NCBI GenBank assembly: GCA_964016885.1 | Contig: OZ024747.1 | Span: 46,314,001-46,378,000 of the forward strand | Length of the DNA: 64,000 bases | Direction of reading: 5' to 3' | Origin: Eledone cirrhosa | Taxonomy: Eukaryota | Part shown: positions 1 to 64,000 of the stretch, one piece after another | Position numbering within the stretch: position 1 is the first letter of the stretch | Layout of the letters: the number at the start of each line of letters is the position of its first letter | Position numbers and translations under genes: made by a program | Notes under the pieces: model-generated | Seen by the model: only the letters and a program-made list of their open reading frames with translations | Told to the model about the DNA's origin: nothing | Database searches by the model: none

Positions 1-133
1 GTCTTTGCTTGAAAATATTTGCCATTGGTCTGATATACATTTTGTAACCTTATCTTTATATCTCCCTCTTTGAGCCCTTGCTAGTAACTAAGGCATTATT
101 ATTATTATTATATGGTGAATTGGCAGTAATGAC

Positions 134-300
134 GGTGGATTGGCAGTATCGGTAGAGAGTCGGACACCATGCTTTGCAGCATAGAGTTACGGTCTTTTAC
201 GGTCTGAGTTCAAATCCCGCCGAGGTTAACTTTGCTTACGGGGTCGATAAAATAAAGTACCAGTAATGCTGGCCTTGTGCCAAAAGTAGAAACAATTATT
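134..300 (+). mobile_element. tRNA-derived SINE (dominant family of this window), followed by a degenerate second copy to ~490
   Basis: A-box-like TGGCAGTATCGG, B-box-like GAGTTCAAATCC, core GGGGTCGATAAAATAAAGTACCAGT, tail GCTGGCCTTGTGCCAAAAGTAGAAACAATTATT; near-identical copies elsewhere in the window. The core resembles the Meta domain of metazoan SINEs. Confidence 0.85.
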
Positions 301-519
301 ATATGCTCTGTGGTATACAGTTACAGCCCTGTACATTCACAGTTCAAATCCCGCCGTTGTTAGTTTTGCCTTTGATCCTTACGGGATCGTTTAAATAAAG
401 TACCAGTAACGCACGCGAGTCGATTTAATCGCATTTCCACTTTAATCTAAAATTCTAGCCTTGTACCAAAAAGTAGAAATAATAATTATTATTATAGACA
501 TGTTCCATTCGTCAAACGA

Positions 520-1285
520 TCCATCTAGAGCTACCATCCTCTGCGAGAGGAACTCAGCATACAGTGGCTACTAATGTGTAGACATGCCATGAGGCTGCAA
601 CATTTGGAGAGATCCTTAGATGGTGAACACATACGGTTGGGATTCGTGAGGCATGCTTTTCTGCAACTGCTCTACTGGACCAAGTTGCAATTCTGGGTCA
701 AGCAAAGTCCGAGATAGAACGTCTGGCATTTAGAATGTTGTTAGGCATTCACCGCTCTTTACAACTCTAGCAATGTGATTGGGTGGAGTTCCACTCTAGC
801 AATATATATATAGATGAGTAATGATGGAGAAGAGCGACGACGCTCCCGGGGACGCTCTCGGCATCAATAAAGATGAACAGCCAGGCATGATTGGGAGAAC
901 ATTCGTGTCGGAGACCACTATGGATAATATCCAAAAGTCGTTGGGCAGGCAGTGTTGCCTAGGGGCGCTGCTGGTACGAGATAAACGCAACAGACACAGT
1001 AGGGCTGCCAGCTGAAAGTGTCCTAAATTCCACGCAGAGCGACGAGACCATGGTGTTCCCTTCTCTTGCGTTACTGACTCGTGAAATGTCGAACAGTTGC
1101 TCTCATGTGTATGACGGACCCACCTATTGACCACACCACTGCCCTGCTTGAACAGTGAAAGGTAAGCAGTTATTCTCTGTATGGTGGCTATGAGAAAAGA
1201 GGACATATTGCGGACGAAGCTGAGAAAAATGACCACAGGCATTTTCCTCTTTGGTCAAGCTCTCATCAACTATTTAAAGTTCCAC
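520..1285 (+). pseudogene. Degenerate Tx1/L1-like LINE ORF2 C-terminal fragment
   Basis: ETTMDNIQKSLGRQCCLGALLVRDK matches PTSMDNFQKSLAWQRYRRALPVRDK at 25.7-25.8 kb (zf-RVT-containing copy); FLFGQALINYLKFH matches FLFGQSLITLFKFH at 22.68 kb. Contains stops and frameshifts. Confidence 0.6.
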
Positions 1286-1727
1286 CGTAACGACGTTAAT
1301 TGACATTTGAGATTTGACACTTTCCCGGCTATTTTCCAAAGGAAAATGTTTTCAAACCAGAGTTACATCACCTCTATTACTTTTCCTCTTTTATATTTCT
1401 CATTTTTTTTCTCATGCTTTCCCACAAGACAATTTGCAAAACTCCGTTCAGTTATTTATTTGCACATTCGCCTGAAGATATGGCCAACAGATGTTGTTCG
1501 CACGTATGTTAGGCAAAGAAACCATTGACTGAAGGTGGATTATTGTGTGTGTGAATCATAATAGGGAGACCATATTAGCTCTATTTTCATATAAAGCGTT
1601 TTCTCTATCAAAGTTAGCAAATCTGCCGATATACGTACAGGAGAAATATTTAACCTAGAAATAAATTCTACAGGACTAGAACTGATTTCAAACGGATGAA
1701 ATATTGCCTGTAGAAATCCCGCCTCTC

Positions 1728-1771
<44 letters not shown>

Positions 1772-1843
1772 ATATATACATACATATATAATATGTATAT
1801 AATATATATATATATATATATAAAATATAATTTTCTGTTAATT

Positions 1844-1888
<45 letters not shown>

Positions 1889-1901
1889 GTTTCTGTTAAT
1901 T

Positions 1902-1975
<74 letters not shown>

Positions 1976-2272
1976 ATGTATGTATAATTAACAGAAACTT
2001 ATATTTACTAGATTTCGTAAGGAACAGTTTTATTTAATATAATTAAAATAGTTCTGCCCCAAAATTATATTATACTGAATATATTTTATATTGAGAATTC
2101 GAATATTTCATATAGTTTTAGCTATGATTAGTTGTATAAGAGAAACATACAAATCTAAGAAAAAGGAATCTAGAGTCACTTGTTAAATATTTCTATTGTA
2201 AAAAATGATGAATTGAATAAAGCGCATGACGCATAAAAGTATGAAAAATACCCCCAACAAAATATATATATA

Positions 2273-2341
<69 letters not shown>

Positions 2342-3022
2342 GTATATATGTATATGTATATATGTATATATGTATATGTTTGAGCGTGTGTTTGAAATTA
2401 TTTACCAGTATTTCCATTTTTAACTATAGATAGATAAAAAGTAAATACGACTAAAATATTAACGTACAAAGCAAAAATTATTCCCAATAAAAAGTTGCTT
2501 CCTTCAGGGATGAAAATTCCATTTTACTGAGAAGAAAAAATCCGTAAAGTTTGAATAAATTATAAATATTTCTGTCTGTGTTTACATATAAATCGAGAAA
2601 GAAAGAGAAAAAATTATGGGATTTCGATAAATTTATGATATTAAGAACCATGGCAGAAAAGGAAACTAACTCCACATTTGGTATTGTCATCCATTTCATT
2701 ACATTCTACAGTGCCCTGGTAATATTATTAATATTATGTCTATTATTATTGTTATTTTGTATAAGTTATTTTTCTATTTTATTTATCAATACTTTTTCAG
2801 TGTTTTTGACAACTCTTGTACTCTACATTCGCAAAAACACCAATCGGGTAATCTAAAATTCTTCATATTTTTACCCTCCATTTTTATAAACCATCTCCCT
2901 TCATCCTCCTTCCTCCCTCCCTCATAAATCCTCTAAATCTATATTTCTACACACACAGGCACACGGAAAAATACACATTCACAACACATATATATGTTTT
3001 GTGTGTATATACATATATATAT

Positions 3023-3070
<48 letters not shown>

Positions 3071-3488
3071 GGTGGGGTTCGTATTTAAAACAATGGTACG
3101 TCACCAAACACGCTCACATACGCACACAGCTACGCATAAACACTGCCATACAACAATCATTTCAGTAAAGTTTTATTTAGTTTTTTCCCGTTGGAATCAA
3201 AAGAGTTTTTGACATGTCTTTAGACATTGAAAACCTTTATCTTAGAGTCTCTTTAGAATTCTCAAAATGCCATTCTAAGTAATAACGTTCTCTTTCGACA
3301 AGGGATTGGATTCGAATTGTAACATTGCAGAAAAACAAATAATATTGCTGGATATGACATCAGGGAGATCAAAAAGAAGCTGCTAGAATCTATATATTGA
3401 AATCTTGAAATAATTCTACTAGTGTTTTGTTTTTATATTCCGTTGCAAAGATTTGGTTGATGAGAATAGAAAATGAAATTAATAAAAG

Positions 3489-3526
<38 letters not shown>

Positions 3527-3763
3527 CAACATCTTGTATTATGTACATACAGACACACACACATATATGTATGTATATAAATATAAATAAATAAATAAAT
3601 AAATATATATATATATACGTGTGTGTTTGAATGTGTACATAGATGCATAGATATACAAAGTTGTATTCAGTACACAATACACAGAAATTCATGCACACAC
3701 AATCGCACGAATATATATATATGTACATATACATACTATGTAGATCTGTAATAAACAAAGGGA

Positions 3764-3879
<116 letters not shown>

Positions 3880-5067
3880 GCCCCTCAAAACACACATGCC
3901 TGCATATGTGTGCGAGTTTTTTCTGTGTCCCTTCATAAGTTAATATATTTAAACCAGAATTTGTAATGCAAAAAAGAAATAGCAAACATAATTGTAAAAA
4001 GACACAAAATAAAATTAACATTAGTACAATGAAGGTTGAAACTTTAAGACCTATGGCGTTGCCTTCTTTTCCCTATGCCAATGCATTAAGCATGTTCAAT
4101 AAATTTAAATAGAAATATTTCACATTTTTTTTGTAAATTTCATTCAATGTTTGTTAACTTCAGTTGTACCAGCCCCTTCCTTTCACTCTTAAGTTAACGA
4201 AGTAACTGCATACTTTATTTCCATCAGATATAATGTCAGTAAAGACGTATATACACATACACACACGCAGATACAAGCAGATACACACACGCACGCACGC
4301 ACGCGCGCGCACACACATACACACACATACACGCACGCACGCACACACACACGCACATGCACACACACACGCACACGCGCGCACACACACACACACACAC
4401 AAAGTCATATCTGTATAGATAAAGAGTGTGTAAACGAGATTGCACCAGTGTGTATATAAATATACACATATCTAATATGAAAGCATGTAAACATGCTAGA
4501 AAATAAGAATTTCTTTGAAAATTGAAAATAAGTATAATCGATTTCCCCACGTAATCGGGCCTTCATCAGGAGTATAGCCATTTAATAATAATATTAACAA
4601 TAAATGGGTATATAAGCTCACTAAATACATGTTTCTTGTGGTTGATTGGATGATGTACGCGCCTCTTGATGAGGGCTCAATTAAATCTAAAAATTGATTA
4701 GAGGTGTTTATATTTTTCCAATTTATAAGTAAATGCATAAATTCGTAAGTTCACATGTCTACGTATTAGATAAGTGCATATTTATATCTATATCTATATA
4801 CACATTGGTGCAGTCTCGGTTACCCACTCTGTATTTATGAAGATATAACTTCATCGTACATTTCGTCTGATAGCGTACTTCTTAATATATTTATATGCTT
4901 TGGTCCTTGCGGCTGGATTACCGGTCGCAGTCTTCAATTTGCGAAGCTGTCTAAATGTAATGTTATTACACTAAGGTAAAATACCTTATTGAGTGGTTAG
5001 CTGCACATTCCGAGTGCATTCGTTAGCATGGCTGCAGTCAGAGCTTAGATTCTGCTGAACTTCCATT

Positions 5068-5126
<59 letters not shown>

Positions 5127-5128
<2 letters not shown>

Positions 5129-5200
5129 GATATTAAAAAATGGAAACTATATTTATAAAACCGTTGTTTTATAAATATAGTTTCCATTTGTTAATATCGT
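5127..5200. repeat. Short foldback palindrome (~35-bp arms) abutting (TA)n
   Basis: acgatattaaaaaatggaaactatatttataaaac-cgtt-gttttataaatatagtttccatttgttaatatcgt, one mismatch between arms. Confidence 0.9.
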
Positions 5201-5286
5201 AATTTTACTCCAATTATTTGTTGAGTGGTTTATATCAGTTATAAAAATATTTGCTTGTTGTATCCCAACAATTTAAATAGAACTTT

Positions 5287-5351
<65 letters not shown>

Positions 5352-5411
5352 GCATAATTGCAAACGTATCGAATATTATTTTTAATATTCGAAAAACTCA
5401 GATTATATTTA

Positions 5412-5486
<75 letters not shown>

Positions 5487-5508
5487 GGGTAGAATACTGG
5501 AAGGTAAT

Positions 5509-5622
5509 ATCCGTTTCGACAGCTAGATCCGAACGAGTCGGGGTCCTGACCTTTTCCTATTACCCACTCTACTACCCTAAGTATCGAGTACTCTGGTGCG
5601 TTATGGTCCACCTGGTTGATCC
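5509..5622 (+). mobile_element. Rearranged fragment of the putative Penelope-tail family also at 26.4, 28.9 and 29.8 kb
   Basis: cctattacccactctactaccctaagtatcgagtactctggtgcgttatggtccacctgg matches the reverse complement of ~28856-28916; ccgtttcgacagctagatccgaac is the reverse complement of ~29787-29810. Confidence 0.75.
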
Positions 5623-5887
5623 CGCTTTGGGTAAAATTAAAAAAATGCATTCCTTAAGTTTTTAATCTGTACTAATAATGCATATTTGTGCTCAGCGGGT
5701 TTAATATATACAACCCTTAACGAATCCTCTTTGGATTTTGGTCTTTGTATATATATATAACTAGTTACAACAGTGACATATATACAGGTATTTAAGTGTC
5801 GTTGTGTTATACACCCCAACTCATTCAGAGTGTTATATAAAATATAAATGGCTACCTCCACAGATTATTATAAAGAAGTTCCCTGTC

Positions 5888-6130
5888 TTCCATACGGGCC
5901 TATATCGTGATGACGATCTGGCATTAACGAGCCATGAAAGTGGCCATGATCTTGATTCACTGATTACTTCCTTCAACAGCCTAGGCTTAAAAATTACAAT
6001 AACTACCAACGCGATCAGTGTTAACTTCCTAAACCTTGATTTAGACCTACTTACACGCACATATTGACCATTCCATAAACCCAGTGGGAAACTTAATTAC
6101 ATTCATAATGACTCTGCCATCCCCCAATAG
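5888..6130 (+). pseudogene. Penelope-like element reverse transcriptase fragment (catalytic motif to thumb)
   Basis: GLYRDDDLAL...FNSLGLKITITTNAISVNFLNLDLDLLTRTY*PFHKPSGKLNYIHNDS matches the PLE RT pattern GLYRDDGL..F...GLKITI..N...VNFLD..LDL....Y.P+.KP.....Y+H..SNHP. In-frame stop present. Confidence 0.85.
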
Positions 6131-6886
6131 TTTAAAAAAATAAAATTGGATAATATAGTCGTAGGTTTATGTAAAAGAGACAGGAGGTTCCATGACCATA
6201 GTCTCTTTGATATTAAGTAGTTCTACTGAATTAGGGGCTCCACAGCAATAACAACTACTACTTTAACTGTATACAATTCAGAAAAATAGATTTAAATGAT
6301 TGCTGTGGACGGATAATAGCATTGAAGAATGGAATATGAATTCGGAATGTCTTTCTAAATAACACTTTCGGAATACTTGTCAATAAGGCCAGGTGCGATG
6401 TTCAATACAACTCGAATTTTGAGAAAAGTCAAATAAGGTAGTATGTACATATACGCCCTGGAGGCAGTGTCACTAACTAGCCACTCTACAATTCCCAGTT
6501 ACACCGATGAAAAGATTAAAATAAAGTAAATAAATAAAAGAGCCTTCAGTTAGTGAAACGTCACATTGTTGCGAGAATTTCTGCTGTATTCATTCTCTTT
6601 GGCATCACATCCTTAACCACTTCTTCTATAATTTTCAATATGGAGGTCATTGTCGCCTGGCATTTTCCCTCGGGCTGAACATTCGAGTGCTAAAAGAAGC
6701 AGGTTCACTAAATGAGGTTAACATACTTGCTGTTCGGTCAGATAGCCGTTAATTAAAAGAAATTTCATTCAAATGTCTTAGAATCTCAAAGCTATAGTAA
6801 TTATTCCGTTTCAAAGGTTATGCTGTTGAAGAAGCCTGAAGTTAGGTGAGGTATTGGAGGCTTCTCTTTAGTAAAGAGAGGAAAAT

Positions 6887-6969
<83 letters not shown>

Positions 6970-7083
6970 GGGAGTGAGAACGAGAGGGATAGAGAGAATG
7001 GACAAACCGAAAGAGATATAGATAATGAAATGTAGAATAAGGATAGATCTTTTGCTCCTCGTATGGTCGCCTTGACTACAACA

Positions 7084-7171
<88 letters not shown>

Positions 7172-7312
7172 GGCACACATGCCTTGCTTATACATATATA
7201 TATCACATTCATATGTGCCTGTCTACATGTTTAAATATTTCTTAATTAATCATCAATCCCTTAAGCTATTAGGAAGTTTTGATTTATGTATCTCAAACAA
7301 AAACACACACAG

Positions 7313-7392
<80 letters not shown>

Positions 7393-7671
7393 ATATATAT
7401 ATGATATATATATGTATATGATATATATATATATATGTGTGTATATATATATTATATATTATATATATATAATATATATTATATATTATATATTATATAT
7501 ATATATATAAACCTAATTAATATACACCTTACACTTATATTTTACATATTATTATAATTAGTTTTTTTTTATTTAGTTAACCTATAATTAGTACTTTACT
7601 ACAGAGAACTTCATAATTTTATTTCCCTCTTACAGCTCTCTTTTCCTAAAATTAATACCTAAAAGTATACA

Positions 7672-7990
7672 TATAAATTAATTTAATTTCCTGTTATGAA
7701 TCTAGATTCCTTGTAGTCTATATAAGATTGGTATTTCTCACTACTACCCTTATCCCAAAACTTTATTTTCCTTCGTTTTTAACAACATTCGTTAATAACA
7801 TCTAATTCTTATTTATCGCATCCATATGAAGTAATATAAATTTATCCCTATAAGTATACCTATCAATTAATTTAATTTCTTGTTATAGATTTAGATTCCT
7901 TGTGGTTTAAATAAGATTGGTATTTCTCACTTACCCTAAAATTTTACTTTCCTTCGTTTTTAACACTATTCTTTAATAACATCAAATTTC
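7672..7990. repeat. Diverged direct duplication (~130-bp copies, ~190-bp period)
   Basis: aattaatttaatttc..tagattccttgt..ataagattggtatttctcac..ttccttcgtttttaaca at ~7676-7790 and again at ~7866-7965. Confidence 0.85.
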
Positions 7991-8223
7991 TGTGTACCCT
8001 TCACCGGCTTGATCTCTTTTCACCCCCAAAGTATTCTTTTCATTCAAAGTATTCTTTCCATTCAAAACATAAGTCTGCACCCTTCTACCCCTAAATTAAA
8101 TTTCTACTACTACTATTCTATCAACTTGACCTCTTACTACATTTCTATTGGTCAATTCAAAACCTGTTCCCAAACAGACCTATTATATTAAATCTTTGTT
8201 GTTTTGTTTCAATAGACAAATCT

Positions 8224-8357
8224 CATCATTTCTGAAGACAGCATCTATATGTGAAGGTATGTATATTTCCTCTGATAGTTTGTAATATTGTTACATAGAT
8301 CTATATGATATACATACCAACACACATATATATCCTAGAAACGATCGTAAAATGATG
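8224..8357 (+). ncRNA. Type I hammerhead ribozyme with long stem II
   Basis: Stem I catcattt/aaatgatg (8 bp perfect); core CTGAAGA 8232-8238; long stem II including ggtatgtatat/atatacatacc and tatatgtg/cacatata; GAAA 8338; palindromic stem III ACGATCGT; cleavage triplet GUA. Confidence 0.8.
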
Positions 8358-8481
8358 AATTTTTTAATATAAGGAACTTGTTCTTTGTTTTTATTCATTA
8401 TTTTTATTAATTTATATATATATATTTCGTTTCTGAATTTGTTTAGCAAGATTCTTTATCTGAAAACGTGTGTTGAAACCG

Positions 8482-9000
8482 ATATTGTTATAATTTGGGA
8501 GGGTCATGTTGCCAATAAGAAACACACGCACCAGTTGCTTTCACTTCAATTTATTATAATAAATTTATAAATTTAGGAATTTATAAATTTCCGGTTGGTT
8601 GGTTGGTTCCACAACCAGATGGTTGTTTGTATATTGTCAAAGTTCTTTCGTCACACATTCTGTGACCTCTTCAGTCACTGGGGATTCTTTTCTTTGTTTT
8701 TGTGCTTCTTCTTTGTTCTGTCCTACGCCATCTTGTTTCTGTCACACACAGAAACAAGATGGCGTAGGAGAGAACAAAGGAGAGGCACAAAAACAAAGAA
8801 AAGAATCCCCAGTCACTGAAGAGGTCACAGAATGTGTGACGAAAGAACTTTGACAATATACAAACAACCATCTGGTTGTGGAACCAACCAACCAACCGGA
8901 AATTTATAAATTCCTAAATTTATAAATTTATTATAATAAATTGAAGTGAAAGCAACTGGTGCGTGTGTTTCTTATTGGCAACATGACCCTCCCAAAGTAT

Positions 9001-9008
<8 letters not shown>
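8482..9008. mobile_element. ~527-bp foldback palindrome carrying two opposed hammerheads, ending in (TA)n
   Basis: Arms 8482-8742 and ~8748-9008 are reverse complements with a few substitutions; 5-nt loop cacac. A diverged single-arm relative lies at 13320-13610. Confidence 0.95.
8812..8854 (+). ncRNA. Minimal type I hammerhead ribozyme (mirror copy on minus strand at 8636-8678)
   Basis: GTCA-CTGAAGA-G-GTCACA-gaatg-TGTGAC-GAAA-G-aa-C-TT-TGAC: stem I GTCA/TGAC, stem II 6 bp, 2-bp stem III, triplet CUU. Confidence 0.75.
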
Positions 9009-9074
<66 letters not shown>

Positions 9075-9151
9075 ATCTACAAACAAATATACATATGCAT
9101 GCATTCATATATTCATATATATGTTATATATATATTGTATATACATGCAAA

Positions 9152-9196
9152 TGTCTGATGATTCTGTGAATCCGCAAGTGAAACTCCAGATTAACA
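9152..9196 (+). ncRNA. Slightly degenerate type I hammerhead
   Basis: tgt-CTGATGA-ttctgtg-aatc-cgcaagt-GAAA-ctccagat-TA-aca: stem I tgt/aca, stem II with U.U closure, imperfect stem III. Confidence 0.5.
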
Positions 9197-9289
9197 AGCC
9201 CCCCCATCCCCCGCGCGCTTACCCATCCAATGAATAATTAAACTCTATTTCGGTATTGAGTACGTTATCTCATATCCGTCAATAATACG

Positions 9290-9351
<62 letters not shown>

Positions 9352-9404
9352 TACGTTATTCCGGATTGAATCGGAGGTAACCACAGTAAAATGTGGTAAA
9401 AAGG

Positions 9405-9453
9405 GATTCCTAATGATTTCTAAAGAATGAAACAGTTCTAGTCCTGTAGAATC
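9405..9453 (+). ncRNA. Hammerhead of the 12.8-kb family with core mutation (CTAATGA)
   Basis: gattc-CTAATGA-tttc-taaa-gaat-GAAA-cag-ttctagtc-ctg-TA-gaatc; lies in element 9351-9460, flanked by (TA)n on both sides. Confidence 0.7.
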
Positions 9454-9601
9454 TCATCTATATATATATATATATATACATATATATATACGCGTCCGAA
9501 ACGTCAATACTCTCTTCCTGCTATTTCAAGCGTTAAATTAATATATTTATTTCATGTACTGCGCCGTTTGTTTTGTTATGTTATTACTTTTACATCCATA
9601 G

Positions 9602-9844
<243 letters not shown>

Positions 9845-10380
9845 CATACGTATGTAAGTATATATATGCACTTTCATAGGTTTTCGACATCATGGTTGAC
9901 TCCAGGAATGAGTTGGTTTTTACTGGAGGCATATCCAGAATTTCTTTAAGCATATAGGTGGATGTAAGAAAACAGTGATTGTAATATACATACTGTAAAA
10001 AAACGAGTAGTTTTCTACTCCTTTACCGTTCTGGGTCTAAAGCCACCCGAGACTCAGTTTTACAATCATATTCATTCTTCTACAGTTGACAATATCCTCC
10101 ATAATAAATAATATATTAATGTGAATATTGTCTTATTTGTTCTATGTCTTTTGAGGGTACTTATTTCTGATATATCATATTATTTAGACGATCGATCGTG
10201 GGACCTCCCTCGGTTTCGTCGATGAATGTTCCCATTGTTCAATCAATGGGCGTTTCACATAACATAATTCTCAGGGTGATTCAGTGTGGTACAGTGTGTA
10301 ACAAGACAGGCTCTGAAAATTTATAGAAACAGCCCATCCAACGGACTTTTAAACAATTTCCTTCTACTCAATTTCGTTCA

Positions 10381-10500
10381 TTCTGAGTTCAAATCCCGCC
10401 GAGGTTAACTTTGCCTTTCATTCTTACGGGGTTGATAAAATGAAGTACCAGTAATGCACTGGGTATTTGCTGGCCTTGTGCCAAAAGTAGAAACAATTAT
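10381..10500 (+). mobile_element. 5'-truncated SINE copy
   Basis: ttctgagttcaaatcccgccgaggttaactttgcctttca...ccaaaagtagaaacaattat. Confidence 0.85.
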
Positions 10501-11288
10501 GTTTGGGTAGAACGGAAACTGATAAATACCACTTGCTAAAGATTCCACACAATAGAATAGAACCCGGTATCTAATCATTTGAAGAAAACCTCTTAACCAT
10601 TCCACCATACTGCGTTCTCTCTTCAGACGATAGGTTAGTATCTATTACAGAAACAGAGATAAACACTGGCTCTTTAGATTATTATGATTAATGAAAAGAT
10701 TAACTCTATTAAGCTGCGGTTTAAAGTTGACATAACTACGACTTCAAATTCCTTATTGGGTCATATCAAATAGAAAGACACCCAACCCGATTCAATCTGA
10801 CAAATGTTTCAAAAAATAAAATAGAAAATGACAAGTGGACGTCATCAGATCAGTCAATCAATCATTCTAGTCCATATTAAACTGGTTGTCTGATTGAGAA
10901 TTTTAGCAGCCGCCATCTTGGATAGTCCAATAGCAAATAGAGTGGAAGTATATTGTTTTTTGGTTTTATTTGTTTGTAGTTCGCGACACCAGACGAACGT
11001 TTTATCGTGTTTAGATCCTTGTCAAGATGATTATACATTGTTTTAGATCGACTTTCAGCCATTTATACAGAAATATTTGTTGTAAAATCTGATAGAGGCC
11101 AGGATCAATTCCCCTTAACAAATCAATCAATCATTCAATCATACAAGGGCTCTGATTCTTTTTTAATGGATTATGTTTATTTTTACAGTCAGAGAATCTT
11201 TAAGGAAATATTTTATGTAGTTTGAGATGAGCCAGTTCAGTTGATTGACTTTCCGGTGAGGTACTAACGGAGATATGTGTGCGGCGGC

Positions 11289-11322
<34 letters not shown>

Positions 11323-11558
11323 CAGTAGTAGTAGTAGTAGTAGTAGCAATGTGCATCCAAGACTTTCGGTAATTAACTAATGGCAGCAAGAGATCAATAT
11401 TTGTTTACAGTGTACGATGTTATCTTGTTGACAAAACGGAACCAACCAAACTATTTTGATTCTACATGAAGAAAGAAATATGTAAGACATTTTACCACAA
11501 AATATTCTAACATGACAATGAAAGAGAAAAAAACGCAAATTCTGAAAATATAGAGTAA

Positions 11559-11610
<52 letters not shown>

Positions 11611-12136
11611 GCAATAATGATAATGAAGGAGATTAAACCGAAGAAAATAAAAAGAAATCTGTATAAGTGTATATATAAAAAAATAAGACATACAAAAATA
11701 AACACAAAATATATTTCACGTTTTTGATTTTTTAAATATCTATTTTCATGTTTTAGTGTTCTTGTGTGCGATAAGAAAAAAAATCCTTGTATTGTACTAT
11801 TTACAGCAATTTTTAGCCAGTCTTGTATAAAAAGATAAAGAGATGTTTTTTTGTCTTTCTGTCTCTTTTCTTTTCTTTGGTATGCTTGTTTGTTGTTCTT
11901 ATTTTTTTGCATCAAAACGGTTCTAAAAACAACATTACGGATAAGCGGAGATTTTTACGGTATTATAGATTTAAACATAGCCCGTTTTCTGAGATTTGTT
12001 TGTCATGGTGTGTGTATCCAGAAGCAAAGTAGAAGAATAAAGAGGAGGGACACAAGAGCCTGAGTCATGCTCTCCCGGTGATTCACTAGGTTGTTCATAA
12101 ATGTGGATGTAGTTCCGCACTGTTGCTTTCAGTGAC

Positions 12137-12199
<63 letters not shown>

Positions 12200-12228
12200 T
12201 TGTATATATATATATATATATTTATATT

Positions 12229-12269
<41 letters not shown>

Positions 12270-12480
12270 TAAAGAGAATAGTTTCCATTAATAGAGCTAA
12301 AAGACTATGTATAATTTTTCTTCTTCCCCAGAACTAATCAATCGGATTAGTCAAACGATTTATTTGTTTAAGTGAAGTCTAAGTCTTAGTTTTTTAATAC
12401 TTGTCAGATCACTTGTAAGGGCTCTAACGTGCCCTTCTCTCCCGTTTCCCCCTCTCTCTTTTTATATTTCTTTCTCCCAG

Positions 12481-12531
<51 letters not shown>

Positions 12532-12671
12532 AGAGAGAAAGAGAGAGAGCGAGTAGAGGGGTGGGGGTGATAAAGCGAAAGAAGGTAATAGAAGAAAGTG
12601 AGGTGCGCAAACAATCACAAATATATTAAATACTTTTTTATACGCACTCATTTATATATATATATATATAT

Positions 12672-13152
<481 letters not shown>

Positions 13153-13164
13153 AAAAAATTAAAA

Positions 13165-13270
13165 AGATAACAAGGACTATTGGTTACTCCTTCATTACAT
13201 TTATTGGTAGGTGACGCGCATTTCGACACTGATCAGCTCAAGGTTCGATCTGTATCGATCTTACCCGACT
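13165..13270 (-). mobile_element. Solo terminal fragment of the 42.8-46.9 kb foldback family
   Basis: ttattggtaggtgacgcgcatttcgacactgatcagctcaaggttcgatctgtatcgatcttacccgact matches ~42807-42876; flanked by (TA)n. Confidence 0.85.
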
Positions 13271-13517
13271 CTACAGTAACTCCAAGTTACACTCCCTGTA
13301 TATATATATATATATATATATTGTTATACTTGGGGAGGGTCATATTTGTGTAATATTGCCAGAATTAATAACAGAACACACTCACTGTTTGGTTGTATTT
13401 CGCTTCTGTGTCTTTTACATCGGTTAATTTAATTTATTCGGTCCTCAATGTTACCACTGACTGACAAACGGTCAAAAATACAGATACAATATAGACACAA
13501 ACACATATATATAGTCT

Positions 13518-13558
13518 AACAAAGTTCTTTCGTTGCACATCTGCAACATCGTCAGTGG
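13518..13558 (-). ncRNA. Hammerhead homologous to 8812-8854 with compensatory stem II changes
   Basis: Minus strand: cca-CTGACGA-T-GTTGCA-gatg-TGCAAC-GAAAGAACTT-tg. Stem II is GTTGCA/TGCAAC versus GTCACA/TGTGAC; stem I is weak. Confidence 0.7.
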
Positions 13559-13795
13559 AGCTATTATGTTTCCCCCGTTGTATTGTATGCTTACGCCATC
13601 TTTATTTAGTCTGTTTATTTATTTATTTATTTATTTATTTATATATTAAACGAAGAAGTATACATATCTCTACACGAGTATAGATACAAGTATAGATAGA
13701 TACATACATACATACAGAGTGTCCAACTTATACTGAGTTTGGTTCAATGAAAGAGTTAATAAAATTAACAGATTCAGAGCTTACTCACTTTAATG

Positions 13796-13871
13796 TCCCT
13801 ACTGTAGTTTCATTAGGAAAATAACGGTACTCTGAGTAGAGTATCGCGAGAAATCCTAAATCATCAGGAGA
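13796..13871 (-). ncRNA. Intact type I hammerhead ribozyme with extended stem II
   Basis: Minus strand: TCTC-CTGATGA-T-TTAGGA...GATACTCT-actc-AGAGTACC...TCCTAA-T-GAAA-CT-ac-AG-TA-GGGA; triplet GUA. Confidence 0.85.
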
Positions 13872-13914
13872 ATTTCTCTGTCCAGAAATAAAATTTAAGA
13901 CGAGAATTCCAAGC

Positions 13915-13945
<31 letters not shown>

Positions 13946-13946
13946 C

Positions 13947-14081
<135 letters not shown>

Positions 14082-14958
14082 GTGTGTGTGTGTGTGTATG
14101 CGCGCGTGCATATATATATGTAGAAGACTCATGCCCAAATTGCTGTACCCTGAGTTCGTATACAGACCCTTGCGGTAAGTTGCTTGCGAATCTATTTACT
14201 AAAAAGATGTGGGAGGGCTTTTTATAATTAATTGTACCTAAAACTAGGACTAAGAATGGTAAATAAGAGAGTGAGATGCAATTTCTATCTACCAAATTGG
14301 TAAATCCGGGCGAGACTATAGTAGAATATCCTTGCCCAACAGGACACGTTTCACCCAGAATTCCTTAACCTCACAGCTTTGCCATCGCATATATAATACG
14401 CCTTTACATTTTATTGATGTTGTTTTATTTGTTTGCATCCCAAGTCATCTCTTATCTAATAGACATATGCTAACCCGTTAAACTCTAAAAACTCAAACGA
14501 GGACTACCATGAAAAAAAATACCCCAAAACGGGGAGAAATTTGGCAAATTGAGGAGATTTTGCATACTGAAAGCTATACCCCTTTTCACGAGAGAAGACA
14601 TCTCTCACCGACCCCAAAGTGGGTGGGAGATCTCCCCGTCGGATGGGGAGAGTTGACAAGTCTGAACATATGGTGAAAGGTGTTATAGCTCTCAGTATTT
14701 CGTTTTATATTGTTGACAATATTATCCAATTTATCATAACTTATTTTAAGTGGTAGGATCTGGTATAATAGAAATTTGGCTGATGTTTCTAACACATCAA
14801 GTGATAACACAGAGAGACTGCAGTAGAGTATTGAAAGATATTCAGTTGTAATTGTACTTCTTGTTTTTGTTTTATTTCTTACACTCCGCACACCCAAAGA
14901 CACATATATGAAGGTTATGTACTTATATATGTATAAAAACGTACATAGATATTCACAT

Positions 14959-15024
<66 letters not shown>

Positions 15025-15388
15025 ATATATATATATATATGTGTGTGTGTGTATGTGTGCGTGTGTTCCATGTTCAATCAGGGCTAACCACAATAAGTAA
15101 GATACTCAATACATAATACGGTATATATGATATTTCATATCGAAATGGTTTCTACAAAACTAGAACTGTTTCATTCGAAGGAAATCATCAGGATTATACG
15201 TAATATATCTATTACGGCTTCTTGCAATCTGAGTTCAAATTCAACCGAGATAAAATTTGACGTTCATCCGGGGACAGTAAACAATGTAGATTTTCCAGGT
15301 GGTGCTATTAAGTTAGACATGGCCTGGGCTAATACTGGCCGAAACCTATCAAATTACCTGCTTTTGCATGCATCCAAACATCTATGTT

Positions 15389-15480
15389 AGGCATGGGCAA
15401 CCTGTTTTGAGAAACGGGCCGCATGAGATATGGCTCATCATCAGGCGGGCCGCATGCGCTAATTTACATTCGAGCCCACA
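15389..15480 (+). mobile_element. Possible hAT-type DNA transposon terminal fragment
   Basis: aggcatgggcaacc followed by repeated (g)cgggccgcatg motifs, resembling hAT/Charlie-like ends; the matching other end was not found. Confidence 0.35.
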
Positions 15481-16073
15481 TTAAAAAAAAGGGCGGTAAC
15501 TCAGGTTGTCTTGATTTGTTTCTTCAGAATTCGTACACGTTGTTTTCCCCGATCGTCAAAATAATAGAAACATAAATTACGACTGAAAAGTTGGGGCAAA
15601 AATCCCCAAAAGATTTCGCTTAGGTGACTTAGGCCCATGACTGATTTATGTTATAGAAGGGTCAATTGTGAAACGCTTTTGATCGAATATATGAAAAGTC
15701 AGTGTGGTGAATAAGGATGGGCCTTAAAATGACAGGTGCTGTTATCTCACTAATCGAATTCCTTTACGAACTTACCCATATATTAAAGTTTGTCACCCTC
15801 AGGTTCTTTAAATATATGTTGCTTTGTAAAGCGTGTAGTCAACTTTACCTTTCATCCTTCCGTAACCGGTAAAATAAAGTATTATTCAAATACCAGCGTC
15901 GACATAATCGACTATAAACCTCCCTCAAAGCTGAATCCTGCTACAGCATATTTTGTCTTGTAATAAACAATATAGGCGGTGGATGTAAAGAATGTTTCGG
16001 CTCTCTTATCAATGAGACTAACCTGGCGTTTAGGGTCGATACAAAAATATACCAGTCCTGTACTGGGGTCAAT

Positions 16074-16168
<95 letters not shown>

Positions 16169-16928
16169 CCTTCTCTCGAGGAAATCGACTGCGTTCAGAC
16201 CTGAAGAGGGGATGGGCAGCGATAGGTTTAAAATTCTCAAGATATTCCATATATCACTTCGGCGCCTCTACCACTTCATTAAGAATTACTGTTGCATACA
16301 TACAATATACATACAATAACAACCTCTATAGTAATGATATTATCTTCCAAACAATGTGTCGATCTTATGATCACTTATGCATTAAACCATGTCAACTGAC
16401 CAGTATTCACGATTATTTTAACAACGCAACACAAACAAACTCAACAAAGTAATACTAGAGAGCGTATTATATTTCTTTGAGCCTGAACAGTGACGCACGA
16501 ACAAAGGAATTAAGGCTTGTCTTATTAACGAAGAATTATAATGTGTTTGAAAACAATGAGGTTAAGAATGGGGACTTTCGCGTTTTCAAAGAGGACACAG
16601 ATTGAAAATAGCTTTTGAAATTTACTGATGTAAAAAGCTAAAGTCACTGTCCAAGGAAGGACTGATAAGGATGGGCAAACTTCATTTAAAATATTATACT
16701 GTGTATTAGGACTTAAAGTAAAGTAATAGTCATACATATATGTACACACGCGCACAGGGCAACACGCACATACATATATGTATTATTGGCAGCATATATG
16801 TATAATCACCCCCCCCCCCCCCCCCTCACACACACACTGTTATATGTATACATATGTGTGTGCGTATGTGTGTGTGTGTGTGTGTGTGTGATATACGTTT
16901 TATATTCGATATATAGCTACACACGCAC

Positions 16929-17183
<255 letters not shown>

Positions 17184-17324
17184 ATACATATAGTTGATCA
17201 CGGCGAGAACCAAAACTTATAATTTAAATGTGTGTACTTAGATAATAAACGAATAGCAGTCGGAGGGCGGCCTGTATCATATTATACCCACGTCATTCGA
17301 CCAATTATATATATATATATACAC

Positions 17325-17400
<76 letters not shown>

Positions 17401-17442
17401 GCTTTGTGTTGTATATCCCATTTACAATGCAGATGACGATGA

Positions 17443-17620
17443 TAATTGTTTCTACTTTTGGCACAAGGCCAGCAATTACCCAGTGCATTACTGGTACTTT
17501 ATTTCATCGACCCCGTGAGGATGAAAGGCAAAGATAACCTCGGCGAGATTTGAACTCACAATGGCAAGGACCGTAACTCTATACGTCAAAGCATGGCGTC
17601 CGACCCTCTACCGATACTGA
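17443..17620 (-). mobile_element. SINE copy
   Basis: Reverse complement of the 134-300 / 23209-23400 consensus. Confidence 0.9.
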
Positions 17621-17969
17621 CAAATAACGATGATAATATTTGAAAAGTATAAATCATAGTTGAATGAATGAATGAATCGAGTAAAGTAGAGTTAGAGACG
17701 GACACCCACAGAGAACCACGTAACTCATGTACGCTGGGTAAGCGCATTAAACCATTACGCCAAAATGTGCCTGGCAGATAGTAAACGTTTTGTTTGGAAA
17801 GATTTTAGTCCTTGGCCAGAAAAGTAAATGAGATTGATTGACTTACGAAGCATTGGGTAATTTGAAAACGTTGTCGTCGCCAACTACTATTGGTATACAT
17901 CAGATATTATTGTAGTTATCTGTATAATATATACATGATAAACAAAAAAACATATACACATATAGATAT

Positions 17970-19254
17970 CTATCTATCTAAGGCGGGTAAAATTCCCGAG
18001 ATCCATGGACGAGTTCTCTCCAGCGGTCTCTGTCCCTCATTATCGCTGCCATATCCTGCATCTCCAACAGATCAGTGTCTGTCCTTAGGGCATCAACATA
18101 TGTTAACCTTGGTCTTCCTCTTCTAGTGTGTCCATGTAGGGGCTCCCAAAGGAGCACTGAGTGCAATGTCAACTCCGGATGTCGGTGAGCATGTCCAGCC
18201 AACCTCAGTCTCCTCTGTGTCCCTTTTGAGCTGACTCTTGGGGTGCTCCCATACAGCTCTGAGTTTTTCATCCTCAGTGTATACTGATTAATGTTCAGAG
18301 CCATCCTCAACATTCTCGTGTAGCACCCATCCACCATCTGAGTGAGTTTCTTGGTCAGTGTCCAAGTCTCAGACCCATACAGCAGCACAGACTCCACTAC
18401 AGCAATGGAGAGGCGGATTTTCAGGTCTCTACGAAGGTCCGACTTCCACACCGATCTCAAGCTGTGGCACGCCGCCCAGGCCTTGCTCTTCCTCTCAACC
18501 ACATCATCCTCCGTATTCCCAATCTTTGCTCCCAAATACAGGAAGTCCTCAACCAATTCCAGCGGCTTCCCGCCTACATTAGTGATCCCCTCTGGCTTCT
18601 CAACATTCTCTACCAGATATTTTGTTTTAGTCTCATTCATTCTCAGCCCCACACTCATCGACACAGTCTCAACCTCCCGCATCAAATCCTCTGCCTCCTT
18701 CACTGTATTTGTCACCAAAACTATGTCGTCGGCAAAATCAGCATCCGATACCTTTTTCGCCCCAACTCTCCTGCTCTGAGCCGGTGCTACAGTAACAACT
18801 ACCGGGGGATCTAACTGACGTCACTTGTGGCAAAGACCCTCAACAGGATGATTCTTAACAGGATCCAGCCTGAGATGGAGAAGAAGCTCAGGGACAACCA
18901 GAACGGCTTCAGAGAGGGTAGATCAACCACCAGTCACATCCTGATGCTGAGGAGGATATTAGAGGGAGCTAGAGCAAAGTGCCTTCCTGCGGTCATGGTT
19001 TTCATTGACTTTAGGAAGGCCTTTGATTCTGTGGACCGTTACTGCCTGATGAAGATCTTACAGGCTTATGGAATCCCCAAGAGGATAGTGGACCTGATAT
19101 CACTGCTCTACACCAACACCAAAGCCCAAGTCATTACACCTGATGGGATGACAGAGTTCTTTGAGATACTGGCTGGAGTGCTCCAGGGAGATACATTGGC
19201 TCCCTACCTTTTTATCATCGTAGTGGACTATTGTATGCGCCTTGCACTGGAGAA
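17970..19254. mobile_element. RTE-clade LINE, 5'-truncated with 5' inversion; TSD ACATATAGATAT (17958-17969 / 19255-19266)
   Basis: The 3' part is on the minus strand ending in a (TAGA)n tail; the upstream RT part is on the plus strand; the junction is at ~18812. Confidence 0.92.
17978..18810 (-). pseudogene. RTE reverse transcriptase C-terminal portion
   Basis: VSDADFADDIVLV (catalytic FADD), GLRMNETKTKY, DFLYLG, VVESVLLYGSETWTL, RRLRLAGH, RRGRPRLTYVD, DRDRWRELV. Confidence 0.92.
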
Positions 19255-19257
19255 ACA
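18815..19257 (+). pseudogene. RTE reverse transcriptase N-terminal portion (inverted segment)
   Basis: KTLNRMILNRI, QNGFREGRST, FIDFRKAFDSVD, GVLQGDTLAPYLF. Confidence 0.95.
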
Positions 19258-19393
19258 TATAGATATATACCCCCATATATATATATATATAACCAAAGAT
19301 TAGTATGATTCGTTGATTACTCAACGAATACAATTTTACAATAGATTAGAAGCACACAACAGAATAAGGTTTTCCTGGAGTTTTTAATATTAT

Positions 19394-19803
19394 TCAAAAT
19401 GTTAACAAATGAAAAATATTATCATAATCAAAATATATACTTTATTATATATACTTCAAAGGTACTGTGTTTTTTTTTTTCAGTAAGTCCTCATCAGACA
19501 AAATATCTGATTTGATATATGACATACTGCTACAGTCTTGATTATTCAATTCCAGTATTAGCAGTCAATACTGGAATTGAAATATCTGCCAATATATATA
19601 TCTAAATTATCAGTCAATACTGGAATTGAAATATCTGCCAATACTGGAATTGAATAATCAAGACTGTAGCGCTATGTCATATATCAAATCATATATTTTG
19701 TCTGATGAGGACGTACTGAAAAAACAACACAGTACCTTTGAAATATATATAATAAAGAATATATTTTGATTATGAGAATATTTTTCATTTGTTAATATTT
19801 TGA
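19394..19803. mobile_element. Foldback element (~165-bp arms) with hammerhead-like cores and micro-duplicated spacer
   Basis: 19394-19559 is the reverse complement of ~19641-19803; tgt-CTGATGA-ggacgtact-GAAA...aca at 19699-19731; the spacer repeats caatactggaattgaa three times. Confidence 0.85.
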
Positions 19804-20146
19804 GTTTTGGGGGGTCTTATTCACGCAAGTGTCTAATCTTTTATTTTCTCAAACCCACGAAGACTAGGCTTTTTTTTTAGAAGCGGCCTTTACTCGCCTC
19901 GTTATAGCTACATCACTGGGTTGTGAGAGTTTTCTTGGGAGCTACAGGTGTCACCCATTGCTCCATCTCCCCTAGTAGTTTACTGCTATTCGTCCGGGGT
20001 TGCTTATTCGTCCGACAGCTACCCGCATATATTTTAAATCCCCACCATATTTGGGGGCCGTATCGCTACCCGACACCTGCAATCCGTTCTCAAGCAGAAC
20101 AGCTCTGCCGAGAATATATATATATATAAATATATGGTGATAGGGT

Positions 20147-20218
20147 GATGTATTGGTGTAAATGGTAGCACAGTGGTCTGGATAACCAAAGATGTGGGTT
20201 CGACTCCCATGTACGTCA
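20147..20218 (+). other. tRNA-like cloverleaf (probable SINE head), nominal anticodon GGA
   Basis: Acceptor GATGTAT/GTACGTC, D arm GTGT-aaatggta-GCAC, anticodon arm gTGGT-ctggata-ACCAa, T arm GTGGG-TTCGACT-CCCAT. It lacks the Ser long variable arm and runs into a repeated tail. Confidence 0.7.
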
Positions 20219-20362
20219 ATACTCATCTTTTTCCATTTCTCCGACGGTTCTTAACCCCACTATCAGGCTAAATAATTTCTTTAATTTCTTTAGTCAAAAT
20301 ACGGCGATAGCTTACATTTATAATAATTTCAAACCCGCTCGCTGTTTCGAAAAATATTCTTA
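20208..20362 (+). mobile_element. Tail shared with the 28.5-28.8 kb foldback, ending at (TA)n
   Basis: catgtacgtcaatactcatctttttccatttctccga...ttagtcaaaatacggcgatagct...gctgtttcgaaaa matches both arms at 28530-28812. Confidence 0.9.
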
Positions 20363-20436
20363 ATATAAATATATATATATATATATATATAGTGACGAAA
20401 CATAAGTCAATTGCATGAACTCATAATCCTTTATTT

Positions 20437-20492
20437 ACTGGTATATATATTTCGATGATAGCCATTGAATGGCTATCATCTCATCAGGCAGT
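20437..20492 (-). ncRNA. Type I hammerhead (family of 42.5 kb)
   Basis: Minus strand: actgc-CTGATGA-GATGATAGCCAT-tca-ATGGCTATCATC-GAAA-tatata-TA-ccagt; perfect 12-bp stem II, one stem I mismatch. Confidence 0.82.
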
Positions 20493-20551
20493 TAGTCAGT
20501 TCTTAGATATGCCAGCTCTGTGTTTAGAGTGTTGATGGTATCAGAGCCTTG

Positions 20552-20622
<71 letters not shown>

Positions 20623-21428
20623 CAAAGAAGTTTCGAATCGTTTCAAGGCTGTCAATGGATTATTGGCCTACAAGGATAAATTATGATGAACGATTATTAA
20701 ATTGATCTGGACATCAATTTAATGGGTGGTTAGCTTTAATCAATAAAATGAACATAAATAAATATATATAAACAAATCCTCTGCAGAAAGGTCCTCTGCA
20801 GCGATGATGATGATGATGATGATGATGAGGGGGAGGAAAGAGAGGAGAAAATAAAGATTGTAACAATGATGAGTTCGATGAAATCAATGATGATGAGAAT
20901 TATGATAATAATAGTAGTGATGGTGGTGGTATTGGTAGTAGGTGTTGTGGTCGTCGTTTTTTTTTAATGATGATGATGATGATGATGATGAGGATTTGAT
21001 GATAATGATACAGACGATGATAATGATGATCGTGATGATGATCGTGATGATGATAATTTTTATTCCAGACACACGAAATTTATATTATTTCATAAATTCT
21101 TCTTAGATGGTGTACAATCAAAGAAAAATGCCCCAAACAAAATTATAGGCATTTCCTCGAATTTCCTAGTCTTTCGTAATATATTTCTTCGAAAGTAAAT
21201 TGAAAAATATATATATATTTTTTTTTATTAAAGTATGAGACAAATATTGAGAGACATATATGAAGAGAGAAATAGAAGAAGTTAGAGGGACGGGGGGGGG
21301 GGGGGGGGTACACAGTTATACAGACAGTCAACTTTAAATATGGTTACAGTTCTTCTAATAATGACGAATTCTGGTAATAACGCCACACAAAATCACGTTA
21401 TAAACACATGTATATACATCGAAATATA

Positions 21429-21505
<77 letters not shown>

Positions 21506-21506
21506 G

Positions 21507-21575
<69 letters not shown>

Positions 21576-21597
21576 ATATATATATATATATATTGAT

Positions 21598-21631
<34 letters not shown>

Positions 21632-21840
21632 CGGATTGAATTAGTAACTTTCCCCATATATTTGACTACAGAAAATGGTGTAATAATGGTGTAATAATAT
21701 TAGAAGAATATATACCCATATATATATAAATATACATATATACATCCATATAAATATACATATATACACACACACATATATATATATATTATACACACAT
21801 ATATATATATATATAAATATATATATATATGTGTGTGTGC

Positions 21841-21881
<41 letters not shown>

Positions 21882-22013
21882 GGATGTATATTTTTTCTAT
21901 ACACATTATATACAAATATATATATATATATAATGGATGTATAGTTTTTCTACGCACATTCATATATCGTTAAAGCGGCGCTCCAACACTTACTTATTAA
22001 CTAAATTGATATA

Positions 22014-22076
<63 letters not shown>

Positions 22077-22109
22077 GTATGTATGTGTGTATGCCTATGT
22101 GTATATGTA

Positions 22110-22224
22110 TATATGTATGTGTGTATGTATGCATGTATGTTTGTATGTATGCATGCATGTGTGTTTGTATGTATGCATTGGTACCGCATTTCTATGTGTT
22201 TGCGTTTGTGTGTTATAAGTATTA

Positions 22225-22272
<48 letters not shown>

Positions 22273-22291
22273 TAAAACTCATAGTTAAATA

Positions 22292-22337
<46 letters not shown>

Positions 22338-22675
22338 TAAATATATATATATATATAATTAAGTTAGAAGTGTACATCCACATATGTATACTGAAATACT
22401 AGTATGCATATAAATACACACACGTATACATATGTAGATGTACCGAGTTTTTCACTGGACACTTTACTGTGAGTGTTCAGCTAGTCTGTATGTAATTTCG
22501 TTTCGTTATTTGTTTGTATATATATATATATATATATAGTTTAATACTTATAACACACAAACGCAAACACAGAAATGCGGAACCAATGCATACATACAAG
22601 CACACATGCATACATACAAACATACATATATACATATATACATACAAGCATACAAACATACATACATACACACAC
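22110..22675. repeat. Inverted repeat pair (~140-bp arms) interleaved with (TA)n
   Basis: gcattggtaccgcatttctatgtgtttgcgtttgtgtgttataagtattaaacta (~22175-22229) versus tagtttaatacttataacacacaaacgcaaacacagaaatgcggaaccaatgc (~22537-22589). Confidence 0.85.
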
Positions 22676-22677
22676 AA

Positions 22678-22950
22678 TTTTCTCTTTGGCCAATCCCTCA
22701 TTACACTTTTCAAGTTTCACTTGGAAAGGAAGGTAAAGGTAAAGAGAGAGGTGCTTGAACCCCCTCCCCGTAGTACATTTGCTGAAATGTGTTTGAATGT
22801 GGCGAGAATGGCCCGGGTGAATGGGCCTGCTTTGAGCATGCGCCTGTAGGCAGGTTGATTTGAAGAACTTGGTGCTCTCGGGTGGTTCAGGATTAATAAG
22901 GATACCTGAGTCCACCTGGGTACTTCTTCCCGCTACTGGGGAATTCTGTT
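22678..22950 (+). pseudogene. 3' end of the Tx1/L1-like LINE family
   Basis: FLFGQSLITLFKFHLERKVKVKREVL...NVARMARVNGPALSMRL*; homologous to ~1243-1285. Confidence 0.55.
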
Positions 22951-22980
22951 GTTTATATACTTATTGTTTATTGTTATTAT

Positions 22981-23595
22981 GGTGGATTGGCAGTATCGGT
23001 AGAGGGTCGGACAACATGCTTTGCAGCATAGAGTTACGGCCCTTTACGGTCTGAGTTCAAATCCCACCGAGGTTAACTTTGCCCTTCATCTTTACGGGGT
23101 GGATAAAATAAAGCACCAGTAACGGACAGAGGTCGATTTAATCGAATTTCCCCTCCCCCCAAATTACTGGCCTTGTGCCTATACTAGAAATCATTATTAT
23201 AAAACGGTGGTGGATTGGCAGTATCGGTAGAAGGTCGGACGCCATGCTTTGACGCATAGAGTTACGGCCCTTAACATTCTGAGTTCAAATGCCGCCGAGG
23301 TTAACTTTGCCTTTCATCCTTACGGGGTCGATAAAATAAAGTACCAGTAATGTACTGGTTAATTGCTGGCCTTGTGCTCAAAGTAGAAACAATTATTATA
23401 AAACGGTGGATTGGCAGTATCGGTAGAGAGTCGGACACCATGCTTTGAAGCATAGAGTTACGTCCCTTTATGATCTGAGTTCAAATCCCGGCCAGATTAA
23501 CTTTGCCTTTCATCCTTACGGGGTCGATAAAATAAAGTACCAGTAATGCACTGAGTAATTGCTGGCCTTGTGCTAAAAGTAGAAACAATTATTAT
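22981..23595 (+). mobile_element. Three head-to-tail SINE copies
   Basis: Heads ggtggattggcagtatcggtaga at ~22981, 23210 and 23405, joined by attattataaaac. Confidence 0.92.
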
Positions 23596-24074
23596 AAACA
23601 TCAGCATCATCAACATCAGAAACAGCTACATCCGGAACATAAAACATATTTAGGTGCTAAATTATTGCGTTTTATGAATACAGTTCAAAATATATTGCTT
23701 TCTCCCCCCCCTCTTTCCGCTACCTCTACCTCACTCTTTCATTCATTTTTCGTCTATATCCTTTTTCTATCACAAACACAAATTCAAATACTCACTCTCA
23801 TACAAACACATACACACATACACACAACACACAAACACATACACACAATCATATTCACGCACGGTGACACCTCTTTCACTGATACATACAAATACTAACA
23901 CATTCATATATCTACACATATTAAGTTAAGTCTATCACAAACATTTCGGAAACAGTGTGAGGCAGAGAGCAGGGAAATATATATATATGAGGTAAAAGAA
24001 TGCCATCCATCTTGTCACCTTTCAAGAAACGATAGTAGTGTCTTGATATCTGAGAGATGGTGTGTAACTTCCTA

Positions 24075-24297
<223 letters not shown>

Positions 24298-25157
24298 TAT
24301 GAACTATAGCTGGAGAGAGGAAATCAAAGAAAGATAAATGAAATATACTGGCAATCACTTTCTAAATGGTAACTACATAAATTTCAATATGACTAATGGC
24401 TATTAATCCAGATAGAAAATCAGTAAATTAAATTACTAAAATAGTTGTTTTCTTCTTCAGGATGAAAGAATGAGAGAGAGAGAGAGGGGGGGAGGGGGAG
24501 TGGATGAGAAGCAAAAATATTACTAAAGTATCAAATATTTTTCTCTAAAATTCTTTCATCATGGTAGTTAGTTCTCGACACCAATAAATCATTCAGTATT
24601 GGTAGCCATCTGTTTGTAGGAAGACTGAGAATAGGTTTCTCTATGTGTGAGTAATGATCACTTTTACAGTGACACACGGCGTGATATCTTGTGGGACAGA
24701 GTTAACCACGTGTCTATAGTCGATTGAATCTCCACTGTACATGTCTTCAACATATTTTGAAGAATTGGAAAGGATGAAGTGTAAAACTGGGTTTAACCCT
24801 TAGAAAGAAAGAACTCTTGGCTGTGGCACAGGATCACTGCCTTATCCCCAGAAACCACCGAAATCATATAATGAAGCAAAATATATGAAATAACAGCTGA
24901 ATTTGCGTGATTGTTGAGAAGCAAACATCAACTTAAATAGCCGTGGAGGATTAAATCAGGAATGATGAAATATATAGGCAAATAGTTAGCCAAAACCCAT
25001 AGAACATAAAAATACATATCATACAAGGAATAGTACAAGAAGGCATTACACACATAACATAGAATGGTTTCACTACAATAAAAAGTACAAAATCAAAACA
25101 AGGCTCTCTCAGTGCTAAGTAGGACAGCTAAACCACACAATAATGGTTTCTGGTTCA

Positions 25158-25551
25158 GACACAAGGCCAACAATCTTTGGGGAAGGTAAAAGTCTATTAA
25201 ATGGATCCTAGTACTGGTACTTATTTTATCGACCTCGTAAGGATGAAAAGTAAAGTTAAGCTTGGCAGGATTTGAACTCAGGACTTAAAGTGCATTAGTT
25301 CTATGTCGCTAAGCATATTGTCCGACGCTCTACTGATTCTGATAATCTAGCACCCTTGAATTACGCAACAATAATAAGTATCATTATCTTCTTCATCAGG
25401 GTGGTTCACGCATAGAGTTACGGCCCTTGCCATTCTGAGTTCAAATCCCGCCTAGGTTAACTTTGCCTTTCATCCTTACGGGGTCGATAAAATAAAGTAC
25501 CAGTAATGCACTGGGTAATTGCTAGCCTTGTGCCAAACGTAGAAACAATTA
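25158..25551. mobile_element. Diverged SINE on minus strand (25158-25350) and truncated SINE on plus strand (25410-25551)
   Basis: SINE core present in both orientations. Confidence 0.8.
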
Positions 25552-25587
25552 TCCTCTTCATCATTAACAAAAAAAAAAAAAAAAAAA

Positions 25588-25975
25588 GATCCGTTCTATA
25601 TGGAATAATAGCTGTTCGACAAAACTCCATAAGTCAGCAATGCCCGAACACTGGGCGAGTGCGTGCAGAATGGTTTCATCACCCTGTGCGCATCTCGGAC
25701 AGGTCCGTCTGACAGCACTTTCGTGCCTGTAGTTTGTCTCGAACTGGCAGTGCCCTCCGGTAGCGTTGCCAAGCGAGGGATTTCTGGAAATTGTCCATAG
25801 AGGTCGGTTCAAATGTTCTCCAAAGCAGACTGGTTAGTTCGATTCCGTCGTCACCCGAATCTTTTCTGAGAATATCGTCGCACTTAACCACCACTAGTCC
25901 TTGACAAAGGGCAATAACCAAGAAACTTGTTGACTGTTTATCGAAGCCACTCCTGGAGCAAACGGATGACGATGG
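25588..25975 (-). pseudogene. Tx1/L1-like LINE fragment with zf-RVT zinc knuckle
   Basis: MDNFQKSLAWQRYRRALPVRDKL and, after a frameshift, CPRCAQGDETILHALAQC...LW. Confidence 0.8.
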
Positions 25976-26034
25976 TCATAAAAAAAATATAGCGTAATGA
26001 GGCTGTTTGCTTGCAAACTAATCGAATATTATTA

Positions 26035-26228
26035 GTGGATTAGCAGTATCGGTAGAGGGGCGGACGCCATGCTTTGCAGCAAAGAGTTACGGCCCTTTAT
26101 GGTGTGTGTTCCGATTCCGCCGAGGTTAACTTTGCCTTTCATCCTTACGAGGTCGATAAAATAAAGTACCAGTAATACACTGGGATAATTGGTGGCATTG
26201 TGCCAAAAGTAGAAACAATTATTATTAT
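26035..26228 (+). mobile_element. SINE copy
   Basis: Full head, core and tail match to the family consensus. Confidence 0.9.
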
Positions 26229-26318
26229 TCGATATAAAACTCATAAACGCATTTATGTAACTCAGTATGTGAGAGCGAGAAATAAAATTCTAATTTTGTG
26301 TATACATATATAAATATA

Positions 26319-26364
<46 letters not shown>

Positions 26365-26367
<3 letters not shown>

Positions 26368-26535
26368 AGGAGTTGTGGTAAAGAACCAGATGGACCAAAA
26401 CGCACCAGAGTATTCAATACTAATAGGAAAATGTATGACCCCGACGGCAGAGCTCAAGCCATTTCGACGGCTATGTCTGTCCAGAAATAGACGTCGAAAC
26501 GGCTTGAGCTCTGCCGTCGGGGGGTCATACATTTT

Positions 26536-26540
<5 letters not shown>
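26365..26540. mobile_element. (TA)n-flanked element with 118-bp palindrome (26423-26540) made of two hammerhead 3' halves
   Basis: Right arm reads GAA-ACGGC-ttgagctct-GCCGT-C-gggg (left arm has one substitution); the centre is a stem-II-like hairpin; no CUGANGA present. Confidence 0.88.
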
Positions 26541-26591
<51 letters not shown>

Positions 26592-26643
26592 TAAACGGAA
26601 TAGAAAATGCTGACAAATTGTTCACAGTTGAAAAATGGTTTAA

Positions 26644-27544
26644 TCTATATATATAAAACTGTGGTTGTCTGTCTGTCTATCGATTTTTGGCACACATCTC
26701 CTCTTAGAATCTCTCACGGAATTGCACCGAAATTGCTAGACTTGTACATTGAGCCCTAGCGAAGACATCGGAAAAAACAAATTTCAAATTGACCCACCCT
26801 ATGTGACGAAATCGAATATAATGTATCGATTTTTGAGCGTAAGTTATCAGTTATTTCCTTTTGTTCTGTTTACATTGAGCGTCTTACGTAAAAATTACGC
26901 TGGCTTTCTCAGCGTTTAAAATGACATTAACACAATACACGAACAGTTGTCGAGCCAGCAAAATATTGACCTGCAAAATTCATCAGTTCGAACACTAAGC
27001 TTCCGTTTTGCTTCATTTCCATTTAAAAGCATTTTAAAACAATATTTTTACTTGAAAACAAGTCTATTTAAAGACTACGTAAAACAAGCAAATATTTCGT
27101 AAAAAAAAGCAAACATTATATAAGTTTATTTAAAATATATGTATCTGTAAATTTCGTTAGGCGTGCAGACAGATAGTCGTGCAGAGAGGTAATATAGGCG
27201 TGCAGACAGACAGTCGTGCAGAGAGGTGATATAGGCGTGCAGACAGACATAACTGATAATTTGGTTACGCTAATGTTTTTCTCTGCGTTGCAGTGTTTAC
27301 ATTTTCGATCTTTGTTAATAAATAACCAGTGCAGTTTTTATCCCCAGCATCCTCTTTTGTTATAACATTCGGGTTATCGTTATGTTTTCTTAACTTCATA
27401 AGGTTGAGGGAATATTAATCAAAACACCACATGCAAGTCTGCACAGTAGACACTACAGTTTTTAAGCCAAGAGAAAGAAACTTAACATTGTAACTTTAAC
27501 ACAGCTACTGAGCGACCCCGAGCAACGCCGGGCTTTACTGCTAG
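26644..27544 (+). mobile_element. Non-autonomous Helitron
   Basis: 5' TCTATATATATAAAA; 3' hairpin CCCGAGCAACGCCGGG (27517-27532) then CTAG; inserted between A and T with no TSD (empty site visible in the opposite arm); internal ~37-bp tandem repeat at 27158-27248. Confidence 0.92.
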
Positions 27545-27712
27545 TTAGGAATAAAAGAGTATTAGTAATTGTATGGGTTAGTATTCAGTTGTGGTTTTAA
27601 GTTTTTAAGTTTTTACCGGTTGCGCATTTCTATATGCTTTTCAAAAATAATTTTGAGATAGAGTGTCCGTGCTGTTTGCTCTGATCTGATTAGTTTTGGG
27701 AATTCTACCTGT

Positions 27713-27938
27713 TTTTATGTTAAAAAAGTGGCTCCAGCGTTACTTTGGTGTTGCAAAATTTCTTGTGGTCAAAACAATTTTGATTGGTCGGTAGAGGTCA
27801 TGTGAGTGTAAAAAATTGATTTTGCGCCAAGACTGTTTTTATGTTAAAAAAGTGGCTCCAGTAACAATTCTTGTGGTCAAAACAATTTTGATTGGTCGGT
27901 AGAGGTCATGTGAATAAAAAATTGGTTTTGCGCCAAGA
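27713..27938. repeat. Tandem duplication (~105-125 bp)
   Basis: tttttatgttaaaaaagtggctccag...ttcttgtggtcaaaacaattttgattggtcggtagaggtcatgtga...ttttgcgccaaga occurs twice. Confidence 0.9.
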
Positions 27939-27963
27939 TTGAGAAATGACTCTTTCACAACAA

Positions 27964-28003
<40 letters not shown>

Positions 28004-28447
28004 CAGAGTAATTCGTGGTGGCAGGGATGGTCAGTAAGAATGTGTCTGAAAGCAATGGGGGGTATTTTAGCATGTCAAAAGATATTTTTCAGCTTTTGTC
28101 TTATACGGAGAAGTGCGTGTGTGTGTGTGTGTGTGTGTATATAAGTCTCTTTGTATGTTGATGTACGCGTGTGTATGTGTGTGTGTATATATGTGTGTGT
28201 GTGTGTGTGCTCGTGTGTGTGTGTGTGGGTGGACCACACACACACACACACGCTTTTTGAAAAGCATATAGAAATGCGCAACCGGTAAAAACTTAAAAAC
28301 TTAAAACCACAACTGAATACTAACCCATACAATCACTAATACTCTTTTATTCCTAATTAAACCATTTTTCAACTGTGAACAATTTGTCAGCATTTTCTAT
28401 TCCGTTTACCAATATATTATAACTTGTGTGTTACACCTCTATTCTTT

Positions 28448-28510
<63 letters not shown>

Positions 28511-28529
28511 GTATATATATATGTAAGAA

Positions 28530-28812
28530 TATTTTCGAAACAGCGAGTGCATTTGAAATTATTAGAAATGTAAACTATCGCCGTATTTTGACTAAAGAAA
28601 TTAAAGAAATTATTTAGCCTGATAGTGGGTTAAGAACCCTCGGAGAAATAGAAAAAGATGAGTATTGACGTACATGAGTATTGACGTACATGAGTATTGA
28701 CGTCAATACTCATCTTTTTCCATTTCTCCGAGGGTTCTTAACCCCACTATCAGGCTAAATAATTTCTTTAATTTCTTTAGTCAAAATACGGCGATAGCTA
28801 ACATTTTTAATA
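28530..28812. mobile_element. Foldback of the tRNA-headed element's tail, with a 15-bp triplication at the centre
   Basis: Arms 28560-28670 and 28701-28812; centre (atgagtattgacgtac)x2 followed by atgagtattGACGTCaatactc; (TA)n on both sides. Confidence 0.9.
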
Positions 28813-28834
28813 ATATATATATATATATATATAA

Positions 28835-29021
28835 CGAAGGAAATGTGGTAAGGAACCAGGTGGACCATAACGCACCAAAGTACTCAATACTTAGGGTAGT
28901 AGAGTGGGTAATAGGAACAAGTAAGACCCCGACGGCTGAGCTCAAGCCGTTTCGACGGCTAATTCTGTACAGAATTAGCCGTCGAAACGGCTTGAGCTCA
29001 GCCGTCGGGGTCTTACTTGTT

Positions 29022-29026
<5 letters not shown>
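28835..29026. mobile_element. (TA)n-flanked element with perfect 116-bp palindrome (28911-29026) of hammerhead 3' halves
   Basis: Centre ctgtacag at 28968/28969; arms contain GAA-ACGGC-ttgagctca-GCCGT-C-ggggtc. Confidence 0.92.
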
Positions 29027-29072
<46 letters not shown>

Positions 29073-29076
<4 letters not shown>

Positions 29077-29716
29077 ATGAGAAGAAAGAAGAATACTGCG
29101 TGGTTTGCCCATGGGTTACATATGATAAAAATAGTCCTTCGTCAGTGATTTTCCAACCATCATTGGTATTTCATCGCATTAAAAATCAGATACCTCAGGT
29201 TGGTGCGAGCAATAACTAAAAAAAAGTTATTGGGACCAGAATTTTCGTAAGGCGAGGGGGACAAGTAAACAACATAGAAGGAGAAAAGCAAACCGAAGAT
29301 AGGAAAATAAACAAGCAAGATGGTTGTCTGGTCAGCTAAGCTGGGTGGATTTCATGAGCGAGAGAGGTACAGACCGTGTTGATGTGTGTGAGATGTGAGC
29401 AAGAAGAGACCCTAACAAGCCAAACGGGAGGAAGTGAGAAGGGGAGAAACAGAGAGTGAGTGAGTGGAAGTGTGAGGAAGAGGTCAGTCGAGAGAAAGTG
29501 TAACTGACAGAGGGGGCGAAAGAAGGCGAGAGAAACAGAGAGAGCGGGGAAGCAGTAAGAGAGAAACAGACAAACGCAGCCGAGGTAAATATATATTAAA
29601 AAACATGAGAAGAAAGAAGAATACTGCGTGGTTTGCACATGGGTTACATATGATAAAAATAATCCTTCGTCAGTGATTTTCCAACCATTATTGGTATTTC
29701 ATCGCATTAAAAATCA
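29073..29716. mobile_element. Element with ~115-bp terminal direct repeats (period 528), (TA)n-flanked
   Basis: aaacatgagaagaaagaagaatactgcgtgg...catcgcattaaaaatca at 29073 and 29601, with a purine-rich interior. Confidence 0.88.
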
Positions 29717-29731
29717 TATATATATATATAT

Positions 29732-29775
<44 letters not shown>

Positions 29776-29778
<3 letters not shown>

Positions 29779-29918
29779 AACTGTTCGGATCTAGCTGTCG
29801 AAACGGCCGGAGCTCAGCCGTCGGGGCCTGAATCTTTTTATATTACTCACTCTACTACCCCATGTATCGAGTACTCTGGTGGTTTATGGTCAACCTTGTA
29901 TTTTACAACACCCTTTCT
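29776..29918 (+). mobile_element. Single-arm copy of the 26.4/28.9-kb family: hammerhead 3' half plus tail
   Basis: gctgtc-GAA-ACGGC-cggagctca-GCCGT-C-ggggcc, then tattactcactctactaccc..gagtactctggtg; (TA)n on both sides. Confidence 0.8.
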
Positions 29919-29977
29919 GATATATATATATACATATATATATATAAACATGGATATATATATATATATATACATGT

Positions 29978-30080
29978 ATATGTGCAAAATATATGTGCAA
30001 AATATATGTGCAAAATATATGTGCAAAATATATGTGCAAAATATATGTGCAAAATATATGTGCAAAATATATGTGCAAAA
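29978..30080. repeat. 13-bp minisatellite (tatgtgcaaaata) x~8
   Basis: Read directly from the sequence. Confidence 0.95.
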
Positions 30081-30730
30081 ATATATATAGACATCTACTG
30101 AAGCCCTGTGCATACATACGAATTATATATGTTTACAAAGACACAAGTAAACTATACTCTTACATCTATCTCTACCTATATTCCATGCTATATTCATAGA
30201 CTAATACGTAATTTTGTCGGTTGCACCTACTTATGAATTTTCTTTATATAATCTATAACCATTTATGTGTTTATAAACATCGTGTTATGTCTTCACTGGT
30301 GGCTTAACAATTCTTAGCATAACTTTTACTATGACCAGAGGCTATTTTACATTTCGAAATTTTGTTCCTTCTCTTTATAAAAGTTCCTGCAATCAAGATT
30401 ACTAACAGCTTTGTGCTCTGACCGGAAATAGAACGGTAAATAAACCGGTTTTTAAATTGTAACTATGGGGAGCAATGTTAGTGTTGAAGATGGTCTTGTA
30501 ATTGATGTTGTTGTTGTTGTTGTTGTTGTTGTTGATGAAGATGGTGCCAGTGGTGTTGATGGTGGTGGTAGTTCTATTTATGGTGAAGGCTGGTATAGGA
30601 ATGGAAGTGAACGTTTATATTATAGGGACGTAAGCAAAGGTAACAAAACGAAAACGAGAAGCAGCAGGTGAGAGAATACATCAAAGAAATTCTAAAAGCC
30701 ACCGTAAATGATTTCGAAATGATAACATAG

Positions 30731-30824
30731 ATGACGATGATAATGATGATGATGATGATGATGATAATGATGATGATGATGATGATAATGGTGGTGATGA
30801 TGATGATGGTGATGATAATGGTGG

Positions 30825-30856
<32 letters not shown>

Positions 30857-30982
30857 GTGGTGATGGTGATGGTAGTGGTGATGATGATGATGATGGAGAT
30901 GAAGACGATAATGATGAAAAGAAGAATAACAGAGAATCCGTGACTTCGGGTCAAAATTTATCCACTCCTGTATTTTCTACTT

Positions 30983-31037
<55 letters not shown>

Positions 31038-31048
31038 TACCACTACCA

Positions 31049-31084
<36 letters not shown>
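30731..31084. repeat. (GAT/GGT)n and (ACT)n triplet tracts
   Basis: Read directly from the sequence (30731-30915 and ~30980-31084). Confidence 0.95.
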
Positions 31085-31491
31085 AAATAGGCGAAGAAAT
31101 TCTATGAAATTTACCAACTTTCCTGCTGTGAAATTTAGCGTGATAAATTAAATTGGCTCATTTTGAATAGTTCAGAAAGAGTTAAAGCTAAATGCAACTA
31201 TATAAATGGTCATTCAGACACTTGAAAACATTGCAGTCAACAACAGTGTTCTTATCAAAGTTGTTAAGATAGAGAAGTAAGAAGAAGAAGATATTTTTTC
31301 CAAGAAATAGAAAATGCTTTACCGAAGAAAACACAAGGAAAAAGTAAAACTACACAGAGAAATAAAAAAATAAACATTATAAAATGAAGCTCCTAGACCA
31401 AAATAAACCAGAGATATATTTGTCAAGCATCTCTGAAGGAGGGAGGAAAAAGAATATTGATCTGTTTAGAAATATATATATATGTATGTAT

Positions 31492-31561
<70 letters not shown>

Positions 31562-31634
31562 GTATATATCTATATCTATCTATCTATTTATCTATCTATC
31601 TATCTCTCTATCTATCTATCTATCTATGTCCCCC

Positions 31635-31672
<38 letters not shown>

Positions 31673-32318
31673 GTGTGCGTGTGTGTACGTATATATATAT
31701 GCTTATATATACATACATATATGTTATATATACGTATGTATATACATATATACATATATATAACATACGTCTTGTAAAAAATAAACAACTTAATTCATAC
31801 CTAAGTAGTTGGATAGGTAGATTGATACATAGATGGACAAATTAACTTACATGCATCGCTGGAACATAGAAAAATTAGAATATAATTATACAGGAAAACA
31901 ATGTATATATATATACAAACGTATATCTGTGTGTTTATATATATATGACGAAACACGTGGTAGTCCCTTCTCACTAGCCGACCGCGTGAGTTCCTTCTTG
32001 TTTCAATTCTTTAAGCTCGCAATCACTAGCTCCAGTGCACACGTGACAGTAACAAATGGACAAAATTAGGACGATTTAATGTTTTGACTAGTTACAAATA
32101 AAATAAGATGGACGATACGTAGGTCCTACATGTCCAAACCCGACACGGAAGGATCAGAGAGAAAGTAAATGAGAAAAAGAGAGAAGGGATCTCTTCTAAA
32201 CATTCGGCAATGTATGTCAATACCCATGTTATGAATGTGTAAACTTCCACAGTTGTATATATTGAATATCTAATTCAGTACTAACATCGATATCACCTGG
32301 ATTATGTATATATAATGG

Positions 32319-32381
<63 letters not shown>

Positions 32382-32522
32382 TAAATATATATATATATTT
32401 ATATATATATATATACACATATATATCTGTGTATATCTATATATTGTAGTATAGTATAGTTATCTTCAAATGGGTATATATTTATGGGACACCCTGTATA
32501 TATATGTATATACATATATATG

Positions 32523-32632
<110 letters not shown>

Positions 32633-32774
32633 AATGTAACATTAAATTTGTTCGAATTATGTGCTTCTCAATAAATTAGCTCAATAGACAATGTCGAGAG
32701 CAATATTAAGTCAAAAGTAGAAGATATATGTGTGCGTATATATATATATATTTATATATATATATATATATAGG

Positions 32775-32990
32775 CGTTTGGAGTTAGAAGGCCAAAGCAA
32801 TGCAGGTATTGATATAGAATATAAATACAAATGCAAAAGGTATTGCTGACAATTAATCTTTTACCTTAAATTTATTTGAATATTCAAATAAATTTAAGGT
32901 AAAAGACTAATTGTCAGCAATACCTTTTGCATATTTGTATTTATATTCTATATCCATCCCTGCATTGCTTTGGCCTTCTAACTCCAAACG
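32775..32990. repeat. ~215-bp foldback palindrome next to (TA)n
   Basis: cgtttggagttagaaggccaaagcaatgcagg ... cctgcattgctttggccttctaactccaaacg; loopless centre ttgaatattcaa at ~32881. Confidence 0.93.
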
Positions 32991-33062
32991 TTTATACCTC
33001 ACTACGCAATGCTTCAAGTAAACTACAATTTCCTTCTTTCATATATATATATATATATATAT

Positions 33063-33095
<33 letters not shown>

Positions 33096-33155
33096 CATAT
33101 ATCCAGAGAAGACACAGTATATTGTATATATACTAAATACATACTACAAAGAAGG

Positions 33156-33746
33156 ACATGTATTCAAGATAGAATCAAAAGAGACCTTATGGTGCTATTT
33201 CGGTAACTGTAAATTGTGATTTAAAATTGTTCTATGTGAACGGATATCGATGGCAAATTATCGATTAAGATCTGATGCAGATTTGATGTAACTATAATTT
33301 CCGCTCCTATTTCTAGCGGAATGAACGTACACTTTATATATATATATCTTGCCTAGGGTTTAATGTCGTCATCGTCATAGCTGTCATAGTCTTAGTTACA
33401 CCATGTGTTTTTCCATGTGATCTTTAACATGGTGTTGCGTGTTAAACGTCTCTCCGAATATCTGCAAGTATATTGCTCTATATACTATTTTTTTTCTTCT
33501 ATTTTTCCATTAGAATTCTACAGACTGTACCGCTGATGAGTTTTCTGAATTTAACACACCAACCACACCATGTTACCTGGGATTGAACCCCCCCCCCCAG
33601 GTTGTTGTCACAACACATTTCTAAGAGGGGGAAACTCTGAAAAAAAAAAGAATGACATGTAGTCAAGATGGAATCAAAAGAGACTTTATGGTGCCATTTC
33701 GTTAACTGTAAACTGTAATTTAAAATTGTTCTGTGTGAACGGATAT
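33156..33746. repeat. ~90-bp diverged direct repeats ~500 bp apart
   Basis: gacatgta.tcaagat.gaatcaaaagagac.ttatggtgc...tgtgaacggatat at 33156 and 33654. Confidence 0.85.
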
Positions 33747-33995
33747 ATTATCGGTCAACATCATCGGCTTCGGAAGCCGATGATGTTCACCAGTTCTCCT
33801 TTTAGGGTAGTGTTTTCGATGCTCAGAGAGTGGGATTGGTCGACTTCAAGGCCTTTCCCCACTTAAAAAAACCTTCAAAGCACAAGAATTACTTGTTCAG
33901 GTTATGTTATAGGTTCGTGTGGCTGACCGTAGCCTAAAATTGCACCATTTTCTGTAATCTGACAAGCGATTGCAATACACTTGGCAGAGTTTGCA

Positions 33996-34040
<45 letters not shown>

Positions 34041-34041
<1 letters not shown>

Positions 34042-34420
34042 TAGCAGATGTACCCGGCGTTGCTCGGGAAATGAATGACACCCTTAATTGTTCAAGGTCA
34101 TTTATGGCTTAGCTAGCAATTTCTGAGTGCATGTCAGCTTATGTCAGCTAATTGGCTAGCCAATGAGAGATCGCCTCAATGCCACGTGCCAAATCGGCCT
34201 AGTACTTCAAAAGTTAAAAGGAGTCTAGTATTTGTACACAGACAGATACACACACAGCATCGATTTTTCGGCCTCAATATCGATTTTTTATATGCTCTGG
34301 CATATAAGCAACATGTGTGCCAAATTTGGTTGAAATCGGCCTAGTACTTCAAAAGTTAAAAGGAGCCTAGTATTTGTACACAGACAGACACACACACAGA
34401 CCGATTTGCTTTTAAATATA
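34041..34420 (-). mobile_element. Non-autonomous Helitron in (TA)n
   Basis: Minus-strand 3' end CCCGAGCAACGCCGGG-tacatctg-CTAG has the same hairpin as 27517-27544; the 5' end resembles tatatatttaaaagc..gtctgtctg; internal ~60-bp duplication. Confidence 0.8.
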
Positions 34421-34452
34421 TACATATATATAAATATATATTTATATTTATG

Positions 34453-34521
<69 letters not shown>

Positions 34522-34727
34522 TTATTTATTTATTTATATATATATATGAAAAATCAACGATAACTTCGAATCATTTCGAATCAATAGGCATATAGTTAAT
34601 CATACATAATTAGGTACAAAATCCAAGTTAGAAGAAATAATGTACATAAACATACCAAAATCATCAAAATATCTCTACCCCCGGCGTTTTCATTCCATTT
34701 TTGGATATATCCGATCTTGGATAAATC

Positions 34728-34803
<76 letters not shown>

Positions 34804-35035
34804 GAATCTGTAATCTATGGAAGGCAGGGTAGACACACAATAATTAAAAATATAAATTAAAATGTATATACGCACCTCTATAACTATATAGCACATGAGT
34901 ACAAATCCAAAGAGATCTGTTTCGCCAGGAAGTTGTTGACTGAAATGGAATAGCCTATGGTTCATCAGCGCGTGCAAGACTATATATTCCAGACAACTCT
35001 AAGAGAATCTAAAGCGACCGTCCAGCTACACGCGG

Positions 35036-35089
<54 letters not shown>

Positions 35090-35091
<2 letters not shown>

Positions 35092-35277
35092 TTATTCCGG
35101 GTTGAATCGGAGGTAATCACAGTAAGTAAGGTACTCAATACATAGCAGAGTATAAAAGTTTTAATATAGAAGAGCTTCTACAAGACTAGAACTGTTTCAT
35201 TCGTGAGAAATCATCCGGAAGCTCCTGATGATTTCTCACGAATGAAACAGTTCTAGTCCTGTAGAAGCTCTTCTATA
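35090..35277. mobile_element. Second palindromic copy of the 12.7-kb hammerhead family
   Basis: Palindrome ~35164-35277; the minus arm has stem I gagcttc/gaagctc with core CGGATGA; the plus arm has an intact CTGATGA (35225-35231) with a bulged stem I. Confidence 0.88.
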
Positions 35278-36454
35278 TATATATATATAAGAATAATTAT
35301 ATTTATTAAAATAACAGATTAAAGTTTAAGCAAAGAATCGCTGCTCTACGGTTCTTATATATTTGATATATATTTATCCTTATCGAGCCCTCTTTGGATT
35401 TTAGTCTTCAACATTTATTATTATTACTAAGAATAATTATATATAGATATATAGATATATATGTAGGCATATATATATGCACACGAGAATCATAAATATA
35501 TGCGAAAAAAATCTTAACAAAAAAGTTAAAACTAGAACTTAATCGTGTGTTGTCGCATTACGTTTATGTGGGCACAAACCCACACTCAAACCAGTCTCTC
35601 CCTATTATGAATTCGTATAATGATAGCACAAAACATGGTCATTGACTAATATATATACATGTACATAGTCACTCATACACATGCAAACACACGCGTATAT
35701 ATTTGACCAGAGTATGTGCGTGTAAATGTTTCTTCCGTTTGGTTACTCAAAAATTGATAATATCCATATGCTTATAGGTACTTTTACACAAAACGAAATC
35801 CTAGGCTCAATATTACATACATTGACTCTCATTTCTCATAACAGACAAAACATAGACGAAGTCAATAACGTCTTTTAAAGTTCATTCGTGCTTTTACAAT
35901 CAATTCTAGAAAATGACTTAACACGTCTCTTCCTATTTTAGTTATTTTGTTTTCTAAATATATTTTAGGGTGTCTCCTTATTTGTCTATTTTACAAACTC
36001 ACTGTGTTATTAGTATATTTTGGTGTTATATTTACGATAGTTCCAGTTTTACAGATTGGCCGGGTTTTTGTTTTTTCTTAGCTATTTGTCTATATATTTA
36101 TTTATGTATTTATTTTGTTTTCTTTTCTGAAGCCAAACACCATTATTTGTGTGGAAGTACAGTAATGAAATAAACCAGAATTTGTTTAAAAATCAAGAAA
36201 CAAACTCTGTATACAACTAATTCGAATTTAATATGAAGTTTTAGTTTGTATTCACCTCAGCTAACACTATTTTGTTTTTGTTTTTGTATTGCTAAACGAA
36301 CGGCAGCGTGATTTCGACTGATATCGTCTGATCTGTGTAAGAAATAGACTACTACCTGCAGGCTAAGTTATTCCGTTCTCTACCCAGAATCATATAGACA
36401 CCAAAAACAGAATTGTTAACAACATCCTATACCAAATAGAGAATGTTTCCAACA

Positions 36455-37035
36455 CTATTAATAATACCACTACCAACACTACTAACAACACTACTACTAA
36501 TCCCACTACCAACACTACTAACAACACTACTACCAACACTATTAACAACACTAATAACAACACTATTAACAACACTACTAACAACATTACTAACAACACT
36601 ACTAACAACACTACTACCAACACTAATAACAACACTATTAACAACACTACTAACAACATTACTAACAACACTACTAACAACACTACTACCAACACTACTG
36701 ACAGCACTACTAACAATACTACTAACTACACTACTAACAACACTACTAACAACACTACTAACAACACCACTATCAACACTACTAACAGCACCACTGACAA
36801 CACTACTATCAACACTACTAACAACACTACTAACAACACTATTAACAATACTACTAACAACACCACTAACAACACTACTATCAACACTACTAACAACACC
36901 ACTAACAACACTACTATCAATACTACTAACAGCACCACTGACAACACTACTATCAACACTACTAACAACACCACTAACAACACTACTATCTACACTACTA
37001 ACAGCACCACTGACAACACTACTAACAACAACACT
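36455..37035. repeat. 12-bp minisatellite (actactaacaac)n
   Basis: Read directly; it explains the TTLL and VVLL ORFs. Confidence 0.95.
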
Positions 37036-37550
37036 AATAAATCACTAATTGTTACCATTATCATCACCACCATCAAATAAATATATCCTTCCTTCATTGT
37101 AAGGTGGCGTACAAAAACAAAAGTATCAGAGCATACAAAGAAGAAAATGTTAGAGATATTAAAAAAAATAGCAATGTACTTGGATTGCAACAAAAACTGC
37201 ATTTGATAAACAACTGCAGACTGGTGTACACAGTATTGTCCTCCATAAGGTGGTTGGGATGTAGAGCAATATCTCTGAGACTACCGTATCGACATTGATC
37301 CATTCATCAAGAACAACAGCAATATCATCAGCATCACCACCAACTAGACAACCAAGGAGCTTTCATGTTGTCGTTTGCTCTGTTAAAATAACATTTATCG
37401 CTCAAATTATACATTATCATCTTAAATAAGGAAGGCTCCATTGAATAATGTGGTCCTAAATACTTCTTGTGAGAGACAAGAAGGTTGTCATGTGATTACT
37501 CCTGGAATACCTTTGATCATAGCTCTTCGTAATCAGAGCTCGTCTGATGA

Positions 37551-37870
37551 AACAAAGACAACTACGTGTCTGGCTGGACACATAGACAACAAACAAAGAC
37601 AACTACGTGTCTGGCTGGACACATAGACAACAAACAAAGACAACTACATGTCTGGCTGGACACATAGACAACAAACAAAGTCAACTACCTGTCTGGCTGG
37701 TCACATAGACAACAAACAAAGTCAACTACCTGTCTGGCTGGTCACATAGACAACAAACAAAGACAACTACGTGTCTGGCTGGACACAGAGACAACAAACA
37801 AAGACAACTACGTGTCTGGCTGGACACATAGACAACAAACAAAGACAACTGCCTGTCTGGCTGGACACAT
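37551..37870. repeat. 41-bp minisatellite x~8
   Basis: Unit aacaaagacaactacgtgtctggctggacacatagacaaca with no unique spacers. Confidence 0.95.
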
Positions 37871-38911
37871 TTAAGCACATACCCATGCATTCTCCCCATC
37901 ATTCAGGTGCGGTAAAGCGAACACTATTGATATCCTTTGACTAACAATAGTGTTCGCTTTCTTTTCTTAGAATTGGTAACAACAGCAACAAACTCAATTA
38001 CGTGTAGAAGATGCCTACTAAGAACAAAGCTGTAGTGGGTAATGAAGACACCACACATTTTCCCAAGTTTTAAAATATTTTAGCATGTTAGTCATTTTGT
38101 TTTTTGTGTGCTAAAATTATTTTAACACTGTTTAAAGTAAAAGACCTAGATGAAACTAACGAAGCGGCAGACACATAATATTGTCACACCTTTTGGCGTT
38201 ATGCTTTTCTATGTTCAATATTTCGACTTGACTTTTAATAATTGCAAACAAAAGACAAAATTGCATCAGAACTAGTATTTTCAAGTTTGGGTTACAAGGC
38301 TTTCATACCGGCGATGGAGTACAATTTCCACGTTTATATCAGTGTGCATGACATTCTAGACAGTTACCCGAAAAATACTATTTTAAGACAGACTACTTTT
38401 CGTATTCCCACAAACCTTTGGATTAAAGGACTTTCCATTATGATTTCTATCACATATCAATACTTCTAAAATTACGTAATACATGATACTCTTTCTTACC
38501 TATATATATTCATACTTAACGAATAATTGACATTATAAAACGGCATTAATGTTGGATAAAGTACGTATCACTTCTTTTACCCGTTTAACAGGAGTATTAG
38601 ACGATGAATTAAGAGAATCATTGAAGCCATGGATAGAATATTTTTCGATACTCTTTCCGGCTCTTTGAACCAAGGGTTCAAATTCCGCCGACGCCAATTT
38701 TGTCTTTCATCCTTTCGAGGCCAATAAGTGAAGTATTTCTTTTAAATCGTCTGTCGTTTTTTCTCTGAGTTTTTCTGGAAGAAGCCGGCTGTGTTCAGGC
38801 CAGGAGAGGGATGGGCTTCACTAAGTTTAAATGTTCAAGGCCTGCCGTAATTCGAGACGACTCTATCAGAAGTTCTTGATCCAGGGATTGATGGAATAGA
38901 AGAATATTATT

Positions 38912-39040
38912 AGAGTTATGGCCCTTTACGTTCTGAGTTCAAATTCCTCCGAGGTTATTCTTACGGGGTCGATAAAATAAAGCACCAGTAATGCACTGGG
39001 TAATTGCTGGCCCTGTGCCAAAAGTAGAAACAATTATTGT
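38912..39040 (+). mobile_element. Truncated SINE copy, preceded by an older SINE remnant at 38625-38850
   Basis: Core and tail match the family consensus. Confidence 0.8.
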
Positions 39041-39330
39041 TAAATTGTCATTGTAGGCGTTTCTCAGTTCAAACCAACGTAACGATTATAACGGCTGAGA
39101 CTCGATCTGTAAAACACTGAAGATATCCAATCTGTTGCTGTTAAGATTCTAGTCACATGATTACCAACCCAGCTACTTGAAAGTGTTGAATCTAGTATCT
39201 AAAAGGAAGAACTTCATTAATTCTCCTTCAACAAGTATGTAATTTATCTGTTGAAAATGTCCAATTCACGATCAGCCATTTAGTTAGACGTGCGATATCA
39301 TTATGAACCAGCAAGACGTTGAAAATGTAC

Positions 39331-39368
<38 letters not shown>

Positions 39369-40715
39369 GTAATAATAATAATACTGTTATTAATAATAAT
39401 GGCAATAATTAAAGACAACAGCAAGAAACAGTTCAGATGCATGGGAAAGTCTTCCGAAAAAGTTGTTGATTCCCCTCTTGGGATGAGAAATATACAGAAT
39501 GAAAGATCTTGGCTGTAATTTAACATAAATCTTCAAATTGAGCAGCAAGTAGGAAAGTAGGTGGTTATTCAGGTTGGCTAGCTGATGACCTGCTTGCAGT
39601 GGAAGCCATAAAAGTTGTAAAAGGGTAATTGAAACGAGGAAAGAAGCCGACTCTCAAGAGAGAGATGTAGTCAGCGAGTCGATTCCCGAATTGCGTGCAT
39701 TAGCTCCAATGTTTGGCATTTGGTAATGGCTTGCACGTGTTAGATCAGTCACCTAAGGCAACTGTGTAATCTGAACAGAAGTTATTATTGTTGAATTTAT
39801 GTATGTGCATGCGTCGCACACACATACACACAAACACACACACACACACACACATACACACACACAGACACAGACACAGAGACACACACACACACATACA
39901 CACACACACACGCACGCACGCATACACACACATATGTTAGAACGAAGTAGAGTGAGTGCGGGAAGCAGTTATAATATATTTTATCAACTTCAATGAATAT
40001 AATTGAAGCACACTGATGTTGCCAACAACTTGAGAATACAACTTACACAACTCCAAATTCTATTTGACACAAGCTGCTTATGTTATTATTACTATTATTA
40101 ATGCCGACAGAAGCAGATTCGATATGTTTCTGTGAATGCCATTTGTTAAAAGGGGAACATTGTAGATATGCACATTACCTGGGGACATTTTCGTTGAATA
40201 ATGTAAAACACCATTGGATACTACACTATATTACAGCAGGTCAATACACGGGGCTCTACAATAAAACTAAACTAGGCGTAACACGCATCCACCATATTTC
40301 TCAAACGATATGTATAGTTGTAGTATCAACTGATTTTCAACAAATATCAACTCTATTCTATGTATTGTATGGCATTTTCCTCAGTTTGAAAACGTAAGTT
40401 TATAAGTGTATATATATATATAGAGAGAGATATATAGATAGATAGATAAAGATATTTTCCTTTTGCCACAAGGGCGTAAAAGAAATGGGACGTTACAAGA
40501 CATGACAGTGGGGATTTTACATAAAAATCGTATAACTTTAACATTAATAAATAAACTATATATAAAATAAAATATAATAATCGAAGTCCCCGATAGCGCG
40601 GAACGTTATTGCGTAGTTGTTTTACACCCCGTAGATAGTACAACCCTCAACACCAGGAGCACGTTTTGTAGGTGTTCCCGTCTTCCCTCTTATAACTAGA
40701 TAGACACACACACAA

Positions 40716-40778
<63 letters not shown>

Positions 40779-40804
40779 TAGAACAATGAAATTAAAACTA
40801 AAAT

Positions 40805-41130
40805 TGAAGATAGGTTTTTACTTAGTTCATTGTTTTACGATCATTTTCGAGGGTTGATTGATCATGATAAATCGATATGTTGACTGCCCCAGAATCAATT
40901 TCCTTCTTCATTCTAATAAGCTCTATCTAATAAAGTTTGGGCATAAGTTTCAGAATGAGTGATTTAAAAGAACAAGATATCAATTTTTTTTTATGGGGAA
41001 GACAGCGAGATGGATTCAGGATATTGAGACTAGTAATATGTTGTGGCATAACCGCTATCAATTAGTCAACATAGCGACTTATCAACCATCAGAAACGATC
41101 GTAAAACTATGAATTAAGAACCTATCTTCA
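40805..41130. mobile_element. Old foldback with ~50-bp diverged arms containing the GAAACGATCGTA hammerhead 3' motif
   Basis: 41081-41130 atcaaccatcagaaacgatcgtaaaactatgaattaagaacctatcttca resembles the reverse complement of 40805-40858; same stem III motif as at 8338-8349. Confidence 0.7.
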
Positions 41131-41169
41131 CGTTTACTAATGTATATAGTATATATATAGTAGACACCC

Positions 41170-41962
41170 CTCCTCCTTCTCCCCTTGTTGACGTCAAGTC
41201 CCCCCAATGCACTTGGGATGCCATCCAGTGCAGCCTGGCCTCAGACAGGCTCACGCGCCAGCTCGACCAGCACCGCCTTGCTTGTTTTCGTGCGGCCTCC
41301 AAACCCCGCAGTAGTGCCTGGCTCCATGCCCTGCCCTCCTTCTCCACTGCGAATCAGCGTTTCCCTGAGGCTCGGCCTCCGGATCTTCCAGCCACACCAA
41401 TGTCGCTGCGGTTCCACCGTGGACTCTTTCGACCTCCACCCGCTTTCCTGTCGCCACAGTGCCGGCCGCATTCCACGTCATGCTGCCCTCAACGAGGTCA
41501 TTAAGCATGGCTTGGACGCTGCAGGCTTTCCTTCTCAGCTCGAGCCGGTGGGGCTGGAACGAGGATACGGCAAAAGGCTAAATGGCATGACCATCTTCCC
41601 GTTTCGCGGTGGCAAACCCCTCGTCTGGGATGCCACTTGCACCGACACTTTCTGCAGCCGCAACCTGGTGCAGTCTGCGACTGACCCAGGTTCTACTGCA
41701 CGTCGGGCTGAGAGGGCCAAACTCCTCAAATACCGGTCGCTCTCGGACAGGTTTGCGGTCGTACCCCTGGCAGTGGAGACTTCTGGTGTCCTCGGCTACC
41801 TCCTTACTCACCACCATAGGCGCTGAGCTGGCCAGCCGCAGGTGTGAGCCTCGCGAGTTGGAGTGGCTTTTCCAGCGCGTCTCTCTTGCCGTCCTCCGAG
41901 GAAACGCCTTCTCCATTCTATCCGCCGGGGCTGTGGGTGGGCCCCATCGCGTACCGTTGTAG
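41170..41962 (+). pseudogene. CRE-like non-LTR retrotransposon 3' fragment (CCHC knuckle plus restriction-like endonuclease)
   Basis: CRCG...HPLSC...GRIPRHAALNEVI...LEP.GL...GKRLNG (degenerate KRPDG)...LVWDATCTDT...KLLKY...VPLAVETSG; frameshift near 41810, then WLFQRVSLAVLRGNA. Confidence 0.85.
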
Positions 41963-42203
41963 TTGTTGTATACAGATATTATATTACGTTATAGTAGAAG
42001 CTGATATATATATATATATGTCGTGTTCAGAATTAGAGTGAAGGAAGAGAGCGAAAATATCGCCGGTGGCTTATCCTTCGACAGGAATTTCTATTCCAAA
42101 AACCATTCGTTTTCAAAGCTACAGTCAATCTTTCTTTTCAAACTATATATATATATATATATATATAAATCGTATATATATATATATATCGTATATATAT
42201 ATC

Positions 42204-42268
<65 letters not shown>

Positions 42269-42399
42269 TATATGTATAGAGAGAGAGAGAGAGATAGAGA
42301 GAGATTTTGAGTATATGTTGGTTGTATACCAATTCCTCAGAATGCAGATTGGAGCACTCGACGAAGTGCGCAGGTTGGTTTGGTTACTCCGGAGTAATG

Positions 42400-42618
42400 T
42401 AAAATAAAATAAAATAAATAAGTCAAATGTTTAAAATTTGGCTTCGTTTATTACTGCTATATATATTTCGGTGACAGCCATCTTTGGCTGTGACCTCTTC
42501 AGGAAGTCCTAATTCGGACTGCCTGAAGAGGTCACAGCCAAAGATGGCTGTCACCGAAATATATATAGCAGTAATAAACGAAGCCAAATTTTAAACATTT
42601 GACTTATTTATTTTATTT

Positions 42619-42625
<7 letters not shown>
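42400..42625. mobile_element. ~225-bp foldback with two outward-facing hammerheads, ending in (TA)n
   Basis: Arms 42400-42509 and 42516-42625 are near-perfect reverse complements; loop taattc. Confidence 0.95.
42518..42572 (+). ncRNA. Intact type I hammerhead ribozyme (mirror copy on minus strand at 42453-42507)
   Basis: ACTGC-CTGAAGA-GGTCACAGCCA-aaga-TGGCTGTCACC-GAAA-tatata-TA-GCAGT: stem I 5 bp, stem II 10/11 bp, palindromic ATATATAT stem III, triplet AUA. Confidence 0.87.
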
Positions 42626-42666
<41 letters not shown>

Positions 42667-42761
42667 AGTGGGTGTAACTAGGAGTTACTGCAGGTTCACC
42701 CAGGTGAGCACTCGATGTTTAGGTTCACTTCTGTGATGTGTAGAGCTATACAGAGTGTAAA

Positions 42762-45734
42762 ATATAGAAAGGATAAAAAGGACGATTGATTATTCCTTCA
42801 TTGCATTTATTGATAGGTGACGCGCGTTTCGCCACTGATCAGCTCAAGGTTCGATCTATATCGATCCTACCCGACTCAATAATCGGCAGTTCGACTGACC
42901 CTCTTAAAATGCTATAAGAAAATGAAATACATGCTATGTGGTAAAGTCAGAGTTTCAAGAGTTTGACAAAATGAGATGTTTTGATTGGTGAGAAGGATCA
43001 AGGCGATGTACTGGCCTGTAGTGTATATGGGGGTGGGTGTGATGGTGAGATGTTGGTGACGGTCTGTGGATGAGGTGGGCTGTGGTGTGGTGGTGGTGGG
43101 TTGGCCTTGGCGTGTAGAGTATGTGGGGGTGGATGTGATGATATGGTGGTGGTTAAGGTTATTTAGTGGGATGGGCTGTGGCATGAGTTTAGTGGATTGT
43201 CAGTAGACGGGTTGGCGTGTGGGCGGGGGTGTGGTAGTGGTGCCTTTGTCCATGGTAGCGGCGTTTGTGGTGGTGTGGTGGATGTATTGGTGGCGTCAGG
43301 TCCTTACATAGATACATAGTTAGACGCTCTTCGTCTGACAGATACCTTGTATATACGTATACGTACACACATATATGTATATATGTGCACATATATTGTT
43401 GTATAAACACACACAACATAAAACACATACGCACATCCTTGCCCACACATATCGGCATACGCTCACACACAGCCATATGTATATGTACACACATGTATGT
43501 GCATGCGCGCATGCGGTCACGAATATGGAGAGTGGGGGAGTATCGGTGGGGGTGGTGAACGACAGAGATGGGGGGAAGGTGAGAGGCGATGTAGAAGGTG
43601 TTTTACATATATACATACACATATATACACATGGGTATGGGCACATGGACTCACACTCATGTATGCAAGATATACACATACACACTCGCATACACGTATA
43701 CTCACACATATATATATACATATATATATATATATACACACACATGTACCGACAACACACACACATACACGCACATATACACATACATGCACACATATGA
43801 GCTCACCTACACATACAGTCAGATTTACCCATATACATATATGCAGACATACACATACACACACATACATACACATACATATATACACACACATACACAT
43901 ATGCATACACATACACACACATATATATACAGATATATATATATACACACACATAGGCATATGCATACACATGTGTTCACATTCACACACACACACATAG
44001 AGATAAATTTGCGTACACGCACGCATACTTAAGGCGCCCGTATGAGTAAAATACTTACACACAGACACACACACTATTATTGGTTGGGGAGTGGAGGTAT
44101 GTTTTGTCGGTGTTGATGAAGTATGGAGTTGTGTTTTGTGGTGGTGGTGGTGGAGTTGTGAGGGACAAACATATATATACCGGATCGAATACCGGTTAAA
44201 AGGTGACATAGGGAACGCGGGGAAAAATCGTTTATGGACGTACGGCGATGTGTGTTGTGGACATGGTGATGGTGGTGGTGCTGGGGTGATATGTTCGGCA
44301 AGATGATTACATGATCAGAGGTTACGGTGTGTTATATGGTAGGCAGACGGGGGGTGGGGGGTATATAATACAGTCGATTTGGGAGCGAGGGATGATATGT
44401 GTTGATGATGTAATGATAATGATTGTTGAAGTATGTGGATGTATTTAGTGGTGGCGGTGGTTGTGTGTGCATGCGACAGTACAGTTACAGGGTCGAATTT
44501 AGCGTGGCGTTGCAGGTTAGGGTAGATAGAGGGAACATGGGGGGATGAGGTTGTAGACGTGTATGGTAGACATATGACGATGTGTGGTGTGGTGGTGGTG
44601 GCGATGGTGTGATATGGTCGACATTGTATTTACAACCATGACCCACCATAATAATAACCACACCTGCCCCGTATCACCATCGCCCATCTCAACGAACTTT
44701 AATTCTAATCTAACTTCACTTTATCTTATTTCATTTCATTGAATTTAACCATATGTAAGCCCGTATTTTGTATATCATGCCGCATACATAACCCACACCA
44801 AAAATCACACTAACCATGACACACCATATTAATAACCACCTATACCCCGTCTCAACATCGCCCACCTCAATGAACTTATTGTATTGTACTCCATGTTACC
44901 ATCTCTAAGCCCCCATTTGTATATCATGCCGCACACATCACCATCACCACCACCAAAATTCAGATCAACACACACACCTCATAGTTGCAACATCGTATTA
45001 AATCGGTACCATATGATACGTTCTACCTTGCAATCCACAATGACAAGGGACCTTGTAAATACAATGTCGACCATATCACACCATCGCCACCACCACCACA
45101 CCACACATCGGCATGTGCATACCATACACGCCTACAACCTCAGCCCCCCATGTTCCCTCTATCTACCCTAACCTGCAACCCCACGCTAAATTCGACCCTG
45201 TAACTGTACTGTCGCATGCACACACAACCACCGCCACCACTAAATACATCCACATACTTCAACAATCATTATCATTACATCATCAACATATATCATCCCT
45301 CGCACCCAAATCGACTGTATTATATACCCCCCACCCCCCGTCTGCCTACCATATAACACACCGTAACCTCTGATCATGTAATCCTCTTGCCGAACATATC
45401 ACCCCAGCACCACCACCATCACCATGTCCACAACACACATCGCCGTACGTCCATAAACGATTATCCCCCGCGTTCCCTATGTCACCTTTTAACCGGTATT
45501 CGATCCGGTATGTATATGTTTGTCCCTCACAACTCCACCACCACCACCACAAAACACAACTCCATACTTCATCAACACCGACAAAACATACCTCCACTCC
45601 CCAACCAACAATAGTGTGTGTGTCTGTGTGTAAGTATTTTACTCATACGGGCGTCTTATGTGTGCGTGCGTGTACGCAAATTTATCTCTATGTGTGTGTG
45701 TGTGTATGTGAACACATGTGTATGCATATGCCTA

Positions 45735-45769
<35 letters not shown>

Positions 45770-45954
45770 GTATATATATGTGTGTGTATGTGTATGCATA
45801 TGTGTATGTGTGTGTATATATATGTATGTGTATGTATGTGTGTGTATGTGTATGTCTGCATATATGTATATGGGTAAATCTGACTGTATGTATAGGTTAG
45901 CTCATATATGTGCATGTATGTGTATATGTGCGTGTATGTGTGTGTTGTCGGTAC

Positions 45955-45993
<39 letters not shown>

Positions 45994-46910
45994 AGTATAC
46001 GTGTGTGCGAGTGTGTATGTGTATATCTTGCATACATGAGTGTGAGTCCATGTGCCCATACCCATGTGTATGCATGTGTATGTATATATGTAAAACACCT
46101 TCTACATCGCCTCTCACCTTCCCCCCATCTCTGTCGTTCGCCACCCCCACCGATACTCCCCCACTCTCCATATTCGTGTCTGCATGCGCGCATGCACATA
46201 CATGTGTGTACATATACATATGGCTGTGTGTGAGCGTATGCCGATATGTGTGGGTAAAGATGTGCGTATGTGTTTTATGTTGTGTGTGTTTATACAACAA
46301 TATATGTGCACATATATACATATATGTGTGTACGTATACGTATATACAAGGTATCTGTCAGACGAAGAGCGTCTAACTATGTATCTATGTAAGGACCTGA
46401 CGACCACCACAAACGCCGCTACCATAGACAAAGGCACCACTACCACACCCCCACCCACACGCCAGCCCGTCTACTGACAAACCACTAACCTCATGCCACA
46501 GCCCATCCCACTAAATAACCTTAACCACCACCATATCATCACATCCACCCCCACATACTCTACACGCCAAAGCCAACCCACCACCACCACCACACCACAG
46601 CCCACCTCATCCACAGACCGTCACCAACATCTCACCATCACACCCACCCCCATATACACTACAGGCCAGTACATCGCCTTGATCCTTCTCACCAATCAAA
46701 ACATCTCATTTTGTCAAACTCTTGAAACTCTGACTTTACCACATAGCATGTATTTCATTTTCTTATAGCATTTTAAGAGGGTCAGTCGAGCTGCCGATTA
46801 TTCAGTCGGGTAGGATCGATATAGATCGAACCTTGAGCTGATCAGTGGCGAAACGCGCGTCACCTATCAATAAATGCAATGAAGGAATAATCAATCGTCC
46901 TTTTTATCCT

Positions 46911-46918
<8 letters not shown>
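42762..46918. mobile_element. 4.2-kb foldback element: ~1.87-kb arms (42762-44635, 45053-46918) and ~420-bp spacer
   Basis: Arms are highly similar reverse complements (mirror ORF pairs in the track); each outer end carries GAAACGCGCGTC plus AATAAA; the right end runs into (TA)n. Confidence 0.95.
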
Positions 46919-46951
<33 letters not shown>

Positions 46952-46954
<3 letters not shown>

Positions 46955-47684
46955 AGATAAGCAGAACAAGTAAAAATTCAATCAATTTTTCAAAATAAAT
47001 CAATTAATATACAATCAAAATTAATCAAAATTAAAAAATATAATATAAATATTTACCTATTCTAATGGCCCTAACTGTACAGTTTCACGGTGCAAAACAT
47101 TAAATATCACCAGGATATTAATGGAAAAGCAACGATCATCAGAGAAGCATTTTCCTGTCCTAGGGTTAAAAACCCCAGGAACGACAAAATATATGACCTC
47201 ACTCCAACTAATACAGGTCTAAAAGGTCGTGAAAGTGACCCGTAAATACATTGGTGTATAGTGAAGGCGGGAAATCGTAGACTCGCCGTCTATAGCTCGC
47301 CACTAAAAAAAGATTTTTAGTAACTAAATATAACGACAAAATTTGTATCTCTACATATGGAGATTATTGAAAAAGGTTAATATATATCTGAGGGTACAAT
47401 GTACCCCCGGAAATATATAGTGTGTCTATGATTTAAGGTGGTTCTATGGTAATAATTTGATATACCAGAACATAATGTCAAGATAAGCAGAACAAGTAAA
47501 AATTCAATCAATTTTTCAAAATAAATCAAAATTAATATACAATCAAAATTAATCAAAATTAAAAAATATAATATAAATATTTACCTATTCTAATGGCCCT
47601 AACTGTACAGTTTCACGGTGCAAAACATTAAATATCACCAGGATATTAATGGAAAAGCAACGAACATCAGAGAAGCATTTTCCT
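46952..47684 (-). mobile_element. Retrozyme/pLTR-like element: ~205-bp direct repeats, each with a hammerhead, period 526-528, between (TA)n tracts
   Basis: Repeats at 46952-47156 and 47478-47684; no ORF of note in the interior. Confidence 0.9.
47064..47151 (-). ncRNA. Type I hammerhead ribozyme (second copy 47592-47679 has core CTGATGT)
   Basis: Minus strand: aatgcTTCT-CTGATGA-T-CGTTGC..cattaa.tatc..gata.ttaatg..GCACCG-T-GAAA-CTG-ta-CAG-TT-AGGGccatt; palindromic stem III ACTGTACAGT; triplet GUU. Confidence 0.82.
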
Positions 47685-47685
47685 T

Positions 47686-48058
<373 letters not shown>

Positions 48059-51000
48059 CGACAAGAACAACAATAATAGCAACAAACCACAAATCCCAAT
48101 AATAGTCCAAAGATAGATACATAGATACATAGATAAATAATTAGACAAACAGATAATTAGATACATAGGTAGAACGAAGTCATCTTTGTGGATATATCTT
48201 TAATAATGAGTAAAGGTGCATTAAAATCATTGTAATTGAATTAAATTAACGTAAACGCAATACGGGATTTGGTTGAAAGAGAAGATGGTGTAAGTCAAGG
48301 AAAATTGAGGATTAAAGAATCTTTAAATAAACTGTTGCAATCAAGATATTAAATTATATGTATTTTACTATAAACTCCGTCATTTTCGCTGGGTACTCTG
48401 CTAGTGAATGATCAGTAACTAGATACTATACACCAATACTCGGTATATCTATGTATGTGCCAATGTATGTATGTACGTACGTATGTATGTATATAAGTAT
48501 GTATGTGTGTATGCATGTATATATGTATACATGGCTCGTTAAGGAAGGTGTAGTTTATTATCATTGTAGTAAGTTCTACTAGTGGGCAATCAGGTTTTCT
48601 AACACTTAACAAGTTTTCAACCTCTAAGATAGCGATGGAACTCAGTAGCTTGTCATTTAGTCATAAATTTACCCAGCCAGTAAATAACATTGAATATAAA
48701 AGTATATCTCTGTTTTAAAGGATAAATATTTCTAAATTAACGACTGTTTATTTTCCTCAGAGATATGTGAAGAAAGTAATTGTTTATCCCAATAGAAATA
48801 GCAACAACTACAAATACAACTATAGCAACAACAACAACATTACTTCATTGTAAAACCAATAACTATAATAGAAATAAATATAGGTTCTGTATTCTTATAT
48901 TCGCTAAAGTGTCGTAAGAAATTAGTATGTATTAAGTATTCAGATTAAGTATGAGAATTAAACAGAGAAGTTAAAAGAACGCTCATGGAGTATGGACGTT
49001 GGCACCGAGGGAAAATCAATGTTCATTGTAATAAGCTGTGTCTGATAACGTTTGGGCATAAGTTTCGGAATGAGTGATTTAAAAGAGCAAAACATCAAAG
49101 CAAGAAAGTGTTCCGCTGAAACTCCCACATGGTGTGTGAAACGTAGAGTTGATTAGATTGTCGTGTACTGTTAATGTCTAAATCCTATTTTTGTTATTAA
49201 CGTCTTTAATTTAAAGAGAGAAGTCATTTAGTTCAATTTGCTGAAATTAATGTGATGCTTGCTGAATTATCCTTAAAGTATTGTGTGTATATTTCTGAAT
49301 AGAAGTCCTTTAATTGTAAATGTCGCAGATTTGCTATCCTTTGAACACTAGACAATTGTAGAGTCTTCATAAATTTGCCACGTATCAATTCTTGGGTCAT
49401 CCATATAAAGTGGACAATTTTTTACTCTTTCTTTCGGGACTTATCTCGTTAAGAGAATTCTCAGAGATGTTAACAAACATAGAAAAGCTAACAAGAATCT
49501 CTGAAATCAAATTTGCAATATGAATAATAGATCAGACGAAGTATTCTAAATACTACGAATGAAACAATGATTTTAAAAGTTAAGATGTAAAGAAATCAAC
49601 AATAACGACAACAACTACAACGCAAACAAAGACCTGAACAACAGAACAATAATACTAATCAAAAGGAATAATGTGATAGAAGTCTTGATTCAATCAAATT
49701 TAGCATAAGATTTAAATCTCTTCTCTGGTATTTGAAACAAAAATGTCCAGCGGCTAGGTTGTATGCGTTTAGAAATATAATTAGTTTCGTAACTTGAAGC
49801 ATCTCCAGAATAATGAAACCAAAGAAATACCAATCTTTGATAGAGTCTGGAATTGAACACATTTTCATTGCATATAGATTGTGGAATTTCATATGATTAT
49901 TGCTTAATCTTATTCCTATATATTGGGATTTAATTTAGGCATTGCAAATAATACTTAGCAGGTGTGATGGTGATAACAATATGTTGACACTGTTTGCAAC
50001 ACAGAGAGTTACACAAACACATCATTTTATCTCTCTTACAAAAACAAACAAAATAAAACCATGAAGCCATAGACCTGTTTAAGTAAATAAAATCATTAAA
50101 CGGAAAGAAAAAATTGATTCCAATATATTCGTAAGATATTGTTAAATGAGGGCGTACAAAACATTGAGCAGATGAAGCTCGAGGAAACCAGATGCTACGA
50201 GGTTGTTGGTTTATATGATATTACTGGTATTAGACTTGCGGTCAAGGTTCTTAATGCTGAATACCTAAATCCGCCTAACCGTACATATATTATTTTCAAT
50301 TAGTCAACGGTTCGATCTAAATGGAGCAGATATATAACTCTTTGTTTGCTTTACTATTAATACATTAGTACCCGATAGAGACTGTTTACTAACCGATGCA
50401 CCCGTCTCTTAGTTTTGTTTTTCTCATCGCGGCAGTTCTCGTCTCAATCCCATCTTTCGAATTTCCATTCTTCCTATGTTTTCACAACATACATAACTCT
50501 TCTGATATCAAAGCTAAACAATCAATTTTAGTTATCTGGAAGTGTCCCTTTCCTTCAGATTAAATAACAAAAAAATATATATTATTGGTTGAGATCGTGA
50601 AAATTTTACTAAAGCAATTTTAACCATTTCCTAAACAACAGCTTAACAGTATGACTAACGTAACAAAATTTCAGAAAGCGCGTTAAGTTTAAGAATAGGG
50701 AATGTTCAACTTAAGTGCAATTCATATATTTCTGAGCTGACATTCAAAAGACATTTTGGAGACACATAATTTCTTATGTTTCTTCAACTGAATTTGCGTA
50801 GAAATTTACGAGGAATAACACTCTTTTGCTTCGGATTTATGTCAAATGATAAACTGTCTTAAGTGCGTTGTCGGTTTCCCTGTTATGACCTAGAAACTAG
50901 AAGGGGCAATAAGATATATTCATGAACGTCAATTAAAAAGAGGATGCCTTTCAAAAAGCAATCGTAAAAATTCTGTTTGGAAGGCTTTGAATTGATAAAA

Positions 51001-51591
51001 ATTCCGACTGGTCATCTTCTCTGATCAGTGGCTAAAATAAAAATGATGTAAATATGATGGGGAAGTCGATTTAAGTTGATTACATAGGGTATAGGAATGT
51101 TGTTACATTTTTTCAAACTGTAGCCATGGAAGAAGCAAGAATTACGTGGCAGTTTTTCACTCCGACAGGGGAAAATAAAATAGTAAATATGAAAGAATTA
51201 TTGGCAACTAAATATACGGTATGAAATAGAAAGAATGCTGTAAAAGTAACGGCAAGATAAGAGACCATCAAGAAGGCTGTAAAGATTTCGGAAACATACG
51301 AATGGTCGATAAGCCCGAGTAAATATAAAAAAAAATGGCGAGATATTCTTTTATTGATATTCGCGTAGTAGTGGTTACTTTCGTTGGCCGAATTAAAGAT
51401 ACTAACCTCTGATCGTATACGTGGCCTATTTATTACGATGGTAGTAAGCTGAGCTTTGATGTCATTGTCAGTATTTATGTCTTTGTGATGTGTAGACGTG
51501 TATTTAAGTGTATATATGTTTGTCTCTCTCTCTCTCTCTCTCTCTCCCCCTCTCTCTGTATATATATATATTTACACACATATATATGTGC

Positions 51592-51641
<50 letters not shown>

Positions 51642-52164
51642 CTCTGCGTGTGTGTGTGTGTGTGTCTGTGTATGTGTCAGTATGTATGTAGCTGTGGGTG
51701 TGTTTGTGAGTTGAAGAAGAATTTAATCTCTAGACAAAATGATAACATTGAAGGTAAATTTACTGAAGCAATACTTAAAAAGATGTTAGATCGTTATGTA
51801 CTGACAAATGAAATCGCTGTCAGAGTTCAAGTCAGACGAACGTCTCTGGTCAAAGGGAACTAAAGATCGAGGAGGTATGTGTAATATTCTTATTTCTACT
51901 AAGCATTAATGATAAAATAATAGCAACATTATAATTGAAGACGGAACCTGTGTTACAATTTAAACAGTTTGTTCTCGTCTAGAGGTGAAATAGACTAAGC
52001 GATTGTCAAAATAATGACTTTGATAATAGTGAATCTCGAGTGAAATGGAATTTGAGAGTACCAAAGAGTGATTGAAACTCTCACATATTTCCTTGAAGAT
52101 ATATCCTATGTTTCCTTTTCGTATTTAAATAGAACTGTCAAAGAAATGGCGTTGATATTGATAA

Positions 52165-52237
52165 CTGTTTCTACTATTGGCACAAGGCCAGCAATTACCC
52201 CTGTGCATTACTGGAATTTTATTTCATCGACCCCGTA
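52165..52237 (-). mobile_element. SINE 3' fragment
   Basis: tgtttctactattggcacaaggccagcaattaccc...tcgaccccgtaa. Confidence 0.8.
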
Positions 52238-52611
52238 AACAATATTTAACCGTTTGATTTTAATGGAATTTCCACGTTTTATAAATGTTCTTACTTTCAT
52301 ACTTAATTTATAGATTTTCATAGCGTCGTATATTTTAAAGATTTTGTATATATCATCAATTTCATTTCATATTTAAGGTTGTTCGAAGTAAAGCTCTCGA
52401 AGTCATATCGAGTCAGGTAGAATAATATTATAGTTGACTGTTATGTAGTTTATTTTGTCTCTAGATTCTAGAGGTGATTTACATTTCTTATTTGCAAAGA
52501 ATTCTTTAGATATCACCAGAAAACGAAACAATAACAAACTCCTCCGAATTAGCATTGTATGTATGTACGGTCCCGTAACACCTGATAGTCATAGGGGCAC
52601 AGTATTGACAT

Positions 52612-52862
52612 ATGGCATTTTAAGCCTGGCGGAGCCCATCCTTCTTCAAGCCTGAGTCCAGCACATTTCTTCCAGAGAAATATAGAAAGTGAGAGAGAGG
52701 AAAGGAGACAGAGATATAGAGGAAGAATCGACCAGAGCACTAGACTGGTACTTTTTTTTATCAACCTCGAAAGGATGAAAGTCAAAGTTGACTTCGGGTG
52801 GATTGAACTGAGAGAGCAGAGTCGGAACGAATACCATAAAGCAATCCATCCGACGTTCTAAC
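52612..52862 (-). mobile_element. Older SINE subfamily with a different tail
   Basis: Core tttatcaacctcgaaaggatgaaagtcaaagttgac; the tail (minus strand ctggaagaa..tcaggc..gaaggatgggct..ttaaaatg) recurs at ~16190-16240 and ~38775-38840. Confidence 0.6.
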
Positions 52863-53367
52863 GCCTATTCGAATTAGCATTAGGTTTTTAAAAATTCTTG
52901 AGATTATTCAAAAATGTTTTATCCAGGTTTGCTGAGGACGTAGTATGAACGAATAATTTAGAAGTTGACTTAGCAATCATTAGGTCCCTGATTCGATCTC
53001 ACATCATGTCATCTTGAAAAAGAAGCACTTTTTTTTTACTCACATTAATTTTAAAGTGAGTAAAATTAAGTAGTCGGAAATTCTCTAGAAGTCCGTCGGA
53101 TAGACTGTACCTGTAATGTAAAGAGACAGTCTTTTTACACTCTACATGCTGAACCTCCCTAAGAATGACGTTATGGATACATATGTCTGTGGAATATTCA
53201 GCCAGCTACATGTTAATATTATGAGGAGGTTGTTCCGTTCATCGAACAACAAAAGCACGCATCATCGAAACCGACGAGGATCCATTCCATCTAGCATTGC
53301 TGCATAAATGAAACCAAAGCAACTGTGATGTATTAATTTTAATGATATCTAGTACAGGCCCGTACAT

Positions 53368-53580
53368 TCCTCTTCTTCTTCTTCCTGGGGACAGAGGACT
53401 CAAACACTCCTTCCAGCAGGTCCTGTCAGAAGCAACCGTATTCGGCTTGATCCCTAAGCGAGACCAGCCAAGCTCATGGATGTTATCCAACCATCTTGCT
53501 CGAGGTCTCCTACCTGGGTCTCCTACTGTTTGGTTTTTGCCCGTAAAATCTGTCCAGAGATTCTTTCCTGAGACATTCTA
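53368..53580 (-). pseudogene. RTE-like LINE 3' terminal fragment
   Basis: GRRPRARWLDNI...VASDRTCWKE motif and an (AAG)n tail. Confidence 0.55.
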
Positions 53581-55167
53581 ACCATATTTAACCTCGGTGA
53601 GATTTGAACTCAGAACATAAAGCGCCGTAACAAACATCGCAGGAATTTGTATTCCACACTTTAAAAGTTCTGAAAATCATCTATTTTGTGAGTATTATAT
53701 TATGTTTCGTCCATAAAAAGGGTAGGACTATGATAACTTTTACTGAATTAGACTTATAACGAAAGTATACGTAACAATAAGTTTAATAATGGTTTATATA
53801 TTAATCATTAGACCTGCAATGACCATAAACCTTTGACGTGCGTATGGTTGTTTTTATCAATCAATATTTCACTGGTGATTATTTTTGTTGATCTGGAAAT
53901 GATGAAATATAAAATGTACCCCGGCAATATTTGAAGTAAGAATGTAAATGGAAACAATCAAATATTTAAATGTGTACTGACTGGAACATTACAGATTCTG
54001 ACAATTTCTTTTTGGTACAAACAGAAAGTTCATCCAAAAGAAACACTATAACGTAGTTTCGTGGGGAGGAGAGTGGGATATTATGGTTCCATCAGGAGTG
54101 TGAACGTTGTTATTTTCGGAGGGAAGGGACAATGAGGACCGAAACTTGTGGAGGGTGCGAGGAAAATATAACACGATTCATGGGTAGCTACATTTTTGAA
54201 ACACTGCCCCAACCTTTGTATTTATACTCGAACTGGAGATCTGGTATAAAAGCTTGCAACAGAATAAGCTTCGCTAAATGTCCCTATGGATAAGGTTATA
54301 GACTTAAACAATACGCTAGATTAAGTTTACCATCCAAGAACAGGTAAAGCCCACATGATGCTCCTCCGTACTATTTTCGTTTATTAAATTTTTGCTAACG
54401 TCTTATCTAATCTATTCTGGCTAAGCTTACACTTGCAAATAAGAAGAACCAGGGCCGCCCCTAGGAGCATTTGATTAGGTGTACTTCATATTTGTTTCGG
54501 TTGCTGAATACAATCAGGGATCGCCGCTTCTCCTGAAGGTCAATAGTTCTCTTCTAACTCGAGCGGGAGCGCCTTTCCATTGTCAATTTGCATTGGTCAT
54601 CTGCAAAGCCGCATTGTTCTCAGAACCACTACACCAGTCGTTAGATGCATGCAGCTTGAACTACTGCCACCATTGATTTGGCAGGCTTTCTTTTTTTTTT
54701 TTTCTTATGAGTTCTTCCGCCCTTTGTCAGGTATTGTTTTTTGTCTTGCAGGGTATCCAAAATCCCCCTCCTCCCCAAGTAAACTTGGTGGGGTCGCCGG
54801 TTTAGTCGCCGACGACCCGACCATGCAATAGGTTGTACTGGGTTATACGCTACAAGTAGTACTCAAGAGTGACCTGACATTTTTGCTTACAACAGTAAAT
54901 CCATGATTCCTGTAAAGGATTTATGTAAAGGATTTATGTTGAAGGTGCTTGCTGTGGGGTCAGAAGCAGAAGGACGTAAGGGCGTTAAACTAAGTGGTGA
55001 TGTCTACCACGCAAGAACATGTAAATTGTAATCCAATGTGCTTCTGTACTGCTCCCAATCTGCTCAATTATGCTTCAGCACTTGGGGTCGACGTGGGTTT
55101 GATATAGAAAATATAGAATTGAAATAGAAGCTTCACTGTAATGTTTTGAGTAAACAATATAGTCTAA

Positions 55168-55277
55168 TAATTGTTTCTACTTTTGGCACAAGGCCAGCAA
55201 TTACCCAGTACATTACTGGTACTTTATTTTATCGACCTGGTAAGGATGAAAGGCAAAGTTAACCTCGGCGGGATTTG
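55168..55277 (-). mobile_element. 5'-truncated SINE copy
   Basis: Reverse complement of the SINE core and tail. Confidence 0.88.
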
Positions 55278-55809
55278 GGGTGTATAAACCCATTTAGTGA
55301 AAATGTCAAGGCAAAGCTTCTATTTCTATTTCACTTACAAATTTCGTTGCGTTCCATACTTCTTTTATAAAATATATATTTTCAAGGTGCCATGCAGGTG
55401 AGCCACCATCAAAACCATATGATTAAAAATTGAAATTATTAACCATATACCCCGTTGTGTCCTATAGAGAGTGCAAGAGTCTGAAAACTGAAATCTATTC
55501 TTGAGTAGCTATAGTCTAAGTAAAGCAGACCAATTGACAGGGATAACGTGAAATAGTTTTGTTATTTAACATTGACAATTTATTAACTATTATTTTATCT
55601 TTCCAGTTTCATATTAGTTATCATTACTGCTAGACTTTATTGCCCCTTCCTTCCCCTTGAAATATATTGTTATATTTTCATAACATAAACAAAACAAAGA
55701 AATACTTTTGTTACTTTCGCCGCGTGTTTCAGTACATTTTCGTCATAATTCTATATTTGTCTATTTATTGTTTCTATCATTTAAATATCAATATTTATTA
55801 TGTACCTAT

Positions 55810-55846
<37 letters not shown>

Positions 55847-57319
55847 CCTCCTCACTATATATATAGTGAGAGAAATAATTTGTTTAATCGTCCATCCTCA
55901 TATATATACATATATATATATACACGTGTATATATACATATATACGTATATATATACGTATATATATATATATATTTATGCGTGTGTGTGTGTGTGTATG
56001 TATATTTGTATATATATATATATACATATATATATATCATCACAACCGTTTTACGCCCATTTTTTCACGCTAGCATGGGTTGTATTTATAAAACACACCC
56101 ATATATACATGTGTGTTTATATATATATATATATACACACACATACATGTATATATATGTGTGCGTTTATAAATAAATGTGTATCTGTGTATCTGTATGC
56201 ATTGATCCATTATTATTTATACAGTTATATGTTTATATTTTTCATTTACTGTGTTGTTTTTTCTTCAGCGTCCGTTAAGTTTTCGCTTTTGATTTCTCAT
56301 GATGATTTTTCTCCCCAACCCTTCTAATTTGTCTAATAAATCGGTTGTTGTTGTTGTTGTTCTTGGTAGTGTTTATTTTTTGCCTTTGTTGTCTGTTTAG
56401 TTATGTACTTTTTGCTGTGATTTTATTTTTATTATATTCTATATATATATTTTTGTATAATTAAATGCCATCCCTTTATTTTTTATGACTGATGACGGAC
56501 ATGACTTTAGAAAATTCATATTGTTTTTTTACATTTCTTTTGGTTATTTTCCTTTCTGTTAGCTTTCCTTTTTTATCTGTTGTTTTTTTTTTTGTGAGGT
56601 TTATTTCGTAGGCGGCATTGTTTTAGTTTTGATATCCTGGTTTCGTTTTCATCCAGTTATTATCCAACTATATATTTATAAACTCAACGAATTTATACCA
56701 CACACGCTCTTTCCTCCCAACCCCTAGCTGTTGAATATTTAGTAGCTGTTTAAACTCTATATAAATCAATCCAAACAATATACATACATACTTACTATAC
56801 ATACTTACATTCATACATACATAAATACATATATATATTTATACACAGACACACATACATATATATATGTGTGTGTGTGCGTGCGTATGTGTTTATATGT
56901 ATATATGTATATATAAAATCATAAACGATGATGTTTTCGCTAATTAGCTGGACAGTGAAAAAAAATTGATTCAAAGATTCATTTGATTATTGTCAAGCTT
57001 TACAATCGGACTTCCTTTGTGGCTTGCTGACCCGCCTGATAATAAATTTAGTTTTATTTCTGACAAAAACGTCCTAGGTGTATTTTATGTGTTTTTTATA
57101 TATATTTTTGTAATTGTCTCCCTTGTCTCCCCGTACATTCGTTCTGCTTTGATGTTAATTTTTGGAGTCACTACAGTTTATAGTTTCCACTTAAGAATTA
57201 ATTTTTGCCAACTTGTTTTTGTTTATTGATGGAATAACCTGTAGTATTAAAACCTCACTATTTAAGATACTTGGTGGTGACACTTCTGTTATATCAATTT
57301 TACTCTTGAATTTATCATC

Positions 57320-57351
<32 letters not shown>

Positions 57352-60124
57352 CGTGTGCGTGTGTGTGTGTGTGTGTGAATGTGTGTGTGTATGTCTATGT
57401 GTATGTGTGAGTGTGTGTGTATGTGTGTGTGTGTGTGTGTGTATGTTATGGATATACTGCTTACAAAATTTATAGTTTTTCGTAGTGACTTTCCCTATGT
57501 TTTTGTGTCACGTTCTGTTTCACCAAAGAAAATAGTTCTTTGAAGTTTTTCTTTTTTCAAACGTTCTAAATTGCACTCGTTTGAATATAATAAGGAGACT
57601 GCAATTGTCCGTTTGTTTGTTCACTATTTTAAATAAAGTCTTGTAGGTTCAAAACATGTGTAGACAGGTATAGAATTGATTACTCAATGGGTTGAATATA
57701 ATAGAACTCTGTCGGTTTCCACGATAAGTGTATCAATTTTGCGATTTACGGAGCAATTTGTTAGCAAAATTGTCGTGCAGTCGCTGAGCCTTTAATAGAC
57801 ACGTGTATCAGAAACACAATTCTCAGGAGGAATCAACCTGACACAATATGTGTCAAGACTGGCACTTTAAATTTCAGGTACAGTCAATACGAGAGGCTTC
57901 GAAACAGTTTGTCAACTCAATTTCAGGGATTGAACATGGATCGAACACAGGACCTTATGATCGCAATGCACACTTCTTAACTATTACCTTATGCTCAGTC
58001 CACCTTATCAAAGTGTAGCGAGTATAACATTTACCGTTAACTATATGTTGTCAGTTTAACCCACTGCTAGGTCAGTGGTTTGTACAACAACGCGATTAAC
58101 AATGGGTTGTATCCCTTATTAGTATCTCATCAGGCAGTCATAGCTGGTTTTTGAAATGGTTGAAAGGTTGAAGGATAGTGTAACTGTACTAAATTTGATT
58201 GTAGCTATAGATAAAACAAGCATTCTTCTACTAGTAAATAGCTCAGTTCCCTCAGCTGTAAATATATAACATCGGTTTATTCAGATTACCATCGTAATAT
58301 GTGGCAGCGAAAAATATCTGACCAGACTCTGTTAGTATATATAACTAAATTTTAGTTTGCCTCACACCAAGAGTGATAAATTCAAGTTACACTACATGTA
58401 GAATTAGACTTATGTGGTGCTGCTACGATTTCCAACCCATTTAGTCATTCACTTTATTCAAATGTTTATTGCAGACGGATTCAAAACACTATAGCTATTG
58501 ATAACTTGAATAGTCATTTCTTATGTTGTTATTGTTTTTAAAGTTAATTTCAAACAAATGAAAATTATGATTTTCTTAAATTGGCATAAAGCTGTATCAA
58601 ACGAAGTTCTTTTAATGTAAAACAATAGACACGACTATTAAAATTGGAATGAATAAAATAAAGATATATTTCAATATTTCAAATGAAGATACCAGTGAAG
58701 TAAACTGACAGATATGGAAAATCTCCAGACTAGATGTGATTTAGTTGAAGATCACCGAACTAAAAAAATTCAGTCTTTGATTGGTTCTTTGGCGGATTAA
58801 TTTTACATCCTACCGCAAGTAAAACGAACAGCAGTTGTGTCACGGGGGCTCTTAATAAATCTTTTACACTTTTCATTACAATATTTTTGCCTCGTGCTAA
58901 AATCAAAATAAAACAAAATATTTGAGTTACACTACCAGATTCTACATGGTTGCTTACTCACTAGAATTAGCAGTTACACCTCCGTCAAATCAAACTCCAG
59001 CATTTTAAATGGACGAGATGATCATATGGCTTTCATCATATGGCTTTCATCATTCGATCGAATCTAACTTGGGAATAAAAAAACTCGCATCAGCAGCAAT
59101 AGCATTAGCAACAGCAGCAACAACATTAGCAACAGCAGCAGTAACTGCAGCAACAGCAGCAGTAACAACAACCAAGATTTTAAATATAAAATGTTAACTA
59201 ATAGTTGCCACTTGATAAGAATGTTAGAATTGTAAAGGTTTGCGAATTCATTGCGTGAGGCTTATAACACCGAAATCTGATTACTCACAGACTTTTGCAA
59301 GTTACAACATTTCTTTGGCTTGATATTATAGATAATACGAAAGTTTCCTTTAGCACCATTGTTGTATTTGAGGAGAGAAAAAATGCCGCTGGTCTTAATC
59401 ATATCGGTTTATTCCAATGCCAATTCCACAAGAAACATTTCCTCGAACAACGATTGCAACAAAGCCATTATTTCTTTGTCGAAAGACTAACAAGATACAG
59501 ACGTTTATTGAGGAGTTATTGTTTGATCATTCGATACATACCCCCGAAACCGAATCAATATCGATGCCAAAACGAGAGGCAATTAGCGAATTAGACAAGT
59601 TTTCTGGAGTTAAGCATGGTGTAAGTTGGCTTCAAGGTATATGTGCAGTGTGTAAATGAATAGAAGGGAGAGAGGCAAATTAGGAATCATTAAATAAACG
59701 TCTGTTCTATAACACTTGTGTTGCATTTACATTGCTTTACATTGAATAACTAACTTTGAAAGTTCTCTAATTGCTTAATATTTCGAATCACATGTTTGCA
59801 AACCAATGGCAAATGTGTGATGATTTAAGCGCATTCCTTATACATGTTATATAAATAGACACTTCTTTAAAATGGTTGAGAGTTAATGACATATTGCAAA
59901 TAATTACCATATTAATTAATATCATTGTTCTATTTGTGAAGTTCCAACTCGGCTCTGATTGAACAGATGCATGGCACACTCCACCATAATCATTATGCTT
60001 TCGCTAATGGTATTAGTCGCAAGCAAACAGAGATACTCCTCGACCCCTTCTACATTTGAACCAGTGAAACATTTAGGATGTGACAACTAGAGGGAAAGGA
60101 AAAAAAGACTATGCACTAACAAAG

Positions 60125-60215
60125 AGTTGGTACTTTCCTAATCGACTCCGAAAGGATGAAAACAACCGTAGATCTCGATGGTATCTGAAGGTAGAACACA
60201 GAGATTGGAACAAAC
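60125..60215 (-). mobile_element. Degenerate SINE remnant
   Basis: tggtactttccctaatcgactccgaaaggatgaaa resembles the SINE core. Confidence 0.5.
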
Positions 60216-61824
60216 CCTTCTAAGTGATGCTGTAAGTGATGCGCTTTTTTGGCACGATCCACACATCAATTCCTCTCCGCATGTGAAAAGCGTGATTCTA
60301 TGCGACCAAGCTACATAATTTGACCACCATTCAAACCCTTACATCCCAGTTTTACTGTCGGCCAAATACATATCCAGGACTATTTTATAGAGTATATTTA
60401 TTCGTTTTTAAGACGGGGGAATGATTGCATAGAATCTACGTCATTTGTCCGATTAATATCATTGAATTCAAAAGGTTGAGGACTTTTGTGTAAGATATAA
60501 GTTCCCAGGATGCCAAAATTGCGCGTGATTTCAATATTCCGAGGAAGCAAGTGATATTTATCATTAAACGATATTTATCACTCGGGGAAATGCAAACAAA
60601 GCAATACCCCATCCCTTTCTTCATATAGTTGAATGCTTTTATTCCCTAGTGACATTTCAGTTCGGTGCAAATAAATCCACAATGTGGACCCGCTCTTTGG
60701 GATTCTCTACACTTCACCTATATATACATGTCAATATATATGATTAATATGTATATTGATTGATATATATATATGTGATATACAGAGAGTATCTATAGCA
60801 TATAGGATTTACGTGTATAATTGGAAAGATATACATTCTTTTGCTCTTCATCCCAATTTAAAGATGTCATACACGTATGTAACAAGTTCAGAGCTTATGT
60901 TCAAACTGCCTTATCAGCAAACTATTTCTTCATTACCAGATATTTTCCCAATATCTGAAAAAAGGATAAGTAAATGTGATGTCTATGTTAATAATTATAT
61001 GAAGCTGGTGGTGTCGATTGTGGAGACAGGCTATTTATGTGGTACTGCCATCGTTTCTCCTTCGATTTCTTAATAGGAGGATAGTGACCACTGTAGTAGT
61101 AATGGAAAAAGAAAAGTTAGGGGCACTCACGTCTCGTCCAGATCTCAGAATATATTGACAACTAATTTATGCCATCTAGTTAAAGGTATTTAATCTTTTT
61201 GGATGCAGTCAAGTATTTCTTTGTGTAGTTGCAACATCATTCTAAATGTAGAAGTATTTCCCCTGAGCTTTCGGAAATGCATAAACGTCAAATATTTCAT
61301 ATTTTTCATATAAAATACAGCAAAAAAGACAAGAAATTTGCTTTAATATTGAGCAATGAAAACTTTAAATTATTTTATTTTCTGCGTGACTAAATATAAT
61401 CATCGATATACATCAATACGTGATGTGTGGTTGATACAATTAATACATCATATTTGTTATAACTAGATTCATATTCTGCCAAGAAATCTGTCTGTGCCTA
61501 ACTATAGCAAACGTTACTTTTGGAAAATAATTAATTGTTTCTTTTGCTATTGTCGCTGAATTTGTCTCTGTTTTGTTTTTTCCTGGGTTTTTTTAGGTGG
61601 GCGATGAACAGTTTATTGTGTTTAAAAAGTGTGCCACTTTTATTAACAACAGTCTTGTGAGTTAGGAACAGCTATCTGTCTTAAATCCTGATCCTCTTTG
61701 ATTTCACCTACTTATGTTTTGGTTATGTAGTATTTCTAAAGTATTTGTCAATATTTCGTTGTTTTAATTTGTATCTTTTCATTGCCGAACTCATTAATGA
61801 CGGCTAGATCCCTTCTCTTTCTGT

Positions 61825-62422
61825 ATTTTCTACATGTTTTCTTTCTACATGTTTACGTTCTACATGTTTACTTTCTACATGGTCACGTTCTACATGGTCA
61901 CGTTCTACATTGTTTACTTTCTACATGTTTACTTTCTATATTGTTTACTTCTACATGTTTAATGTCTACACGTTTACTTTCTACATGTTTACTTTCTACA
62001 TTGTTTACTTTCTACATGTTTACTCCCTACGTGTTTACCTTCTATATTGTTTACTTTCTACATGTTTACTTTCTACATTGTTTACTTTCTACATTGTTTA
62101 TTTTCTACATTGTTTACTTTCTACATGTTTGCTAACTACAGGTTTACTTTTTACATGTTTACTTTCTACATTGTTTACTTTCTACATGTTTGCTAACTAC
62201 ATGTTTACTTTCTACATGTTTACTTTTTAATGTTTACTTTCTACATGTTTAATTCCCACATTGTTTACTTTCTACATTGTATACTTTCTGCATGTTTACT
62301 TTCTACATTTTTTACTTTCTACATGTTTACGTTCTACATGTTTACTTTCTACATGTTTACACTCTACATGTTTACTTTCTACGTGTTTTACTTTCTACAT
62401 TGTTTACATTCAACATTGTTTA
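61825..62422. repeat. 15/16-bp minisatellite (tgtttactttctaca[t])n
   Basis: Read directly from the sequence. Confidence 0.95.
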
Positions 62423-64000
62423 CTAGTTTCTCTATGAGAAATTTTGTGGATGCAATTTGTTTCCTTTCGAGATTGCTGTAGATATTGTATGTATTACTTT
62501 ACAATTAATAATTGATAGAAAAGTGGCGCAGAAACAAAATATTGAGATGATGAGGGTTTGGGTATAGTAAAAACCGTATCTTAGTCACAGTTTGTTAGGG
62601 TCTAATCCTAATGCTTATATAACTTCATTGTGAACTTGTTACCGACAGATGTCAATCACTCTGCTTTTATCTCAACATCAATCTCATTTACCTTTTAAAC
62701 ATAAAAAAAAACATGTTTGTTCTTTTTTATGATGATCTTGTCTGTATTTCATATATAACGACAGTACTGACCATCTCGACTTAAACACAGCAACTATCAA
62801 TCGTTAAATGCCATTTAATTGAACCGTGTCCGTTTAAATCAACGATCACGTCATTACAGATTTCAAAGTTAGTTTTATGTCGAGTAAATAACATACAAAG
62901 TATACAATGATTGTATAATGCTGCGTCAATGTCGGCTTCTTGACTCGAGCTCTTGTCTATTCCTAACATGTAATATGCAATGAAGATATACGTAGATATC
63001 TATCTCTCATTCATTGAAAAGATATACGTTCATACGTTCTCAATCATTGCAAATTAAGTACCCACGGTGACGTGGGGTTGTGAATTGTGACAGAGAATTC
63101 AAAAATTAATCGGGAATTTAACAAAGAGTTTGGTGATTTTATGAATTAAACTAACTTCACATTTTCTGTTTATAATGAAACAAGGAAAAGGGGAAGGATA
63201 GAATTACGATAAAATCTTTAATCGATGTTGTTGCCCCCCCCCCCCCACACACACACACACACACTCACACACTCACACTAGATTTTAATAGTGAAGAGGA
63301 AAGCAGAAAGAGAATCCAGATGATGGTTTGGATTTGAGGTTTTTTACATGCATACATGAATACATGCATACATACATACATACATACATACATACATACA
63401 TACATACATACATGATAATGGCTGCCCCATCGTTATCGTATCGAGTATGGCCATTGCACGATATACCATTATCAATAATTATCAATTAATGCTATCGTGC
63501 AATGCCTTGCGTGAAGATTTTTTTTTAAAGTGAGGAAAGACTGTGCACTGAGCCAATCCCACTCTCTGAGCGACAGTAGCTATAACCTGAAAAGAAGAAA
63601 AGATCAACATGATCGGTAACTACTGAGCTGCAGGTTTTATGTCGGTGTTATCCCAGTTTCCTGAGTTGGGAGAGATAAATATTGCTAAATATAGAGAGGG
63701 GGATTGGGAGAGACATTATGGTAAAAGATATAGAGGGGGGAATTTATGATGGATAGTGAGGGATCGATTACGAGAGAGTGCTGTAGAGATGGCGGGGAGA
63801 GAGTTTGGAGATGATTGATATAAAGAGGGGGATTAGCGGAGTGTTTTGCATGTTAGATATACTGAGGAGGAGAATTTGGTGGTCGTAGATATAGTAAAAA
63901 GTTCATGGGAGAGCGCCGTGTTGTAGACATAGAAATGGTACCAAATAATAGGAGGGGTAGGAATAACGGGTAGGGGCTTCAGAAATCGTTAATTGTATAT

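Follow-up and report, generated by a model that had tools for sequence, protein, structure and literature searches.

A short tRNA-bearing repeat with Penelope-like insertion anatomy in the genome of Eledone cirrhosa

Short interspersed elements (SINEs) are held to rely on LINEs; the short passengers of Penelope-like elements (PLEs) known from animals are defined by a hammerhead ribozyme of unclear role. Animal non-LTR retrozymes are described as non-coding tandem units of 150–300 bp, low in GC and proposed to be moved by PLEs, and are defined by a type I hammerhead (PMC7229834; PMC7761336; bioRxiv 10.64898/2026.07.22.740005); neither "tRNA" nor "Pol III" occurs in the main text of the preprint. 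The schistosome repeats Sm-alpha and Sj-alpha have a Pol III promoter inside the tandem unit, the upstream copy transcribing the next, and a hammerhead that releases monomers; the account of them in PMC6765202 does not mention insertion anatomy of PLE type. MRC1 and other non-autonomous Chlamys elements are non-coding, form pLTRs and lie head to tail; they belong to a clade mostly without a canonical hammerhead, they generally have the 3' sequence of an autonomous family, and their description mentions no tRNA head (PMC8557442).

Two further groups carry Pol III promoters. TRIMp3 elements (Cassandra, Helenus, and Ajax) have a promoter derived from a small RNA inside the terminal repeat, and the RNA of Cassandra runs from one repeat into the next, where it ends. 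The TRIMp3 are LTR elements that have a PBS, a PPT and target-site duplications of 4–5 bp and are moved by Gypsy or Copia; the word "Penelope" is absent from the text of their description (PMC10886601). SINEs derived from tRNA (SINE2) are non-coding, 100–700 bp long and subject to 5' truncation, with a tRNA head bearing A and B boxes at the 5' end of the element, a LINE-derived tail and LINE-type insertion.

The element described here lies in a window of 64,000 nucleotides of Eledone cirrhosa (GCA_964016885.1, contig OZ024747.1, positions 46,314,001–46,378,000, forward strand), the whole stretch of DNA that was analysed. It is a non-coding repeat of 271–272 bp with an internal tRNA-like module. 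Pol III probably transcribes it, and the enzymes that insert its copies into (TA)n are probably a PLE's reverse transcriptase and GIY-YIG endonuclease. The observations comprise the unit and the linkage of head to tail, two fixed 3' ends some 35–40 nt from each other, arms that are inverted and 5'-truncated, full as well as partial tandems, insertion at TA, and 5' ends in two clusters. It resembles retrozymes in its short, low-GC tandem units and lacks their hammerhead. With Sm-alpha and Sj-alpha it shares promoter boxes inside a tandem unit, again without the hammerhead. It is non-coding, pLTR-forming and head-to-tail like the Chlamys elements, from which it differs in its tRNA head and in that no autonomous family with its 3' sequence was found among the families sampled. 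The internal small-RNA-derived promoter recalls TRIMp3, without the LTR-element features of that group.

The label SINE, used in the earlier note, fits loosely. Head, boxes, size and truncation are those of SINE2; in contrast, the tRNA lies inside a circularly permuted tandem unit with two fixed ends and inverted arms, 69 of 139 heads (about half) continue upstream and 55 end at the head's 5' boundary, no LINE-like tail was matched in 1.57 Mb of fetched DNA, and the insertion anatomy is of PLE type. The element is likely a PLE-mobilised, Pol III-headed, ribozyme-free repeat, working like a retrozyme or Sm-alpha without the hammerhead, or like a SINE without the LINE tail. No description of a tRNA-headed PLE passenger was found in the literature; Repbase, Dfam, most subscription papers and the supplements of the 2026 preprint lay outside that search, and an unnamed entry may exist.

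Table 1. Features of the element and related repeats in the window (positions counted from the first base of the window).
Feature	Position	Strand	Basis or remark
Element copy, subfamily A	20143..20362	+	Unit position 54 (common 5' boundary) to unit position 272 (long 3' end)
tRNA-like head	20147..20218	+	ARAGORN, Rfam
A box, type-2 Pol III promoter	20154..20165	+	Read from sequence
B box, type-2 Pol III promoter	20197..20207	+	Read from sequence
T5, possible leaky terminator	20228..20232	+	Predicted pairing with A-rich end of upstream spacer
Tail	20219..20362	+	Short 3' end ~20327, long 3' end ~20362, offset 35 nt
7-nt near-duplication of the element's first bases, 5' junction	20136..20142	+	Sequence
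(TA)n target, 3' side of element	20363..20391	.	Sequence
Foldback copy, left arm: long 3' end, 5'-truncated in T-stem of head	28524..28676	-	93% over 185 nt including TA
Foldback copy, right arm: short 3' end, 5'-truncated in acceptor-stem strand	28700..28814	+	97% over 115 nt
16-nt unit x 2.9, foldback centre	28658..28703	.	Repeat array found
Separate minimal-hammerhead repeat family, 5'-truncated copy, outside the element	9493..9600	+	Common 10–12 bases at predicted cleavage site

The window copy (Table 1) begins 4 nt 5' of the tRNA, has TA-rich DNA on its 5' side as well (20113–20135), and is 95–99% identical to 47 other near full-length matches. A 72-nt tRNA-like fold with A and B boxes, claimed earlier from the letters alone, is borne out: ARAGORN calls a tRNA at 20146–20219, Rfam RF00005 matches 20147–20218 with 49.7 bits against a cut-off of 29 (E 1.2e-7), and both boxes can be seen, intact, in the sequence. 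The T5 lies 10 nt after the tRNA and is the sole sense-strand run of at least four T in the unit.

Judged by its sequence, the head is unlikely to act as a working tRNA, because its "anticodon" GGA is combined with a variable loop that is short, position 37 is a U, and the anticodon stem has one mismatch. Neither an isotype-consistent tRNA body nor a close host paralogue was found, GGA occurring here without a long variable arm; among the host tRNA-like genes sampled (Thr, Gln, and one Ala-like repeat only) the best identity is 44/72. As parents of the head, Gln tRNA genes (39–44/72 identical) and a phage tRNA (best match tRNA-Trp, E 0.2, not significant) were rejected; in the Rfam search for a parent, 63 of 552,091 candidates were scored. 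A tRNA annotation of this genome would include hundreds of false tRNA-Ser(GGA) genes. Two side observations concern other repeats. Fourteen bases around the 5' start of the head recur just 3' of the tRNA part of another abundant SINE (L258; L300:3375-3388). A second dispersed element, found on several contigs (L245, L247-L255), also has an internal tRNA-like gene, with anticodons that differ among copies (GGC, GAC, AGC, GGT, GTC). Its start is constant, at TA about 307 bp upstream, and an interior part is repeated in inverted orientation further on; it looks like a DNA transposon with a tRNA mimic and not PLE-like.

The length of 216 bp given in the earlier note is wrong. Tandem copies of subfamily A have a true unit of 271–272 bp, which includes about 53 bp of spacer upstream of the tRNA, and encode no protein. 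In the 3.0-Gb assembly a 236-base query gave 2035 first-look candidates, and the 40 scored yielded 48 near full-length matches at 95–100%; a 24-base head motif has 492 exact matches, its reversed control none. The family is young, as 89 long segments have a median identity of 95% to the subfamily A reference. Subfamily B has a unit of about 262 bp, and the monomers of both subfamilies fall inside the retrozyme range of about 150–450 bp. Between one A and one B copy the head (72/72) and the next 20 nt are identical, a likeness partly biased by the retrieval of the B copy with the head, compared with 87/123 in the tail and 47/60 in the spacer. Tandem arms reach 3 units and one array has 10, with exact head-to-tail joints. 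The element also occurs, with variant spacers, in two runs of unrecorded kind (X1 and X4, on L005:1229-1772), one of them from a second organism code, which suggests more subfamilies than A and B.

Insertion anatomy was scored at 70 loci from the first 100 listed head-motif matches, 68 after removal of 2 duplicates. By an automatic rule the tail is linked to the head at 62 of the 68, two of the six failures being mis-picked inverted fragments, and the consistent joining of head to tail proposed earlier therefore holds. An inverted, 5'-truncated arm is present at 43 loci (4/107 for a conventional SINE at the same loci), and a segment longer than head plus tail at 39. The (TA)n targeting seen in the window extends to other copies: of 111 outer 3' ends, 95 have (TA)3 no more than 12 nt away, against 22/107 for the control SINE. 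These ends fall mainly into two groups, 53 at unit 271–282 (positions above 272 reading one too high owing to a one-base seam duplication in the reference unit) and 25 at unit 236–239, and paired ends are 33–42 nt apart in 23 of 43 pairs. The window holds an example, since the tail recurs there as a (TA)n-flanked foldback, as had been noted, whose left arm exceeds the right by 35 nt at the outer end.

Partial tandems, an inverted 5'-truncated copy, a tail of 30–40 bp and a TA bias are named as traits of PLE insertions, the (TA)n bias being known for Neptune, Naiad and Hydra (PMC8557442). All four are found here. The idea of a Pol III head on a PLE-moved element is thus well supported by the anatomy at more than 100 loci; the 12-bp match from which it had been argued is not its support. 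A short and a long end, both 3' of the ribozyme, are also present in the hammerhead-bearing families of this genome, and the strand carrying the tRNA is accordingly the likely RNA strand. In those families, at the loci fetched, the distance between the two ends is family-specific and runs from roughly 35–45 to about 200 nt, wider than the 30–40 bp given in the literature. At 8 of the 68 loci at least seven non-dinucleotide bases are common to both flanks, none convincing as a target-site duplication, and TA targets mask such duplications; at one locus (L026) about 25–30 flanking bases appear on either side of the element, perhaps as a long target-site duplication. Where parts of an insertion are duplicated, they seldom have rare variants in common (6 shared versus 103 unshared in tandems), which lends no support to copying from the same template.

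The 5' ends form two clusters. Among 139 heads in 126 loci, in which the tRNA starts at unit 58, the 55 that stop do so at unit 52–59 (7 of them being diverged read-through copies on inspection) and 69 run on into the spacer. Ends called at unit 51–56 number 36 and lie 5' of the RNase P site at 58; we infer that this boundary fits a Pol III start about 4 nt 5' of the tRNA better than an RNase P cut. The second cluster is in the T-arm: of 81 arms in 50 loci selected by the tail, 48 end at head positions 58–67 and just 3 at 72–73, about 15 non-inverted ends fall there as well by eye, and the centre of the window foldback coincides with it. Its 16-nt repeats are likely slippage where copying stalled in the tRNA. 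Reverse transcriptases arrest at m1A58 of tRNA, and the pile-up suggests a block to reverse transcription at the folded tRNA. The cluster lies 5–9 nt short of the A58 equivalent, on short palindromes that favour fold-back joints, and RNA structure or fold-back bias may be enough to explain it.

On the preferred reading, Pol III would start about 4 nt 5' of the tRNA and would occasionally pass the single T5 and terminate at the following unit's T5; the resulting RNA, about 1.3 units long, would have a head at each end (compare Cassandra). The PLE enzyme would use both target strands as primers, starting at two sites within the tail. Most cDNAs would halt at the folded, perhaps modified, T-arm and yield tail-only foldbacks like 28524–28814; others would reach the 5' end of the RNA and give SINE-like copies, for example 20143–20362; further cDNAs would transfer through the repeated head into copies longer than the unit, which are potential new masters. 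The tRNA module would set the ends of the RNA, the role of the hammerhead in retrozymes. Against the scheme, a T5 so close behind the tRNA would be expected to terminate most Pol III transcripts short of the tail.

The main alternative for the multimers, compatible with PLE dependence and in our view rather unlikely, keeps the same PLE enzymes and supplies as template a circular unit-length RNA, whose ends would be held on one helix, ligated without a ribozyme and copied by rolling circle. It would account for the exact head-to-tail joints, the arms of up to 3 units and the 10-unit array, and retrozymes circularise with RtcB (PMC7229834). A 12-bp clamp with a 4–5-bp stem is predicted, in which the strand that follows the tRNA pairs with the end of the spacer and with the 5' leader; in this model the pairing of T5 with the spacer would set both ends of a unit-length RNA side by side. 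Relative to shuffled sequences the whole unit folds only modestly better (z -1.55), and the 216-nt RNA has no extra stability (z -0.17). Differences between the subfamilies in the spacer strand are A-to-G changes that keep the pairing; A-to-G opposite U, however, often keeps pairing by chance. When pairs were counted over 121 copies, truncated copies contaminated the columns of the spacer. A pure circle, moreover, gives no stop at the 5' end of the tRNA, where about 48–55 of the 139 heads stop, and no enzyme for the precise 3' end is evident. Copying of a linear Pol III transcript remains the preferred reading.

The earlier note linked the element to a putative hammerhead cleavage site at about 9498. 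That hammerhead is real: the site belongs to a 5'-truncated member of a minimal-hammerhead family, and its full core plus junction has 16 genome matches against 2 for a control (1269 first-look candidates). The link itself is weak. A 12-mer is indeed common to 9501 and 20213, at the family's predicted cleavage site and at the 3' end of the element's tRNA respectively, and the 17-mer at 9498 occurs once in the genome. The nearest relatives of the 9498 copy have differences inside the 12-mer, and 1777 of 2000 dinucleotide-shuffled elements match some 12-mer of the window, with 578 of the 2000 matching one that has at least five G/C. Beyond the common 10-mer, seven of eight hammerhead-family copies align with the element no better than chance (z -1.75 to 1.41), and the copy in the window, the eighth, reaches z 2.28; whole units do not align (z -0.89, -1.33). 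A common origin of the element and this family at the junction is in our view rather unlikely. The family also occurs as a 259-bp tandem (L376), as expected of a non-LTR retrozyme, and other foldbacks in the window, of different families, have hammerhead cores on their arms (8486–9004, 12659–12864, 19394–19803, 35076–35273, and 42402–42623).

In the element itself the exact hammerhead core CUGANGA is absent from both strands of both subfamilies, and an Rfam scan of an array (E up to 10) returned the tRNA matches and one unrelated match of 15 bits, with no ribozyme. A scrambled or variant hammerhead was rejected, a core with one mismatch being present only on the sense strand of subfamily B, without stem I. 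The element could still be the relic of a PLE-moved retrozyme, its tail being the part of the pLTR 3' of the cleavage site, its tRNA body a replacement of the ribozyme and the junction bases a remnant. The exact position of the common bases speaks for this origin, as do similar unit sizes (259 versus 262–271) and a distance of 110 nt from the site to the short end, like that of two hammerhead families. Past those 10–12 bases, however, there is no significant likeness, 12-mer matches are common by chance, this tail follows 0 of 16 intact hammerhead cores, and the few ends at head positions 72–73 make no peak at the site; we consider a relic as doubtful as a circle.

It is improbable that the tRNA is a passenger, with Pol II reading through the tandems and host RNase P or RNase Z setting the ends. 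The cloverleaf is intact and is followed by T5 as in an ordinary tRNA gene, yet the 36 ends called at unit 51–56 lie upstream of the RNase P site, and no peak of 5' ends follows the discriminator base. That the element is a normal SINE dependent on LINEs, with foldbacks and tandems formed secondarily as DNA events in unstable (TA)n, is very improbable and already largely refuted: the window copy alone does resemble head plus tail, and plain flank around TA is also inversely duplicated at one locus (L027), but this reading is contradicted by the two fixed ends at constant offset, by the excess of inverted arms over the conventional SINE at the same loci, by the spacer upstream of the head and by the failure to match any LINE 3' end in the 1.57 Mb fetched.

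PLE-dependent copying of a Pol III transcript has a wider form, which we put forward tentatively and hold possible with the balance against it. The element would represent a class of its own among PLE parasites, one that corresponds on the Penelope side to SINEs and TRIMp3 and has a tRNA module in place of the hammerhead, supplying a Pol III start; a self-splinting helix would join the ends for ligation or template jumping without a ribozyme, and the 5' ends in the T-arm would be a record of tRNA-type modification blocking the PLE reverse transcriptase. A Pol III-headed passenger without a ribozyme suggests that PLE enzymes need defined RNA ends and not ribozyme chemistry. At 271 bp and with its priming and stop points mapped (two of each), the element offers a compact substrate for studying the mechanism of tandem, inverted and tailed PLE insertions, which PMC8557442 names as unresolved.

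The description of the tail as Penelope-like finds no support in sequence homology. Across 1.57 Mb of fetched DNA (390 sequences) the only matches to a tail profile were copies of the element itself. This DNA includes LINE fragments and PLE ends of Neptune, Penelope/Poseidon and Hydra type, and it samples a small part of this genome's PLE families, with no Naiad copy among them; a LINE 3' end, which would have spoken for a SINE, was not matched there either. The same profile found only the element's own copies in 97 PLE, hammerhead-family and tRNA loci plus the window, and in 30 Hydra loci; BLAST of the unit against 50 GIY-YIG loci gave nothing at E 1, three published octopus Naiad 3' ends have no tail homology by eye, and the DNA upstream of 20 hammerhead-family copies holds no linked PLE frame. 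No autonomous partner was thus found among the sampled families.

PLEs are nonetheless abundant here, with 10,597 GIY-YIG candidates and frames combining reverse transcriptase and GIY-YIG confirmed by Pfam; in all of the best 30 GIY-YIG matches the nuclease is at the C-terminus. One Neptune-type pair has ends roughly 35–45 nt apart by eye, which makes a Neptune-type family the first guess for the partner. Cephalopod Naiads are described as long inactivated (PMC8557442). A young Hydra-type family (L319, G000:C1:437199000-437208900) has an intact frame of 784 aa and 3531-bp tandems 99.97% alike; its ends are offset by 83 nt (9 of 16 pairs), versus 35–40 for the element. Hydra-type proteins resemble a published octopus family, and the hammerhead of the Hydra-type family seems, by eye, to have U for the first core C.

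In two places (L320:9505-9793 and L322:2872-2903) Hydra-type copies truncated near the same reverse-transcriptase motif are joined head to head to the element without TA. In one of them the element lies at the joint of a two-armed Hydra insertion that was already present; in the other the fragment is a mirror image of the copy next to it. Later insertion or flank foldback can explain both junctions, and co-insertion is possible. The window itself holds the Hydra-type end as short foldbacks at 28830–29023 and 26365–26537, a decayed Hydra-type reverse-transcriptase fragment at 5879–6202, and LINE reverse-transcriptase fragments at 17981–19300, where 17981–18820 (minus strand) and 18815–19300 (plus strand) form a 5'-inverted LINE insertion.

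Follow-up and report, generated by a model that had tools for sequence, protein, structure and literature searches.

The stretch at 46952-47684 of the window (the whole 64,000-nt piece of Eledone cirrhosa DNA that was analysed) consists of 1.39 copies of a 526-nt monomer, and the apparent terminal repeats are a partial second copy, that is, a pseudo-LTR; the layout is a partial tandem truncated at random on its 5' side. Within its genome the locus is nothing unusual, hundreds of copies of this young non-coding repeat, here called family A, being present. On the evidence of its sequences and junctions, the family is in all probability a non-autonomous retrozyme of the non-LTR kind, mobilised by Penelope-like elements (PLEs); that its mobilisation passes through a circular intermediate is the favoured, though considerably less secure, part of this reading.

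Anatomy of the locus and of its copies in the genome

The features of the locus to which the text refers are the following (positions are those of the window).

46952..47477, minus strand: complete family A monomer of 526 nt, up to the fixed main 3' end (...TCTTGA, followed by (TA)n)
47478..47684, minus strand: 5'-truncated upstream copy, equal to the last 207 nt of the monomer; pseudo-LTR
47368..47477, minus strand: first ~110 nt of the monomer, which form the "tail" between the two fixed 3' ends of other insertions; here internal only
46914..46951, no strand: (TA)n target tract at the 3' junction, common to the neighbouring element D, tail-to-tail
47685..48030, no strand: TA-rich microsatellite at the 5' junction
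46964..47062, minus strand: long hairpin (arms 47052-47062 and 46964-46974) lying between the cut site and the main 3' end; maintained, with compensatory changes, in three families
47069..47146, minus strand: downstream type I hammerhead with intact core; predicted cut between 47073 and 47072
47143-47146/47069-47072, minus strand: stem I of the downstream hammerhead, 4 bp
47136-47142, minus strand: core CTGATGA of the downstream hammerhead
47129-47135/47087-47093, minus strand: base of stem II of the downstream hammerhead, with U.U at 10.1/11.1
47083-47086, minus strand: GAAA of the downstream hammerhead
47074-47083, minus strand: stem III palindrome of the downstream hammerhead
47597..47674, minus strand: upstream hammerhead with A9U, core at 47664-47670 (CTGATGT); predicted cut between 47601 and 47600

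Between the direct repeats, 46952-47156 (205 bp) and 47478-47684 (207 bp), the only differences are one substitution and an indel of 2 nt; the first-pass annotation had described them as two repeats of about 205 bp, each holding a minus-strand hammerhead, around a non-coding interior with (TA)n on both sides, and all of these points are borne out. The monomer has a GC content of 31.6% and, when tripled, its longest ATG frames are of 10 aa in the sense and 33 aa in the antisense direction; with frames of this size (<=33 aa), an ORF with RT and GIY-YIG is absent from the unit. Any 4-bp target duplication would be masked by the (TA)n flanks. The monomer had been given a length of 528 nt, which is correct for the distance between the two predicted cuts (H17 lies at 47073 and at 47601), whereas the full unit measures 526 nt, because the upstream copy carries two extra bases; the same two positions, originally assigned to stem III, do adjoin it, but are the coordinates of H17.

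In the 3.0-Gb genome, copies of family A are scattered across many contigs, the arrays being short and their ends polar. A DNA search gave 42 near-full matches with 97-100% identity (best 40 of 1400 candidates scored), while the exact ribozyme 27-mer occurs 219 times and the exact 3' junction with (TA)n 374 times. The anatomy of the insertions was read from 98 distinct junctions, taken from the first 100 by position among these 374, a sample in which the 3' end at (TA)n is fixed by how the loci were picked. Insert lengths range from 23 to 1513 nt, the two shortest being rearranged copies: 54 insertions are under one unit, 39 measure one to two units and five are over two, which gives 44 exceeding one unit; an inverted 5'-truncated arm is present at 26 of the 98 junctions. 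The LTR-like character originally ascribed to the repeats does not survive this comparison, an upstream piece of 195-215 nt being found in 2/98 insertions and two complete hammerheads in direct tandem in 15/98; the lack of the repeat-interior-repeat layout in other genomic copies had been named beforehand as the observation that would refute the interpretation, and this observation is the one made in these 98 insertions, where the layout is not general. The fixed main 3' end is not a mere product of the sampling, because loci picked by their interior show the same end: 27 of 30 end at the main site beside a TA tract and one at the tail, the remaining two lying within arrays shown twice or ending 2 nt later. 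At the other side, 84 of the 99 non-inverted 5' junctions from a wider, partly biased set of 126 junctions are TA-rich.

Hammerhead motifs and conserved RNA structure

Each repeat contains, on the minus strand, the 5' arm of stem I, the core, an extended stem II, GAAA, the palindrome ACTGTACAGT and a GUU triplet; the stem III palindrome ACUGUACAGU precedes the GUU triplet in both hammerheads, stem II is extended in both by a second hairpin, and the strand order of both motifs is that of type I, not of type III. Read as RNA, the core is CUGAUGA downstream and CUGAUGU upstream, so that the A9-to-U change (A9U) reported earlier for one of the copies is confirmed; a U.U mismatch at 10.1/11.1, replacing the usual G-C in both hammerheads, had been overlooked. 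The motifs are not due to chance, because a strict hammerhead scan returned three matches in the window and none in 100 shuffles, and because the stems covary across families (see below). Rfam gave no hammerhead match for either motif, even at E<=10 on 1 kb, its output otherwise consisting of simple-repeat miRNA noise, a tRNA and one 16.6-bit match on the neighbour.

By free energy, the isolated hammerhead segment does not adopt the hammerhead fold (z +1.66): its energy is -8.6 kcal/mol when constrained to the hammerhead and -14.5 kcal/mol when free, other folds being preferred. On the 733-nt locus transcript a double hammerhead reaches -176.9 kcal/mol, two single folds -165.3 and the free minimum -192.2; the double hammerhead is 11.6 kcal/mol better than the two single folds, in agreement with the initial suggestion that tandem hammerheads with a palindromic stem III are suited to dimeric cleavage, and the active fold lies 15 kcal/mol above the free minimum. 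A9 is required for hammerhead catalysis. In the modelled double fold the mutant core would serve the downstream site and in the single fold its own, one cut being impaired either way; this copy would probably make one cut in cis and yield no unit-length RNA, which makes it unlikely to release the monomer by itself, and the earlier reading of the locus as half active can be retained in the form that it is probably half-dead. The genome-wide view of the cores, proposed as a check when A9U was noticed, shows them intact in most parsed copies: CTGATGA is found in 127 of the 139 copies parsed out of 145 ribozyme-region copies, with two more mis-registered by the script, A9U is private to this locus in the same set, and some other loci carry two intact cores. 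An intact hammerhead in every repeat, which Li et al. (10.64898/2026.07.22.740005) take as the mark of an active copy, is not present here, the upstream core carrying A9U.

Two sister families share the insertion anatomy of family A: family B (485 nt, 108 exact matches in the genome; loci L091-L120), to which public contigs gave the lead, and family C (466 nt, best 40 of 2406 candidates scored; loci L260-L299), the lead to which came from a flank. Identities are 75% between A and B, 59% between A and C and 62% between B and C. Family C has a stem III palindrome of odd length that is imperfect, and the 5' edge of this palindrome, which precedes the cut site by 12 nt, is where three of the family's arms start; at 10.1/11.1, families A and C are characterised by U.U and family B mostly by G-C. 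Covariation was assessed on 19 hand-picked, diverse copies from the three families. In these the core is invariant except for N7, H17 is U or A, among the allowed bases, and stem III is palindromic or nearly so; 93% of the stem cells pair, and changes on both sides are seen in 60 cells, the shuffles having 22 and the slid controls 0-20. Counted by pairs (10 with both-side changes), the figure is not above that of shuffles. These counts probably reflect few independent events, the three families being related. RNAalifold recovered stems II and III and the 3' hairpin, not stem I, and this 3' hairpin is a candidate recognition signal for the reverse transcriptase. The folds of the circular monomer beat shuffles in all three families, with z -7.2 (family A, 40 shuffles), -4.8 and -4.5.

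Two fixed 3' ends, the helper and the template

The main 3' end lies 121 nt past the cut site. In inverted (head-to-head) insertions of family A, one arm ends at this main site and the other about 100-110 nt further in 22 of 26 cases, the remaining four being rearranged or without tail; such paired ends recur in 9/9 inverted insertions of family B, 103 nt apart, and in 15/17 of family C, 106 nt apart, both samples having been selected on a motif or on the highest score. The tail between the two fixed ends is thus about 105 nt long in A, B and C; its junctions were read directly in family A, where one exact form of tail joined to (TA)n gives 23 pattern matches genome-wide. Partial tandems, inverted arms, a tail at one end and a microsatellite bias are given as PLE traits (PMC8557442); for a purified PLE, the tail has been described as the stretch between two internal RT start sites, cleavage as preferring AT-rich DNA and hammerhead cleavage as dispensable for insertion in vitro, two fixed internal 3' ends with a tail being regarded as unique to PLEs (PMC11167929). 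The Penelope-derivative features present here are variable 5' truncation, inverted arms, the two-site tail and TA targeting; the tail, at about 105 nt, exceeds the 30-40 bp of these papers and the 39-55 nt of two local autonomous families.

As to the possible helpers, a GIY-YIG search gave 10,596 candidates, the best 150 of which were scored; 20 long-frame loci fall by inspection into at least seven PLE families with RT, cysteine linker and GIY-YIG, the label "Neptune type" resting on the linker described in PMC8557442, not on a tree. In five PLE families the element terminates at (TA)n, 115-203 nt beyond a hammerhead-like motif whose stem III is palindromic; two of these five also carry U.U at 10.1/11.1, and some carry the U3-A8 core variant of PMC4209133. 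By nhmmer, none of 50 GIY-YIG loci out of the 10,596 candidates contains an autonomous element sharing sequence with A, B or C, and the only match obtained with blastn and nhmmer over these 50 loci is a separate family C insertion; a search for short-stem-II variants gave six matches, none of which is an autonomous partner by nhmmer or match inspection, and the pattern of a Neptune-type stem III plus 3' hairpin gave one match, counted from the pattern alone. On the minus strand of L240 (G000:C1:145870300-145876000) lies a near full-length PLE in partial tandem, with a 938-aa frame containing RT and GIY-YIG, a 3' region of ~1.4 kb and a hammerhead with the U3-A8 core variant in both pLTRs, ~4.98 kb apart.

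The machinery borrowed by family A would be the RT and the GIY-YIG endonuclease of a PLE, probably of the Zn-finger-linker (Neptune) type. A tandem copy would be transcribed by read-through; two hammerheads, as their conservation suggests, would pair via the palindromic stem III and excise a monomer of ~526 nt, which a host ligase, by analogy with other retrozymes, would circularise. A PLE protein, a putative agent acting at an observed target and at observed ends, would nick (TA)n, reverse transcription starting at one of two internal sites, ~121 and ~230 nt past the cut. To judge from the pattern of the insertions, copying would stop randomly after 0.05 to 3 rounds, sometimes proceeding from both target strands, with partial tandems and inverted arms as the outcome; the locus would be a 1.39-round product, in which A9U would have arisen after or during insertion. 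With respect to cleavage, the axolotl retrozyme hammerhead with U.U has been found to cleave weakly alone and better as a dimer (PMC7229834), and of nine Xenopus retrozyme dimers eight failed to cleave (Li et al. preprint, 10.64898/2026.07.22.740005).

Since copying goes through the cut site and on past the main end, the template would be either circular or multimeric. Units within one insertion differ by 1.31%, versus 4.35% between insertions, and of 1517 comparisons between units of the same insertion at 51 common polymorphic sites, 45 show a difference, 623 being expected; units within an insertion agree at diagnostic sites, and each insertion therefore comes from one haplotype. One haplotype per insertion would fit a circle, and a homogeneous linear multimer would explain the identity within insertions equally well. 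The circular template is the one we consider likelier. In the main rival explanation, which is less probable and nevertheless has to be taken seriously, the family and the PLE enzyme are the same, while the template is an uncut linear multimer, the hammerhead serves to trim 5' ends or to bind protein, and no circle is formed. Insertions of up to ~3 units exist and could be the sources of such a template; nevertheless, 93 of the 98 loci are under two units, so that few could template inserts of two to three units plus the tail. The neighbouring family D, young and abundant with a non-canonical core, is in favour of this rival; against it is the catalytic core of A, B and C, which stays unchanged through ~40% divergence apart from N7 and H17, both varying within the allowed bases. 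Finally, among the 27 forward arms of inverted insertions in family A, four have their start no more than 2 nt from the cut site, an excess (binomial p between 5e-5 and 7e-3, depending on the counting of arms) which is a hint only of some linear templates beginning there; the pile-up is absent in B (0/18 arms) and C (0/34), both biased samples, and the pooled p is 0.01. The clustering of 5' ends 9-22 nt beyond the cut site was discounted as evidence of cleavage, because the stretch resembles (TA)n and alignments run into the flank; back-splice-like junction reads, for their part, cannot discriminate, because on sequence grounds the junction of a circle is identical to that of a genomic tandem.

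A SINE-like element mobilised by a LINE, with tandems arising from template jumps, is very unlikely. It would fit a fixed 3' end, truncation on the 5' side, inversions and a hairpin near the 3' end, all of them LINE/SINE traits too, and LINE RT fragments are present in the window; on the other hand, the unit has no tRNA head and no B box, and no poly(A) tail is seen among the junctions displayed. Paired internal 3' ends with a tail are moreover described as PLE-only in PMC11167929, by which the LINE-based reading is largely refuted. Still less likely is a satellite or other DNA-level duplication (slippage, unequal crossover, rolling-circle DNA) in which the ribozyme would be incidental: an AT-rich tandem repeat in a microsatellite-rich genome would suit it, whereas dispersal over many contigs, short arrays, polar ends and selection on the RNA structure of one strand, with G-U-tolerant changes, would not. 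The polar ends and the RNA covariation refute this reading as things stand. A true LTR retrozyme with fixed LTRs, as in plants, has a negligible probability, the repeat-interior-repeat look of this locus being set against an upstream repeat whose length varies freely (the 98-insertion sample refutes this reading), a hammerhead of type I and not type III, and element ends AGGAAA...TCTTGA, not TG...CA.

Neighbouring elements and comparison with known systems

Element D, which ends in the same TA tract as the retrozyme locus, is made of two 1.5-kb head-to-head arms, 45401-46912 (+) and 42768-44287 (-), 95.5% alike; a hammerhead-shaped motif at ~46779-46870 comprises the palindrome ACGCGCGT, GUC and the core CAGTCGA at 46783-46789. 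The best 40 of 2342 candidates scored are, by score alone, 98-100% identical over 223 nt, and public contigs have mostly C at 46784 of the element, with no change listed at 46786; the non-canonical core seems to be family-wide, and a relative with intact CTGACGA is found at L239. Element D represents a PLE-type family, young and abundant, whose ribozyme is broken or rewired; its link to the GIY-YIG ORF in L077 was checked and rejected. Hammerhead-like motifs are common in the genome, and relics belonging to other families occur in the window at 42420-42620, 8480-8960, 19702-19760 (+), ~20453 (-) and ~4545 (-), two of them being inverted pairs. The window also contains a tRNA-Ser-like sequence at 20146-20219 (+), possibly the head of a SINE, and, at 17978-19303, two LINE-type reverse transcriptase fragments on opposite strands which resemble a 5'-inverted insertion.

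The mobilisation of retrozymes by PLEs is so far a proposal, the link between the two having been inferred from co-occurrence and pLTR similarity only (PMC7229834; 10.64898/2026.07.22.740005), and the role of the hammerheads in PLEs is stated as unclear (PMC8557442). The value of the families described here is that of a test system, which offers an RNA of 526 nt whose two start sites are mapped and whose 3' hairpin is conserved, together with three diverged families; the co-resident PLEs with long open frames allow tests of trans-mobilisation and of circle versus linear templates. It is tempting, if rather doubtful, to go further and propose that the anatomy of A, B and C alone shows PLE copying from two internal starts, on a circle made by the hammerhead, with cut-site junctions recording cleavage in the germ line. 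If this were true, selection would be acting on the ribozyme in the parasites even as an abundant family next to them spreads with its core broken, and the two would form a natural contrast by which the purpose of PLE hammerheads could be tested.

Non-LTR retrozymes have been proposed to derive from PLEs (Li, Clavereau and Pollet 2026, 10.64898/2026.07.22.740005). Those of animals (PMC7229834; 10.64898/2026.07.22.740005) likewise consist of a non-coding, low-GC tandem unit with one type I hammerhead, a strongly self-paired predicted circle and a stem III of the dimer type, and have PLEs in the same genome; axolotl HHR_Amex2 has the same U.U at the base of stem II, and mussel retrozymes are described as lacking loop 1-loop 2 tertiary contacts (both PMC7229834). 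The unit of 526 nt compares with ~170-400 nt in PMC7229834 and lies within the 51-972 nt of 10.64898/2026.07.22.740005. In contrast to the animal retrozymes described, the present copies are mostly dispersed partial tandems, not long arrays, stem II has a second hairpin, and a sequence match to an autonomous pLTR is missing in the 50 GIY-YIG loci. The sections consulted of PMC7229834 and 10.64898/2026.07.22.740005 describe no tails or inverted arms for retrozymes; in the literature searched, mainly open-access, neither family A nor such tails and arms in retrozymes were found described, and the preprint supplements may list similar families.

With the Neptune-type GIY-YIG PLEs (PMC8557442, PMC4209133, PMC11167929) family A shares the pseudo-LTR, the heavy 5' truncation, the inverted 5' arm, the one-end tail, the microsatellite targeting and a hammerhead with palindromic helix III upstream of the 3' end, the differences being the lack of an ORF and a tail of ~105 nt versus 30-40 bp. 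The plant LTR retrozymes have two hammerhead-bearing repeats around a non-coding interior, a likeness confined to this one locus, and PBS/PPT, a 4-bp target duplication and a Gypsy helper (via PMC7229834, 10.64898/2026.07.22.740005); their hammerheads are of type III and their LTRs fixed, whereas here a type I hammerhead is combined with an upstream repeat of variable length. On all family-level features open to sequence analysis, family A matches a non-LTR retrozyme.
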